Shown: in pieces, positions 1 through 64,000 of the stretch
How positions within the stretch are numbered: the first letter of the stretch is position 1
How the letters are laid out: each line of letters opens with the position of its first letter
Assembly (NCBI GenBank): GCA_963667255.1
Contig: OY762940.1
Span: forward strand, 992,001 to 1,056,000
Direction: 5' to 3'
DNA length: 64,000 nt
Origin: Candidatus Cloacimonadota bacterium
GTDB taxonomy: Bacteria; Cloacimonadota; Cloacimonadia; G963667145
Program-made: the position numbers and the translations under genes
Notes under the pieces: generated by a model
Database searches by the model: none
What the model was told of the DNA's origin: nothing
Seen by the model: the letters and a program-made list of their open reading frames with translations, nothing else

Positions 1-123
1 CAAAGACAGCCAGGATGTTAGCTTAGAAGCAGCTATCATTTAAAGAGTGCGTAATAGCTCACTGGTTAAGTGGTAATGCACCGAAGATGATCGGGACTGA
101 TAAGTATAATACCGAAATCGCGG

Positions 124-436
124 CCAAGCACCTATTTTTAATTTTGAATTAAGGAGTAGCTATGTATTATGTCTATTTACTGAAAGAAATAAATAGAAAC
201 TTACATTATATTGGTTACACCAAGGATTTAAAACGACGGATTTCTGAGCATTTGAGTGGTAAGAGTGAGTATACAAGTTTTGGTAATTGGAAGCTTGTAT
301 ATTATGAAGCTTATTTATCGGAAAGTGATGCGAGAAAAAGAGAAAGAATGCTGAAACAGAATGGCAATTCTAAAAGACATTTATTAAAGAGAGTTGAAAA
401 TTCTGATAAAGTTTGAAGTTAAAAATAGGTGCTTGG
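124..436 (+). other. Intervening sequence (IVS) in 23S helix 45
   Basis: AT-rich insert between conserved ...ACCGAAATCGCGG and GGTAGGAGAGC. Arms 124-148 (CCAAGCACCTATTTTTAATTTTGAA) and 412-436 (TTTGAAGTTAAAAATAGGTGCTTGG) form a 25-bp stem: 18 contiguous Watson-Crick pairs, extended with G-U pairs. Confidence 0.92.
162..416 (+). CDS. Small GIY-YIG nuclease (YhbQ/SLX1-like), encoded inside the 23S IVS
   Basis: YYVYLL...HYIGYT.DL.RR..EH and EA...E..A..RE..LK motifs; SD AAGGAG at 151-156. Confidence 0.9.
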   Translation: MYYVYLLKEINRNLHYIGYTKDLKRRISEHLSGKSEYTSFGNWKLVYYEAYLSESDARKRERMLKQNGNSKRHLLKRVENSDKV

Positions 437-1132
437 GGTAGGAGAGCATTGTAGTCGGCGTTGAAGGTGTCTTGTAAGAGATGCTGGAGTGGCTACAAGA
501 GAGAATGCTAGCATGAGTAGCGATAATGCGGATGAGAAGTCCGCACACCGAAAACCCAAGGTTTCCTGAGTAAAGAAAATCTGCTCAGGGTTAGTCGGCC
601 CCTAAGGCGAGTCTGGTTTCCAGGGTAGCTGATGGGAATCTGGTTAATATTCCAGAACCTGTTATGGGAAGTGATGGAGTGACGCGGCGTTGCAGTGGAG
701 ACACCGGCTGAAAGTGGTGTTGAATGTGCGTAAGAAGTTCGGTTGGCAAATCCGCCGAGCAATATTCTGAGACACAGGACGAGAGCTTATGCTCGCAAAG
801 TCCACCTATAGTGCTGCCAAGAAATAACTTCTAAGCGTTTATGTCATAACAGACCGTACCCCAAACCGACTCAGGTGGGTGAGGAGAGTATCCTAAGGTG
901 TTCGAGAGAATTCTGGTTAAGGAACTCGGCATATTGACCCCGTAACTTCGGGAGAAGGGGTGCCGGGGGAAGTGATTACCTTCGCGGTATGAGCATGCCC
1001 CCGGCCGCAGTGAAAAGATTCAAGCGACTGTTTATCAAAAACACAGGTCTATGCAAACTTGCAAAAGAAAGTATATAGACTGACACCTGCCCGGTGCCGG
1101 AAGGTTAAGTGAGAGAGTGCAAGCTCTTGAGT

Positions 1133-1229
<97 letters not shown>

Positions 1230-1480
1230 GAATACTGTCTCAACCAGGATCTCGGTGAAATTGTAGTGGCGGTGAAGATGCCGCCTACCCGCGAACGGAC
1301 GGAAAGACCCCGTGAACCTTTACTATAGCTTGACATTGTGATTTGATGAGGTATGTGTAGGATAGGTGGGAGATTTTGAAGCGGTGACGCTAGTCGCCGT
1401 GGAGTCAACCTTGAAATACCACCCTTATGTTGTTGAATCACTAACGCTAGTAGTTACCCTACTAGCAGACATTGTCTGGT

Positions 1481-1513
<33 letters not shown>

Positions 1514-1671
1514 AGTAACGGAGGCTTACAAAGGTTCCCTCAGATTGGTCGGCAATCAATCGAAGAGCATAAAGGTATAAGGGAGCTTAACTGCGAGACT
1601 GACGGGTCGAGCAGATGCGAAAGCAGGTCTTAGTGATCCGGCGGCTCTGTATGGAAGGGCCGTTGCTCAAA

Positions 1672-1704
<33 letters not shown>

Positions 1705-1760
1705 ACCGCCTAAGAGTTCATATCGACGGCGGTGTTTGGCACCTCGATGTCGGCTCAACT

Positions 1761-1791
<31 letters not shown>

Positions 1792-1814
1792 TGGCTGTTC
1801 GCCAATTAAAGAGT

Positions 1815-1861
<47 letters not shown>

Positions 1862-1978
1862 TTCGTGGGAGTAGGAAATTTGAGAGGATTTGCATCTAGT
1901 ACGAGAGGACCGGTGTGAACAAACCTCTGGTGTATCGGTTGTGGCGTCAGCTGCATTGCCGAGTAGCTAAGTTTGGAA

Positions 1979-2020
<42 letters not shown>

Positions 2021-2186
2021 AATAGATTTCCCTATGAGAACCGTTGGAGACTACAACGTTGATAGGTCACAGGTGTAAGAGTAGTAATGCTCTCAGCCGA
2101 GTGATACTAATTGTTCCATTGGCTTATTTTTTTCTTTTTAATATCTCACCAACTTTTTATCATAACGATTTGTTTAAAGCTCTTTG

Positions 2187-2301
<115 letters not shown>

Positions 2302-2304
<3 letters not shown>

Positions 2305-2344
2305 CTAAGAGCTTTTTTATTTGCAATAAAAAAGCTCTTAGTTA
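2302..2344. terminator. rRNA operon terminator-like hairpin
   Basis: Perfect 20-bp inverted repeat TAACTAAGAGCTTTTTTATT-tgc-AATAAAAAAGCTCTTAGTTA directly after 5S. Confidence 0.7.
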
Positions 2345-2663
2345 ATTGATAATTGACCTGTAATTTTGGAATTGGATGTTTTTGGGGAATAAGATTGATT
2401 TTTTTATTAAGCACAATTTTTAAAATCTATAGAGCCCTTTTAATTTTTTCATAAGTATGCAATTCATTACTATTGCAATTGTTAGAGTCTATTTTGTAAT
2501 TAACAGTGATGGCATTTTTAAACTTTTTATTGACAAAAAAAAATCAAAAAAAAAAAATCGGGGAATGGAAAGTTGAAGTCGTGGATAACTTTTCTATAAG
2601 ATTTTTAACAAAACCTTAATAAAAGCATTTAAGGTTAAGAATAGAAAATCGGGGGTCATAATT

Positions 2664-4151
2664 ATGGAGAAAGTAAAACTTCAAGAGAAGTACCAATTGT
2701 TTATTGGTGGAGAATGGAGAGACGCTTCAGATGGAGCGACTTTTAAAACATCTTGTCCGGCAGATGGTAGCTTTTTGGCTGAATGTGCACAAGCAACCAG
2801 AAGTGATGTTGACGATGCTGTAAAAGCTGCTTGGAACGCTTTCCCTGCGTGGAAAGCAACTACAGCTGCCCAAAAAGCTGTAATTCTGAACAAAATAGCT
2901 GATATCATTGATGAGAATAAAGAGTTCTTGGCAATGGTAGAGACTATGGACAACGGTAAGCCAATTCGTGAGACTATGAATGTCGATGTTCCTTTGTCAG
3001 CAGAGCATTTCCGTTATTTTGCTGGATGTATTTTGGCTGAAGAAGGTAGTGCGAGTATGTTGGGGACAGAGACATTGAGCCTTATTCTTAGAGAGCCCAT
3101 TGGTGTTGTTGGACAGATAGTCCCTTGGAATTTCCCGTTTTTGATGGCTGCTTGGAAATTGGCTCCAGTGCTTGCCAGTGGTTGCTGCACTGTTTTCAAA
3201 CCTTCCAGCACTACATCTTTGAGCGTTTTGGAACTTGCTCGTCTTATTCAAGATGTTATTCCTAAGGGCGTGTTCAATGTAGTTACCGGTTCAGGTTCTA
3301 AGGCAGGTCAATTCATTTTGGAACATGAGGGATTCCGCAAACTCGGTTTCACTGGGTCTACAGAAATTGGTAAAGACATAGCCAAAGCTGCTGCTAACCG
3401 TTTGATTCCTGCTACATTGGAGTTGGGTGGAAAGTCTGCTAACATCTATTTTAACGATTGCAATTGGGAAATGGCTATGGACGGTCTTCAATTGGGCATT
3501 TTGTTCAACCAAGGTCAAGTTTGTTGTGCCGGTTCACGCGTTTTTGTGCAAGAGGATATCTATGATAAATTTGTAAAGGATGCTGTGAATAGATTTAACA
3601 AGGTAAATGTGAATTTGCCTTGGAAAGATGACACACAAATGGGTGCTCAAGTTGATGAAAATCAAATGAAAACTATTTTGAGCTATGTTGATATTGCCAA
3701 AAAAGAAGGTGCAACTATTGCTTGCGGTGGCGAAAGGCTCACTACTGGCGAATTGGCTAAGGGTTGCTTTATGAAACCTACTTTGATTACCAATGTTACT
3801 AACGATATGCGTGTTGCTCAAGAGGAGATTTTCGGTCCTGTTGCTGTTATTATCAAGTTTAAGACTGAGGACGAAGTTGTCGCTATGGCTAACGACAGTA
3901 TTTACGGTTTGGGTGGAGCTGTTTGGACACGCGATATTAATCGCGCTATCAGAGTTTCTCGTGCTATCGAGACTGGGCGTATGTGGGTAAATACTTACAA
4001 CTCCATTCCTGAAGGAGCACCATTTGGTGGTTACAAAGAATCTGGTATCGGTAGGGAAACACACAAGGTAATCTTGGAACACTATACTCAAATGAAAAAC
4101 ATTATGATTAACCTTGCAGAAGTACCAAGCGGATTTTATCCTCAAAAGTAA
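2664..4151 (+). CDS. NAD-dependent aldehyde dehydrogenase
   Basis: PWNFP, GFTGSTEIG, LELGGKS, catalytic Cys in GQVCCAG, EEIFGP, FGGYKESGIGRE. Confidence 0.96.
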   Translation: MEKVKLQEKYQLFIGGEWRDASDGATFKTSCPADGSFLAECAQATRSDVDDAVKAAWNAFPAWKATTAAQKAVILNKIADIIDENKEFLAMVETMDNGKPIRETMNVDVPLSAEHFRYFAGCILAEEGSASMLGTETLSLILREPIGVVGQIVPWNFPFLMAAWKLAPVLASGCCTVFKPSSTTSLSVLELARLIQDVIPKGVFNVVTGSGSKAGQFILEHEGFRKLGFTGSTEIGKDIAKAAANRLIPATLELGGKSANIYFNDCNWEMAMDGLQLGILFNQGQVCCAGSRVFVQEDIYDKFVKDAVNRFNKVNVNLPWKDDTQMGAQVDENQMKTILSYVDIAKKEGATIACGGERLTTGELAKGCFMKPTLITNVTNDMRVAQEEIFGPVAVIIKFKTEDEVVAMANDSIYGLGGAVWTRDINRAIRVSRAIETGRMWVNTYNSIPEGAPFGGYKESGIGRETHKVILEHYTQMKNIMINLAEVPSGFYPQK

Positions 4152-4170
4152 TCAGTAGTTAAAAGTTGTG

Positions 4171-4202
4171 AAGTAGCCGTCTGAATAGGCGGCTACTTTT
4201 TT
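4171..4202 (+). terminator. Rho-independent terminator
   Basis: AAGTAGCCGTCT-gaat-AGGCGGCTACTT followed by a T tract. Confidence 0.85.
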
Positions 4203-4286
4203 GTAAGCCCAAAAATTTGTTGACACTCTAAAGAGGCTTTATTGTTCGAGTATAGTTCTGATTAACAAAAAAATTAAGGAAATAAT

Positions 4287-4838
4287 GTGAGTAGTAAAAA
4301 TAAGAGACGAAGAAAAGCTGAGATTAACAATTCTGCGAAGAATAGCTCAACAAATTTTATTGTGAGAAATGGTTTGGCAGGTTTAATTCTAATTGGGCTA
4401 TTAAGTATTGTTCTTATGGTTCCAGGCTATAATTGGATGCTAAATTCTTTAATCAAAGGAAATCTCCAAATTATAAAAGAGTATCCGAATATTTCAATAG
4501 AAGAAAAGTATTCTATGAAATTTAATGTATTTGGGAATTTGATGAATTATATAAAGAGAAGTACTCCTGAGAATGCTATTATTCTTATTCCTGATATTGA
4601 GATTGTTAGACCTTTGATTAATTCTACTAATCAACTTGTTCAATTAGTAAATAAAAGTATAATATTAAATTTCTTATATCCTAGAAAGATAGTTATGGAA
4701 AATCTTAAAGAAGAAGAAAAATATTTTAATAAAATCACGCATGTTCTCATTGTTAATAATTATGGATATCAATATTTGAACTACGAATTTAATGCAAATA
4801 TTCAACTCGGTGTTTTGCCGGTAAATAAGGAGAACTAA
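4287..4838 (+). CDS. Hypothetical membrane-anchored protein
   Basis: SD AAGGA plus GTG start; basic N-terminus, one hydrophobic helix, then a soluble domain. Confidence 0.7.
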   Translation: MSSKNKRRRKAEINNSAKNSSTNFIVRNGLAGLILIGLLSIVLMVPGYNWMLNSLIKGNLQIIKEYPNISIEEKYSMKFNVFGNLMNYIKRSTPENAIILIPDIEIVRPLINSTNQLVQLVNKSIILNFLYPRKIVMENLKEEEKYFNKITHVLIVNNYGYQYLNYEFNANIQLGVLPVNKEN

Positions 4839-4844
4839 TATATT

Positions 4845-6230
4845 ATGGGATTTTTAGGAATACTTTTAATTATTTTGCTTGGGATGAGTGTGCTGAATAA
4901 GTTGGATAACAATTTTAGTTTTTTAGAATTATTCAGTTTTTCTTTTCTTGTCGGAATTGGATTAAAATCTTTAATTTTCTTTATGTTATTTGTAATAGGT
5001 GTCACTCCAAAATTATTTATTTTGCTCTCAATAGACATTGTTTTGATTGTGTTTTTAAATTTTAAGAGTTTAAAAAAGATAAAAGAAATTAATTTTAAAT
5101 ATATTAATTTAAAGAAAAAATTAACAGAATTCAATATAGTATGGGTTATCTGTTTTTTCTGTGTAGCGTATTTGTTATATGGGATTACGAGAAAATCACT
5201 TTATTGGCCTGTCATAGGAGGAGATTCTCTTAGTTCCTTTGATCTGTATGCAAAAGCGATTGCTCATGAACTAACTTTCCTCCCTTCATTATTTTTTGAA
5301 AAAGGAGCTGTTGGTCCTGGATGTGCATATCCTCCTTTGCTATCAATAAGTTTTGCATATGTATATATGTTAGGATTTGCAACACCAAAAATTATTTCTG
5401 TTTGTTTTTATATATCGCTAGCATTTGGATTTTATTCTTTAGTTAAGAAATTGGTTAATCCTACGGCGAGTATTTTTTTTACTTTGTTTGTTATCGCTAC
5501 ACCGGAAATGATAGCACAAAGTGCTATTGCAACAACTAATGTTCCACAAGCTATTTTGGCTTCCTTAGGATTTATTTCTTTTTTTATTTGGTTAGAACTA
5601 AGAGAGAGAAAATATTTTATTTTGTCGATTTTATTGCTCGCTTTTAATGGATTTACACGAAGTGAAGGGATAGTTTATATTTTTCCATGTATTGTAATAA
5701 TTAGTTATTTCTCGTTGTGGAAACGAAATGTAAATATTCGATTGTTTCTTATTTTTACAATTGGCATTTTATTACCTTTTGTTTTTTGGCAGTTATTTAT
5801 TAAATTTAATATGGAAATTTTTAAAAATATTCTGCAAGTTGATGGATTTTCATTGAGTCTTGTTTTAGATAAAGTTAAATTATATAAGATTTATTTTTAT
5901 GCAAAATCTAATCTTGCTTATAGTGGCTATTATGGAATTACTTCGTTTACTCTCTTGGTTGCTATTATAATTAATATAAAAAATCTTTTAAAGAAAGAGA
6001 AAAAAGAATTACTATTTTTGGGAGCATTATTTTTGGCTTTTTTTTCGTATCTTATGTTGATTTATCTTATGAATATAAAATATGATTCTGTCGATAATAT
6101 TATGAGACATTCTGCCAAAAGATTTTTCTTTGGTTATATTATTTTGATGTGGTATTATATTTCAACCAATCATATTACTACAATGTTATTTAAAAAAGTA
6201 GAAAAATTCTTAACTTTTTCTAATAAATGA
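4845..6230 (+). CDS. Polytopic membrane protein, probable GT-C (ArnT/PMT-like) glycosyltransferase
   Basis: About 12 hydrophobic segments; WP..GGDS...F, YPPL and TRSEG motifs resemble GT-C enzymes; next to a GT2 gene. Confidence 0.6.
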   Translation: MGFLGILLIILLGMSVLNKLDNNFSFLELFSFSFLVGIGLKSLIFFMLFVIGVTPKLFILLSIDIVLIVFLNFKSLKKIKEINFKYINLKKKLTEFNIVWVICFFCVAYLLYGITRKSLYWPVIGGDSLSSFDLYAKAIAHELTFLPSLFFEKGAVGPGCAYPPLLSISFAYVYMLGFATPKIISVCFYISLAFGFYSLVKKLVNPTASIFFTLFVIATPEMIAQSAIATTNVPQAILASLGFISFFIWLELRERKYFILSILLLAFNGFTRSEGIVYIFPCIVIISYFSLWKRNVNIRLFLIFTIGILLPFVFWQLFIKFNMEIFKNILQVDGFSLSLVLDKVKLYKIYFYAKSNLAYSGYYGITSFTLLVAIIINIKNLLKKEKKELLFLGALFLAFFSYLMLIYLMNIKYDSVDNIMRHSAKRFFFGYIILMWYYISTNHITTMLFKKVEKFLTFSNK

Positions 6231-6235
6231 TTTTT

Positions 6236-6963
6236 GGTTAAAGACAACTTGACAAGTGAATTAAACTAGTTAAGTTGTTGAAATGCCAATAAGAAACAAG
6301 GATGTAAAAAATGCAAAAATTTCTGAAGCCAAATTTAGAGAAATCATTAAGATTTTTTTTAGATATTGAAGCCAGTAAAATAGCAATTTTGGCCAAAATT
6401 AGCAGGAAAACTATAAACAATTATTTGTTTAGGATAAGGGAAGGAATAGCTAAGTTTTGCTGTGAAAATTTTCATCTTTCTATTATAATCGAAGTTGATG
6501 AATCTTATTTTGTGGTAAGGCGAGTCAAAGAGAAACGAGGTCGAGGTGTGGGAGGGAAAACAAAAGTTTTTGGCTTGTAAAAGAGATGCAAAGTTTATAC
6601 TCAACTGATTGATAATTGTATCAAAAAGACACTACAAGCAATTATAAAGGTAAGGATAGAAAAGAGCAGTGAAATTCATTCTAATGGCTGGAAAGCTTAT
6701 AATGGATTGGTTGATTTAGGATACCAAAAACGCTAATATTTGACTATTCTAACAATGAATTTGCTAATAAAAATGGACACATAAATGGGATTGAGAACTT
6801 TTGGGGAATAGCTAAATTGAGACTGACAAAATTTAAAGGAATTCATAAAAATATGTTTTATTTGCACTTAAATGAATGTGAATTTAGATTCAATCACAGA
6901 CAAAATTCACATAAAGATTTGTTAGAAATGTTCCGGAAAAGTCCGCTTAATTTGTCTTGAACC
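6236..6963 (+). mobile_element. Degenerate IS1595-family element with transposase pseudogene
   Basis: TIRs GGTTAAAGACAACTT and (reverse complement) GGTTCAAGACAAATT. Flanks TGATTTTT (6228-6235) and TAATTTTT (6964-6971) are an 8-bp TSD with 1 mismatch. EVDESYF, KRGRG and HINGIENFWG motifs are broken by stops and frameshifts. Confidence 0.88.
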
Positions 6964-6981
6964 TAATTTTTATTTCATGTA

Positions 6982-7674
6982 ATGAAAGGTCTCATTATTA
7001 TTCCCGCTTTTAATGAAGCATTGAACATTGAAAGAGTAATTAATTCTATTTTTCAATTGAGTTTGAATGTTGATATATTGGTAGTTGATGATGGTTCTGC
7101 AGATGATACTATACAGATTGCTTTGGCGACCAATAAGGCAACGGTTTTGTCTTTACCATTTAATTTGGGAATAGGTGGTTGTGTCCAGACTGGATTTAAA
7201 TATGCTATAATTAACAATTACGATTTTGCTATCCAATGTGATGGAGACGGACAACATTTGGCTTCGGATTTAGTTGCTCTAATTAAAGAATTTTCAAGTG
7301 AAGATTTACTCATTGGTTCGAGATTTTTATCTAAAAAGCAAACAGGGTTTAAGTCCTCCTTTTTTAGAAGAATGGGAATTATTTGGTTCAGATTTTTGTT
7401 TTTCATTTTTTATGGAGTAAGAGTAACAGATGCTACTTCAGGCCTTAGAATTTATGGACAAAAAGCTTTAAAATTTCTATCAAAAAATTATTCTGATGAT
7501 TATCCAGAGCCGGAAGCTATTGCATATTTGTTGAAAAATAATATAGTTCCAAAAGAAATATCTGTTGAAATGCAAGCAAGACAAGAAGGGGAAAGTTCGA
7601 TTACATTTTTTAAATCTATTTATTACATGATAAAAGTTAGTGTTGCCATCATGATATGGAAGATTAGGAGGTGA
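6982..7674 (+). CDS. Glycosyltransferase family 2 (polyprenol-phosphate sugar synthase-like)
   Basis: IIIPAFNE, VVDDGSAD, NLGIGG, DGDGQH, DATSG motifs. Confidence 0.92.
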   Translation: MKGLIIIPAFNEALNIERVINSIFQLSLNVDILVVDDGSADDTIQIALATNKATVLSLPFNLGIGGCVQTGFKYAIINNYDFAIQCDGDGQHLASDLVALIKEFSSEDLLIGSRFLSKKQTGFKSSFFRRMGIIWFRFLFFIFYGVRVTDATSGLRIYGQKALKFLSKNYSDDYPEPEAIAYLLKNNIVPKEISVEMQARQEGESSITFFKSIYYMIKVSVAIMIWKIRR

Positions 7675-7675
7675 T

Positions 7676-8044
7676 TTGTTTTCGTCATTCATTATGAATA
7701 GAGTTCAAGTTGTCGCAATTTTAGGGTCTATTTTTTTACTGCTTTTAGTTGTGGAGCTTATTCGCAAACAGCAACTAAAAGAAAAGTATGCTCTTGTTTG
7801 GTTATTCATTTGCATTTTTTTTATTATTGTGGCTTCTATGCGAACTCTTATTCAATTTATAGCTGATTTACTGGGAATTTATTATGCACCTTCTGCTTTT
7901 TTGTTGTTGTTAATTATGGGAATTTTTTTAATTTTGTTGCAGTTTACTATTATCTTGTCCAAAATGAAAGAAAGAATCAAAATTTTAGCTCAAGAAGTTG
8001 CAATGCTAAATCTTGTAACAAAGACCAATAAGAAAAATGAATAA
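7676..8044 (+). CDS. DUF2304-like small membrane protein
   Basis: Three TM helices, LKEKYALVW, LGIYYAPS, and a C-terminal coiled coil with LAQEVA; usual partner of this GT2 type. Alternative ATG at 7694. Confidence 0.8.
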   Translation: MFSSFIMNRVQVVAILGSIFLLLLVVELIRKQQLKEKYALVWLFICIFFIIVASMRTLIQFIADLLGIYYAPSAFLLLLIMGIFLILLQFTIILSKMKERIKILAQEVAMLNLVTKTNKKNE

Positions 8045-8157
8045 ACTTGTTATTTTTGATTTTGATAATACCATAACTACAAGAGACACTTTTTTAGATT
8101 TTTTATTTTATAGTTATGGATTTTGTAAATTTGCATGGTTTATTTTTAGATTATTTC

Positions 8158-9268
8158 GGGAGCGTGCATTTAATTGGGTCTAATTTCCACTCCTTTTGAA
8201 TAATTATTGAACCAAATTTTCAAAAAATGATTCATATTTTTTTCAGATTTAAATCCGTCTAAATTTTTTAATTTCCTATTCAATTGTCGATTAATATTTT
8301 CAATTTTATTTGTTGTTTTATCCAAAAAATCGTAATGAAAATGAGCAGTTAATAAACCAAAGTTTCGATTAATTGATTTAATAAAACGCTTATGAATTTT
8401 TAGGCGAAAAAATTTTTCATAGTGATTAAGCGAACTTAAATTATTTTCAGCTTCTTGTAAAGTTTCAGCATTTAAAATGCTCTTAATCAAGTTCTTAAAG
8501 AAAATATTTCGTCTAAAAAACTTACTCTTTTTTGTTTTAGGAACATTGATATTAACGCTTCTTAAATAATGAACCAAGCAAATTTGATGTGGAACATCTT
8601 CAAAAAGTTGGTTAACTGGCTTAACAAAGCACTTCCCTCGCCCAAAATCTGACACAATCCCAATTATTTTGTTGTCATACATTTTTTTTAGTCTATTCAA
8701 AAAGTCTTCAGATGAACTACTATGTTCTCTATCATAAATCTTGTAATATATTGGTTTATCAAGTAGTTTGCTACTGGCGACTAAGACAACTTTTCGCTTA
8801 CCGTTTATCTTAATTTCCTTGCCATCAATATAAATTGTTGTCTCATCTATATTGCTGTGTAACACATTATCCTGATATAAATTAGCTCGCTGAGGTATCC
8901 AATTAAGAGTACTATTTTTACAAATCCCATGTCTTTTAGCAACTTCAGAAAGAGAACTTTTGGTTGAAATATAGTCAGTAACAACCTTATCTTTGAATTT
9001 TGGTGCAAAATGAGTTCTCTTATTATATCCAAAATTGGTAAAACTTATTTGGCAATCTTTACAATAAAATCGTTGAGTTTTGACTTTAATTTTCCCACGA
9101 TTAGTTGTTCTTTCAGAGAAAATATATCCCTTCTTTTTTGTGTTTAAGCTATCACAATTTGGACAGCGTTTTTTTTGATTATACTCATGGCATTTTAATA
9201 AATGTTCATAACTTATTCTGTCAAACATAATTAGGTCTTATTTCAGACCCAGTTATTTGCACACTCCC
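8158..9268 (-). mobile_element. IS256/Mutator-like insertion sequence, copy 1 (1111 bp)
   Basis: Imperfect TIRs GGGAGTGTGCAAATAACTGGGTCT / GGGAGCGTGCATTTAATTGGGTCT; perfect 8-bp TSD ATTATTTC at 8150-8157 and 9269-9276. Confidence 0.95.
8170..9228 (-). CDS. DDE transposase (IS256/Mutator-like) with N-terminal Zn ribbon and HTH
   Basis: CPNC...CKDC, an HTH, YIDG, VSDFG, QICLVH (CxxH) and TTNKIENIN. Confidence 0.92.
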   Translation of the reverse strand: MFDRISYEHLLKCHEYNQKKRCPNCDSLNTKKKGYIFSERTTNRGKIKVKTQRFYCKDCQISFTNFGYNKRTHFAPKFKDKVVTDYISTKSSLSEVAKRHGICKNSTLNWIPQRANLYQDNVLHSNIDETTIYIDGKEIKINGKRKVVLVASSKLLDKPIYYKIYDREHSSSSEDFLNRLKKMYDNKIIGIVSDFGRGKCFVKPVNQLFEDVPHQICLVHYLRSVNINVPKTKKSKFFRRNIFFKNLIKSILNAETLQEAENNLSSLNHYEKFFRLKIHKRFIKSINRNFGLLTAHFHYDFLDKTTNKIENINRQLNRKLKNLDGFKSEKNMNHFLKIWFNNYSKGVEIRPN

Positions 9269-9742
9269 ATTATTTCCTTTTTTTATTCTATCTTTTCTTA
9301 AACTTATTACTAATAAGAATATTAAATCTAAAATATGGTCTGCATTTACGAAAAATCTATCATGGGGAAAATATTTAAAAATATCAGAAAATTATGCTCA
9401 AGAAAGGTTACCTAATTGTATAAACAGAAGGGCATTGTCGTGCTTGAAATCGCATATCAAAAATGGCGATAAAGTTGTTATTATTTCAGCTTCTTTTTCT
9501 GAATGGATAACACCTTGGGCAGATAAGCAAGGTGTTGAAAAAGTTATTTCTTCCAAGATGGAAATAAAAAATGGCAAAATAACTGGGGAAATTTTACACA
9601 ATTGTTATGGGGAAATTAAGGTTGACGATTTATTGAAATATTATCCAAAAGTCAAAGAAAATTATACAATTGCTTATGGAGACAGTAAAGGAGATTTGCC
9701 TTTGTTGAATTTTGTAGATGAAGGATATTTTAGGAAATTTTG

Positions 9743-10921
9743 ATGGAAAATTATGCGATTGTCTCTTCTTCTCATACTCGTAAAGCACTTGTATTTATAA
9801 GGGCTTTGGGTGAGGCAAAAATAAATGTTTGGACATTGGGAGATTCTTTTTTTTGTGTGGGATTTTGGTCAAAATTTTGTAGAAAATATTTTGTAACTAA
9901 AAAAAATAGATTTTTTGATGCGAAAATAAACAGATTAATAGCAACCAAAAATACTGAAGATAAATTTGTATTTTGTCCAATGGAAGAAGAAGATATTGTT
10001 TGGCTCTATGATAATAAAAATATTTTGCATAACAAAATAAGGTATTTGATTCCCCCCAAAAAAAGTTTTAATATAGCTGTTAGCAAGAGCTTAACTGCAG
10101 TATTTGCTTTTGAACAAGGGATTGATACTCCAGAGACTTTTTCGTTTGAAAATTTGGAAGAATTTAAGCATAAATTGAAAAATATTGATTGCGATAATTA
10201 CATAGTCAAGCCAAACAAGGGGAGAGGTTCATTGGGAATAGTTTATGGAAGCAATTTTTTTAGAACTGATTGGGATAAACATTGGAATAAGTTTGGTAAT
10301 TTACTTATACAAGAGAGAATAGATAGTAGTGGTTTTGGTTTTGGTGTTGGAATGTTATTTGATCAGAATTCTGAGTGCATAGCAAGATTTGTTCATAAAA
10401 GGCAGCAACAATTTCCTAATTCAGGTGGTCCTAGCACTGATAGAATTGGCATAAAAAATGATTATTTATTAAACAAAAGTGCGGAACTTTTAAAAAAGCT
10501 TGATTGGGTCGGCTTTGCGATGGTGGAATGGAAACATGACCCCGCACAAAACAAATATTTTTTATTGGAAATTAATCCTCGTACATGGGGAAGTATGGCT
10601 TTGGCTGTAAAGTCAGGGGTAAATTTCCCTTTACTTTACTTTAAATTATGTCTTGAGGAAAAGGTAAAAGCAATTTTAGATTACAAAACAAATATGAGAA
10701 GTAAATGGACTTTTCCTGGGGATATTTTAAGATTTTTGACTCAAGAAAGAAAGAAACGAGAGAAATTTTGTGAATTTTGTAGAGAAAACTATTTGTATAG
10801 CGAAGAGTTAGATATAAAAGATATTAGAGGAAGTATTGCTACTATTGTTTGCCAATTCTTTTTATTTTTTAAACCAGAAAATTTTAAAACTGTGGTTTTT
10901 AAATTATTTTTTAAGGGATAA
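9743..10921 (+). CDS. ATP-grasp domain protein of the glycan-cluster type
   Basis: IVKP..GRGS.G, LIQE, LLEINPR.WGS...A..SGVNFP. Confidence 0.85.
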   Translation: MENYAIVSSSHTRKALVFIRALGEAKINVWTLGDSFFCVGFWSKFCRKYFVTKKNRFFDAKINRLIATKNTEDKFVFCPMEEEDIVWLYDNKNILHNKIRYLIPPKKSFNIAVSKSLTAVFAFEQGIDTPETFSFENLEEFKHKLKNIDCDNYIVKPNKGRGSLGIVYGSNFFRTDWDKHWNKFGNLLIQERIDSSGFGFGVGMLFDQNSECIARFVHKRQQQFPNSGGPSTDRIGIKNDYLLNKSAELLKKLDWVGFAMVEWKHDPAQNKYFLLEINPRTWGSMALAVKSGVNFPLLYFKLCLEEKVKAILDYKTNMRSKWTFPGDILRFLTQERKKREKFCEFCRENYLYSEELDIKDIRGSIATIVCQFFLFFKPENFKTVVFKLFFKG

Positions 10922-10923
10922 TA

Positions 10924-11771
10924 ATGAAAAATATAATGACGATAGATTTGGAAGAGTGGTTTCATTTTAATACTTCTGATGTTGAAATTTCTAAGGATGT
11001 TTATTCTAAGGTTAGAGTGGTAGATGCTACAAAAGTGATTTTGGATTTATTCGAACAATATAAAGTAAAAGCTACTTTTTTTTGCCTTGAATATGTCGCG
11101 AGTAAGTATCCTGATTTGATTAAACTTATATCTGAAAAGGGTCATGAAATAGCTTCGCATGGTATTAACCACAAACTTGTTTACGAGCAGACACCAGAAG
11201 AGTTTGAGCAAGAGATAAAAAAGTCCGTAGATATTTTGGAGCAGATAACTGGGAAAAAAGTGCTGGGATTCCGAGCTCCTTCATGGTCAATTACCAAAAA
11301 ATCTTTGTGGGCGTTGCAAGTTTTACAAGATTTAGGATTAAAATATGATGCTAGCGTTTTCCCTATTAAGACTTTTTTGTTTGGGATTCCAGATGCCCCC
11401 AGAAAACCTTATTATCCTGAATATAATGGCAAAAAGTTAGAAATTTTGGAAATCCCATGTCAACTTTGGAAATTTTTGGCAAAAGATTACCTTTTTCGGG
11501 AGGATTTTATTTTAGAGTTTTACCTAATTTTTTTGTTAAATGGGGAATTCGTCATTCAAATAATCAAAGTAGACAAGTTTTATTTTACCTTCATCCGAAA
11601 GAGGTAGATAGGGATTGTCCAAAAATTAATGGGTTGGATTTTAATAACAGAATAATTCTTTATGCGGGAATTAAAAATTGCAAAAAGAAGTTTGAAAATA
11701 TTTTGCAAAATTTTGAATTCGATTCGATTAAGAATCAATTGAATGATATAAAGTCTGGAATTGTAATTTAA
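10924..11771 (+). pseudogene. Polysaccharide deacetylase (CE4/DUF3473 type), frameshifted at ~11454-11456 (real or sequencing error)
   Basis: TIDLEEWF, ATFF, HEIASHG, GFRAPSWS in one frame; PFSGGFYFR and YLHPKE in the next. One extra C in ATCCCATG would restore EIPMST. Confidence 0.8.
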
Positions 11772-11941
11772 TCTTAATAAGTCCGTTCACTTTCTCTTCA
11801 TTAAGTGTTGACATTCATATCGCAAAATTATAAAAATCTCCATTTGTTGAAATTTAGTTGGAAAACAAGAAGTTAGGGCGTTTTATTTTGGTAATTAATT
11901 TCTTAATTCTTAAGTTTTTTTAATAAATGAAGGTAAAATAA

Positions 11942-13849
11942 ATGAAGAAAAAAAAGAATGATAAACACAAAAAACAGATTTGTGCGAGTAAAACTGTTGG
12001 TCCTGTTGAGGATTTGGAGAGGTATTTGCATTCGGACTGGTGGAAGCGACTTTTCAATTCTATCTATTTGAAAACTGATGCTGATGTCTTGGATAATGAG
12101 CTTATCACAGTCAGAGAGATGTCGTTATTTAAGAAAATTTTGGGGATAAAAAGTGGTGAGTCGCTTTTGGATATAGCGTGTGGACAAGGAAGACATCTGA
12201 TAGAGTTGGCGAAAGACGATTCGTATTTATTGTCCGGAATAGACCGTTCCAGATACCTTATCCAGCGAGCGAAAAATAATTGCAAGCGAAAAGGGTTGTC
12301 CGTAAATTTCAAAGAGGGAGATGCACGGAAATTGCCTTTTGATACGGATAGCTTTGATTACATCACAATTTTGGGGAATAGTTTTGGATATTTCGAAACT
12401 GCCGAAGACGATGTGAAGGTGCTTAAAGAGATTTTTCGTGTATTGAAGCCGGGTGGTAAATTGCTGATGGATGTGGCAGATGGCAAATTTTTACGGGAGA
12501 ATTTTGCTGCCAGAAGTTGGGAGTGGATAGACAAGAAGTATTTCGTTTGTCGTGAGCGGTCTCTGGCTGCAGATAACGAGAGGTTGATTTCTCGTGAGGT
12601 GGTAACGCATACGGAAAAGGGCGTTGTGGTTGACCAGTTTTATGCTGAGCGACTCTATGATAAGAAAACTTTGTCCGAACTTGCACTGAGAGCTGGTTTC
12701 CAAGAGAGCATCTTTTACGACAATCTGGAACTGGAATCGATGGACAGCAAAGATTTGGGAATGATGTCCAACAGGATAATTTTGGTGGGGACCGCTACTA
12801 AAGAGTGGACTCCCAAAAAATCTACGAAGAATGTGAAGAATGTTGTCGTGATAATGGGCGACCCGAAATTGAACGATATCGTGAAGCCTGATGCCAAATT
12901 TGATTCTGACGATTTTGCCACTATTGATAGACTGAAGTTGGCTCTTGGCAAGATTAAGGGCTACGAATTTAGTTATTTGGATAATCACAGCACACTCATA
13001 AGCGACTGCGACAGATTGAAAGGCAGCACGGATTTGGTGTTAAATCTTTGTGATGAGGGGTTTAATAACGATGCCAAAAAAGAGTTGCATGTGCCGTCTC
13101 TGCTGGAGATGTTCAATTTGCCATATACAGGCTCAAATCCGCAAACGCTCGCTTATTGTTATGATAAATCGCTCATCAGAGGTATCGCCAACGAGATAGA
13201 TGTGCCGGTTGCAGACGCTTTTGTGATTACGGCGGACAGCAATTTGTATGAACTCAATATCTCTTTCCCCGTGATAGCCAAGCCGAACTTCGGAGATTCC
13301 AGTTTTGGGATTACGCAGAAAAATGTGGCGAATAATATCGAAGAGTTGATGAATGCGATTGTTAGGATTAAGGAGCAGTTTGATTACGAAAATCCGATTT
13401 TGGTGGAAGAGTTTTTGACTGGAGCAGAGGTGACTTTGGGGATAATTGGTAATGCGGACAACAACATGGTCTTGCCGATTATTGAGGAAGATTATTCCGA
13501 CTTGCCCGAGGGTTTGCCGAGAATTTGTGGGTATGAAGCGAAGTGGTTGCAGGACTCTCCTTATATGAAAAATCTGAAATCGATTAGAGCGAATCTCGAT
13601 TTGGAGACAGAGCAACAGTTGATTAGGCACAGTTTGAAGTTGTTTAGACGATTGGGTTGTCGAGACTATTGCCGTTTTGATTGGCGACTGAACGCTGACG
13701 GTAACCCGAAATTGTTGGAAGTGAATCCGAACCCAGGATGGTGTTGGGACGGACATATGGCGAAGATGAGCAAGTTTGCGGATATGGACTATTCGCAGAT
13801 GTTGGAGAACATTCTCAAGGCTGCCGAGCAGAGATATAATTTGAATTGA
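11942..13849 (+). CDS. Class I SAM methyltransferase fused to a D-Ala-D-Ala-ligase-like ATP-grasp domain
   Basis: N-half: LDIACGQGRH, GDARKLP, RVLKPGG. C-half: PYTGS, DKS, IAKP..GDSSFGI, VEEFL.G.E, RDYCRFDWR, LEVNPNP. Confidence 0.85.
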   Translation: MKKKKNDKHKKQICASKTVGPVEDLERYLHSDWWKRLFNSIYLKTDADVLDNELITVREMSLFKKILGIKSGESLLDIACGQGRHLIELAKDDSYLLSGIDRSRYLIQRAKNNCKRKGLSVNFKEGDARKLPFDTDSFDYITILGNSFGYFETAEDDVKVLKEIFRVLKPGGKLLMDVADGKFLRENFAARSWEWIDKKYFVCRERSLAADNERLISREVVTHTEKGVVVDQFYAERLYDKKTLSELALRAGFQESIFYDNLELESMDSKDLGMMSNRIILVGTATKEWTPKKSTKNVKNVVVIMGDPKLNDIVKPDAKFDSDDFATIDRLKLALGKIKGYEFSYLDNHSTLISDCDRLKGSTDLVLNLCDEGFNNDAKKELHVPSLLEMFNLPYTGSNPQTLAYCYDKSLIRGIANEIDVPVADAFVITADSNLYELNISFPVIAKPNFGDSSFGITQKNVANNIEELMNAIVRIKEQFDYENPILVEEFLTGAEVTLGIIGNADNNMVLPIIEEDYSDLPEGLPRICGYEAKWLQDSPYMKNLKSIRANLDLETEQQLIRHSLKLFRRLGCRDYCRFDWRLNADGNPKLLEVNPNPGWCWDGHMAKMSKFADMDYSQMLENILKAAEQRYNLN

Positions 13850-13866
13850 TGTAAAGATATTTGTGG

Positions 13867-13896
13867 AACGCTATCGAATTTCGGTAGCGTTTTTTT
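13867..13896 (+). terminator. Rho-independent terminator
   Basis: AACGCTATCGA-att-TCGGTAGCGTT followed by a T tract. Confidence 0.8.
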
Positions 13897-13973
13897 GTGC
13901 AGATTTTTTTATTTGACAGATGGAGTGCACAAGAGAAGAAAAGCAAGAGTGAAATGAAAATTGTGAGGGAGTT

Positions 13974-14858
13974 ATGTTGAAAACTTTAGTCATCGGTGCC
14001 ACGAATATTGATATGTTTGTGCATACCGATTCCGATTATTTGTTGCACGATTCCAATCCGGCGAAAATCCAAACTGCTTTTGGTGGTGTAGCCTGCAATG
14101 TCGCTGTCAATCTGGCTTTGCTTGGGAACTGCATCTCTTTTATCACTGCGATAGGAGGCGACACATACGGAGTCTTGGCTGAAAATTACTTGCGAGATTT
14201 TGGTATCAACATTGACGAAAGCCTCAGGCTCGAAGACGGGAGTAGTAGCGTTTATCTCGGGATTATGGACAGAGAGAACGACCTTTTCCTCGGTGTGAAC
14301 GATATGCAAATTTGCAAAAGTTTGGAAGTTGCGTTCTTTGAGAAGAAAGCTGATTTTATCCGAAACTTCGATATTTTGGTTATTGATAACAATCTCGAAT
14401 ATGATGCGTTGGAATATCTGCTGAAGACATACAGAAGGAAACAAATTGTTGTGGATGCTGTGAGTGCCAAAAAGGTTGGGAAGTTGGGGAATTTGCTGGA
14501 GTATATAACTCTGCTAAAATTGAACAGAATAGAACTGATTGAACTCTCGAATAGAGAAACAACGGAGCAGAAAATTGCTGAACTTTTGGAACGGGGATTG
14601 GCTCAAGCACTTGTTACCAATTCGGCGGAAGAGATTATTTACAAATCGAAAGATGAATTTTTCACGGCAATGCCGATAGTAGAGCAGAAAATCGCAAACG
14701 CTTCTGGAGCCGGCGATGCTTTTTTGTCGGGATTTACGCACGGAATTATTCATCACAGAAAGGTTGGAGATTGCCTTGAAATTGCCAAGAAAACAGCATC
14801 TTTGACATTGCAGTCAACAAATTCCATAAATACAGAAATTAAAAAAATGAGGTTTTAA
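13974..14858 (+). CDS. psuK: PfkB-family kinase, probable pseudouridine kinase
   Basis: GGVACNVA and GAGDAF motifs; directly upstream of psuG. Confidence 0.85.
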   Translation: MLKTLVIGATNIDMFVHTDSDYLLHDSNPAKIQTAFGGVACNVAVNLALLGNCISFITAIGGDTYGVLAENYLRDFGINIDESLRLEDGSSSVYLGIMDRENDLFLGVNDMQICKSLEVAFFEKKADFIRNFDILVIDNNLEYDALEYLLKTYRRKQIVVDAVSAKKVGKLGNLLEYITLLKLNRIELIELSNRETTEQKIAELLERGLAQALVTNSAEEIIYKSKDEFFTAMPIVEQKIANASGAGDAFLSGFTHGIIHHRKVGDCLEIAKKTASLTLQSTNSINTEIKKMRF

Positions 14859-14861
14859 GAT

Positions 14862-15824
14862 ATGCAAAAGAGTTATATAGAATGTAGCGAAGAGGTCGCC
14901 AAGGCGATAAAAAATAACTTACAGATTGTTGCTCTGGAATCGACGATAATCTCGCATGGGATGCCTTATCCCGAGAATGTGCAAACGGCTTTGAATTGTG
15001 AGAAGATTATCAGAGATGCGGGAGTTGTGCCGGCGACGATAGCGATTTTGGATGGGAAATTGAAGGTTGGTCTTAGTGAAGAGGAGATAGATTTTCTTGG
15101 TAAGGAGGGCACGAAGATTCAGAAAACTTCCCGACGGGATATTGCCTATAATGTTGCTAACAAGATAGATGGGGCGACCACCGTGAGTGCGACGATGTTC
15201 ATTGCTTCTCTTGCCGGAATAGAGATTTTTGCCACGGGTGGAATAGGTGGAGTGCATCGTGGAGCGGAAACGACGATGGATATTAGTGCCGATTTGGAAG
15301 AGCTTGCGAAAACCAGTGTAGCTGTGGTGGCAGCTGGAGCGAAGAGCATTCTTGATTTGGGGCTGACACTTGAATACTTGGAAACCAAAGGCGTTCCGGT
15401 CATCGGATACAAGACGAAAATTTTGCCTGCGTTTTATTGTGCCGAGAGCGATTTTGAGGTCAATTTCAAGATTGATACTGCATCGGAGATTGCCCAGTTG
15501 CTCCACACGAAAAAAGGGCTTGGTTTGGATGGTGGCACGCTGATAACAAATCCTGTTCCGAGCGATATGTCGATGGACAAAGATTTCATCGATAATGTCA
15601 TCAACGAGGCGATAGAGGAGATGAGGACTCTCGGGATTAAAGGCAAAGAGACGACGCCTTTTCTCTTGAGTAAAATAGCCTCAATCACAGAGGGGAAATC
15701 GCTGGAGACGAACATCGCTTTGGTTTATAATAATTGCCGATTGGCAGCGGAGATTAGTAGGGAGTTGAAGAGGTTGAGTAAAGGGCAAGGGAAGAAGTTT
15801 TTATTTGACAGAAATTTATTATAA
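14862..15824 (+). CDS. psuG: Pseudouridine-5'-phosphate glycosidase
   Basis: VALESTIISHGMPYP, ATTVSATM, FATGGIGGVHRG, DISADL, GKETTPFLL. Confidence 0.96.
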   Translation: MQKSYIECSEEVAKAIKNNLQIVALESTIISHGMPYPENVQTALNCEKIIRDAGVVPATIAILDGKLKVGLSEEEIDFLGKEGTKIQKTSRRDIAYNVANKIDGATTVSATMFIASLAGIEIFATGGIGGVHRGAETTMDISADLEELAKTSVAVVAAGAKSILDLGLTLEYLETKGVPVIGYKTKILPAFYCAESDFEVNFKIDTASEIAQLLHTKKGLGLDGGTLITNPVPSDMSMDKDFIDNVINEAIEEMRTLGIKGKETTPFLLSKIASITEGKSLETNIALVYNNCRLAAEISRELKRLSKGQGKKFLFDRNLL

Positions 15825-16331
15825 TAAGAAGTTTCGATGAATTTAATCAAATTTATAGGTAAGCTATATGGAGAATAAAGAAATAGAAAATATTAAACCT
15901 ATTTTGCATACTAAAGAAGTACTTTTTGAAGATGATTTTGAAATTGAGTATCAAGTCTTACCTGCATTTTCTCCTGAAGAAATACAAAAGAAAGATATAG
16001 CTGAGAAAATTGCAAAAATTGATGCAATAAGCGAAGAAATAGAAGAAAAAATTTCAAACTTAAATATAAATATTGGGAGTGTGCAAATAACTGGGTCTGA
16101 AATAAGACCTAATTATGTTTGACAGAATAAGTTATGAACATTTATTAAAATGCCATGAGTATAATCAAAAAAAACGCTGTCCAAATTGTGATAGCTTAAA
16201 CACAAAAAAGAAGGGATATATTTTCTCTGAAAGAACAACTAATCGTGGGAAAATTAAAGTCAAAACTCAACGATTTTATTGTAAAGATTGCCAAATAAGT
16301 TTTACCAATTTTGGATATAATAAGAGAACTC

Positions 16332-17442
16332 GGGAGTGTGCAAATAACTGGGTCTGAAATAAGACCTAATTATGTTTGACAGAATAAGTTATGAACATTT
16401 ATTAAAATGCCATGAGTATAATCAAAAAAAACGCTGTCCAAATTGTGATAGCTTAAACACAAAAAAGAAGGGATATATTTTCTCTGAAAGAACAACTAAT
16501 CGTGGGAAAATTAAAGTCAAAACTCAACGATTTTATTGTAAAGATTGCCAAATAAGTTTTACCAATTTTGGATATAATAAGAGAACTCATTTTGCACCAA
16601 AATTCAAAGATAAGGTTGTTACTGACTATATTTCAACCAAAAGTTCTCTTTCTGAAGTTGCTAAAAGACATGGGATTTGTAAAAATAGTATTCTTAATTG
16701 GATACCTCAGCGAGCTAATTTATATCAGGATAATGTGTTACACAGCAATATAGATGAGACAACAATTTATATTGATGGCAAGGAAATTAAGATAAACGGT
16801 AAGCGAAAAGTTGTCTTAGTCGCCAGTAGCAAACTACTTGATAAACCAATATATTACAAGATTTATGATAGAGAACATAGTAGTTCATCTGAAGACTTTT
16901 TGAATAGACTAAAAAAAATGTATGACAACAAAATAATTGGGATTGTGTCAGATTTTGGGCGAGGGAAGTGCTTTGTTAAGCCAGTTAACCAACTTTTTGA
17001 AGATGTTCCACATCAAATTTGCTTGGTTCATTATTTAAGAAGCGTTAATATCAATGTTCCTAAAACAAAAAAGAGTAAGTTTTTTAGACGAAATATTTTC
17101 TTTAAGAACTTGATTAAGAGCATTTTAAATGCTGAAACTTTACAAGAAGCTGAAAATAATTTAAGTTCGCTTAATCACTATGAAAAATTTTTTCGCCTAA
17201 AAATTCATAAGCGTTTTATTAAATCAATTAATCGAAACTTTGGTTTATTAACTGCTCATTTTCATTACGATTTTTTGGATAAAACAACAAATAAAATTGA
17301 AAATATTAATCGACAATTGAATAGGAAATTAAAAAATTTAGACGGATTTAAATCTGAAAAAAATATGAATCATTTTTTGAAAATTTGGTTCAATAATTAT
17401 TCAAAAGGAGTGGAAATTAGACCCAATTAAATGCACGCTCCC
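16332..17442 (+). mobile_element. IS256-like element, copy 3 (inner, intact)
   Basis: TSD GAGAACTC at 16324-16331 and 17443-17450; 1111 bp. Confidence 0.95.
16372..17430 (+). CDS. DDE transposase (IS256/Mutator-like)
   Basis: Same 352-aa protein as 8170-9228 except NSIL in place of NSTL. Confidence 0.92.
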   Translation: MFDRISYEHLLKCHEYNQKKRCPNCDSLNTKKKGYIFSERTTNRGKIKVKTQRFYCKDCQISFTNFGYNKRTHFAPKFKDKVVTDYISTKSSLSEVAKRHGICKNSILNWIPQRANLYQDNVLHSNIDETTIYIDGKEIKINGKRKVVLVASSKLLDKPIYYKIYDREHSSSSEDFLNRLKKMYDNKIIGIVSDFGRGKCFVKPVNQLFEDVPHQICLVHYLRSVNINVPKTKKSKFFRRNIFFKNLIKSILNAETLQEAENNLSSLNHYEKFFRLKIHKRFIKSINRNFGLLTAHFHYDFLDKTTNKIENINRQLNRKLKNLDGFKSEKNMNHFLKIWFNNYSKGVEIRPN

Positions 17443-19683
17443 GAGAACTCATTTTGCACCAAAATTCAAAGATAAGGTTGTTACTGACTATATTTCAACC
17501 AAAAGTTCTCTTTCTGAAGTTGCTAAAAGACATGGGATTTGTAAAAATAGTATTCTTAATTGGATACCTCAGCGAGCTAATTTATATCAGGATAATGTGT
17601 TACACAGCAATATAGATGAGACAACAATTTATATTGATGGCAAGGAAATTAAGATAAACGGTAAGCGAAAAGTTGTCTTAGTCGCCAGTAGCAAACTACT
17701 TGATAAACCAATATATTACAAGATTTATGATAGAGAACATAGTAGTTCATCTGAAGACTTTTTGAATAGACTAAAAAAAATGTATGACAACAAAATAATT
17801 GGGATTGTGTCAGATTTTGGGCGAGGGAAGTGCTTTGTTAAGCCAGTTAACCAACTTTTTGAAGATGTTCCACATCAAATTTGCTTGGTTCATTATTTAA
17901 GAAGCGTTAATATCAATGTTCCTAAAACAAAAAAGAGTAAGTTTTTTAGACGAAATATTTTCTTTAAGAACTTGATTAAGAGCATTTTAAATGCTGAAAC
18001 TTTACAAGAAGCTGAAAATAATTTAAGTTCGCTTAATCACTATGAAAAATTTTTTCGCCTAAAAATTCATAAGCGTTTTATTAAATCAATTAATCGAAAC
18101 TTTGGTTTATTAACTGCTCATTTTCATTACGATTTTTTGGATAAAACAACAAATAAAATTGAAAATATTAATCGACAATTGAATAGGAAATTAAAAAATT
18201 TAGACGGATTTAAATCTGAAAAAAATATGAATCATTTTTTGAAAATTTGGTTCAATAATTATTCAAAAGGAGTGGAAATTAGACCCAATTAAATGCACGC
18301 TCCCTAAATATTGATAAACTTACTAATCATGCAGATGGTTTTGATTATATTATTTCAGTTATAAGTGGAATCATTGCTGGAATTGTAGATTCTTTTTGGG
18401 TAGGTGAATTTAGTTTTGAAGACGCAAGAAAATGGGGAGAGGAAGCAACAAATGATTTTGTTGTTAAAATTGCTCAAAGTCAAGGCTATGATAAAAATGA
18501 TTTACAAGGTTCGATTGCTTATTTAGAAAAAAAATTTCCGTTGGCAAGTGATAGTAATGTTGCTGATTTTGGAGGGGGTCTTCAACATCATTTAAGAGAT
18601 TTTTCTCATCATCCTAATTTACTAGGGATTATTTTTTCAATGTTGTCGCAGTTTTCTGGCAATGCTTATGGCACCGATGAAAATGGTTCTTTCAAAATTG
18701 TTCCCATAAAAAATAGGGATTTAATTGGAGATAGTATTCCTAAAAAATTTATGTTTGGGGTAACTTTTTGGTTTTTTCATATGGTGAGTGATATTGCTGG
18801 TTCTAGTTCAACAGCTGGTTCTGGAACAGGTCTAGCAGGCCCCTTATTATCATTTGCTAAGGTATTGTCAGCTTTACCTTTTTTTAAAGATATAAATGTT
18901 GGTGGTAATAGATTATCTGTTGTTATTTCAAAGCTGTTTAATGGAACACTCTTTGTTGAGAGAGATGCTAAAGGGAAAATTATAAGAGAAAGTGTGAAAA
19001 AATTTGATTTTAGAACTGAGCTCGGTGTTTATAAAGAAATTGGGATACAGGCAATTCCAGTTATCTTGAACGAAGTTATTGTTAGAGCTTTCTATTTTAT
19101 TCGTCATTTTATAGATGAAATTAAAAAAAACAATATTTGTGGATTGAAAGATCTTAGATGGATTAATTGGAACAATACTCTTCCTTTCAAAAATCGAACA
19201 ATAGTTAGGATGTTAACTATTGCTACAGGAACTTTTACCGCTGTTGATTTAGCTGATGCTGCTATTCGTTCAGCAATGGAAGTTGGACCACCAACAACTT
19301 CTACTTATTGGAAGAAATTTGTGTTAAAAGTAAATTTTGTTGGAATAGGTCGATTTGCAATTGCTGTTGGTATTGATATTGGAATGGGAATCAAGCGACA
19401 ATCTCTAATTAAGGAGAGAATGCAATATCGGAGTGAAAATGTAATGCTTAAAACAGCAAAAATTTATTATCTTCAAGAAAATATGTGGATAGAAGTTATC
19501 GATACTGAAAAGTCTATAAATGATATGTGTTCAACCGCTGAAAAATCCATCATTTATTTTGTCAATTCTTGTGGAGAGATTTCTGAAAGCATAGAAAATA
19601 TAGGGGGAATTGTTAATGAGGTTGAGGAGAAAAATCCTGGATTAAATGAAAATTTAAAAGATATTTTAGAGTGGGGTTAACTA

Positions 19684-20643
19684 ATGGAAAATGCAGTTGT
19701 TAAAATTATGTCAGAAAATGGGTTAGTTTCTGTAAATGTTGATGATGTCCCCAAAATTATTGTGGATAATATTGAAACTATTTCAGAGCTTGAAAGGAAG
19801 GTTAGGAGTGCTGAAAAATCTGCTAATGAAGCAATGGATTTTTTTGGTAAGCAAATGGCTCATTATGAGGAAAGAGGGGTATGGTTTTTTAAATATCGTA
19901 CTGGAAATACAAAAGATATAGTTGAAGATACTCAAAAAGCGTTGGAAAAGTCGCTTCAAGCTCAACAGGTAAATAATGAGGCTTTGACAATGGTGCTTGA
20001 TTTTCAAAAGAAACTAGCGAAAACAACAAAGTATTTATTTGATTTAGGTTGTGCTAACATAACTATGAATAGGATTACTGTAAAAGCGATTGAAAAGAAA
20101 TTGTCTGGTGCAAGCAAAGAAGAAATTTCTGAATTGGCAAAACAAGAATTAATTTCTGTTGTTAGGCAATTGAAAGCACAAGAAGATATACATAAAAAAC
20201 AAGAATTTTTAACTTCTAAGGTAAAAGATAGTTTATCTCGATTGAAGGAAAAAGATAATTTAGATAAAGAACAATCTGAAAACATAGAATCTTTGATTAA
20301 TGAGAGTAGTATTCATGAAAAAAGAATTTTGAAATTGCATGAAAATCTTTCAGAAAAAGACATAATAGATGAGGAACAAACTCAACGACTTGAAAATCTC
20401 GATAGACTTTTGTCATCGAAAGAGATCGTTGATAAACAGCAAGAAGAGAGTATCACTAAGAATAAATTATCAATTAATAAGAATACAGAAGCAATTAAGA
20501 TACTTGTTGAGTATATGCAACAGAAAGATTTGCTAGATAAAGAACAAACTGAGAAAATTAAATTTTTGAAAATAGCTGTAATTATTTTGATTGTTTTTGT
20601 AATTTGTGAAGTAGCTATTTTATTATTTCAATTTTTGCCGTAA
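19684..20643 (+). CDS. Coiled-coil protein with a C-terminal membrane anchor
   Basis: E/K/Q-rich heptads, repeated K[DE]xxDx[EQ]Q motifs, terminal hydrophobic helix IAVIILIVFVICEVAILLF. Confidence 0.75.
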   Translation: MENAVVKIMSENGLVSVNVDDVPKIIVDNIETISELERKVRSAEKSANEAMDFFGKQMAHYEERGVWFFKYRTGNTKDIVEDTQKALEKSLQAQQVNNEALTMVLDFQKKLAKTTKYLFDLGCANITMNRITVKAIEKKLSGASKEEISELAKQELISVVRQLKAQEDIHKKQEFLTSKVKDSLSRLKEKDNLDKEQSENIESLINESSIHEKRILKLHENLSEKDIIDEEQTQRLENLDRLLSSKEIVDKQQEESITKNKLSINKNTEAIKILVEYMQQKDLLDKEQTEKIKFLKIAVIILIVFVICEVAILLFQFLP

Positions 20644-20694
20644 AATATTGTATTATTATTGAATTAAATTTAGGGCTAATGTTAATTCTTTACC

Positions 20695-21651
20695 TCAAAA
20701 TTCCCATGCTCCTTGCAGTGAAATAAAATATCCCTCATCAACGCTTCTTGTTGTTTTAGCCTTCCCCTTGTAATACAGCTCGCGGGCATTAAAAGTGTAT
20801 CCAGAGGAAATTTTGAGGAAAGACAAATCCAATTCCCCGAAAATTGAGTTGTATTGGAGTTCGATAGATTCCTTATCATCTGAGGAGTTGTAAGCTCTTT
20901 TGGTCAAATCAAATCCGCCGTAGTTAGCATTCTTAAAGCCGACGGCGACACCCGCAAAATCGCCAAGTTTGTGATTTTCATCGAAAAATCGGTAATGCAA
21001 TTTGGTCTCAAAAAGCAAATCTCGCTCATCGCGAAATTGGTCGATTCTTCCATCAAAACTTGCTCTGAGTTTGTTTTTTGGGAAGAAAGTCATATCCAAA
21101 TTTGGCGAAGAGATAAACTCAAATTTTGTTTCCACAAATTCACTAACGGAGCTTATCCTAAGAAACGGAACGGGGAAGAGAACCCAAGGCTTGCCGTCTG
21201 CATACTCTATCCCAAAATCACTCACTGCCAAGCCTCCGCCGAAAACAAGCGAAAAATCTTTTCTATCGATAAATTTGTGCCCATACACCACAGCGGTTTG
21301 CAAGGTTTGCACTTCCATTTTTTCAGGGTGGTCGGTGTAGGAGCTATACAAAAATAAAAATTGCGATTTCTCCGTGTGATATTCGCTGATGAAGTCGATG
21401 CCGATGTAGGATTGCGGATAGTCTGACAAGAGACTTTTTTCAAACTCAAAAAGCGAGGTAAACCCCACAATGAGAAGATTTTTGTTTTGAATTACCAAAC
21501 CAAAGTTGCTGTTTTTGAGGGATTGTTTGTCGGTGTGAAAATAGTCGTATTGCACAATGGGGATAAAACTGGTTTTCTTTTCCTCTTGGGCAAAAATGCT
21601 TGCTGGGAAGATAAGCAGAAGTAGGAGCGAGAGTTTTAAATATTTTTTCAT
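20695..21651 (-). CDS. Hypothetical exported protein, probable outer-membrane beta-barrel
   Basis: Signal peptide ending in IFA; amphipathic strands; C-terminus ISLQGAWEF. Confidence 0.65.
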   Translation of the reverse strand: MKKYLKLSLLLLLIFPASIFAQEEKKTSFIPIVQYDYFHTDKQSLKNSNFGLVIQNKNLLIVGFTSLFEFEKSLLSDYPQSYIGIDFISEYHTEKSQFLFLYSSYTDHPEKMEVQTLQTAVVYGHKFIDRKDFSLVFGGGLAVSDFGIEYADGKPWVLFPVPFLRISSVSEFVETKFEFISSPNLDMTFFPKNKLRASFDGRIDQFRDERDLLFETKLHYRFFDENHKLGDFAGVAVGFKNANYGGFDLTKRAYNSSDDKESIELQYNSIFGELDLSFLKISSGYTFNARELYYKGKAKTTRSVDEGYFISLQGAWEF

Positions 21652-22352
21652 AATGTTGTGATGAGTTCCTTGTATTTTTGTTTTAATTCGTGTATTAGCA
21701 GGATTTCGGCGATTTTCTCCGAGTCGATGCTCAAAAGTTGGGACAAAGCGAAGACAAAACCTGCGATAGTGTCGTTGACCGATTTTTTTTTATCTTGGAT
21801 TTTGTCATCAAAAATAATGCTGTTCAGCTGTTCGGTGGTGCTGATGTCCAAGTTGAAAATGAGATTGGCGATAGTCTTGGCAGAGCAAGGGAAAGCACAT
21901 TCGTCGTTGTTTTTGCCGACTTCAAAGATGATGCTGAAAACTTCCGTATAAATTTTTTGGGCGTATTTGCCCAATAGCTGGTTGACAGCGGCGTTCTCCA
22001 CAGAAAATGTATTGGCTTTTTTCGGTTTGACAAAAGAGGTAGCCGAGGTGTTTAGTTGCATTGAGCGGGCGATTTTCATGGTTTCGTAAATCTTTTCGGA
22101 CATCGTCAGCTTGTCGTTGTTTGCTATCGGCATAAATTTCTCTTTCAAAAATTTGTAGTAGTTGAGGCAAATTTCGTTCAGCACAGCCTCTTTGGAGACA
22201 AAGTGATGATACATCGCACCCTTGGACAGCCCGCACTCCTTGGCAATTTGAGCGATGGAGGTGTTTTCGTAGCCTTGGGCATAAAAAAGTTTTTCCGCCA
22301 CTTCCAAGATATTTGTTATGGTTTTCTCTTTTTGTGATTCTCTTATATTCAT
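21648..22352 (-). CDS. TetR/AcrR-family regulator
   Basis: ILEVAEKLF...GYENTSIAQIAKECGLSKGAMYHHF.SKE. Confidence 0.93.
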   Translation of the reverse strand: MNIRESQKEKTITNILEVAEKLFYAQGYENTSIAQIAKECGLSKGAMYHHFVSKEAVLNEICLNYYKFLKEKFMPIANNDKLTMSEKIYETMKIARSMQLNTSATSFVKPKKANTFSVENAAVNQLLGKYAQKIYTEVFSIIFEVGKNNDECAFPCSAKTIANLIFNLDISTTEQLNSIIFDDKIQDKKKSVNDTIAGFVFALSQLLSIDSEKIAEILLIHELKQKYKELITTL

Positions 22353-22366
22353 AAAAACAACATAAA

Positions 22367-22389
22367 TATTGACTGACCGTCGGTCAATA
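22367..22389. promoter_or_regulatory. Probable TetR operator overlapping a -35 box
   Basis: TATTGACTGAC-C-GTCGGTCAATA, 11-bp arms with 1 mismatch, in the divergent intergenic gap. Confidence 0.7.
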
Positions 22390-22425
22390 AGTTTGTTGAA
22401 TTTATTTTATTTTGTGGAGGAAGAG

Positions 22426-23253
22426 ATGTTGGAACGATATAACAAAACGCTTACTTTTTACGGATATTCTTTGGTGATACCTTGGATTTTGTGGTTTACG
22501 GTGGCTTATCTTAGCCACTTGCCTCGTCAAAATTGCTTGCTACAATTTGCTCAACAGACATTGGCAATTGTGGGACTTTTTGCACCTACTTTGGTAGCTC
22601 TTTATCTTTTTATGAAAGACGAAGTTTTGAAAAAAGATTTGCTGAATCGCTTGTTCAAATTTGAGAAAGTGGAGAAAAAATTCATCTTCTTAACCTTTTG
22701 TTTATTGCCTATTTCGATTATTTTGGCACAATTTATTTCTCTGTTTTTCGGTCATGATTTGGGGCAATTTTACATCTCGGGCAAACCATCGTTTACCTCT
22801 TTTTTGTTGTCGCCGTGGCTTATACTGATTTTGGCTCCCATCGTGGAAGAGTTGGCTTGGCACTCCTACGGCACGGACACTCTCAGGCGGAAGTTCAATC
22901 TGTTCAACACTTGCCTGATTTTTGGATTTTATTGGGTGCTGTGGCATTTGCCATTGGGTTTCATCAAAGGCTATTTTCACAGCAATGTGATTGCCGAAGG
23001 TTGGATTTACACACTAAATTACATTTTCAGCCTTTTTGTCTTCGTTATTCTGATGAATTGGCTTTACTTCAAGGCGAAGAGGAATATTTTGGTCACGATT
23101 ATTTTTCATCTTATGGCAAATATTTCCAACGAAATTTTTGCGACGCATCCCGATAGCAAAGTTATTCAGACTGGATTGCTCTTATTTGTGGCAATAGCAG
23201 TTCTTTATAAAGATAGGAAGATGTTTTTTTTGCAAAGTAAAGGGAGAAAATGA
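22426..23253 (+). CDS. CPBP (CAAX/Abi) intramembrane metalloprotease
   Basis: EELAW, WVLWH, IIFH motifs; SD GGAGG at 22416-22420 supports the ATG at 22426. Confidence 0.9.
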   Translation: MLERYNKTLTFYGYSLVIPWILWFTVAYLSHLPRQNCLLQFAQQTLAIVGLFAPTLVALYLFMKDEVLKKDLLNRLFKFEKVEKKFIFLTFCLLPISIILAQFISLFFGHDLGQFYISGKPSFTSFLLSPWLILILAPIVEELAWHSYGTDTLRRKFNLFNTCLIFGFYWVLWHLPLGFIKGYFHSNVIAEGWIYTLNYIFSLFVFVILMNWLYFKAKRNILVTIIFHLMANISNEIFATHPDSKVIQTGLLLFVAIAVLYKDRKMFFLQSKGRK

Positions 23254-23594
23254 TGGCAATTAGCCAAGAATTTATTGATTACCTAATCGACCAAATCGTG
23301 GATGCGGGGGAAATTACCGCTAAGAGAATGTTTGGGGGATGTGCGATTTATTCCGATGGGAAAATTTTCGGTTTGATTGGCGATGGTAAGTTGTTTATCA
23401 AGCCGACTAAATCGGGCAAGGAGTTTATCGGACAAGTGACGGAAGAACCACCCTACGAAGGAGCGAAGCCTTATTTTCTCATTGAGGAGAGAATTGAAGA
23501 CAGCCAGTGGTTGAGCGAGTTGGTTAGGCTGTCTTGCGATGAGTTGCCGATGCAAAAGAGACGAGAATCGAAGAAAAAACCATCTGTTCACTAA
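23250..23594 (+). CDS. TfoX N-terminal domain protein
   Basis: KRMFGG..IY.DGKIFGLI...LFIK, PPYEGAK. Confidence 0.88.
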   Translation: MMAISQEFIDYLIDQIVDAGEITAKRMFGGCAIYSDGKIFGLIGDGKLFIKPTKSGKEFIGQVTEEPPYEGAKPYFLIEERIEDSQWLSELVRLSCDELPMQKRRESKKKPSVH

Positions 23595-23816
23595 AATAAA
23601 GCTAATCTTTGCGAATCTCTTTTAGTGCTCTGCTTTTACGATGAAGTCACTTGATAGAAGTTTTCCAAAATATTATAATTGACAAAAATAACCTCAATTA
23701 AGTATAAACAACAGAGTTGCTTATTGTCCCTAAAAATTAGTTATGTATGGGCATAACTTCATAGTTTGCAGAAACTTATCACGAAAAATTTTGAGAGAAA
23801 CAAAAGGAGAACTTAA

Positions 23817-26069
23817 ATGATAAACAAAACTCTGATTACCGGTTTCCCTAGAATCGGAGAAAAACGCGAGTTAAAGAAGAAGTTGGAAGCTTATTGGTCA
23901 GGCAAAATCAGTTTGCAAGACCTCCAAGATGCTGCCAAAGAGTTGCGGAAAAAGCACTGGCTTGAGCAAAAAGATAGAGGAATCGAATACATCAGTTCAA
24001 ACGATTTTAGTTATTACGATTTGATGTTGGACACTTCCGTGATGCTGAACGCTATACCGGCGAGATTTCGCAATATTGCCGATAGCACAGAGAGATATTT
24101 TGCCATGGCGAGAGGTAATGCCGATGCAGTGGCGATGGCGATGACTAAGTGGTTTAACTCTAACTATCACTATATTGCTCCCGAGTTGGACAGCAAAACA
24201 GATTTCAAACTTAATGTGGACAAGATTATCAGCGATTACAAAGAGGCTAAAGATTTGGGTATTGCCACTAAGATTAACTTGATAGGTCCTATCACTTTTA
24301 CCGGATTGTCCAAGACCGCTGACGGCGAAGACTCTTTCGGTTATTTCGACAAAATTCTTGCTGTTTACAAAGAGCTGTTGAAGACGATAACAGAGTTGGA
24401 TAGCACGGTTACCGTTCAGTTTGATGAGCCTATTTTTGTGAAAAATCCATCTGCGAAGATTTTGTCGCTTGTTAAGAAAACTTATTCAGAGCTTGCCAGC
24501 GTTAGTGATAAGATTAAGATAATTGTTACTTCGTATTTTGAGCACTCTTGCGAAGCTGTGAGTGAGCTTGCCGATACTTCCGTTTGGGGCATCGGGCTCG
24601 ATTTTGTTCATGGTAGCAAAAATTTGGAATGTCTCAAAGCTATCGGTGGCAAAACGCTTATTGCGGGTGTTGTTGACGGCAGGAATATTTGGCGTAACGA
24701 TTTTGCCCAATCTTTGGAACTTCTGGAGAAAATCAGTAAGGTTGTTCCCAGGGAGCAAATTATCGTTTCCACTGCTTGTTCGCTCTTGCATGTTCCGTAT
24801 TCTCTGCGTAATGAACCTGATAGCGACATCAAGCAATGGCTCGCTTTTGCTGTGGAGAAGGTGAAAGAGGTTGCTTTCCTCGGCAAAGTTTTTCATGGAG
24901 AAACTCTTTCTACTGAAGATAAAGCACAACTTGAGAGTAACAAAAAAATATTGGATGCGAAAAAGAGTTCCGCATTGATTACCGATAGTGCCGTAACCGA
25001 CAGAGTGAAAAATATTTCCAAAGTCGTGAGAGACGGTAAGTTTGCCGAGAGAATAGCTGTTCAGAGAGAAAAATTGAATCTGCCCGATTTGCCGACGACC
25101 ACTATTGGTAGTTTCCCGCAAACTCCCGAGCTTCGTAAAACACGGTTGGCACTCAAAAAAGGCAACATTTCGTATGCTGAGTATGAAGCCGAAATCAAAG
25201 GGTATATTGACGATTGTGTCTCTTTCCAAGAGGAAATTGGGCTTGATGTTTTGGTGCATGGCGAGCCTGAACGAAACGATATGGTGGAATATTTTGGTGA
25301 GTTGATGAAGGGCTTCCATTTTACCAAGAACGGTTGGGTGCAAAGCTATGGCAGTCGTTGTGTGAAACCGCCTGTGATTTATGGAGATATTAGTCGTCCG
25401 GAAGCTATGACTGTGAAATGGATTTCGTATGCACAAAGCAAAACCAAAAACATCATGAAGGGTATGTTGACTGGTCCTGTGACCATCATCAACTGGTCTT
25501 TTGTCAGGAACGATATGCAGCGGGCTGTGATTGCCAATCAAATTGCTTTGGCTCTCAGCGACGAGATTGACGATTTGCAAAATGCGGGTATCGCCGTTAT
25601 ACAAGTGGATGAGGCTGCTTTCAAGGAAGGTTATCCTCTGCGTAAGGAAAACATCGGAGCGTATGAGAAGTGGGCTTTGGATAGTTTCAAGTTGTCCGTC
25701 TCTTCCGCTAGACTGGAGACCCAAATCCACACTCATATGTGTTACAGCGATTTCAACGATATTATGCCGACTATTCAGGCGATGGATGCCGATGTTATTA
25801 CCATCGAGACTGCCAGAAGCGGTAACAGACTGTTGCAGGTTTTCAAGCAAACCGGTTACAGCAACGAAATCGGACCGGGAGTGTATGACATTCACTCTCC
25901 ACGGATTCCGTCGGTTGACGAGTTCAAAAAGCAGATTGTGGAGAGACTTGAGGTTGTTGATAGACCTAAGATGTGGGTCAATCCCGATTGCGGACTTAAG
26001 ACCAGAAAGTGGGAAGAGGTCAAACCTGCTTTGAGCAATATGGTGCAGGCTACCAAAGAGTTAAGATAA
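23817..26069 (+). CDS. metE: Cobalamin-independent methionine synthase
   Basis: GFPRIG..RELK, MTKWF.SNYHY, PTTTIGSFPQT, HGEPERNDMVEYF, HTHMCY, WVNPDCGLKTR. Confidence 0.98.
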   Translation: MINKTLITGFPRIGEKRELKKKLEAYWSGKISLQDLQDAAKELRKKHWLEQKDRGIEYISSNDFSYYDLMLDTSVMLNAIPARFRNIADSTERYFAMARGNADAVAMAMTKWFNSNYHYIAPELDSKTDFKLNVDKIISDYKEAKDLGIATKINLIGPITFTGLSKTADGEDSFGYFDKILAVYKELLKTITELDSTVTVQFDEPIFVKNPSAKILSLVKKTYSELASVSDKIKIIVTSYFEHSCEAVSELADTSVWGIGLDFVHGSKNLECLKAIGGKTLIAGVVDGRNIWRNDFAQSLELLEKISKVVPREQIIVSTACSLLHVPYSLRNEPDSDIKQWLAFAVEKVKEVAFLGKVFHGETLSTEDKAQLESNKKILDAKKSSALITDSAVTDRVKNISKVVRDGKFAERIAVQREKLNLPDLPTTTIGSFPQTPELRKTRLALKKGNISYAEYEAEIKGYIDDCVSFQEEIGLDVLVHGEPERNDMVEYFGELMKGFHFTKNGWVQSYGSRCVKPPVIYGDISRPEAMTVKWISYAQSKTKNIMKGMLTGPVTIINWSFVRNDMQRAVIANQIALALSDEIDDLQNAGIAVIQVDEAAFKEGYPLRKENIGAYEKWALDSFKLSVSSARLETQIHTHMCYSDFNDIMPTIQAMDADVITIETARSGNRLLQVFKQTGYSNEIGPGVYDIHSPRIPSVDEFKKQIVERLEVVDRPKMWVNPDCGLKTRKWEEVKPALSNMVQATKELR

Positions 26070-26088
26070 ATGAAAATGCAATAATTGT

Positions 26089-26124
26089 TAGGCTCTGCTG
26101 TAAACGGTAGAGCCTATCTTTTTT
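26089..26124 (+). terminator. Rho-independent terminator
   Basis: TAGGCTCTGCTG-taaa-CGGTAGAGCCTA followed by TCTTTTTT. Confidence 0.8.
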
Positions 26125-26151
26125 GTAAATTTGAACGGTTTTTAGGAAAAT

Positions 26152-27195
26152 ATGATGTTAGAAGATTTGGGATACGACAGCCATTTTGAAGAGATACGAC
26201 TGAAAAATAATTTTGCCTATTCCGAGATAGGTCGAGTTTCGTTGGTGCACAGAGACAAATGCATTGTCAAAACTCCGCATGCCGATTGCGAGGGGATTAC
26301 TTCGGGTAGCTTGAGATTTACCAAAAATTTTCCTGCTGTGGGAGATTGGGTTGTTTTTTCGGATAGTGGGTTTGACAAGGTAACAATCAAGGAAATTTTA
26401 CCGCGAAAGAATTTCTTGGAACGGCAATCTTCCGGCAAGAGCGTTGAGGGGCAAATTATTGCAGCCAATGTGGATTTCGCCTTTGTGGTGCAAGCTGTTG
26501 ATTACGATTTCAGTCTGAATCGCTTGGAGAGATATTTGGCGATTTGCAAATCTGCGACGATAGAGCCGATAGTGATTTTGAGCAAAATTGATTTGCTGGA
26601 AGATGAAGAAGTTCAGTTGCTTACATCGCAAATCCACGGCAGAATGGGAACTGTTAAAGTTATTTGTCTGAGTAATAAAGAGTTGCTTGGCTTGAACGAA
26701 ATCAAGAATTTGCTGGGTAAGGGCAAAACTTTTTGTTTGCTGGGTTCATCGGGAGTTGGCAAATCAAGTCTGATTAACAATCTTTTGGGTAGCGACATCA
26801 TGAAAACCGCCGAAATAAGTGTCAGCACAAATAAAGGCAGGCATTCCACCACACACAGAGAGCTGTTTGTTTTGCCCGAAGGTGGAATTTTGATAGATAA
26901 TCCCGGTATTCGTGAGGTTGGTTTGACGAATGTAGCTGGTGGTTTAACCGAAACTTTCGGGGAAATTGCGAAATTGAGCAAAGAGTGCAAATTCAAAGAT
27001 TGTTCGCATACGAAAGAGATTGGTTGTGCTGTATTGGGAGCACTGGAAAACGGCGAACTTGACGAAGATTTGTATCAGAACTATTTGAAGATGAAAAAAG
27101 AGAGCGAAGTTTTTGCCGCCACCACTGAGCAGAAACGCAAAAAAGAGAAGAATTTTTCTAAGAAAATCAAGAATTACAAAAAGTTTAACAGATAA
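26152..27195 (+). CDS. rsgA: Ribosome small subunit-dependent GTPase A
   Basis: PAVGDWV, SKIDL, GSSGVGKSS, GRHSTT, DNPG, CKFKDCSH.KE.GC. Confidence 0.93.
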   Translation: MMLEDLGYDSHFEEIRLKNNFAYSEIGRVSLVHRDKCIVKTPHADCEGITSGSLRFTKNFPAVGDWVVFSDSGFDKVTIKEILPRKNFLERQSSGKSVEGQIIAANVDFAFVVQAVDYDFSLNRLERYLAICKSATIEPIVILSKIDLLEDEEVQLLTSQIHGRMGTVKVICLSNKELLGLNEIKNLLGKGKTFCLLGSSGVGKSSLINNLLGSDIMKTAEISVSTNKGRHSTTHRELFVLPEGGILIDNPGIREVGLTNVAGGLTETFGEIAKLSKECKFKDCSHTKEIGCAVLGALENGELDEDLYQNYLKMKKESEVFAATTEQKRKKEKNFSKKIKNYKKFNR

Positions 27196-27203
27196 AAGTT
27201 TTT

Positions 27204-27632
27204 ATGAGATTGTGGTCGTTGCATCCGAAATACCTTGATGTTAAAGGGCTTTTGGCTCTTTGGCGAGAGTCGTTGTTGGCTAAAAAGGTTTTGGAAGGCA
27301 AAACCAACGGCTATAAAAATCATCCTCAGCTTATTCGTTTTAAGGAATTGGAAAATCCCTTGGAGGCGATTAATTCCTATTTGCAGGAAATTTGGCAAGA
27401 AGCGGATACACGGGGCTATAAGTTTGATAAAGCTAAGTTTACAGTCTCTTGTGAAGTCGATAAAATAGCAGTTACCAGTGGGCAAATTGAGTTTGAGCGA
27501 AAGCATTTGCTCCGAAAATTGGCAGTCAGAGACTCGGGGAAAAGGAAAATTTTGGAACAGGCTTCAGTTTGCGAACTTCATCCACTATTTGTGGAAATCT
27601 CCGGCGAAATCGCCGATTGGGAAAAGGTTTAG
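27204..27632 (+). CDS. Pyrimidine dimer DNA glycosylase/endonuclease V-like protein
   Basis: MRLWSLHPKYLD.KGL.ALWRE.LLA, GY.NHPQL.RF. Confidence 0.85.
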   Translation: MRLWSLHPKYLDVKGLLALWRESLLAKKVLEGKTNGYKNHPQLIRFKELENPLEAINSYLQEIWQEADTRGYKFDKAKFTVSCEVDKIAVTSGQIEFERKHLLRKLAVRDSGKRKILEQASVCELHPLFVEISGEIADWEKV

Positions 27633-28930
27633 TCTTCGCTTTTCTCCAAAATTGCCACCGTTTCTATGTGGTGCGTATAGGGAAACATGTCGAAAGGTTG
27701 AATCTTTTTCACCGCAAATCCGATATTCTCAAGTCGTTGGACATCTCGCAACAAGGTCACGGGATTACAACTTATGTAAATTATTCTGGGGATTGCATCG
27801 CATTTTTCGATGATACTCTTATCCAGTCCACTTCTTGGTGGGTCAAAAATTGTCCAATCGGCTTTGCCAGCGATTTGTAAATTATTCAAAAAATTTTCGA
27901 CTTTTTCGTGGGAAAATTTCACATTTTCGCAGGAGTTCATTCGGATATTTTCTTGCAAATTTTTTATGGAAAAGGGATTTTCTTCCACACAATAAACGGT
28001 CTTCAGCTTGTCCGCCAGATAAATCCCAATCGTCCCGACACCGCTGTAGGCATCGATAACGGTGGAATTTCCCTCAACGCAATTTTTCACAAAATCGTAA
28101 AGTTTTTCAGTTTGAGCTAAGTTTATCTGAAAAAAACTGTTTGCATCTACTTTGAACACCTTGTTTTTAATCTTGTAGAGCAGAAAATCTTGTCCGTCCA
28201 ATGTTGTGTTTTCGTTTCCCAAGACTTCGCTGGTTTTGTTGGTGTTTAAGACGATTCCCCTTATTTGTGGAAATTTTTCTTTTAGATTGCTCACGAGAGT
28301 TTTGATGAATGGAAGTTTCTTGTTTTTTGCTACCAAGATAACCAAAATTTCTCCCAATTCGTTTATTTTGAAACCAACCGATTTCAAAGAGCCGGTGTCC
28401 CTCTTTTCATCGTATATTTTCACCTTTGATTTTTTGATATACTCTTCAACTTCACTTATAATTTCGTGAAAAACCTTGGGATGTAATATGCAATCTTGGG
28501 AATTTATGACATTGTGCGAATTTTTCTCGAACATTCCGATAGTGCCGTCTGCCGAAATCGGGAAAAAGCTTTTGTTTCTGTAATGGGAATTTTTGGGAGA
28601 TGAGACAATTTTCTCAATTTCATATTCTGAGAACAGCTCTTCCATGCTGGATTGCTTGAGTTTTAGTTGATTTTCGTAGCTGACATCAAGCCAAATGCAA
28701 CCGCCACAGATGTTGCAATATTTGCAGTCGGTTTTCTCTGTTCTTAGTTTTGATTTTTTGGCAAAAGACTCTATTTGGGTAAAAAGCAGATTTTTTTTGG
28801 AATGGTAAATTTTGGCATTTACGATGTCGCCTTTTATTCCGCCAACGACAAAAGCAGTCTTACTCTCGTGGTAGCCGATGCCAAATCCGTTTATGGTCAT
28901 TTTTTCGATTAATAAATTTTCTATCGTCAT
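27629..28930 (-). CDS. rlmD: 23S rRNA (uracil-C5)-methyltransferase
   Basis: TRAM domain, C.YC.ICGGC, SFFQIN, DPPRSG, YISCNP.TL.RD, DMFP.T.H.E. Confidence 0.9.
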   Translation of the reverse strand: MTIENLLIEKMTINGFGIGYHESKTAFVVGGIKGDIVNAKIYHSKKNLLFTQIESFAKKSKLRTEKTDCKYCNICGGCIWLDVSYENQLKLKQSSMEELFSEYEIEKIVSSPKNSHYRNKSFFPISADGTIGMFEKNSHNVINSQDCILHPKVFHEIISEVEEYIKKSKVKIYDEKRDTGSLKSVGFKINELGEILVILVAKNKKLPFIKTLVSNLKEKFPQIRGIVLNTNKTSEVLGNENTTLDGQDFLLYKIKNKVFKVDANSFFQINLAQTEKLYDFVKNCVEGNSTVIDAYSGVGTIGIYLADKLKTVYCVEENPFSIKNLQENIRMNSCENVKFSHEKVENFLNNLQIAGKADWTIFDPPRSGLDKSIIEKCDAIPRIIYISCNPVTLLRDVQRLENIGFAVKKIQPFDMFPYTHHIETVAILEKSED

Positions 28931-29122
28931 AATTCGCTCATTTTGCGGTCTATTTTGTAAAAATTATGAATGAAAAAGCGAAAATAGTGTCAACATAATT
29001 AAGATTAGTTTGAGATTTATCAGGTCAATTTAGCTTGACATCACAGGCTTTTTTTACTGAATATCTTCATCGAATGTTTGTCACTTTTGGTATTGTTTGT
29101 GCTTTTTTAAAAATAGGGGAAA

Positions 29123-29713
29123 ATGGTAATGAGCGAAAGATTGGTAGATTTGACGGTCGAGGTCAACAAGGGGATTTTGCAGGAAGCCCTCGGCAACGAG
29201 AAAATGGTGAGTTTCGGGCATCAGGGGACACACTTTGATTCTATGGACAAGGTTTTCCCGATTGATTATTCTATTCGAGATGCCGTGGTTTTTGATGTTT
29301 CTGCTGTGCAAAACGGCGAGATAGCGGTGCAACATTTGGATACCACTCTTATCAAAGAGGGAGAGTTTGTCGCTTTTTACACAGGATTTATTGAAAAAAT
29401 TGGCTACGGTTCCAAGGAGTATTTTACCAACCATCCTTATTTGTCGTGGGAACTCATCGATTTTTTATTGGAGAAAAAAGTGGCGATTATCGGCGTGGAT
29501 TTTGCAGGTGTCAGACGAGGAAAGGAGCATACTCCCACAGACCAAAAGTGTGCTGACAGGGGAGTTTTCATTGTGGAAAATCTTTGCAATTTGGCGAATG
29601 TGTTGCAAAAAAAATCTTCGGCTATGTTTATCGCTTACACTTTCCCCATCAAATTTTCCGGATTGACCGGTTTGCCTTGCAGAGTCATCGGCAGTCTGCC
29701 TAAAGTGGATTGA
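29123..29713 (+). CDS. Cyclase/kynurenine formamidase-like metal hydrolase
   Basis: HQGTHFD, IGVD, IVENLCNL, GLPCRV. Confidence 0.85.
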   Translation: MVMSERLVDLTVEVNKGILQEALGNEKMVSFGHQGTHFDSMDKVFPIDYSIRDAVVFDVSAVQNGEIAVQHLDTTLIKEGEFVAFYTGFIEKIGYGSKEYFTNHPYLSWELIDFLLEKKVAIIGVDFAGVRRGKEHTPTDQKCADRGVFIVENLCNLANVLQKKSSAMFIAYTFPIKFSGLTGLPCRVIGSLPKVD

Positions 29714-29724
29714 TTTCCCCCAAG

Positions 29725-30957
29725 ATGATTACATATTTATTGATTTTTCTGATAGTTATAGCTGTTCTCAATTTGCTTATTTTGCTGTTTAAAAACAATG
29801 GGGCGAATTTTATTAGTAAGCAAGACGAATTTCAAAAAAGTTTGATAGAGCTAAAAACGATTTTGGAGTTGATAGAAAAGCAAAATAAGGACGCTTTTGC
29901 TTTGGCGAGAGCGGAAGCCAATCAATCAGCCAAGGACAATCGTCAAGAGTTGCAGACCTCCTTGGAGCAATTTCAGAAGAGATTTGCAACCGAGATTAAG
30001 TCTATTGCTGAGGATATTGAAAAGCAGTTGCGATTTATTCGTGAGGACAATACCAAGCAATTAGACCAGATGCGAAAAACTGTGGACGAGCGGTTGCAGA
30101 CGACTCTTGAGAAGAGATTGGGAGAGTCTTTCAAGCAGGTTTCCTTGCGACTTGAGCAGGTTCACAAGGGACTGGGAGAGATGCAAACTATTGCCAGTGG
30201 AGTCGGCGACCTCAAGAAAGTTTTGACCAATGTTAAGACTAGAGGTGTTTTGGGCGAGTATCAGTTGGAAAATATTTTGGAGCAGATACTTACTCCAGAG
30301 CAATATTCCAAGAATGTCGCTACCAAAAAGGGCTCTTTGGCTAATGTTGAGTTTGCTATCAAGTTGCCTGGCAAAGATTCCGATAAAAATATTTGGCTTC
30401 CCATAGACTCCAAGTTTCCGATTGAGGACTACCATTTGCTGTTGGATGCTTATGATAAGGGAGATAAGGCGGAAATTTTGGCGATACAGAATTTGCTTTT
30501 GCGGAAGATTGAGGGCTTTGCCAAAGATATAAGTTCCAAATATATCAATCCGCCGAACACCACAGATTTTGCGATTATGTTCTTGCCTGTTGAGGGTTTG
30601 TATGCCGAGGTTCTTCGTCATTCTGGTCTCTTTGAGGTTTTGCAGAATAAGTATAAGATTATCGTTACCGGTCCAACCACTCTATCGGCTGTGCTGAACA
30701 GTTTGCAAATTGGCTTCAGAACATTGGCTGTGCAGAAACGCAGTAGTCAGGTTTGGGATGTTTTGAAAGAGGTTAAATACGAATTTGAACAGTTCAGTGC
30801 TATCTTGGTAAAGGCTCACAGGCAATTGGGCACGGCTTCCGGCACTTTGGAAAACCTAATCACCACTCGGACAAATGTGATGGAGAGAAAATTGCGAGGT
30901 GTGGAACAAGTGGACAAATTGGAAGATAAATTGATTGAAAATTTAGAAAATAGTTGA
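29725..30957 (+). CDS. rmuC: DNA recombination protein RmuC
   Basis: N-terminal TM and coiled coil; KTRGVLGE.QL, PIDSKFP, DFAIMFLP.EG. Confidence 0.93.
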   Translation: MITYLLIFLIVIAVLNLLILLFKNNGANFISKQDEFQKSLIELKTILELIEKQNKDAFALARAEANQSAKDNRQELQTSLEQFQKRFATEIKSIAEDIEKQLRFIREDNTKQLDQMRKTVDERLQTTLEKRLGESFKQVSLRLEQVHKGLGEMQTIASGVGDLKKVLTNVKTRGVLGEYQLENILEQILTPEQYSKNVATKKGSLANVEFAIKLPGKDSDKNIWLPIDSKFPIEDYHLLLDAYDKGDKAEILAIQNLLLRKIEGFAKDISSKYINPPNTTDFAIMFLPVEGLYAEVLRHSGLFEVLQNKYKIIVTGPTTLSAVLNSLQIGFRTLAVQKRSSQVWDVLKEVKYEFEQFSAILVKAHRQLGTASGTLENLITTRTNVMERKLRGVEQVDKLEDKLIENLENS

Positions 30958-31009
30958 CTATATCGCCTTGTTTTGTGCGTTCTACAGATGCGGAGGAAAT
31001 TTGAAATTT

Positions 31010-32455
31010 ATGAAAAAATTTATATCATTGGTGATTCTCGGTTTGCCGTTTTGCCTTTTCGCAGGCGACTTCACTTTCACGGGTAAAGGTGCTGCCGGAT
31101 CTATCACTCTCAACGACGAAATTTATAACAAGGTTGCGTTGGCACCTGAGTTTTCCGTGTGGAAATTCGCTTTGGGTCTGAATATCGAGCTTTTGTTTGA
31201 TAAAGACGGTAACATTTACAAGGACGATTGGGATGAAGCCGAAGATTATGCGGACAAAGTTTTATACCTTCGTTTTGCTCAAAAAGGTGACCCTTTCTAT
31301 TTCTTGTTCGGCAATATAAATTCCTACACTTTGGGCAACGGGCTCATTATGAAAAATTACACCAACACTTTGCTTTATCCCGACAATCGCAAATTGGGTG
31401 CGATGGTTGGTTTCAATGTCAAAAATTGGTCTGTTGAACTTTTTTCCTCCGATGTGATGGAGAACGACATTATGGCTACCAGAGTCGGCTATTCTCCGTG
31501 GAGTAGATTGCAAATCGGTTTGTCTGCGGCTGCGGATTTAGACCAATACAATGGGATTGTTGACCAAGACGGTGACGGCTATCCCGACATTTACGACGAT
31601 TACCCCTCAGACAAAGATTATTATGACACTTATCAAAAAAGCAAATCTAAATTGAAAGAGGTGTGGACTGGGACTGATGAGGCATTTGAAGAATATTTTA
31701 AAAAATTAGTGGCATCTAATAACCACAAAACAGTTAGTCAGTTGAAAAGTAAAGCTGGTTCTGATAAGGCGATTTACGAGATAGGTGCTGATTACACAGT
31801 GGACATTTATCGCGGGCGGACACTTTTTGTGCAACACTATGGCGAGGTTGCTCAGATTGTCGATCACGGCTATGGATTTGTCTTCCCTGGATTTATTGCC
31901 AAGTTCTTCATTTTTGATTTGAATGTGGGATTTAGGCATTATGCCGACGAATTTACCGCTCCGTATTTTGGCACTCTCTATGACCAAAATAGGATAAAGC
32001 TCTATGAGTCGGGAGATTCTGTTTTGGTGAAGACGAAAGAGGATGAGCTGAAAGATGCCAAGGCTGCTAACGGATGGCAAGGCACGCTCACCAGTGATAT
32101 TTACGGCATTGCGGAGTTGGTAGTGAGTTATAGCAGTATGTATTATGATGACGACGCCATGAAAGATAAAAATTACCAAGGATTTGAGAGCGTGTTCAAA
32201 TTGCACTCAGGAGTTGTTCCGTTTATCTCTACTGCTTATGTAAAATATTCTCAAGAGAATGAGCCGAATCTTTTCAGTGATTGGCAAACGGAAAACACCT
32301 ACATTGAGGGGAAAATTGGTGTCGAAGTCAGCAGTTCCACGGCAATTAGTTGGACTTACACGGAGAGATACAAAGATTTGGACGGCAACGGGAAAATAAA
32401 CGGTAGCCAAGAAACCATTTCTAATGTTAGTTTTGGTGTCGAGATGACATTTTAG
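31010..32455 (+). CDS. Hypothetical exported protein, probable beta-barrel with DxDxDG Ca-binding loops
   Basis: Signal peptide; DQDGDGYPDIYDDYP and DLDGNG; C-terminus FGVEMTF. Confidence 0.65.
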   Translation: MKKFISLVILGLPFCLFAGDFTFTGKGAAGSITLNDEIYNKVALAPEFSVWKFALGLNIELLFDKDGNIYKDDWDEAEDYADKVLYLRFAQKGDPFYFLFGNINSYTLGNGLIMKNYTNTLLYPDNRKLGAMVGFNVKNWSVELFSSDVMENDIMATRVGYSPWSRLQIGLSAAADLDQYNGIVDQDGDGYPDIYDDYPSDKDYYDTYQKSKSKLKEVWTGTDEAFEEYFKKLVASNNHKTVSQLKSKAGSDKAIYEIGADYTVDIYRGRTLFVQHYGEVAQIVDHGYGFVFPGFIAKFFIFDLNVGFRHYADEFTAPYFGTLYDQNRIKLYESGDSVLVKTKEDELKDAKAANGWQGTLTSDIYGIAELVVSYSSMYYDDDAMKDKNYQGFESVFKLHSGVVPFISTAYVKYSQENEPNLFSDWQTENTYIEGKIGVEVSSSTAISWTYTERYKDLDGNGKINGSQETISNVSFGVEMTF

Positions 32456-32482
32456 ATAAATTTTCAAAAGGGAAACAGATAG

Positions 32483-33868
32483 ATGATTAGAGTTAGATTT
32501 GCTCCATCGCCGACAGGCAAACTTCACTTGGGAGGTTTGAGGACAGCTCTTTACGATTATGCTTATGCCAAAAATCAAGGTGGGAAGTTCATTTTGCGTA
32601 TTGAGGACACAGACCAAACTCGATTTGTGGAAGGTGCGACGGAAAATTTGATAAATTCTCTAAAAACCATGGGTTTGGATTTCGATGAAGGTCCGACTTT
32701 CCAAAGTCAAAGGCTGGATATTTACAAGAAATACGCTTTGCAACTTGTGGAGCAGGGCAACGCTTACTATTGTTTTTGCACCAAGGACGATTTGGACAAG
32801 GCACGGCAACGCCAAAAAGAGTTGAAGTTACCGACAAAATACTCCGAAACTTGCCGGAATTTGTCCAAAGATGAGGTTGAAAAGAAGTTGCAAGAGGGGA
32901 TATCCTTTGTTATCCGTTTGGCGATGCCCAAGGACAGAGATTTTGTGATTTCGGATAAAGTGAGGGGCAAAGTCAAAATTGACTCTTCGCTTTTGGACGA
33001 TCAGGTTATTTTGAAATCGGATGGTTTCCCTACCTATCATTTGGCGGCTGTCGTGGACGACCATCTGATGGAAATTTCTCATGTTATCAGGGGCGAAGAG
33101 TGGCTCTATTCCACTCCGAAGCATATTTTCCTTTACGAATGTTTCGGCTGGAAACCGCCTGTTTGGGTGCATTTGCCATTGATTTTGAATGAGAATAAAT
33201 CAAAACTCAGCAAGCGAGACGGAGATTTTTCGGTTGGAAATTATCTTGAGAAAGGCTATTTGCCGGAGGCGATAATTAATTTTGTGGCACTTTTGGGGTG
33301 GAATCCCAAATCTGAAAAAGAGATTTTTGATTTGCAATATTTGTGCGACAATTTTTCTTTCAAGGCAGTCAACAAAGCTGGAGCAGTTTTTGATGAGAAA
33401 AAACTGGAATGGATGAACGGTCAGTATATTCGCCAAAAACCGCTTGAGGAGTTAGCCGGAATGTTGGAGCGATATTTTGTAGATGCGGACATTGACATCA
33501 GTGATAAGGCGAAATATCTGAAAGTCATTGGCGTGGCTAAAGATTATTTGGTGAGACTGCCGGAAGTTGTGCAATATTCGCAGATGTTTTATAGAGATTT
33601 GGAATTCACTGATGAGGACTTTGAGCTTTTGAACACTGAAGATTCTCAAAAGATTTTTAAGCACTATCTTGAAAATTTGTATGAAGGTCTTGACTTTGAT
33701 AAGTTTGTTAAAGAAACTTCCGTAGATTTGGGAATTAAAGGTAAATCTTATTTTTTCCCGCTTCGGTTGGCTTTGTTCGGCAATTCGTCCGGTCCCAATA
33801 TTCCCATTTTGATTGATGTTCTTGGATTGGACGAAACCCAAAAGAGATTGAAGCGAGTTTTAAATTGA
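32483..33868 (+). CDS. gltX: Glutamate--tRNA ligase
   Basis: RFAPSPTG.LHLG, LRIEDTD, HVIRGEEW, KLSKR. Confidence 0.97.
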   Translation: MIRVRFAPSPTGKLHLGGLRTALYDYAYAKNQGGKFILRIEDTDQTRFVEGATENLINSLKTMGLDFDEGPTFQSQRLDIYKKYALQLVEQGNAYYCFCTKDDLDKARQRQKELKLPTKYSETCRNLSKDEVEKKLQEGISFVIRLAMPKDRDFVISDKVRGKVKIDSSLLDDQVILKSDGFPTYHLAAVVDDHLMEISHVIRGEEWLYSTPKHIFLYECFGWKPPVWVHLPLILNENKSKLSKRDGDFSVGNYLEKGYLPEAIINFVALLGWNPKSEKEIFDLQYLCDNFSFKAVNKAGAVFDEKKLEWMNGQYIRQKPLEELAGMLERYFVDADIDISDKAKYLKVIGVAKDYLVRLPEVVQYSQMFYRDLEFTDEDFELLNTEDSQKIFKHYLENLYEGLDFDKFVKETSVDLGIKGKSYFFPLRLALFGNSSGPNIPILIDVLGLDETQKRLKRVLN

Positions 33869-33887
33869 AATTAGGAGAGGAGATAAA

Positions 33888-34988
33888 ATGAAAAAGGTAG
33901 TTTTGTTTTGTGTGTTTGTCGCATGCACATGCTGGAGTTGGGCTGAGGAAAAGTCCATAGAGAGTATGCTCATAGAGATGACGGGCGAAGTCGGTAAGGC
34001 TTATATAGCCCCGATTACAGATGGATTTTGCTCCAATATGAACGCCGGATTGTTTAACAAGGCACCAAAAGCGAAGGTCTTGGGCTTGGATATTGAAATT
34101 TCGGCGATAGCCATGGGGACTATGTTTTCAGGGAAAGATAAAACATTTGATATGGTTACTGGGGGGACGGTATCTTTGACCAAGGATATGGTAAAAACAT
34201 TGGCGAAAACAATCGCTGGTTCAGGAGCAACTGATGCTGTTATCACTGCTCTGACTGAGGAACTTTGGAAGGAATTTGGAGGTTCAGGTACCACTGCTGC
34301 CAGTGTGCAAGTTAGAGCGTATGGTCCGACAGTTGCTGGCTCCAGCACTGATAAGGTTAAATTTGTTGTTCAAACCAAGACTACTTCTGTAACTGTTAAT
34401 GGGAAACCATACGATTTAAGCAGTGATGCGAATAAGACAATCGAAACTGATATAACCGGACTTGATTTGCCGATTATTCCTTTGGCTGCTTTTCAATTTT
34501 CTCTGGGAACTTTGTATGGGACGAAAGGGACATTTAGATTTTTACCACCAGTGGAGGTTGATGAGTCTATAGGCAAAGTTAGCTATTATGGTGGAGTGTT
34601 GCAACACAACCCCAAAATGTTTTTGCCTGTTTTGGATATTTTGCCTTTTGATTTGGGCTTGTCCGGTTCTTATCAGGTTTTTAAACTTGGAAGTATTATC
34701 AAAGCTACTGCATGGACAGCTGGAATGAATGTGAGCAAACAACTCGGTTGGAGATTTTTGAATATTACACCATATACAGGGCTTATGTTAGAGTCCAGCG
34801 AGATGAAATTTTCTTATAATTACACAATAGACGGTGTTACTTCACCCATTAATTTTAGTGCTGATGGTCCAAACAAATATCGCTTACCTCTTGGTTTGGG
34901 TATTAGATTAGGGATTCTTAATATTAGTGGCGAGTATTATTTTGCAAAGATGAGCGGGTTTTCTGCTAATTTAGCTTTAGCTTTTTAA
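33888..34988 (+). CDS. Exported protein, probable outer-membrane barrel (DUF6588-like)
   Basis: Signal peptide; C-terminal amphipathic strands ending FSANLALAF. Family name recalled, not verified. Confidence 0.6.
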   Translation: MKKVVLFCVFVACTCWSWAEEKSIESMLIEMTGEVGKAYIAPITDGFCSNMNAGLFNKAPKAKVLGLDIEISAIAMGTMFSGKDKTFDMVTGGTVSLTKDMVKTLAKTIAGSGATDAVITALTEELWKEFGGSGTTAASVQVRAYGPTVAGSSTDKVKFVVQTKTTSVTVNGKPYDLSSDANKTIETDITGLDLPIIPLAAFQFSLGTLYGTKGTFRFLPPVEVDESIGKVSYYGGVLQHNPKMFLPVLDILPFDLGLSGSYQVFKLGSIIKATAWTAGMNVSKQLGWRFLNITPYTGLMLESSEMKFSYNYTIDGVTSPINFSADGPNKYRLPLGLGIRLGILNISGEYYFAKMSGFSANLALAF

Positions 34989-35117
34989 GTGATAACAAGT
35001 TGTAACCTTGAGGAAAATAAAATTTTAGGAACTTTTCTTGACAGATGAAGTCAATGTTTGTCAGGTTTAGCGTATGCGAGAAGAGATAGTTTATTTTAAA
35101 GGTAATGGAATTTTGAT

Positions 35118-35363
35118 ATGAGACTTCCTTTTGTATTTGTGTTGTTTTTTGTCTTTATAATTTTGGTTGTGGCTAAAGTATTTTTCTTTTTTGTTATTAA
35201 ATTTTGGTTTTTGGCTTTGCCTATAGCAGGATATTTGGGATATAAAGTTTATAAATTTCAGAGGAAGTTCATTGCTAATCAGTCGTTTGTCAATAAGCAG
35301 AGCGACTCGGAGTTAGATCCTGATAAGCAAGTGAAAGGCGGGTCTTACAAGGTTGTTAAATAA
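35118..35363 (+). CDS. Small membrane protein
   Basis: Two hydrophobic segments and a charged tail; TTGACA upstream. Confidence 0.6.
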   Translation: MRLPFVFVLFFVFIILVVAKVFFFFVIKFWFLALPIAGYLGYKVYKFQRKFIANQSFVNKQSDSELDPDKQVKGGSYKVVK

Positions 35364-35393
35364 AGGTATTAAAATTAAAAGAAGAAATTTTAG

Positions 35394-37454
35394 ATGAATG
35401 TTAAATTAGTTGCTTATGTATTGGCGGGTTTGCTTGTTGTGATGGGCGGAGTTTACGCTGTTGGAGAGCTCATTTTTTCTGATGATGCAGTCAGTTCTAG
35501 AGTTGTGAACACTCCTGATGTGATAGATGACCCGCAGGAAGATGTCAGATCCAGTGTTGATAACGAATATGCAAAAATAGTTGAGCATTTTAATCAACAA
35601 GATTATGAGCAGGTCATTAGGTTGTCCAATCGGTTTTTGCAAGAGTATCCGAAGAACCATTTTACCTCTAATGTTTTGTTTAAAATTGCCGAAAGTTATT
35701 ATAGATTGGGTGATCTTGCAGAAGCACGAAACGGTTATAATGGTGTAATCAAAAGTTTCCCCGGGTCACAAATGGCTAAATATGCACAAATCAAATTGGA
35801 TCTCTTGGGAAAAGTTGATGATAGCAGTACTATGGACTCTTTTTTGAAATTGGAAACTCCGGAGAGTGGCTATCAGGAATGTCGGGATTTATACAAAGGT
35901 CGAGATTTTGACAAAGCCATCGAAGGATTTGAAGCTTTTTTGAGTAAATACCCTAATTCAGATTTGGCACCAAATGCTCAATATTGGTTAGCTGAGTGTT
36001 ATTATGGCAAAGACGATTTGCGTAGGGCGAAGAGAGAGTTTGAGAGAGTTGTAGAAAATTATCCTAATTCCCGCAAAGTTCCGTCTGCAAATCGTAAAAT
36101 TTTAATGAGTAGTCAAAAATTGGCTCGGAATGATACTGAAGACAAATTGAAGCATGTTTATGAAAGTTTGTATAAAAAATACGAAAAAAGAGATTATAAG
36201 GAAGCGATTTCCGGATTCAAAGATTTTATCCAAAAATACCCGGACAGTAAATATGTCCCTAATGCTTATTATTGGATAGCTGAGTGCTATTATGCTGCTG
36301 CTAATTATCAAGATGGAGTATACAATAATACTTTGATTAATTTTAAACTGTCACAAGATAATTTTCGAATTGTTATTAGCAAATTTCCCGATAATCAAAA
36401 AGCCGATGATGCTCGCATTAAATTGAAAAAAATTGAAAGAATTGTTTTCTATGTCATAGCTCGAAAAGCTTATTTGGCGAAAGACTATACAACGGCAATA
36501 GAGAATTTTAGAGAGTATGTCAATCGCTATCCATCGACTGAGTTGACTGCTAATTGTTTTTACTGGGCAGGTATTTGTTATTTTGAGCAGGAGCAATATG
36601 ATAATGCGTTAGCTGAGTTTGAAAAAGTTAGAAGTGAATACCCTAAGCATCACAAAGCGAAAGATGCTTTGATAAAAATAAATGAGATAAAAAAACTTCG
36701 AGCTGAAGGAAATGGAAATCCGGAAGAATTGTTTGATTCTGAGTTTGTAAGACTTGAGAAATATTATAAAAATGGCGAATTTGCCAATTTGGTTGTGGAA
36801 GGAGAGAGGTTTATTAGTAATAATCCCAATGATGTGAATGTGCCCAAAGCTATATTTTTGGTTGGAGAAGGTTACTATGAACAAGGCAATTTTGCTAATG
36901 CAATAGGGTACTATAAAAGAATTCTTGATGAAAATTTATTACCAAAAGAGCAAGAAATTGTGCAAACGAGATATGATAACTGTTTGAGAAATTTGGATGG
37001 TAATTCTACGCCATCGCAGAGTGAAGAGGGAATTTCTCCTACAACGAACACCATTTCTGATGATAAAGCAAAATTAAATGAAGGTGTAAAGTTATGTTTT
37101 GACGGACAATGGAATGAAGGTATAAATATTCTTTCTTCCCTAAAGGGGAAATTTACTCCTGGGTCTGAAGACCAAGCCCTTTTATTTACTTGGATTGGTG
37201 CTTATTATTACAATTCAAAAGATTACGCTAAAGGTAAGTATTACTATTCCAAGGTTGATGCTGATAAATTGAGGTTGAAAGATAAGGATATGTATTATAG
37301 TGGTTTTGCTTTTTCGTGTTATCGCGTGAACGATTTCGATTTGGCTTTGAACCTTATTGAGCAATTTAAGCAGAATTTTAATCCTGACAATACATATTAT
37401 AATGGTCTTGAAACTCTTAAATCTGCCATTATTAGAAGACAACAAGGAAATTAA
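35394..37454 (+). CDS. Membrane-anchored TPR protein with multiple CpoB/YbgF-like units
   Basis: Repeated F...YP.S..APNA.YW.AECYY and YP.S.K..A motifs. Confidence 0.85.
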   Translation: MNVKLVAYVLAGLLVVMGGVYAVGELIFSDDAVSSRVVNTPDVIDDPQEDVRSSVDNEYAKIVEHFNQQDYEQVIRLSNRFLQEYPKNHFTSNVLFKIAESYYRLGDLAEARNGYNGVIKSFPGSQMAKYAQIKLDLLGKVDDSSTMDSFLKLETPESGYQECRDLYKGRDFDKAIEGFEAFLSKYPNSDLAPNAQYWLAECYYGKDDLRRAKREFERVVENYPNSRKVPSANRKILMSSQKLARNDTEDKLKHVYESLYKKYEKRDYKEAISGFKDFIQKYPDSKYVPNAYYWIAECYYAAANYQDGVYNNTLINFKLSQDNFRIVISKFPDNQKADDARIKLKKIERIVFYVIARKAYLAKDYTTAIENFREYVNRYPSTELTANCFYWAGICYFEQEQYDNALAEFEKVRSEYPKHHKAKDALIKINEIKKLRAEGNGNPEELFDSEFVRLEKYYKNGEFANLVVEGERFISNNPNDVNVPKAIFLVGEGYYEQGNFANAIGYYKRILDENLLPKEQEIVQTRYDNCLRNLDGNSTPSQSEEGISPTTNTISDDKAKLNEGVKLCFDGQWNEGINILSSLKGKFTPGSEDQALLFTWIGAYYYNSKDYAKGKYYYSKVDADKLRLKDKDMYYSGFAFSCYRVNDFDLALNLIEQFKQNFNPDNTYYNGLETLKSAIIRRQQGN

Positions 37455-37462
37455 AAAAACAT

Positions 37463-37939
37463 ATGGAATATATTACAGCTATTGGAATAAAAAAATTGAA
37501 CGAAAAATTGGAAGCGCTGAAAGCGAGCTTACCGGAAGTTATGGGGCATGTGGCATCGGCAAGGGAGATGGGTGATTTGTCGGAAAATGCGGAGTATCAT
37601 GCGGCTCGTGAGCGGAAAAGAAATATTGAGAACGAAATTGGATATATCTCTTCGCGATTGCAAAAGTTGCAGGTAATTAATCCGCAAACTATGGACGATT
37701 CAGCGGTTAGGTTTGGCTTTTGCATAAAGATTAAAGAGAAAGCGACAGGCGAAATCTCTAATCATATTTTGGTAGGAGTTGATGAGATTGATTTTGATTT
37801 TGGAGATAGTGTTGTCCCAATCTCTTTCTTGTCGCCGATAGGCAAGGCACTTATTGGCAAGAAGGTCGGAGAAGAGTTTGTAGTTAGTGCTCCTTCGGGA
37901 GATATCACTTATTCCGTAGTGGGAATTTGGAGAGGTTAG
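37463..37939 (+). CDS. greA: Transcription elongation factor GreA
   Basis: AREMGDLSENAEYHAA, IS.LSPIG.ALIGK. Confidence 0.93.
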   Translation: MEYITAIGIKKLNEKLEALKASLPEVMGHVASAREMGDLSENAEYHAARERKRNIENEIGYISSRLQKLQVINPQTMDDSAVRFGFCIKIKEKATGEISNHILVGVDEIDFDFGDSVVPISFLSPIGKALIGKKVGEEFVVSAPSGDITYSVVGIWRG

Positions 37940-39322
37940 ATGGTGGCTGAAGAGTTATTATACGAGAAGAAAACAGCTTGGCGGAAGGAGAATAAAGAGG
38001 AAGTTTTTTCTTTTGCCGAAGAATATAAGATTTTTTTGAACAATTGCAAAACAGAGCGGCTCAGTGTTGATTATACATTAGGACTTTTGGAAAAAGCAGG
38101 GTTTAAACCTCTTGAGGAAGGTGGCTCTCGTGTTTACAGAATTTTCAAATCAAAAAGTATATCGTTTGCTATTTTGGGTAACGAGCCTATTTTGAATGGT
38201 GTGAATGTGATTGCTTCACACATAGATTCTCCACGGGTTGACCTCAAGCAAAATCCGTTTTATGAATCCGATGATGTGTGTATGGCGAAAACTCATTATT
38301 ATGGTGGAATCAAGAAGTATCAATGGTTGTCCACTCCTTTGGCTTTGCACGGGGTTGTGATAAAAGCTGATGGCGAAAAGGTTAAAGTTGATATAGGCGA
38401 AAACCCCGATGACCCCGTTTTTGTAATTCCTGATTTATTGCCACATCTTTCGAGGAAAGTGCAATACACAAAGAAGTTAACGGAAGCTTTTGATGCCAAT
38501 AAAATGAATTTGGTATTCTCTTCTATGCCTGCCTTTGGTGATGACGACAAGGAGATTAAGTCAAAGTTTAAGCTAAGGGCGTTGGAACTTTTGTCGGAGA
38601 AATACGGTGTCAAAGAGCAGGATTTTTTGTCTGCGGAGTTGAGTTTAGTTCCTGCAGGGCTTGCTCGTGATGCGGGGATAGATTCGTCTATGATTTTGTC
38701 TTACGGGCAAGATGACAGAGTTTGTTCCTATTGCGGGTTGAGGTCTGTTTTGGATTTAGGCGAGCATAATAAAACCGTAGTTTGCTATTTTGCCGATAAA
38801 GAAGAGATAGGTAGCGACGGTAATACAGGTGCGAAATCTGCGTTTTTCAAAAATTTTATTCAAGAACTTATGAAGCTTAACGGTGAAAGCTATGACAGCT
38901 ATTCGCTTGGTGTTGCTTTGTCCAACTCTCAAATAATTTCGGCTGATGTTTCGGCTGCTCTCAATCCCAACTATCCGGAAGTTCATGATAAGCAAAATGC
39001 GACTATTTTGGGTTCGGGAGTAGAGATTTCCAAGTTTGGAGGTGGAGGTGGTAAATACTCCTCCAGTGATGCCAGCAGTGAGTTCACTTCCAAACTTATT
39101 AGGATTTTTGAGAAAAACGGTATTTCGTGGCAGATGGGTAGTCTGGGCAAAGTGGATGAAGGTGGTGGAGGAACTATTGCTAAATTTTTGGCTGAATTGG
39201 GTGCAGATGTTATAGATTGCGGAACGGGATTGTTTGGGATGCACTCGTTGTATGAGTTATCCAGCAAAGTTGATGTTTACAATACTTATTTAGCCTATTC
39301 CAGTTTTTTGAGAGAGTGCTAA
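37940..39322 (+). CDS. M18-family aminopeptidase
   Basis: SHIDSPR, THYYGGIKKYQW, GQDDR, DKEEIGS, GGGGTI, MHS. Confidence 0.93.
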   Translation: MVAEELLYEKKTAWRKENKEEVFSFAEEYKIFLNNCKTERLSVDYTLGLLEKAGFKPLEEGGSRVYRIFKSKSISFAILGNEPILNGVNVIASHIDSPRVDLKQNPFYESDDVCMAKTHYYGGIKKYQWLSTPLALHGVVIKADGEKVKVDIGENPDDPVFVIPDLLPHLSRKVQYTKKLTEAFDANKMNLVFSSMPAFGDDDKEIKSKFKLRALELLSEKYGVKEQDFLSAELSLVPAGLARDAGIDSSMILSYGQDDRVCSYCGLRSVLDLGEHNKTVVCYFADKEEIGSDGNTGAKSAFFKNFIQELMKLNGESYDSYSLGVALSNSQIISADVSAALNPNYPEVHDKQNATILGSGVEISKFGGGGGKYSSSDASSEFTSKLIRIFEKNGISWQMGSLGKVDEGGGGTIAKFLAELGADVIDCGTGLFGMHSLYELSSKVDVYNTYLAYSSFLREC

Positions 39323-39328
39323 TTTCCT

Positions 39329-41215
39329 ATGACTATTCGTCGCTTAGCCATTATATTTTTTTCGTTGTTAGCTGTGTTTTCCGGATTGGTTATCGTCTAC
39401 AAGATTGTGGATGATGATGCTCTTTCTCGGTCAATTAATATTCAGGAAAAGCAATACAAAATTATTTTGAGTCATTATGGTCAAAAAGAGTATGAAAACA
39501 CGATTCGCTTAGGAGAGACTTTCTTAAACTCTTTTCCTGATGGTCCTTATTCTGCCGATGTGATGCTCAATGTAGGGCAGTCTTATTTCCAATTGAAAGA
39601 TTATGACAATGCGATTAAAACTTACAATAGTTTACTGGAAAAATACCCCGATCACAAATTGAAAAATTATGTAAAAGATAAGATTGCACAAGCGACCGAT
39701 TATAAGGGAGATTTTGTTTCCAGTTTGGAAATAGGCAAGCAAGGGGCTCAGATAGATTTTGAGAAATGCAAAGAGCTGTTTGATGACAACCTTTACAAAT
39801 ATGCTTTGGGTGCTTTTATTACATATAGGGGAAAATATCCGGAGAGTCCTTTTAGTTCCAATGTGGATTTTTTGATTGCCGATTGCTATTTCAATTTGGG
39901 AGATTTCGATTCTGCGGTTAAACTGTTTCAACAGGTAGTTGAAAAATATCCGCAGAGCGAAGACAAATATTTGGCACAAAGACGATTGGAGAGGATTGCA
40001 ACTTTGCAAGAGAAGAAGGAAAGCAATTCACTACAAGATATTTACAATAGGGCTTTGAACGAGTATAATCAGAAAAACTATAATTCGGCGATAAGTGAGT
40101 TTTCCGATTTTCTTGCTCTTTATCCTACGAGCAAATTTGCACCGAATTGCCAGTATTGGCTTGCGGAATCTTATTATTCCAAGGATAATAAAGCGGCTGC
40201 TTTGCAAGAATTTAAAAAAGTTGTCAAAAATTATCCTAATTCCGATAAAGCAAAAGATGCACAAATCAAAATTGATATGATACTTAACGCCAAAAAAAGT
40301 TTTAACAGGTCTGATGAATTTACCGAGTATAAAAATGTTCGCAAATACTATTTAGTAGGGAAATATGACAAGGCTATAACGGAGTTTGATGAGTATATTT
40401 TGGCTTATCCCGATGGCAAATATATGCCTAACGCTTATTATTGGAAAGGGGAGTGCTACTACTCCAAGGGTGATTACAGAAAGGCTATAGAGGTATTCGA
40501 GAAAGTTTTGCAACTGTTCCCCGACTCTCAAAAGGCAAATCATTCCAGAATTAAAATAAGTATGGCAAAAGAAAAACTTGGAATTGTGGAGCACACTCCG
40601 CAAGAAATTTTGTATCAGAAGAGTTTTGCTCTGTATAAAGATAGGAAATATATTGAGGCAATTGCTTCTTTTGAGTCTTTTATCGATAAATATCCTGTAA
40701 ATCCTTTGGTGGAAAATTGTTTGTATTGGATAGGGGAATGCTACTACGCTTTGGGCAAATATGAGGAGGCGAAATCTCATTTTTCGCAGGTTTTGACCCG
40801 CTATCCTTCCGGCAATAAATACAACGATGCTACTATTAAGTTGAAGATGTGTCAGGAGAAAACAGGCGATAAGATTAAATCGGAGCAAGAGGTTCTTGCC
40901 GAGTCTATTTATAACGATTTCCAAGAGACTAATTATGCAAGAGTTGTCAGCAGAGGTGTTGAATTTTTGGAGAAATACAAAAACTCGCCTCAGAGTCAGA
41001 AGATTCATCTTTTGGTTGCTCAAAGTTATGAAAAATCGAGGAAATTTGATGAGGCTTTTAGAGAGTATAAAAGCATAATTGGCGATTATCCGGAAAAGGC
41101 TTTGGAGATTCAAGAGAAGATTTTGGATTTGTGTTCGACTCTAAATCGCCCCTTACAACTGAAAATCGAAGAGTTGGAAATGAAAAAACTGAAAGGCGAG
41201 GCTGGCAATGAGTGA
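39329..41215 (+). CDS. Membrane-anchored TPR protein with multiple CpoB/YbgF-like units (paralog of 35394-37454)
   Basis: Repeated YP.S..APNCQYWLAESYY-type units; N-terminal TM. Confidence 0.85.
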   Translation: MTIRRLAIIFFSLLAVFSGLVIVYKIVDDDALSRSINIQEKQYKIILSHYGQKEYENTIRLGETFLNSFPDGPYSADVMLNVGQSYFQLKDYDNAIKTYNSLLEKYPDHKLKNYVKDKIAQATDYKGDFVSSLEIGKQGAQIDFEKCKELFDDNLYKYALGAFITYRGKYPESPFSSNVDFLIADCYFNLGDFDSAVKLFQQVVEKYPQSEDKYLAQRRLERIATLQEKKESNSLQDIYNRALNEYNQKNYNSAISEFSDFLALYPTSKFAPNCQYWLAESYYSKDNKAAALQEFKKVVKNYPNSDKAKDAQIKIDMILNAKKSFNRSDEFTEYKNVRKYYLVGKYDKAITEFDEYILAYPDGKYMPNAYYWKGECYYSKGDYRKAIEVFEKVLQLFPDSQKANHSRIKISMAKEKLGIVEHTPQEILYQKSFALYKDRKYIEAIASFESFIDKYPVNPLVENCLYWIGECYYALGKYEEAKSHFSQVLTRYPSGNKYNDATIKLKMCQEKTGDKIKSEQEVLAESIYNDFQETNYARVVSRGVEFLEKYKNSPQSQKIHLLVAQSYEKSRKFDEAFREYKSIIGDYPEKALEIQEKILDLCSTLNRPLQLKIEELEMKKLKGEAGNE

Positions 41216-41660
41216 TTTTACTCATCTTGATAAAAATTACCAAGCGAAGATGGTGGATGTGAGCGATAAGAAAAAACAGCTTCGTATCGCCAAAGCAAAG
41301 GGTAAGATTAATCTACAAGCGGAAACGGTTGAAAAAATACTGTCCAATAGCATTATCAAAGGAAATGTTCTGGCTGTGGCGAAGGTTGCTGCTATTCAGG
41401 GGAGCAAAAAGACCAGTGAGTTAATCCCTATGTGCCATAATGTTTTTATCTCGCAAGTTGCTGTTGATTTTGAGGTTGTTGACGACGGAGTTCTTTGTTT
41501 TAGCAAAGTAGTGGCTGTGGATGTTACAGGGATTGAGATGGAGGCGTTGACTGCCGTAAGTGTTGCGTTGCTCACGATTTACGATATGTGTAAAGCGGTT
41601 GATAAAAAGATGAGCTTTACGGATATAGTTCTTTTGGAAAAGACCAAGCAAGATTTGTAA
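41208..41660 (+). CDS. moaC: Cyclic pyranopterin monophosphate synthase
   Basis: MVDVS.K, LIPMCH, TGIEMEAL, TIYDMCKA. Confidence 0.95.
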   Translation: MSDFTHLDKNYQAKMVDVSDKKKQLRIAKAKGKINLQAETVEKILSNSIIKGNVLAVAKVAAIQGSKKTSELIPMCHNVFISQVAVDFEVVDDGVLCFSKVVAVDVTGIEMEALTAVSVALLTIYDMCKAVDKKMSFTDIVLLEKTKQDL

Positions 41661-42151
41661 TGGGGGAAATTAGTTTTGCCGTCTTATCTCTAAGCACCAG
41701 AGCCAGTCAAGGTGTCTATGAGGACAAAAGTGGAAACTATTTGCGGGAAAAATTACAATCTTTTTGCGGAAGTTCCGGAGACTATTTTCTACTTGCTGAC
41801 GATGAGATAAAACTCGCTTCTACGCTCGAAGAGATTATTGAGCAAAAAACAGATTTGATTTTTACTACCGGTGGCACGGGTATAGGAACTCAAGACATAA
41901 CAATCGAGGTTGTGCAACCGATGATAGACAAGTTTGTTCCCGGGGTGATGGAGTTTATTCGGACGAAATATGGCTATGAAAACAGAAACGCCTTGCTTAG
42001 TAGAGGGGTTTGTGGCTTGGCAAAGCGGTCTCTTATTTTTACGCTTCCCGGTAGCATCAAGGCGGTAAAAGAGTATTGGCAGGAGATAGAGCCACTACTG
42101 GCTCATATGCTTCAAATGAAAGCAGATATCGATTCCCATGGGAGAGTTTAA
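41660..42151 (+). CDS. mog: Molybdopterin adenylyltransferase (MogA/MoaB family)
   Basis: YEDKSG, TTGGTG...DIT, LSRG, LPGS. Confidence 0.85.
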   Translation: MGEISFAVLSLSTRASQGVYEDKSGNYLREKLQSFCGSSGDYFLLADDEIKLASTLEEIIEQKTDLIFTTGGTGIGTQDITIEVVQPMIDKFVPGVMEFIRTKYGYENRNALLSRGVCGLAKRSLIFTLPGSIKAVKEYWQEIEPLLAHMLQMKADIDSHGRV

Positions 42152-42758
42152 CAATATTTTCAACAGCTTTTTGACCAGATCTCAACAAAAAGTTCTTTTA
42201 TTTCTGGTTGTTCTTTTCGTTTTGGGCAAGGGTTTGAACCTATTTTCGTATGAACCAAAAAATCAGAAGCAGTTAACCGAAGAAATTGCTGAAGCGGTTA
42301 AGATTGATGCTAAAATAATAGTAGATGTGAGGACTGCTTCTGCGAAAGAGTTGGAGATGGTGCCCGGGATAGGCGAAAAAACAGCTGCCAAAATCATCGA
42401 GATTCGTTCAGATTTTACTTCTTTGGAAGATTTGATGGAGGTCAGAGGAATTGGTCCTGCCAAGTTTAACAAAATGAAAGAATTTTTTGTCCCTTTTGGC
42501 TCTGAATATACTAAAAAAATTTCTCAAGAAAAGAAGGATGAGATTGAATATGATAGGCGGGCTACAGCGGTCAATTTGAACACAGCCGGAGTTGAGGAAC
42601 TGACAACCATAAAGGGAATAGGGAAAGCTACTGCGGAGAAAATTGTGGAGTATAGAAATGAGCACGGCAAGTTCATGTCGGGAGAAGATTTGCTAAAAGT
42701 CAAAGGCATAGGGACGAAAAAATTGGAAAGTATTTTGTCCCAAATAGTTGTTGAGTAA
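42138..42758 (+). CDS. comEA: ComEA-family DNA-binding protein with two helix-hairpin-helix domains
   Basis: N-terminal TM; VPGIGEKTA, VRGIGP, VNLNTA, KGIG repeats. Confidence 0.8.
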   Translation: MGEFNNIFNSFLTRSQQKVLLFLVVLFVLGKGLNLFSYEPKNQKQLTEEIAEAVKIDAKIIVDVRTASAKELEMVPGIGEKTAAKIIEIRSDFTSLEDLMEVRGIGPAKFNKMKEFFVPFGSEYTKKISQEKKDEIEYDRRATAVNLNTAGVEELTTIKGIGKATAEKIVEYRNEHGKFMSGEDLLKVKGIGTKKLESILSQIVVE

Positions 42759-42807
42759 AATAACTAATAGAAATACTTGTTTTCATTTTTTTAAAATTAA
42801 GATTTCG

Positions 42808-42835
42808 TTGACATATATCTCTCAAGCAATATAGT
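42808..42835 (+). promoter_or_regulatory. Sigma70-type promoter of the guaB-pur operon
   Basis: TTGACA-16 nt-TATAGT. Confidence 0.6.
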
Positions 42836-42883
42836 CATTCAAATTACTTTGATGTAAAAAAATAAATCTCAAGGAATTAACTT

Positions 42884-44377
42884 ATGACAAAATATTATAA
42901 CGATTTGTCTAGAACCTTTAGCGAATTTCTGTTGCTACCTAATTTCACTTCCAAAGATTGCTCTCCGAATAAAATATGTTTGAAAACTTCTGTTTCCAGA
43001 TATTGCAAAAACGACCCCTTACGATTTGAAATTAATTTGCCTGTTGTCTCGGCGATTATGCAGGCAGTTTCTGATGATAACATAGCCATTTCTCTGGCAA
43101 AATGCGGAGGAATGGCTTTTATTTTTTGCTCGCAATCTATAGAAGAACAAGCGAAAATGGTGCGGAAAGTAAAGAGCTACAAAGCCGGATTTGTGGTCAG
43201 TGATTCTAATTTGACCATTGAGCATACTTTGGCTGATGTCATCAAATTAAAAGAAAAAACAAATCATTCTACCATCGCTATTACCGAAGATGGGAAATCA
43301 ACGGGAAAGCTGTTGGGAATAGTTACCAAAAGAGATTATCGGCTCAGTAAAATGTCTTTGGATACCAAAATCAAAGATATTATGACTCCCTTTTCTTCGA
43401 TGATTTGTGGTGAAAATGGGATTAGTTTGAGTGAAGCTAACGATATACTTTGGAAGCATAAATTAAATTGTCTTCCCATAATCGATTCAGAGCAAAATTT
43501 AGCTTATTTGGTTTTTAGGAAAGATTATGAAAATCACAAGGAAAATCCTAATGAGTTGTTAGATGCAGGCAAGAGATATGTTGTTGGTGCAGGGATAAAT
43601 ACCTACGATTACAAAGAAAGAGTTCCTGCTCTGATAAATGAAGGTGCCGACATTTTGTGCATAGATTCTTCCGACGGATTTTCGGAGTGGCAAAGAGAGA
43701 CTATTCAATATATTAAAAATAACATTAGTCGGGATATAAAAGTTGGAGCTGGAAATGTTGTTGATGCGGAAGGGTTTTTGTTTCTTGCGGAAGCAGGAGC
43801 TGACTTTGTAAAAGTTGGAATTGGTGGAGGCTCTATCTGCATCACCAGAGAGCAAAAAGGAATAGGAAGAGGTCAGGCTTCGGCACTTATGGAAGTGGTA
43901 GATGCCAGAGACAAATATTATAAAAACACAGGAGTTTACATTCCTATTTGTTCTGATGGAGGAATTGTTCACGATTATCATCTTTCGCTTGCTTTGGCGA
44001 TGGGAGCTGATTTCATTATGTTGGGCAGGTATTTTGCTCGATTTGATGAGAGTCCTTCCCGCAAATTGAAAGTGGGAAACAACTATGTTAAGGAGTATTG
44101 GGGAGAAGGCTCTAATAGGGCAAAGAATTGGCAAAGATACGATTCTGTGCCTGAGGAAAAGAAAATTGGTTTTGAAGAAGGTGTAGATGCTTATGTTCCT
44201 TATGCCGGAAAATTAAAAGATAATTTGGAGATAACTTTGAGCAAGATTAAGGCAACTATGATTAGTTGTGGTTCTGCCAATTTGGCGGAATTTAGAGAAA
44301 AATCCAGATTTGTGATAGTCTCTCCTACGAGTATTGTCGAGGGTGGAGCACATGATGTGGAAAGAAAAGAGAACTAA
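42884..44377 (+). CDS. guaB: IMP dehydrogenase
   Basis: [11 protein letters not shown] pair, [22 protein letters not shown]. Confidence 0.95.
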
Positions 44378-44380
44378 AGT

Positions 44381-47300
44381 ATGATAGATGGAAAGTCATT
44401 GATGAACTATAAAAGAGTATTTGTGCAAAAAAAAGAGGGTTTCGAGGTTGAAGCAAAAGATGTTTTGACTGATATTAGGGAAACCTTGTTAATCTCCGAA
44501 ATTGCGGATTTGAAAATACTGATTCGCTATGATTTATACGATATTTCCGAAGAAGAGTATGAGCTGTCAAAAAAAATAGTGTTTTCTGACCATATAGTAG
44601 ATGTTGTTTATGAAAATGACCTTGAAATAGAAGAAGATGAGCAGGTTTTTGCAGTGGAATATTTGCCCGGGCAATATGACCAAAGAGCAGATGCTGCTCT
44701 TCAATGTCTGAATATTCTTTCCCAAAATGACAAGGTAAAAGTCAAAGTAGCAAAATTGTATGTTTTAAAGGGAAAACTAAGCAATATCCAAGTGGGGAAA
44801 ATAAAAAATTATCTGATAAATCCGGTAGATTCAAGGCAGGCAAGTTTGGAGAAAGCTCCAAATTTTGATGGAGAAATCTCGGAAAAACCCAGAGGGATTT
44901 CCCTGGTAAATGACTTTATCTCGATGAACGATGTTGCTTTAATAGAGCTTTTGGAAGAGATGAATTTTTCTATGTGTTTGGAGGATATAAAATTTTGCCA
45001 AGAGTATTTCAAAAATGAAGAAAAGAGAAATCCAACTTCTACGGAATTGAAAGTGATAGATATTTATTGGTCGGATCATTGCCGGCACAAAACTTTTAAT
45101 ACTATAATAGAAGATGTTGAGTTTGAAGATGGCTTTTATATGAAGCCGATAAAGAAGGCTTTTAAGGAATACCAAAAATCTAAAGAAAAATTGGGCAAAC
45201 AAGAGCAAGATATTTCCCTGATGAATATTGTGCTGACGGCAATGCAGGAACTAAAGCGAGATGGCAAATTGGAAGATTTGGAGCAATCCGACGAGATAAA
45301 TGCTTGTAGCATAGAAAGGGAGGTTGTGGTAAACGGAAAGCCTGAAAAGTGGCTGATAATGTTCAAAAATGAAACTCACAATCATCCTACGGAAATAGAG
45401 CCTTTTGGTGGAGCATCTACTTGTCTTGGCGGTTGCATTAGAGACCCCTTGTCGGGAAGAGCATTCGTTTATCAGGCGATGAGGATTAGTGGTTCGGGCA
45501 ACCCTACCTTGATGCATCAAGAGATAAAAGGGAAATTGTCGCAAAAAAAAATCACTAAAGATGCGGCTCGAGGCTATAGTTCTTATGGCAATCAGATTGG
45601 GATTAGCACAGGGCAGGTAGCGGAGTTTTATCATGAAGGATATAGAGCCAAAAGGCTGGAATTGGGGGCGGTAATTGGAGCAGTTCCCAAAAAAAATGTT
45701 ATCAGAGAAAAGCCGAGTCTTTCCGATGTGATAATACTTTTGGGTGGCAAAACTGGTAGAGACGGATGTGGAGGAGCGACTGGCTCTTCCAAATCGCACA
45801 ACGAGAACTCAATCAATGAGTGTAATTCGGAAGTCCAAAAAGGAAATCCTGTTGTAGAGAGAAAAATTCAGAGATTGTTTAGAAACGAAAAGGCGATAAA
45901 ACTGATAAAAAGGTGCAACGACTTTGGAGCGGGAGGAGTTTGTGTTGCTGTGGGAGAGCTTTGCGATGGTGTAAGCATCAACTTGGATTTGGTGCCAAAA
46001 AAGTATGAAGGCTTGAATGGCACTGAAATTGCTATCTCAGAGTCGCAGGAAAGAATGGCGGTGGTCGTCAGCGAAAAAGATAAGAATGAGTTTATTACTT
46101 TGGCAAAACAAGAGGCTTTGGAAGCAGTTGAGATTGCTAAAGTTACCAATAGCAATAAAATGCAAATGTTCTGGGCAGGAGATAAAATTGTCGATATTGG
46201 CAGAAAATTTTTGGATACAGGCGGAGTAAAGCCCAAAGTAAAGGTTAGAGTGAAAAACCCTCTGGAAGAAGAGAATTATTTTTTGCCGAATCGGGAGAAT
46301 GATTGGACAGATAATTTGCAAGAGATAAATCATTGCAGTCAAAAGGGTTTGGCTGAAATGTTTGATAATACCATTGGGAATGGCAGTGTTATTTCCAATT
46401 TTGGAGGCAAATATCAAATGACTCCCGCTGAAGCAATGATTTGTAAAATTCCCGTTTTGGAGGGAGATACGAATAGTGCCAGTTTGATGAGTTATGGTTT
46501 CAATCCTTATCTTTCTTCTTGGAGTCCCTTTCATGGGAGCATTTTTGCGATAGTAGAATCTTTGGCAAAACTTGTCGCCAGTGGTGGAGATTATAAAAAA
46601 GCCAGATTAACTTTTCAGGAGTATTTTGAAAAAATCGGTGATGATGAAGAAAAATGGTCGAAGCCTTTTTCAGCAGTTTTGGGTGCTTATTATTGTCAAA
46701 AAATGTTGGAAGTTCCGGCTATTGGTGGCAAAGATAGTATGTCGGGAAGTTTTAACGAACTTCATGTGCCGCCTACTTTTGTGAGTTTTGCCGTCGATGT
46801 GCTGGATACAAAAAGAGTAATCTCTTCCGAGTTCAAAAAAGTCGATAGTAAGGTTGTAATTCTCAAAGCCCAAAGAGATAAATTTGACATTCCTATATTT
46901 GAAAAATTGAAAGCCAATTTTGAATTGGTGCAAGATTTAATTTCCCAAAATAAAGTCCTTTCTTCGTTTAATGTAAAGAGTGGTGGAATTGCGGAAGCTA
47001 TTTCCAAAATGAGTTTTGGGAATAAAATCGGCTTTGAGTTTGGCACGGATATTTCCATAGAAGAGCTTTATGCAAAAGATTATGGTTCTATCATTTTGGA
47101 GATAGATGCAAAGGAAAATTTGAAGGAGTTATTCCCTGAATTTAGTTATAAAATTTTGGGAAAAACCAAGGAAGCAAAAGTCATCTCTTTCAAAAATTGT
47201 TCTTATGAATTGGACGAATTAATTGCAGTTTGGAGCAAGCCATTGGAGAAGATTTTCCCCACAAAATCAAGAGAGCAAAAAGGGGAAATAGTCAAATTTG

Positions 47301-48150
47301 CTTCTTATGAAAACACATCTCCCCAAAAATCTTTTTACATCTTAAAAAAAGCCAAGCCAAAAGTTTTTATGATGGTTTTCCCCGGAACAAATTGCGAATA
47401 TGATACAAAGAAAGCCTTTGAGAAAGCTGGAGCTGAAGTGGAAATCGGGATTTTTAATAACTTGGATTTAGCACAAATAAAGGAATCGATAGCATATTTT
47501 AGTAAGGCTATAAATAATTCTCAAATCTTGATGATACCTGGGGGATTTAGTTTGGGCGATGAGCCTGACGGTTCGGGAAAATTCATTGCTACCGTCTTGA
47601 GAAATCCCCAAATAGCGGGCAGTATCACAAAATTTTTGCAGACCAAAGATGGTCTTATCTTGGGAATATGCAATGGTTTCCAAGCTCTGCTTAGATTGGG
47701 GCTAATTCCTTTTGGGCAGATAGTTGAGCCGAGTAAAAACTATCTTGCTCTGACACACAATAATATAAAAAGGCATATAGCGAAAATGGCAGATGTCAAA
47801 GTGGTTTCCAATCTGTCTCCTTGGCTTAGCAAAGTAAATGTTGGCGACATTCATACTATCGCTATATCTCACGGCGAGGGTCGAATAGCTGGAGATGAGG
47901 ATAAAATAAAGAGCTTATTTTCAAAAAATCAAATAGCAACTCAATATGTGGATTTTAGCGGAATCCTACTTACGATGAAGATTATAATCCGAATGGCTCG
48001 TTTTGTGCCATAGAGGGAATTAGCGACCCGAGTGGCAAAATTTTTGGGAAAATGGGTCATAGCGAAAGAGTGGGAGACGGGACTTTGATAAATATTTATG
48101 GAAATAAAGACCAAAAACTATTTGAAGCTGGAGTTGATTATTTCAAATAA
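44381..48150 (+). CDS. purL: Phosphoribosylformylglycinamidine synthase (large fused PurL); -1 frameshift at ~47962 as written
   Basis: WSDHCRH, ETHNHPT, DFGAGG, SESQERM, GICNGFQ. The terminal YNPNGS...GKMGHSER...YFK* lies in another frame ending at 48150. Confidence 0.93.
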
Positions 48151-48182
48151 ATCATACCATTTTAAAGGAGGTAAGTGATTAA

Positions 48183-48656
48183 ATGAAAGTGGCAATTATT
48201 TTTGGAAGTAAATCCGATACTGAGGTTATGAGGGGAGCAGCTGATGCCCTGAGAAAATTCGATATTCCCTGCAAAGCTTATGTGCTTTCCGCTCATAGAG
48301 CTTTTGATAAACTTATGGAAACGATAAAATTGTTGGAAAAAGAAGATTGTGAGCTTATAATTGCAGGTGCTGGTCTTTCGGCACATTTGCCAGGAGTCAT
48401 CGCTGCCAATACTTTGATACCTGTAATCGGAGTTCCCATCAATGTATCTTTGAGCGGTTTAGATGCTTTGTTTTCCATAGTGCAAATGCCCAAGGAAGTT
48501 CCCGTGGCAGCCGTAGGTATCAATAATAGCTACAATGCAGGGATTTTAGCTGTTAGGATATTGTCCATTAAGTATAAGGAGTTGAGAGAGAAATTGTTGG
48601 CTTACAAAGACGATTTGAAAGAAAAATTTTTAAAAGATAACGAGGTAATATTATGA
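48183..48656 (+). CDS. purE: N5-CAIR mutase / AIR carboxylase
   Basis: [24 protein letters not shown]. Confidence 0.96.
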
Positions 48657-49363
48657 TAAAGAAAGGTAGTCTGCTCTACGAAGGGAAAGCAAAAAAAATA
48701 TTTGAAACTGAGGTAAATGACGAAATTTTAGTTTTTTACAAAGATGATGCGACAGCTTTTAATGGACAAAAAAAATCTCAAATAGCAAGTAAAGGAATTT
48801 TAAACAATAGCATTACTACTATTTTGTTTGAGTTGCTCGCTAAAAACGGGATAAAAACCCATTTTATCAAGAAAATTAGTGATAGGGAACAATTGGTAAA
48901 AAAAGTGGAGATTGTTCCGCTTGAGGTAATCGTCAGAAATATTGCGGCAGGAAGTATGGCAAATAGGCTTGGTTTGCAGGAAGGTATGGAACTTAAAACC
49001 ACAGTTTTGGAAATTTCCTACAAAAATGATGCTTTGGGCGACCCACTAATTAACGATTATCATGCAGTTTCTATTGGTCTTACTACTTTTGAGGAATTGA
49101 AAAAAATCTATGAGATGGCTGCTAAAATTAATGTTATTTTGAAAGACTATTTTCTGAAAAGAAAGGTTAAATTGGTAGATTTTAAGTTGGAATTTGGAAG
49201 ATATAAAGATGAAATAATTCTTGCTGACGAAATCTCTCCCGATACTTGCAGATTTTGGGATGCTGATACTAATGAAAAAATCGACAAGGACAGATTTAGA
49301 CGAGATTTGGGGAATATTGTAGAAGCTTATGAAGATATTTTAAGCAGAATTTCCCAAGAATAA
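48653..49363 (+). CDS. purC: SAICAR synthetase
   Basis: [38 protein letters not shown]. Confidence 0.97.
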
Positions 49364-49419
49364 TTTTGCTATGATATTCATTAAATTATTCCAAATGAAA
49401 TATCGAAAGAGAGAAGAAT

Positions 49420-50790
49420 ATGTTTAGGGATAAGTTTAAAGAAGAGTGTGGAGTTTTCGGTGTTTTTTCCAATTTTGATGATTTTGATGCGACGGGATTA
49501 ACTTATTGTGGCTTGTATGCTTTGCAACACAGGGGGCAAGAGAGTGCAGGAATAGCCTCGTGTAGCCAGGGAAACTTGAGTATCAAAAAAGGAATGGGAT
49601 TGGTAGGCGAGGTTTTCAACCAAGAGATTTTAGGGCAATTAAAAGGAAATGCTGCCATTGGGCATGTCAGATATTCTACCACCGGAGCAAGCTCCATAAT
49701 CAATGCTCAGCCTCTGCTCAGTGAGTTGAAATTTGGCAAATTGGCAATCGCTCACAATGGGAATTTGATAAACACCTCGACCATCAAAGAGGATTTGGAA
49801 AATTCCGGTTCTATTTTTTACACTACTACAGATTCGGAAATAATTTTAAATTTGATAGCCAAAAAAACTGAAAAAGACATTGAAAGTGCCATAAAAGAGG
49901 TGGTGCAAGAGATTAAAGGTGCTTATAGCTTTGTTGTTTTGACCGAAAATTCTTTGATAGGAGTTAGAGACCCGGCTGGCATCAGACCTCTCTGTCTTGG
50001 CAAAATAGGAGAAAACTACATTTTATGTTCCGAGAGTTGTGCCTTGAGTATGATAAATGCCCAATTTGTAAGAGACATAATGCCTGGAGAAATGGTTGTA
50101 ATCGATAAAAACGGAGTTTGTTCTACACTTCTATGTGAACAAGTGAATTACAATATTTGTGCTTTTGAATACATCTATTTTGCCAGACCTGATAGTGTGA
50201 TAGATGGGGTAAATGTATATGAGGCAAGAGAAAAAGCAGGGGAATTGCTCTTCAAGGAATCTCCTGTCGAGGCTGATATTGTGGTTGGTGTGCCAGATTC
50301 AGGTATTCCTGCTGCTATGGGTTATGCTCATGCTTCGGGGATTCCTCTTAAAATGGGCTTGATAAAAAACAAATACATAGGGCGAACTTTTATTGCTCCC
50401 AACCAAAAAGATAGAGAAAAAATGGTTTCCATCAAAATGAACTCTTTGTCATCTATTGTAAAAGGCAAAAAAATTGTATTAATCGACGATTCTATCGTGA
50501 GAGGGACGACAAGCCGAAAATTGATAGAAATTTTACGAAAAAGCGGAGCAAAAGAGATTCACTTTAGAATATCTTCGCCCAAAGTAAAATTTTCGTGTGA
50601 TTTGGGTATGGACACCTCTTCGTATGAAAAAGAGATAATAGGAAACTATCTGAAAACTGAAGAAATAAATAAAATTTTGGGTTCTGACAGCCTTAAATAT
50701 CTTAGTATGGAAGGAATGTTGGAAACATTGAAATCTAAAGAGAAAAAAGGATTTTGTCTCGGATGTTTTACAGGGCAATATCCGTATTAG
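49420..50790 (+). CDS. purF: Amidophosphoribosyltransferase (propeptide, Fe-S type)
   Basis: EECGVFG, QHRGQESAG, HVRYST, DDSIVRGTT; Cys ligands in CAFE, CDLG, CLGCF. Confidence 0.97.
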   Translation: MFRDKFKEECGVFGVFSNFDDFDATGLTYCGLYALQHRGQESAGIASCSQGNLSIKKGMGLVGEVFNQEILGQLKGNAAIGHVRYSTTGASSIINAQPLLSELKFGKLAIAHNGNLINTSTIKEDLENSGSIFYTTTDSEIILNLIAKKTEKDIESAIKEVVQEIKGAYSFVVLTENSLIGVRDPAGIRPLCLGKIGENYILCSESCALSMINAQFVRDIMPGEMVVIDKNGVCSTLLCEQVNYNICAFEYIYFARPDSVIDGVNVYEAREKAGELLFKESPVEADIVVGVPDSGIPAAMGYAHASGIPLKMGLIKNKYIGRTFIAPNQKDREKMVSIKMNSLSSIVKGKKIVLIDDSIVRGTTSRKLIEILRKSGAKEIHFRISSPKVKFSCDLGMDTSSYEKEIIGNYLKTEEINKILGSDSLKYLSMEGMLETLKSKEKKGFCLGCFTGQYPY

Positions 50791-50812
50791 CCAAAATAAT
50801 AAGGATAAAAAA

Positions 50813-51808
50813 GTGATAACTTATAAAGATTCTGGAGTGAATATCGAAGAAGGTTATAAGACCGTCAAAAAGATAAGCGAGTATGCCAAACAAACTCATA
50901 GCAAAGAAGTGGTAAATGATATCGGGAGTTTTGCCGGTTGTTTCTCACTGGAAAATTATGAAAATCCAATATTGGTCTCTGGCACTGATGGAGTGGGAAC
51001 GAAACTTGAGCTTGCTCTAAAAGCGAAGAAGTATGAAAATATCGGAATAGATTGTGTGGCAATGTGTGTGAACGATATTTTGTGTCTTGGAGCTAAACCT
51101 TTGTTTTTTTTGGATTATCTTGCTTGCGGTAAATTGTCTGCCGAGGTAGCTTCTGAAATTGTCAAAGGAGTTAGTCTTGGTTGCCTTGAAGCAAAATGCT
51201 CTCTCATCGGAGGAGAAACGGCGGAAATGCCTGGCTTTTATGATGATGGCAAATACGATATTGCTGGATTTTGTGTGGGAGTAGTTTCCAAAAATAAAAT
51301 AATCAACGGCGATAACATAAGTGCGGGAGATGTTTTGATAGGTTTGGAGTCGTCTGGGCTGCACAGCAACGGATTTTCGCTGGTGAGAAAGTTAATCAAA
51401 AAGACAAGCGAAAAATTGAACGGAGTGGAGCTTTCAGAAATTTTACTGAAACCTACCAAAATATATGTAAAAGCGATTTTGAAATTGCTTGAAAGCTACG
51501 AGATAAAGGGAATGGCTCATATCACAGGTGGAGGATTTGTGGAAAATATTCCCAGAATGTTCCGCCAAAATTTGCGAATTGTCATAGAAAAAAACAGCTA
51601 TAAAATTCCTGAAATATTTGAATATCTGATGGACTTGGGTGTGAGCGAAGAAGAGATGTATAAGACCTTCAATATGGGTATAGGTTTGGTTCTTGCAGTG
51701 GATAAAAACATCACTTGCAAGGTAATAGAATCTTTGGCAAATCTTGGAGAAGCGGGACATATTATCGGCTATTTTGAGGAAGGTGAAAAAAGCATATGTA
51801 TAAAATAG
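50813..51808 (+). CDS. purM: AIR synthetase
   Basis: YKDSGVNI, TDGVGTK, GGETAEMP, HSNG, HITGGG, TFNMG. Confidence 0.97.
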   Translation: MITYKDSGVNIEEGYKTVKKISEYAKQTHSKEVVNDIGSFAGCFSLENYENPILVSGTDGVGTKLELALKAKKYENIGIDCVAMCVNDILCLGAKPLFFLDYLACGKLSAEVASEIVKGVSLGCLEAKCSLIGGETAEMPGFYDDGKYDIAGFCVGVVSKNKIINGDNISAGDVLIGLESSGLHSNGFSLVRKLIKKTSEKLNGVELSEILLKPTKIYVKAILKLLESYEIKGMAHITGGGFVENIPRMFRQNLRIVIEKNSYKIPEIFEYLMDLGVSEEEMYKTFNMGIGLVLAVDKNITCKVIESLANLGEAGHIIGYFEEGEKSICIK

Positions 51809-52407
51809 CGGTTTTGATTTCGGGCGAAGGCAGCAATCTCCAAACAATTATGGAGAAAGTGGAAAGTGCTTATCTAAATTGCGAAATATTTATGGTAATA
51901 AGCGATAACAAAAATGCAAAAGGGCTGCAAAAAGCGAAAGAAAAAAACATCTTGGCAATTGCTTTGGACAGAAAAGAAAACAAGGGGAAACTATCCGACA
52001 AAATAAATGAGCTTCTCTTTGGGAAAGTTGATTTGCTTGTTTTAGCAGGCTTTACTTCTATTTTGCAAGGAGAAATTTTATCCAATTTCAAAAATCGCAT
52101 AATTAATGTTCATCCATCTCTGATTCCTTCTTTTTGCGGTAAGAATATGTATGGCATCAAGGTTCACGAGAAAGCCTTGGAATATGGAGTGAAATTGTCA
52201 GGTTGCACGGTGCATTTGGTAAATGAGCAAATAGATGCAGGTAGTATTATTTTGCAAAAAGCTGTGGAAATCAGCGATACGGAAACGGCGGAAACTTTGC
52301 AAAAAAAAATCTTGAACTTAGAGCATGAGTTGCTTCCTTATGCAATAAAATTGTTTTCGGAAAACAAAATAGTAATCCAAGAAAGAAAAATTTTAATCAA
52401 AAAATAA
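51796..52407 (+). CDS. purN: GAR formyltransferase
   Basis: ISGEGSNLQ, INVHPSL, GCTVH.V...D.G. Confidence 0.96.
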   Translation: MYKIAVLISGEGSNLQTIMEKVESAYLNCEIFMVISDNKNAKGLQKAKEKNILAIALDRKENKGKLSDKINELLFGKVDLLVLAGFTSILQGEILSNFKNRIINVHPSLIPSFCGKNMYGIKVHEKALEYGVKLSGCTVHLVNEQIDAGSIILQKAVEISDTETAETLQKKILNLEHELLPYAIKLFSENKIVIQERKILIKK

Positions 52408-52438
52408 AAATGTTTAAAAATATTTAAGAGGAAAATAG

Positions 52439-53689
52439 ATGAATATATTGGTAGTTGGAGGTGGAGGCAGAGAGCATGCAATAGTGTGGAAATTGCACAA
52501 AGATAACCGCCAAGATAAACTTTTTTGTGCCCCAGGAAATGCTGGCATTGCAGAGATTGCTCAATGTGTTGATATTCAGATAAATGAGTTGGACAAACTT
52601 TTGGAATTTGCTTTGGCAAACGACATTCAGCTGACCATAGTGGGTTCGGAAGAGCCTTTGGTTTTGGGTATTGTTGATTTGTTTGAAGCTTCTGCCTTGA
52701 AAATATTCGGACCAAATAAGCTGTGTGCGGAGTTTGAAAATAGCAAAATTTTCACCAAAAAATTTCTTATGAGACACAATATTCCCACCGCTAAATATTA
52801 TGAATACGAAGATGCGAAATTGGCAAAAGATGGCTTGAAAAACTTTTCTTACCCTTTGGTGATAAAAGCTGACGGCATAGCTGCAGGAAAAGGAGTGATA
52901 ATCGCAGAAGATAAGGAAACCGCAATTGAGGCTATTGGCGATATTATGGTCAAAAAAGTCTTTGCTCAAGCGGGCAACAAAATTGTTATGGAAGAGTTTT
53001 TGTCCGGCATAGAGGCTTCCGTTTTGTGTTTTGTAGATGGCGAAGATATTGTTCCGATGGTTTCCGCTCAAGATTATAAAAAAATATTTGATGGAGATTT
53101 AGGCTTAAATACAGGTGGTATGGGAGCTTGTTCGCCCAATCCAATATTTAGTCCCAAAATTGAAAAGATAATTGAAAATAAAATTTTGCTTCCCATAATA
53201 AACGGCTTGAAAGAGGAAAAAATAAAATACAAAGGTGTCTTATTTATCGGCTTGATGATAGAAAACGATGAGCCGAAAGTGTTGGAATTTAATGTGAGAT
53301 TTGGCGACCCTGAAACACAAGTTGTCTTGCCAAAGTTGGAAACACCTTTGGTGGAGATAATTGATAGTGTATTAAATTCAAATTTGAAAAATCAGAAATT
53401 TGTGTGGAAACAAAGCAAAACCTTGTGTGTAGTGCTTGCCTCAAAAGGCTATCCCGAAAAATATGAAAAAGGGGCAATCATAAAAGGCTTAAACAAGCTT
53501 GACGATGAAATTACGGTTTTCCATAGCGGAACAAAAAATTTGGGCGATAAGTTGGTCGCAAATGGCGGAAGAGTGCTGTCGCTTATGGCTTCTGCCTCTT
53601 CTCTCGATGATGCCCGAAAAAAGGTTTACGACAATATGAGTAAAATTTCATCAAAAGATTTTTATTATCGAAAAGATATAGGAATGTAG
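52439..53689 (+). CDS. purD: GAR synthetase
   Basis: GGGGREHA, APGNAG, KADGIAAGKGV, NTGGMG, EFNVRFGDPE. Confidence 0.97.
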   Translation: MNILVVGGGGREHAIVWKLHKDNRQDKLFCAPGNAGIAEIAQCVDIQINELDKLLEFALANDIQLTIVGSEEPLVLGIVDLFEASALKIFGPNKLCAEFENSKIFTKKFLMRHNIPTAKYYEYEDAKLAKDGLKNFSYPLVIKADGIAAGKGVIIAEDKETAIEAIGDIMVKKVFAQAGNKIVMEEFLSGIEASVLCFVDGEDIVPMVSAQDYKKIFDGDLGLNTGGMGACSPNPIFSPKIEKIIENKILLPIINGLKEEKIKYKGVLFIGLMIENDEPKVLEFNVRFGDPETQVVLPKLETPLVEIIDSVLNSNLKNQKFVWKQSKTLCVVLASKGYPEKYEKGAIIKGLNKLDDEITVFHSGTKNLGDKLVANGGRVLSLMASASSLDDARKKVYDNMSKISSKDFYYRKDIGM

Positions 53690-53778
53690 TTTGGAGGAAT
53701 TTATGGGAAAATCAAATAGAAAGACAATTAACTGTAAGTTAATTGAGATTGTAAAAAAATTAAAAGGGTTTTAGGAAA

Positions 53779-55068
53779 ATGATAGAGAGATATTCTAGAG
53801 AGAAAATGGCTCATATTTGGAGTGAGCAGAGTAAATTTGATAAAGTATTGGCGGTGGAAATTGCGGTTTGTAAGGCTAAAGCTGAACTGAACATTATCCC
53901 CAAAGAGGCTTGTGAAGATATAGAAAAGAACGCCTCTTTTTCTTTGTCCCGCTTGGAAGAGATAGAGAAAGAGGTTAAGCATGATTTGATAGCGTTTTTG
54001 ACCAGTGTTGCCGAGAATGTGGGGGATAATTCTCGTTACATTCATGTTGGACTTACTTCTTCCGATGTTCTTGATTCTGCTTTGGGATTGCAGTTTAGCG
54101 AATCTTTGGATATAATTTCCGAGGGGATTTCTTCCTTGATGAGTAGGCTAAAGGAGTTAGCTTATCGTTACAAAGATTTGCCACAAATGGGCAGAACTCA
54201 CGGAGTTCATGCTGAGCCAATTAGTCTTGGACTGAAATTTGCTCTTTGGCACGAAGATTTTAAACGCAATAGCGAGCGATTGGAACAACTGAAAAAGAGG
54301 GTTGCTGTGGGCAAACTTTCTGGTTCTGTAGGCACTTTCTCTTCCACAGAGCCTGAAGTCGAGGAAATGGCTTTGTCTCTGTTGGGTCTGGATTATGCGA
54401 AAGTTTCTACCCAAGTTTTGCAGAGAGATAGACATTCCGAATACTTGAATTTTTGTGCTTTGCTCGCCTCCTGTATGGAAAAAGTTGCTGTTGAGTTGCG
54501 GAATTTGCAACGGACAGAAATTAGAGAGTTGGAAGAGGGATTTAGCAAAGGGCAAAAAGGTTCTTCGGCGATGCCTCACAAAAAAAATCCGATTTCTGCG
54601 GAGAATATCACGGGTTTATCCCGCGTAGTTCGTGGCTACGCTCTTGCAGGTATGGAGACTGTAGCTCTGTGGCACGAGCGGGATTTGTCCAACTCTTCTT
54701 GCGAGAGAGTTACTTTGGCAGATAGTTCTATTCTTGTCGATTATATGCTGGCGAGATTGTTGAAGATTTTGCAGAACATCAATGTTCTGGAAGACAATTT
54801 GAAAGAAAACCTGAGCAAAACCAAGGGAATTGTATTTTCACAAAAGTTGATGTTGGCACTGACCAAATCGGGAATGCTAAGGGAAGATGCATATTATTTG
54901 GTGCAAAAATTGGCTCATCAAGCGTGGGATGAGGATATAAACTTGAAAGAGTTGGCGAACTCCAATCCGGAGATAAATTTGTCCGAAAAAGAGATAGACG
55001 AAATTTTCTCGGAAGCCTCTTTCTTGCGAAATGTGGACAAAATTTTTAAGAGAGTTTTTGAAGATTAG
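53779..55068 (+). CDS. purB: Adenylosuccinate lyase
   Basis: MIERYSR, GRTHGVHA, GSSAMPHKKNP, HERDLS. Confidence 0.97.
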   Translation: MIERYSREKMAHIWSEQSKFDKVLAVEIAVCKAKAELNIIPKEACEDIEKNASFSLSRLEEIEKEVKHDLIAFLTSVAENVGDNSRYIHVGLTSSDVLDSALGLQFSESLDIISEGISSLMSRLKELAYRYKDLPQMGRTHGVHAEPISLGLKFALWHEDFKRNSERLEQLKKRVAVGKLSGSVGTFSSTEPEVEEMALSLLGLDYAKVSTQVLQRDRHSEYLNFCALLASCMEKVAVELRNLQRTEIRELEEGFSKGQKGSSAMPHKKNPISAENITGLSRVVRGYALAGMETVALWHERDLSNSSCERVTLADSSILVDYMLARLLKILQNINVLEDNLKENLSKTKGIVFSQKLMLALTKSGMLREDAYYLVQKLAHQAWDEDINLKELANSNPEINLSEKEIDEIFSEASFLRNVDKIFKRVFED

Positions 55069-55910
55069 AAGATAAAAGTTTTATTCTTGTGAGTAATTAT
55101 CTTGTGATTGATGTGGTTGTAAATTGCTCTTGACAGCACTATTTTTTCCAAATCTTTACCTTTTCTAATCAATTCTGCTACCGAATCGCTGTGCGAAACT
55201 CTGGCGACATCTTGTTCGATTATCGGACCCTCATCCAATTGTTCCGTCACATAGTGGCTGGTTGCACCAATAATCTTCACACCTCTAGTAAATGCTTGAT
55301 GATAAGGTTTCGCTCCGGGAAATGCCGGCAAAAACGAGTGATGAATATTGATAATTCTGTTGGGGAACTTTTCGATTATTTCATTAGACAATATTTGCAT
55401 ATATCTTGCGAGAACAACGAGAGTTATATTGTGCTCTTCCAACAATTCCAATTGCCTTTTTTCTACTTCGCTTTTGTTTTCTGTGGTAACAGGCAGATAG
55501 AAGAAAGGAATGCCAAAAGCTTTGGCGATTGGCTCCAGTTTGTCGTGATTGGAGATAATCAAGGGGATTTCCATAGGGAAAGAGCTCTTGCGGGAAAGTA
55601 TGTCAAATAGGCAATGCGAAGCCTTAGAAACAAAAATAGCTATTCTGGGTTTTGTATCAGTGAAGAAGAACTGAAATTTTACTTCGGTTAGTGAGGATGC
55701 AACTTCTTCATCGAATTTAGACTCTATCTCCTCTCTTTTCAGTTCAAAGTCGTTAAGCGACCACCTTGCCCTCATAAAAAATTTGTCGTCTTCCACATGC
55801 TGATCGATTTCAACAATATTCCCTTTGTATTTTGCCAAAAACGCAGTAACCTTGGCACTAATTCCCATTTGGTCGTGACAACTTATTAAGAGTATCGCAT
55901 GCGAATCCAT
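55065..55910 (-). CDS. purU: Formyltetrahydrofolate deformylase
   Basis: ACT domain; LARYMQIL, INIHHSFLP.F.GA.PY, GATSHYV. Confidence 0.96.
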   Translation of the reverse strand: MDSHAILLISCHDQMGISAKVTAFLAKYKGNIVEIDQHVEDDKFFMRARWSLNDFELKREEIESKFDEEVASSLTEVKFQFFFTDTKPRIAIFVSKASHCLFDILSRKSSFPMEIPLIISNHDKLEPIAKAFGIPFFYLPVTTENKSEVEKRQLELLEEHNITLVVLARYMQILSNEIIEKFPNRIINIHHSFLPAFPGAKPYHQAFTRGVKIIGATSHYVTEQLDEGPIIEQDVARVSHSDSVAELIRKGKDLEKIVLSRAIYNHINHKIITHKNKTFIF

Positions 55911-55924
55911 GATAACATCCTTTT

Positions 55925-56509
55925 CTAAAAAAAATTGTGATACAAATCAGAAAAATTTTGTAAGAGTATATTTGTCAATATAAACAGGGCTATATAACCA
56001 TTTGCACCCCAAGAAAATTTACGAGGTGCACACATTTTTAGATTTTTCACAGATTCTTTTTCTAATTTGAAAAAGAAATTGTTATTGAAAAATTCGTGGT
56101 AATTTAGGATAAATTTTTTCTTGTTTTTCAAAATAGTGTTAATAAACTCAAGGGTCAAAAGAGGTAGTAAAAGATTTTTTTTCATAAAATGCAGGTCGGA
56201 GCAGAGGTTTTCGATACTGGTAGATTTGCTCAAGTAGATGGAGAGCAATAAGATTAGTGAAAGTTTGCTGATTAAAATAAGTTCGTGAAAACCGCTTTCC
56301 CCTTGCAAAAGTGCAAATCCGAGATAAAAAGAGAATAGAGGTAAAAATTTAATTACAATGCTAATCCAACTCTTATAGAGTGATGGTTGGAATAAGAAAA
56401 ATATTAGAACAAGGGAAACAGAAACTTTGTTTAATGAGATAAGGGGGTAAAAAAAATATAGACAAAACCCAATTTTTGCCAAAAGGTTTTGCTTAGATAA
56501 GGTTGACAT
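55925..56509 (-). CDS. Hypothetical membrane protein
   Basis: Several hydrophobic helices; coupled to murI and purU. Confidence 0.6.
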   Translation of the reverse strand: MSTLSKQNLLAKIGFCLYFFYPLISLNKVSVSLVLIFFLFQPSLYKSWISIVIKFLPLFSFYLGFALLQGESGFHELILISKLSLILLLSIYLSKSTSIENLCSDLHFMKKNLLLPLLTLEFINTILKNKKKFILNYHEFFNNNFFFKLEKESVKNLKMCAPRKFSWGANGYIALFILTNILLQNFSDLYHNFF

Positions 56510-57269
56510 GCTCCAATTTGATGTTGGGATTGTTCAGAATTTTTCGTGATAAAAGTAAAAAGTTCTCTTGGTCGTCGGTAACAAAAAATTGATTTTTGCC
56601 CGGGTTTGTATTAGCAGATGGAGCAATTATCTCTTTTAGGGAGTTGCTAATCGCTACACCGGAATCAACCAGATTGATTTTACCTTGGAAATACTCATCG
56701 ATTTTTTTTTTGAGGACTGGATAATGCGTGCAGCCTAAGATTAAGGTGTCAATATCAGGAAAATCTTGCAGATACTCCTCAATAAGAATTTTGGTAATTA
56801 TGTGATTTTCGTATCCGTTTTCCACCAGAGGAACAAACATTGGGCAACTCTTACTATGAGTTTGGATGGTATCGTCAAGAGCGTTTAGTTCCGTGGCGTA
56901 GGCTTGACTTTTTATTGTGGCGATTGTCCCGATAATTCCTATTTTTTTATTAATGCTTGTTTCGGCAGCTAATTTTGCACCAATTTTGATTACTCCGATG
57001 ATAGGAATATCGAACTCTTTTTCCAGTTCTCCGATGGCTAATGCACTGGCGGTGTTGCAGGCGACGACAATCAGTTTTACATTTTTGGAAAGCAGAAAGC
57101 GGATATTTTCTCTGGAAAACTTAATAATGCTTTCCTTACTCTTGGTGCCATATGGTAGCCGTGCCGTGTCACCCAAATAGACAATATCGTCGCAGGGGAA
57201 GACCCTGCGTATCTCTTTGAAAATGGTCAAACCACCTACACCCGAATCAAAAATGCCAATAGGTTTCAT
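56493..57269 (-). CDS. murI: Glutamate racemase
   Basis: FDSGVGG, PYGTKS, ACNTAS, LGCTHYP. Confidence 0.97.
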   Translation of the reverse strand: MKPIGIFDSGVGGLTIFKEIRRVFPCDDIVYLGDTARLPYGTKSKESIIKFSRENIRFLLSKNVKLIVVACNTASALAIGELEKEFDIPIIGVIKIGAKLAAETSINKKIGIIGTIATIKSQAYATELNALDDTIQTHSKSCPMFVPLVENGYENHIITKILIEEYLQDFPDIDTLILGCTHYPVLKKKIDEYFQGKINLVDSGVAISNSLKEIIAPSANTNPGKNQFFVTDDQENFLLLSRKILNNPNIKLEHVNLI

Positions 57270-57275
57270 TGAAGT

Positions 57276-58667
57276 TTAATTTTGAGGTTCTGCTGAAAGA
57301 ATTTTTCCTCTTAGTTCTTCCAAAAGAGAAGTGACCAAAGATTTTTTGAGAGCACTCTTTTTATCTCCGTTAACCAAAAATTCATCAAATCCTTCTTGAG
57401 TTGTTAGGACGGAATATTGAGCGTCATCTTTTACAGGAGAGAGACCAAAAAATCCGGAATGTTTTATCGAGGTTATTTCGTTTTGATTGGACTTTAGCTC
57501 AGGAGCAAAATACTGATATCTTTTGTTTTGGAAAAGGATAAGACTATAAATTTCTTTGAGTTCCTTTCCGCTAACTTTTGCAGTCAATAAGCGATGGTCA
57601 GTTTCAAAAATTTGGTAAATGTCTTTGTCCGAAACATTGTCTTTGGATAGAGAGTTCTTAAAAATACTTTGAGGAATAACAACGAAATCTATCTTGCTAC
57701 TTTCAGCAAGGTTTCGGCAGACTATTTTTCCCAAGGGAGTGGGAAATTTCACTCTTGTGGGTTTGCTACTTATATCGGAAGCAGCAGTGGCAATACTTTC
57801 ATAATTCTCAGCAATTACATTGCCCTCATTGGTTCTTTCAAGATTGATAATCTCCGAACTGGCAGAAGATAAAAATCTGAATTTAGGGTCGAATGAAAGT
57901 TTAACAAGAGAGATTTCGCCTTCCTGCACACTTGTGCTGATAATAGGAACAGAGCCAGCATTTGTAGAGTAAGAAGAGGATTTATTGTCGTTCACAAAGA
58001 TTGCGGAAATTCCATCTATTTTACTAATTTTGCGTAAAGCATCATCAAGGATTTGTCTGGTAAATGTATCGAAACTCGCGGGGATGTCCAACATTACGAT
58101 TATGGCGTTAGGGATAACTCCACCGCTTACGATTTCGCTTATTTTTGCTTCAACTGCTTCAGCTAAAGGGGTTGTAGTTATGTCAGCGTTTATGAATAGA
58201 TTTTCGGCACATCCTCCGACAAACAAAATTTTATACCCGTTTTTTTCTAACAGGCAAGTTGAAGAGATGCCTTGCAGACCTCTTTTTTTTTCACTTTTCA
58301 AGTTTGTGCATAGAACGGCAGAGTTGGAAGTTTTGTTAAATTCCAAATACTCTTTTAATCCAAAAACTAAATCTTCTCCGGAGATTAGATTTAGTTTAAG
58401 ATTTAATTTTTGTAGCTTAGCGGCGAAAGATTGTCCATCTCCTCGAAACGAACTGAAAGAACCAGAATAGTTGTTCCCTAATCCAATCAAAATTGAATTG
58501 GGGAATACGGAAACAATCTTATTTTGTAAGTCATCTAAACCACAAATTTTCCCATCAGATTTAACTCTTCCTGATAATTGTTGAAAGGCGATAATGTCAA
58601 CAACATCTACAGTCTGCCCGAAAAGCAAGCCGAAAAACAAGCAAGACAGTAATGTAAGTTTACGCAT
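57276..58667 (-). CDS. Exported 5'-nucleotidase-like protein with degenerate metal-binding motifs
   Basis: Signal peptide. Layout matches a metallophosphoesterase domain plus 5'-NT C-domain (GYKILFVG, PTPLGKIV, VSGKELKE), but the D/H ligands are replaced. Confidence 0.6.
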   Translation of the reverse strand: MRKLTLLSCLFFGLLFGQTVDVVDIIAFQQLSGRVKSDGKICGLDDLQNKIVSVFPNSILIGLGNNYSGSFSSFRGDGQSFAAKLQKLNLKLNLISGEDLVFGLKEYLEFNKTSNSAVLCTNLKSEKKRGLQGISSTCLLEKNGYKILFVGGCAENLFINADITTTPLAEAVEAKISEIVSGGVIPNAIIVMLDIPASFDTFTRQILDDALRKISKIDGISAIFVNDNKSSSYSTNAGSVPIISTSVQEGEISLVKLSFDPKFRFLSSASSEIINLERTNEGNVIAENYESIATAASDISSKPTRVKFPTPLGKIVCRNLAESSKIDFVVIPQSIFKNSLSKDNVSDKDIYQIFETDHRLLTAKVSGKELKEIYSLILFQNKRYQYFAPELKSNQNEITSIKHSGFFGLSPVKDDAQYSVLTTQEGFDEFLVNGDKKSALKKSLVTSLLEELRGKILSAEPQN

Positions 58668-58671
58668 TGAT

Positions 58672-58944
58672 TTAGAAAAGATAAGATGCTATATTTTTAC
58701 AGATTATTTGCATATCTCCCACAGCTTTTTCGATGGCTTGAGGAGCAGTATTCAAAACATCTTGCAAACTTTTCTTTTTGCTAAAGTCCAAACCTCCGGC
58801 AGCTTGTTGATTGGATTGAGTTGTTTCTTCCAAATTGATGGAATCAGGATCGGGGGAAGTAATCTTTTTCTCCAAAGCTCTCAAGAAAGCCATATTTTTC
58901 AGAAGCAGTTTTACTGATTCATCAAGCATTTCATGTTTATGCAT
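58672..58944 (-). CDS. Hypothetical protein
   Basis: SD AAGGAG upstream on the minus strand; first gene of the minus-strand operon. Confidence 0.65.
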   Translation of the reverse strand: MHKHEMLDESVKLLLKNMAFLRALEKKITSPDPDSINLEETTQSNQQAAGGLDFSKKKSLQDVLNTAPQAIEKAVGDMQIICKNIASYLF

Positions 58945-59076
58945 TTTGTTTTCTCCTTAATAAATAATATAAGTCATTACTTGGGGTTTGTGGATTGTAG
59001 TCAAGAAATTTTATTTTGGATTTTTCTACAATTTTAAATTGACACGAATATTTTGAAAATAATAGTCTTTTGCGGA

Positions 59077-61206
59077 ATGAGAGGCAAAATTAAATTTAGA
59101 CGGTTGCTGGGGGTTGTATTTGTGTTTGTTTTTTTTAGTTATAGTTGGGGAACTGTCAAAATCAACGAAATTCTTTATGACCCAGAAGGCTCGGATAGTG
59201 ATAAGGAGTGGATAGAGTTCTATAACAATTCTGATAGTGCCATTAGTTTGAAATCGTGGAAAATTTATTTGGGAGGCAACAGTTTTGCTCTCGCATATAC
59301 TTTCCCTGAAGTGTCCATTAAAGCGAAAGGGTTTTTAGTTGTAGGTTTTCCGGATTTTTGTGATTTGCAAGAAAATTTTGCTTTTCAAAATGGTGGTTCT
59401 GCTACCGATGGAGTTAAGTTGGAAGATAGTGCCGGAGTATGTCGAGATGTGCTATTATATGACAGTCCTAACAGCAATTCTCTGGCAATAGAAGACGGGA
59501 GCATTGGGAATAAATTTGCTCCTGATGTTTCGTCAGGGCATAGTTTAGCTCGGAAAATTGATGGGAAGGACAGTGATAATTGTGAGGAAGATTTTATAGA
59601 ATGTGCAGAGCCGACTCCCGGGAAATCGAATGTGAAAGAGAAACCTGTTTTTAAAAAATGGCAGACGATGAAAATTAGTGAATTGTATTATGATCCTCCT
59701 GGTACTGACGGGGATGGTGAATGGATAGAACTCTATAATCCCACGGATAGTGCGATAAATTTGCAGGGGTGGCAGATTTACGCAGGTGGAAGTTCCTATT
59801 CTCTTGCTTACGAATTTGATTCGTGTTTGGTTGCATCCAAATCTTTTGCTGTGATAGGTGCAAATTCGGAGTTTGATGTTGTAAAAAAACTCTCTTTTCA
59901 AAATGGTGGCTCTGAGACAGATGGAGTTAAATTGTCCTCTCCAGATGGGAGCTATTGTGATGTTCTTTTGTATGATAGTCCAAATACAAATGGGTTGACT
60001 GACGAAAATGGGAAGATTGGTGAAAATTTTGCGGAAGATGTTTCCGAGGGATATTCGCTGGCAAGGGCAAATTTGGAAGTAGATTTTGATAAGAGTGATT
60101 TGGATTTTTCTTCTACCAAATTTTTGACTCCGAGGGCAAAAAACAAATTTCCTATCTCTCTTAAATTGTCGGGGTTCTACAAGCAAAATGAAAAGTTGTG
60201 CACCAAAATTACCAACTTATCCACATTCGATTTGCAGGCGGAATTTGCTAAAATTACACTAAGTTGCAACGGTTCGATTTTGCTTGAGCACAAAGTTGGA
60301 TTTGTGGGCAAAAATGCGAGCTCAGAGATAGCTCTTGACTGTAAAAATAGTAACGACTTTTATCAGGTTTGGAGAGCGAATTTAGCGTGTGAATTGGACG
60401 CTGATACAAGTGATAACACACTTGTTTTCTCAGTAGTTAGCTCTGACATTGGTCTTGTGATAAATGAGGTAATGTGTAATCCACTTAATGGCTCTCCGGA
60501 GTGGTTGGAAATCTACAATGGTGGCGAGGGGAAGCTGACAATTAATGATGTTCAATTGAGGGACAAATCTGGGGATATTACTAAGTTTAGTTTGCAAATT
60601 GATAAGGGCGAATATTTGGTAATTACCGATAATTTAAGCACATTCGTGCAATTTTATCCACAGGTTGACAATTCCAAGATTATTGAGGTCAAAAATCTAA
60701 TCAGTTTGAACAATAGTGATGAAGTTTTGATTTTGGAAGATTGCTGGGGAACGAAATTTGATTCTGTGAGTTATGGGAAAATAGATTTGGCAAAGGGTGT
60801 TTCGTTAGAAAAATTTGGCTATCAAGACCTTGGCAATGTTTGGGGCGAGAGCGTGGACACAGCGACCCCGGGAGAAGCTAACTCGGTCAGAGTTTATCAG
60901 TATAAGCATTATTTTGATACGAAAATTTCCAAAAAAGCGATGAAGCATGGGGAAAATATTACCATTAGTTACAATGTCCCTGAAATTCGCTCAGTTGCCA
61001 GAGTTCATTGCAAGGTGTATGATTTGCAAGGGAATCTGAAAAGAGATTTGCGGAACTACAAAAAATCTGCTGTTCAGGGCAATATCAATTTTGATGGCAG
61101 AGATGACAGAGGCAGATTTTTGGAATCGGGTGTTTATTATGTGGTGCTGAGCGTCTCCAAGGGTAATGCGATTTACAAAAAAAGATGGTATGTGACAATC
61201 AAATGA
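59077..61206 (+). CDS. Secreted lamin-tail-domain protein with a C-terminal FlgD-Ig-like domain
   Basis: Three I[NS]E..Y/C.P.....EW[IL]E.YN units, each ending in TPG/TPR..N; terminal VYDLQG...FDGRDD.G..LESGVY. Confidence 0.8.
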   Translation: MRGKIKFRRLLGVVFVFVFFSYSWGTVKINEILYDPEGSDSDKEWIEFYNNSDSAISLKSWKIYLGGNSFALAYTFPEVSIKAKGFLVVGFPDFCDLQENFAFQNGGSATDGVKLEDSAGVCRDVLLYDSPNSNSLAIEDGSIGNKFAPDVSSGHSLARKIDGKDSDNCEEDFIECAEPTPGKSNVKEKPVFKKWQTMKISELYYDPPGTDGDGEWIELYNPTDSAINLQGWQIYAGGSSYSLAYEFDSCLVASKSFAVIGANSEFDVVKKLSFQNGGSETDGVKLSSPDGSYCDVLLYDSPNTNGLTDENGKIGENFAEDVSEGYSLARANLEVDFDKSDLDFSSTKFLTPRAKNKFPISLKLSGFYKQNEKLCTKITNLSTFDLQAEFAKITLSCNGSILLEHKVGFVGKNASSEIALDCKNSNDFYQVWRANLACELDADTSDNTLVFSVVSSDIGLVINEVMCNPLNGSPEWLEIYNGGEGKLTINDVQLRDKSGDITKFSLQIDKGEYLVITDNLSTFVQFYPQVDNSKIIEVKNLISLNNSDEVLILEDCWGTKFDSVSYGKIDLAKGVSLEKFGYQDLGNVWGESVDTATPGEANSVRVYQYKHYFDTKISKKAMKHGENITISYNVPEIRSVARVHCKVYDLQGNLKRDLRNYKKSAVQGNINFDGRDDRGRFLESGVYYVVLSVSKGNAIYKKRWYVTIK

Positions 61207-63536
61207 ACTATTACAAATTGTATTTTGCTCAAAATTTGGAAGGCGGACTGATTTATTGCAGTAACGACAAACTGTCTCCGCTCGTTAGGGTTTTGGTGAA
61301 ATTGCGGAAAAAATTAACTACCGCTATAGTTGGGGAAGAGGTGCAAAAGCCCGAAGATTTCAAATGTGAGGAGATTGTAGAGGTTTTGGATGATGAGCCG
61401 ATAATAAACGAAGAGTTGTTCTCTTTGGCTGAATGGGTGTCGCACTATTATCATTATCCGCTTGGAATGGCGTTGTTTGCAGTTTTGGACAGAGGAGCGA
61501 GGGTCGAGGTCAATCAGAAAGTTGTAAAATTGCAAGAGGAAAGTGGTGACGAGTTGCTGAAACTTTTGCCCGAAAGTGGTGATATTAGAGTTGAGGATTT
61601 GCAAAAAAAATACGGTAAGAGTGGTTTTTTTAAAAAGTTGGAAGAGCTGGAGAATGAAGGATTTTTAAGAATTTTGCGGACTAATTCCACAGAATCTTTG
61701 AAAGGGAAAGAAAATTTTATCAAGCTCAATTGTGTTGAGATTGGCGACACAAAACTCGGAGTAAAGCAGAGAGAGCTTTTTGATTTTTTGGTGGAATGCG
61801 AAAAAGCTGTTCCTCTCTCGGTTATCAGCAAGAAATTTTCCTATGCTGTGGTGAAAGGGCTGGAAGAAAAGGGGATTGTCGGCAGAGAGTTGCGGGATAG
61901 GTATAGTCAGATATTGGAGTCGCAAGAGGAATCGGCTCCGAGGGTTGACTTGACGGATGAGCAAACGGAGGCTTATTTACAAATCAAATCCGATATTGAG
62001 AAAGAGGTTTTTTCTTCATTTTTGTTATTTGGGAAAACAGGGACCGGAAAGACTGAAGTTTACTTTAAGGCGATGGAAGATTGTTTGCGACTTGGCAAAA
62101 CTGTTCTTTTTCTGTTGCCGGAGATTTCGCTGACACCTATGATGTTGCAGAGAGTTGGCAGGGCGTTTCCCAAAGAGAAGATTGCGATTTTGCACAGCGG
62201 ACTTGCAGGTGTGGAGAGATATTTGCAGTGGAAGAGGGCAAAGACTGCCCAGATTGTTCTTGGTGTTCGTTCCGCTATTTTTGCTCCTTTGCAGAATGTC
62301 GGGCTAATAGTAGTGGATGAGGAGCACGAGCAGACTTTCAAACAAGATAATGCACCGTTTTACAATGCCAGAGATTTGGCTCTAGTGCGAGCAAAGAAGA
62401 ATAACGCTGTGGTCATTCTGGGTTCTGCGACCCCGTCTTTCGCTTCGTGGCACAACGCTATGGCGGGCAAACATATTTTGCTTCGTCTCAACAATAGACC
62501 GTTTAAAGCGAGTTTCCCGTCTGTGGAAATTTTGGATTTGAAAGAAGAAAAATCTTTGCTTACCGAGAGGTTCAAACAATTGGTGCGGGACAGATTGTCC
62601 AAAAAAGAGCAAGTGATTATCTTGCAAAACAGGCGAGGACACAGTTCGTATTTGCAGTGTCGCGATTGTGGGGAGTTGCTGCAATGTCCGCATTGTCAGA
62701 TTTCGCTCAGCTACCATAGCAGTGACAATTTGTTGCGGTGTCATTATTGCGGATTTGTTCGTGAAGTGCCAAAAAAGTGTCCAGTGTGCGGTAATTACGG
62801 ATTTATGAAAGGCGGAACGGGAACACAGAAAATAGAAGAGTTGCTGAATAAAAATTTTCCCAAGGCAAAGATTTTGCGGATTGACAGCGACACGGCGAGC
62901 TCTTTTGCCAAGCACAAGGTGAATTTGGAGAAGATAGAAAAGGGCGAAGTTGATATCATACTGGGAACTCAGATAGTTGCAAAAGGGTGGGATTTCCCCA
63001 ATATTACTTTGGCTGTTGTTTTGCGAGCGGACGATTTACTGAATATGCCGGACTTTATGGCTGGTGAGAGGAATTTTGCCTTATTGACTCAGGTTGCCGG
63101 CAGAACGGGACGGGGTGAGAAAAAGGGGACTTTTTTGTTGCAATCCTACAATCCCGAGAATTTGTGTTTACAGATGGTGAAGTCGGGCGAGTTGGAACAG
63201 TTTGTTGAGGAGTCGCTGGAACACAGGGAGATTTTGGATTATCCTCCATATTCCAAGTTGGTCAGGTTTGTTTTTTCATCGCTGGACAGAGCAAAATTGG
63301 AAAAATTTCTGCAAGAGAACAAAAAATTGTTCGACCATATGGAGAGTAAAATCAAAGTTTTGGGACCGACTCCCGCTCCTGTTTTTCGTCTGAAAAAGCG
63401 ATTTCGGTATCATGTTGTGGTGAAAGCCAAAAATTCCAAAGAGGCAAATTGGGTTGTTAAGTTTATGAAACTGAATTTGACACATCTGTATTCGGTTAGG
63501 CTCACTATTGATGTTGACCCTTATAGTTTATTTTGA
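61203..63536 (+). CDS. priA: Primosomal protein N'
   Basis: GKTGTGKTEVY, PEISLT, DEEHE, SATPS, four CxxC motifs, QVAGRTGR. Confidence 0.96.
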   Translation: MNYYKLYFAQNLEGGLIYCSNDKLSPLVRVLVKLRKKLTTAIVGEEVQKPEDFKCEEIVEVLDDEPIINEELFSLAEWVSHYYHYPLGMALFAVLDRGARVEVNQKVVKLQEESGDELLKLLPESGDIRVEDLQKKYGKSGFFKKLEELENEGFLRILRTNSTESLKGKENFIKLNCVEIGDTKLGVKQRELFDFLVECEKAVPLSVISKKFSYAVVKGLEEKGIVGRELRDRYSQILESQEESAPRVDLTDEQTEAYLQIKSDIEKEVFSSFLLFGKTGTGKTEVYFKAMEDCLRLGKTVLFLLPEISLTPMMLQRVGRAFPKEKIAILHSGLAGVERYLQWKRAKTAQIVLGVRSAIFAPLQNVGLIVVDEEHEQTFKQDNAPFYNARDLALVRAKKNNAVVILGSATPSFASWHNAMAGKHILLRLNNRPFKASFPSVEILDLKEEKSLLTERFKQLVRDRLSKKEQVIILQNRRGHSSYLQCRDCGELLQCPHCQISLSYHSSDNLLRCHYCGFVREVPKKCPVCGNYGFMKGGTGTQKIEELLNKNFPKAKILRIDSDTASSFAKHKVNLEKIEKGEVDIILGTQIVAKGWDFPNITLAVVLRADDLLNMPDFMAGERNFALLTQVAGRTGRGEKKGTFLLQSYNPENLCLQMVKSGELEQFVEESLEHREILDYPPYSKLVRFVFSSLDRAKLEKFLQENKKLFDHMESKIKVLGPTPAPVFRLKKRFRYHVVVKAKNSKEANWVVKFMKLNLTHLYSVRLTIDVDPYSLF

Positions 63537-63551
63537 TTGAGGAAGGAAATT

Positions 63552-64000
63552 ATGTTAAATGTTTTGAAAAATGATAAGACTTCTCTGGCGTTTGAGGTGA
63601 TAGGCTCTTACACTCACGACGATATGGAGACTATTGAGTTTTTGTTTGAGCAAAAAATTAAAATGGGTGCCAAAAAAATAAACATTCTGATAAAAATCGA
63701 TAAACTTTCTTTGGACAAGAAAACAATGCAACTTCTTCTCAAAGAAGCTGTTTACGCTTTCAAAAATCGCAAAAGATTTAGAAATATAGCTCTTGTGGGC
63801 AATTCGCAGGTTAAGAGAGCAATGTTCAAGCTAGATAAGATGGTTTTTAAAGACCAATCGAAAACTATGATTGAGAAGTATTTTGATGTGAAGCATATGA
63901 GCAAGGCGTGGTTGTTTTTGAAGAGTCCCAAAGAAAAATTGGTTTATGCAGGCGTGAAATGTTTTTTGAAATTCGGCTACTACGACACGACTATCAACAA
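63552..64000 (+). CDS. Partial ORF: SpoIIAA-like (STAS/SEC14) domain followed by an apparent TetR-type HTH; runs off the window
   Basis: Translated by hand from the ATG at 63552 (SD GGAAGG): LAFEVIG.YT.DD, RFRNIALVG, KYFD....AW.FL, then PKEKLVYAGVKCFLKFGYYDTTIN. Confidence 0.7.
   Translation, partial: MLNVLKNDKTSLAFEVIGSYTHDDMETIEFLFEQKIKMGAKKINILIKIDKLSLDKKTMQLLLKEAVYAFKNRKRFRNIALVGNSQVKRAMFKLDKMVFKDQSKTMIEKYFDVKHMSKAWLFLKSPKEKLVYAGVKCFLKFGYYDTTIN

Follow-up and report, generated by a model that had tools for sequence, protein, structure and literature searches.

The helix-45 insert and its surroundings

The window analysed here is a stretch of 64,000 nucleotides from the genome of a Candidatus Cloacimonadota bacterium. 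It opens within a 23S rRNA gene in which one terminal helix is replaced by a hairpin insert that contains a small open reading frame (ORF), and the features of this locus are collected in Table 1. The insert has a GC content of 30% versus 49% in the flanking 23S sequence. It falls in the hairpin at around 1206-1226 of the Rfam LSU model, and its flanks align to positions 1163 and 1186 of the E. coli 23S rRNA, so that the stretch between them has been replaced; helix numbers such as helix 45 are used here as what we take to be the names of positions fixed by alignment. The two arms form 27 contiguous pairs, G-U pairs included, around an ungapped core of 21 nt that is 95% complementary, and their fold has a z-score of -6.2, with none of 100 shuffled sequences being equally stable. 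The TGA stop codon of the ORF (414-416) lies within the 3' arm, and fewer than 10 nt of the insert are left besides the arms, the Shine-Dalgarno-like sequence and the ORF.

Table 1. Features of the 23S rRNA insert, its sister copies and the rRNA sites occupied by the family (window coordinates unless stated otherwise).
Feature	Position	Strand	Remarks
Whole element	124..436	+	313 nt, replaces the terminal helix at E. coli 23S 1164-1185
5' arm of terminal inverted repeat	124..150	+	opens with the family end motif (C/T)CC(C/A)GCAC, here CCAAGCAC
Shine-Dalgarno-like AAGGAG	151..156	+	just outside the stem, 5 nt 5' of the start codon
GIY-YIG nuclease ORF (predicted)	162..416	+	single-domain, 84 aa
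3' arm of terminal inverted repeat	410..436	+	overlaps the ORF stop codon
Host 23S rRNA gene, 3' part	1..2131	+	Rfam LSU 1735 bits; 5' part lies before the window
Gene-less sister copies	G000:C1 990,891-990,973; 991,072-991,149; 991,433-991,511		78-83-nt hairpins
23S sites replaced in the family	E. coli 152-176, 540-553, 1164-1185, 1361-1370, 1707-1751, 1867-1874, 2791-2805		plus the helix-15 position
16S sites replaced in the family	E. coli ~69-100, 452-480

Misassembly can be ruled out, since a contig of sequencing run X19 bridges positions 37-611, across both junctions, with no differences and at a depth of 82.8 versus 87.4 on the flank, and the alleles described below are also seen in reads. 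A group I or group II intron is likewise ruled out, as no catalytic RNA core was matched: over positions 100-460 Rfam gave no intron family even at an E-value of 5, and one chance match to a snoRNA was the only hit. With a long stem-loop in place of a variable helix and without a ribozyme core, the insert has the features of an rRNA intervening sequence (IVS). A gene for RNase III is present in all 12 genomes searched. In RNA run X1 the reads are confined to conserved rRNA and leave the insert uncovered, and the RNA runs found contain at most 0.29 of the words. Beyond the 5S gene lies an aldehyde dehydrogenase gene (window 2664-4151, about 43% GC), followed by a block of membrane and glycosyltransferase-like genes of 22-30% GC, a region that is likely to be foreign DNA.

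The protein encoded by the insert matches the GIY-YIG family PF01541 with 60.4 bits (cut-off 22.6) and scores 21.9 against TIGR01453, the group I intron endonuclease model (cut-off 56). When 111 homologues are aligned, Y16, G18, R26, H30 and E61 are among the invariant columns, of which Y16, R26, H30 and E61 are presumably the catalytic Tyr, Arg, His and Glu. The predicted structure has a pLDDT of 92, and its best fold matches are to UPF0213 proteins and Slx1, with I-TevI lower. The domain match, the catalytic residues and the modelled fold all place the protein in the GIY-YIG superfamily, with nuclease activity as its predicted function. Neither the domain search nor the structure model gave a DNA-recognition domain. 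As judged from codon comparisons, the ORF is under purifying selection, with a dN/dS of 0.06 between the host genome (G000) and a same-genus relative (G001) and of 0.06-0.15 in five other measurable pairs. The sequence-only reading had described an AT-rich insert of this length at helix 45, with no space for an intron core and an intact gene for a GIY-YIG catalytic module without additions; all of this is borne out, with a stem slightly longer than the 25 pairs it had counted.

Sister copies and alleles within the genus

The host genome is a single closed contig of 1.59 Mb with two rRNA operons. Three gene-less copies of the element, with arms that are nearly alike, lie upstream in the same 23S gene at helices 10, 15 and 25, and a fifth copy, also gene-less, replaces a terminal helix of the RNase P RNA. 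The genome thus holds four copies in one 23S gene and one in the RNase P RNA gene, with the nuclease gene in one copy only. The second operon has no insert at helices 10 and 25, and its helix-45 ORF is disrupted by an in-frame stop and a deletion of 4 nt. Filled and empty alleles each appear at about half depth in runs X19 and X21, and the broken ORF is seen in runs X20 and X21.

Comparison of 12 operons from six closed genomes of the same genus reveals a patchy distribution. The nuclease version resides at helix 45 in G000 and G001, where the proteins are 86% identical, and at the helix-15 position in G002, where the protein is 59% identical and the arm is a variant; three of the six genomes have no nuclease. 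Most operons have a gene-less version at helix 15, and some have one at helix 10 or 25; in one of the G001 operons none of the four helices is filled. The empty helix-45 allele, found in G001 operon b and in run X22, is a native hairpin of 24 nt. Native helices are replaced from the base (helices 15, 25 and 45) or, in the case of helix 10, from a start of 5 nt that is shared, and loop-less, arm-like hairpins with the look of relics occur in G003 (helix 45) and G002 (RNase P RNA). The orthologous RNase P site carries one arm variant in G000 and G001 and the other in G005, each variant being present also in the 23S gene of the same genome, a pattern that suggests copying from one locus to another within a lineage. 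A broken nuclease copy is present at helix 15 of two more distant relatives in the class, and nuclease pseudogenes are found in G000 operon b, G009, G011 and G122.

A number of other small insertions accompany these copies. G002 has two extra gene-less copies (L413:780-860, at G002:C1 ~938,384, and L416, at G002:C1 ~1,068,600-1,068,690) in non-coding DNA of higher GC content, which has the appearance of structured RNA genes and no Rfam match at an E-value of 0.01. Behind a ferredoxin-like gene of the host genome (G000:C1:72,616-72,651, L398), a terminator-like hairpin is arm-like in G000 and G001 and not in four relatives, and may be a relic or a case of convergence. The 16S-23S spacer of both host operons contains, between tRNA-Ile and tRNA-Ala, a gene for a 115-aa four-helix-bundle protein of the 23S_rRNA_IVP family (106 bits; G000:C1:990,094-990,441, L007:5095-5442), which is bordered on both sides by short tandem repeats in inverted runs and represents a second small ORF-in-hairpin element in the same operons. 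AT-rich hairpin inserts that look unrelated occur at 23S helices 10, 25 and 68 in other members of the class, G034, G008, G022 and G056 (L055, L058, L178 and L179), one of these inserts having heptamer tandem repeats. Finally, L169 and L180 have a 748-nt insert near the end of domain IV with an ORF that we take to be LAGLIDADG-like.

A family with shared ends and many sites

Homology searches gave 812 matching proteins of 46-147 aa. The loci studied were the best 80 from genomes and the best 80 from metagenomes which, after removal of 29 exact duplicates or edge cases, left 131; they are close relatives, some of them near-identical, and such kin are not independent. An inverted repeat around the ORF (score at least 12) is found at 94 of the 131 loci, with a null of 5 in 300 for mismatched flanks. 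The gene lies inside a 16S or 23S gene at 56 loci, 53 of them with the repeat, and in or beside an rRNA operon at 11 more; 23 loci are tRNA-adjacent (3 with the repeat) and 41 are in other places (28 with the repeat). The ends follow the consensus (C/T)CC(C/A)GCAC(C/T)T in the 61 elements that could be anchored, which are 255-339 nt long; the remaining 33 repeat-bearing loci were left out, 20 for want of an anchorable end motif and 13 for repeated flanks.

Around ten rRNA sites are occupied (Table 1), in addition to intergenic sites and an RNase P RNA, at which one family locus lies. No common target sequence is apparent among the flanks of the rRNA copies, one of which shows, by eye only, a likeness to the duplicated tetramers described below; the constant feature across sites is the element's own end motif rather than the target. 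In a FastTree phylogeny of 193 proteins over 83 columns, all motif-bearing proteins belong to one clade of 137 (support 0.88), which includes 32 proteins without repeats, and helix labels are intermixed on this tree, where inner support is weak. Copies are hosted by Ca. Cloacimonadota, Deferribacter, Methylotuvimicrobium, Nitrospirales, Desulfobacterales and others. At four Gammaproteobacteria loci, all within helix 25, the gene lies between two whole units. When 40 mostly non-rRNA loci were searched with Rfam, the sole neighbours named were RNase P, tRNAs, rRNAs and group I introns.

Some members depart from this pattern. Gene-bearing copies in distant taxa share the same flanks at L116, L133, L154, L290 and L325; the left flank resembles what we take to be the start of the tmRNA tag frame, and Rfam gave no confirmation of tmRNA at these sites. 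At L093, L122, L123, L135, L136, L139, L144, L160, L161, L166, L168 and other loci, close homologues without the inverted repeat are found just upstream of a tRNA gene, within a few bases of it, which may point to a different lifestyle within this nuclease family. Related homologues with long C-terminal fusions (open frames of 253-671 aa) are present at L115, L145 and L153.

Target duplications and copy number

Outside the rRNA genes, a number of genomes contain the element in a form that allows the insertion itself to be recognised. In a Parcubacteria record (G070, L137), exact direct repeats of 4 nt flank 14 of 22 copies, against a cross-site null of 0.058; the tetramers differ between sites, and both gene-bearing copies are duplicated. 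In a Methylotuvimicrobium genome (G061, L094) the tetramer is present on both sides of 18 of 21 copies, and the genome has 112 occurrences of the empty target, which contains one tetramer. A third genome, G072, has the duplication at 4 of 8 copies. Such 4-nt target duplications imply real insertion events.

The arm occurs 329 times in G061, as gene-less units of 65 nt. These units (L219-L238) mostly reside in the loop of a second, REP-like palindrome family that has 60-303 empty copies per genome, so that one repeat family parasitises another. Four genomes of this genus that have the gene, all copies of which are in 23S, contain 280-365 arm matches, whereas one that lacks it has 33; a sixth has 26 arm matches, the gene search having covered the other five. 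Among 61 genomes of another family the gene is found in 3, all with paired arms; two have arms without the gene, and the genome whose genes are all broken has just 2 matches. Drafts often lack assembled rRNA, and kin are not independent. The counts are circumstantial and suggest that copy number follows the gene.

A nuclease that may move its own hairpin

We consider it reasonably probable that the element is a gene-bearing member of a hairpin-ended insertion family, which is moved by its own nuclease and removed from rRNA by RNase III. A bolder proposal, which is offered only tentatively, is that a lone GIY-YIG nuclease acts as a transposase, making this a new class of transposable element and, at some 300 bases, among the smallest known. 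Equally tentative is the full form of this proposal, in which the enzyme would recognise its own hairpin, generate the 4-nt duplication and swap copies into rRNA and RNase P helices, thereby seeding both IVSs and palindromic repeats.

The protein would be translated from the rRNA precursor or from the excised piece. By analogy with SsnA and its repeat, it is likely to recognise the stem that its ends form in single-stranded DNA, nicking near the base of that stem. A copy of the cut end would then probably be made at a new location, with a preference for DNA hairpins in stable-RNA genes that are heavily transcribed, and the joint would be sealed by host repair. A simple insertion would leave the 4-nt duplication, and in genes for structured RNAs the only surviving copies would be those that replace a dispensable terminal helix; the replacement could be made by the enzyme or arise by selection after insertion. 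It is likely that host RNase III cuts the long stem out of the 23S rRNA, sparing the ribosome. Gene conversion may carry surviving copies from one rrn operon to another, and loss of the gene and reduction to a bare hairpin may follow; such gene-less derivatives, too, are likely to be moved to new sites by the nuclease.

Several findings count against this account. The strong repeat is missing at 20 of the 23 tRNA-adjacent and 13 of the 41 other homologues, the second helix-45 ORF of the host is the broken one described above, and gene-less copies exist without a detected nuclease in G003-G005, G072 and G094. The 4-nt duplication is absent from the copy at 124-436 and from 28 of 28 rRNA copies, and is present at 3 of 33 gene-bearing copies outside rRNA across taxa, where 0.7 would be expected and some of the 33 are really inside rRNA. 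An SD-like 4-mer is found in only 29 of the 56 in-rRNA copies; one close pair, with few changes, has a dN/dS of 0.50, and four pairs are saturated. No strand-joining chemistry is known for hydrolytic GIY-YIG enzymes, and short target duplications usually indicate a DDE transposase. The ORF of the Coxiella helix-45 insert is apparently not made in vivo, according to Warrier et al. (PMC4990558).

Alternative explanations and related systems

An unlikely but conventional explanation is that the hairpin is a miniature inverted-repeat element (MITE) moved in trans by an ordinary DDE or HUH/RAYT transposase, with the GIY-YIG gene as cargo or accessory. Terminal inverted repeats together with 4-nt duplications (G070, G061) are the classic DDE signature, internal-deletion derivatives are a further likeness to DDE insertion sequences and MITEs, gene-less copies persist without the nuclease, and DDE_Tnp_1 matches occur in 6 of 12 genomes and Y1_Tnp matches in 6 of 10 searched. 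Unlike DDE elements, these have no transposase inside, measure 255-340 nt in all and replace helices without duplication. No DDE transposase, in two Pfam families searched, was found in the element or as a partner with the same ends, and no arm pair was seen at the 20 transposase loci examined (6 of 52 DDE_Tnp_1 and 14 of 16 Y1_Tnp matches). G070, the genome richest in clean duplications, has no match to DDE_Tnp_1 or the IS1380 type, the two DDE families searched, whereas G072 has 32 DDE_Tnp_1 and 4 Y1_Tnp matches and few units, its nuclease-bearing relatives having ten times more. It is also unlikely that a passenger would be conserved in many phyla as the only content between these ends. REPIN-RAYT and IS200/IS605 systems, which have hairpin ends, share with the family the dispersal of gene-less inverted-repeat units in large numbers and an enzyme gene flanked by two complete units, as in some of the Gammaproteobacteria here; they differ in that GIY-YIG is not an HUH tyrosine transposase and in that stable-RNA genes are the main home of the present family.

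The enzyme of the Ssn system belongs to a sister family, and it is rather improbable that the present family is a domesticated system of this kind, in which single-stranded DNA cutting at cognate hairpins limits recombination or uptake at rRNA and other loci, with gene conversion or some other process spreading the repeats. In the main text of Chenal et al. (2025, PMC11893778), Ssn is a single-domain GIY-YIG protein of about 85-95 aa that is associated with an NTS/SRM hairpin of its own, with up to hundreds of repeats per genome, and NTS-ssnA-NTS is suggested to be a domesticated mobile element; rRNA is unmentioned there. The same text (PMC11893778) reports that SsnA cuts single-stranded DNA beside its own hairpin, even with the two halves of the repeat supplied apart, and lowers transformation. 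The present family, too, pairs a single-domain GIY-YIG protein of similar size to Ssn (cd10448) with its own hairpin repeat, and the purifying selection would fit a host role. Set against this are the patchiness, the pseudogenes and the moves between helices, all of which fit a selfish cycle, and the target duplications, which mark real insertions. The SRM motif was found within 200 nt at 0 of 131 loci (positive control, 3 of 70 other GIY-YIG loci). SRM-flanked proteins, taken as a proxy for cd10448 since SsnA itself is outside the tree, branch apart in the 83-column FastTree phylogeny and are about 31% identical, and in the present family, unlike Ssn, the gene mostly occupies the loop of a single long inverted repeat. 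An Ssn-like role and movement by the nuclease can coexist.

The sequence-only reading had proposed a minimal selfish element that homes between rrn operons by means of its nuclease. The first part of this proposal, a selfish element that is not an intron, is supported, and many homologues, at 56 of the 131 loci, do lie in rRNA genes. Filled, empty and broken alleles differ between operons, and the insert is not a lone helix-45 homing element, other helices and the RNase P RNA being filled as well. Classical homing, in which the empty helix-45 duplex would be cut and the insert copied in by double-strand-break repair, is very unlikely as the mode of spread. It would account for the same copy at the same site in both G000 operons and throughout G071 and G075, for a helix-25 site common to many distant taxa, and for gains, decay and losses that resemble a homing cycle, and the family shares with I-TevI-type endonucleases the catalytic fold and a gene in a removable insert. 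The roughly ten sites are unrelated and without common flank sequence, however, and close proteins occur at different helices, with site labels intermixed in the phylogeny; G001 and G002 retain empty alleles alongside an intact gene, and gene-less copies with duplications elsewhere would be left unexplained. Unlike the I-TevI type, the family has no DNA-binding extension, no intron and no fixed site.

GIY-YIG ORFs in rRNA inserts of CPR bacteria that are unlike either intron class, at several poorly conserved sites, were described by Tsurumaki et al. (2024, PMC11270868), citing Brown et al. (2015), and are probably the same proteins as the present family. The main text of that study places such genes outside a homing context and contains no shared ends, gene-less family or duplications, nor the word 'inverted'. 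The copy at 124-436 lies outside the CPR, and the hosts listed above do not support the earlier suggestion that these inserts are mainly a CPR feature. That the protein is a host factor for RNA or branched DNA, sited in rRNA for production in step with ribosomes, is highly unlikely: the sense orientation of the ORF at 65 of 67 rrn loci and the predicted Slx1-like fold agree with it, but the gene is missing from 3 of 6 same-genus and 58 of 61 other-family genomes, the inverted ends and duplications are left unexplained, and SsnA leaves RNA untouched in the main text of Chenal et al. (PMC11893778).

The family must also be set beside the classical IVSs. These are known from the 23S rRNA of Salmonella and Leptospira as well as Coxiella, and we know of no mobiliser for them. 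The Coxiella helix-45 insert is excised by RNase III, according to Warrier et al. (PMC4990558). Like the classical IVSs, the present elements form a long stem in a variable helix (25, 45), are patchy between operons, have no ribozyme core and are probable RNase III substrates, and some classical IVSs also carry an ORF. They differ in that the ORF here encodes a nuclease rather than a four-helix-bundle protein and in that one set of ends is shared by copies at many helices, in intergenic sites and in RNase P RNA, with relatives that have target duplications. Overall, the family resembles a tiny insertion sequence and appears to work like an Ssn or RAYT system, and it falls outside each of these groups. 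GIY-YIG genes in non-intron rRNA inserts are already published, whereas no description of the end motif, the gene-less family or the duplications was found in the literature searched, although subscription papers or supplements may hold one.

Implications for rRNA intervening sequences

The origin of rRNA intervening sequences and their spread from helix to helix have been open questions for decades, and the family described here is a candidate driver of both. The Cloacimonadota genus in which it was found offers a clean natural experiment, with filled, empty, broken and relic alleles together in closed genomes. If the proposal is true, it would add a new class of enzyme able to move DNA and would give a function to thousands of mini-genes annotated as 'putative endonuclease'. 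It would also explain some dispersed palindromic repeats, such as those behind the more than 300 arm matches in Methylotuvimicrobium genomes. Moreover, with a short cognate hairpin of its own for each protein, the family may be a second source, after Ssn, of site-specific single-strand nucleases of 84 residues.
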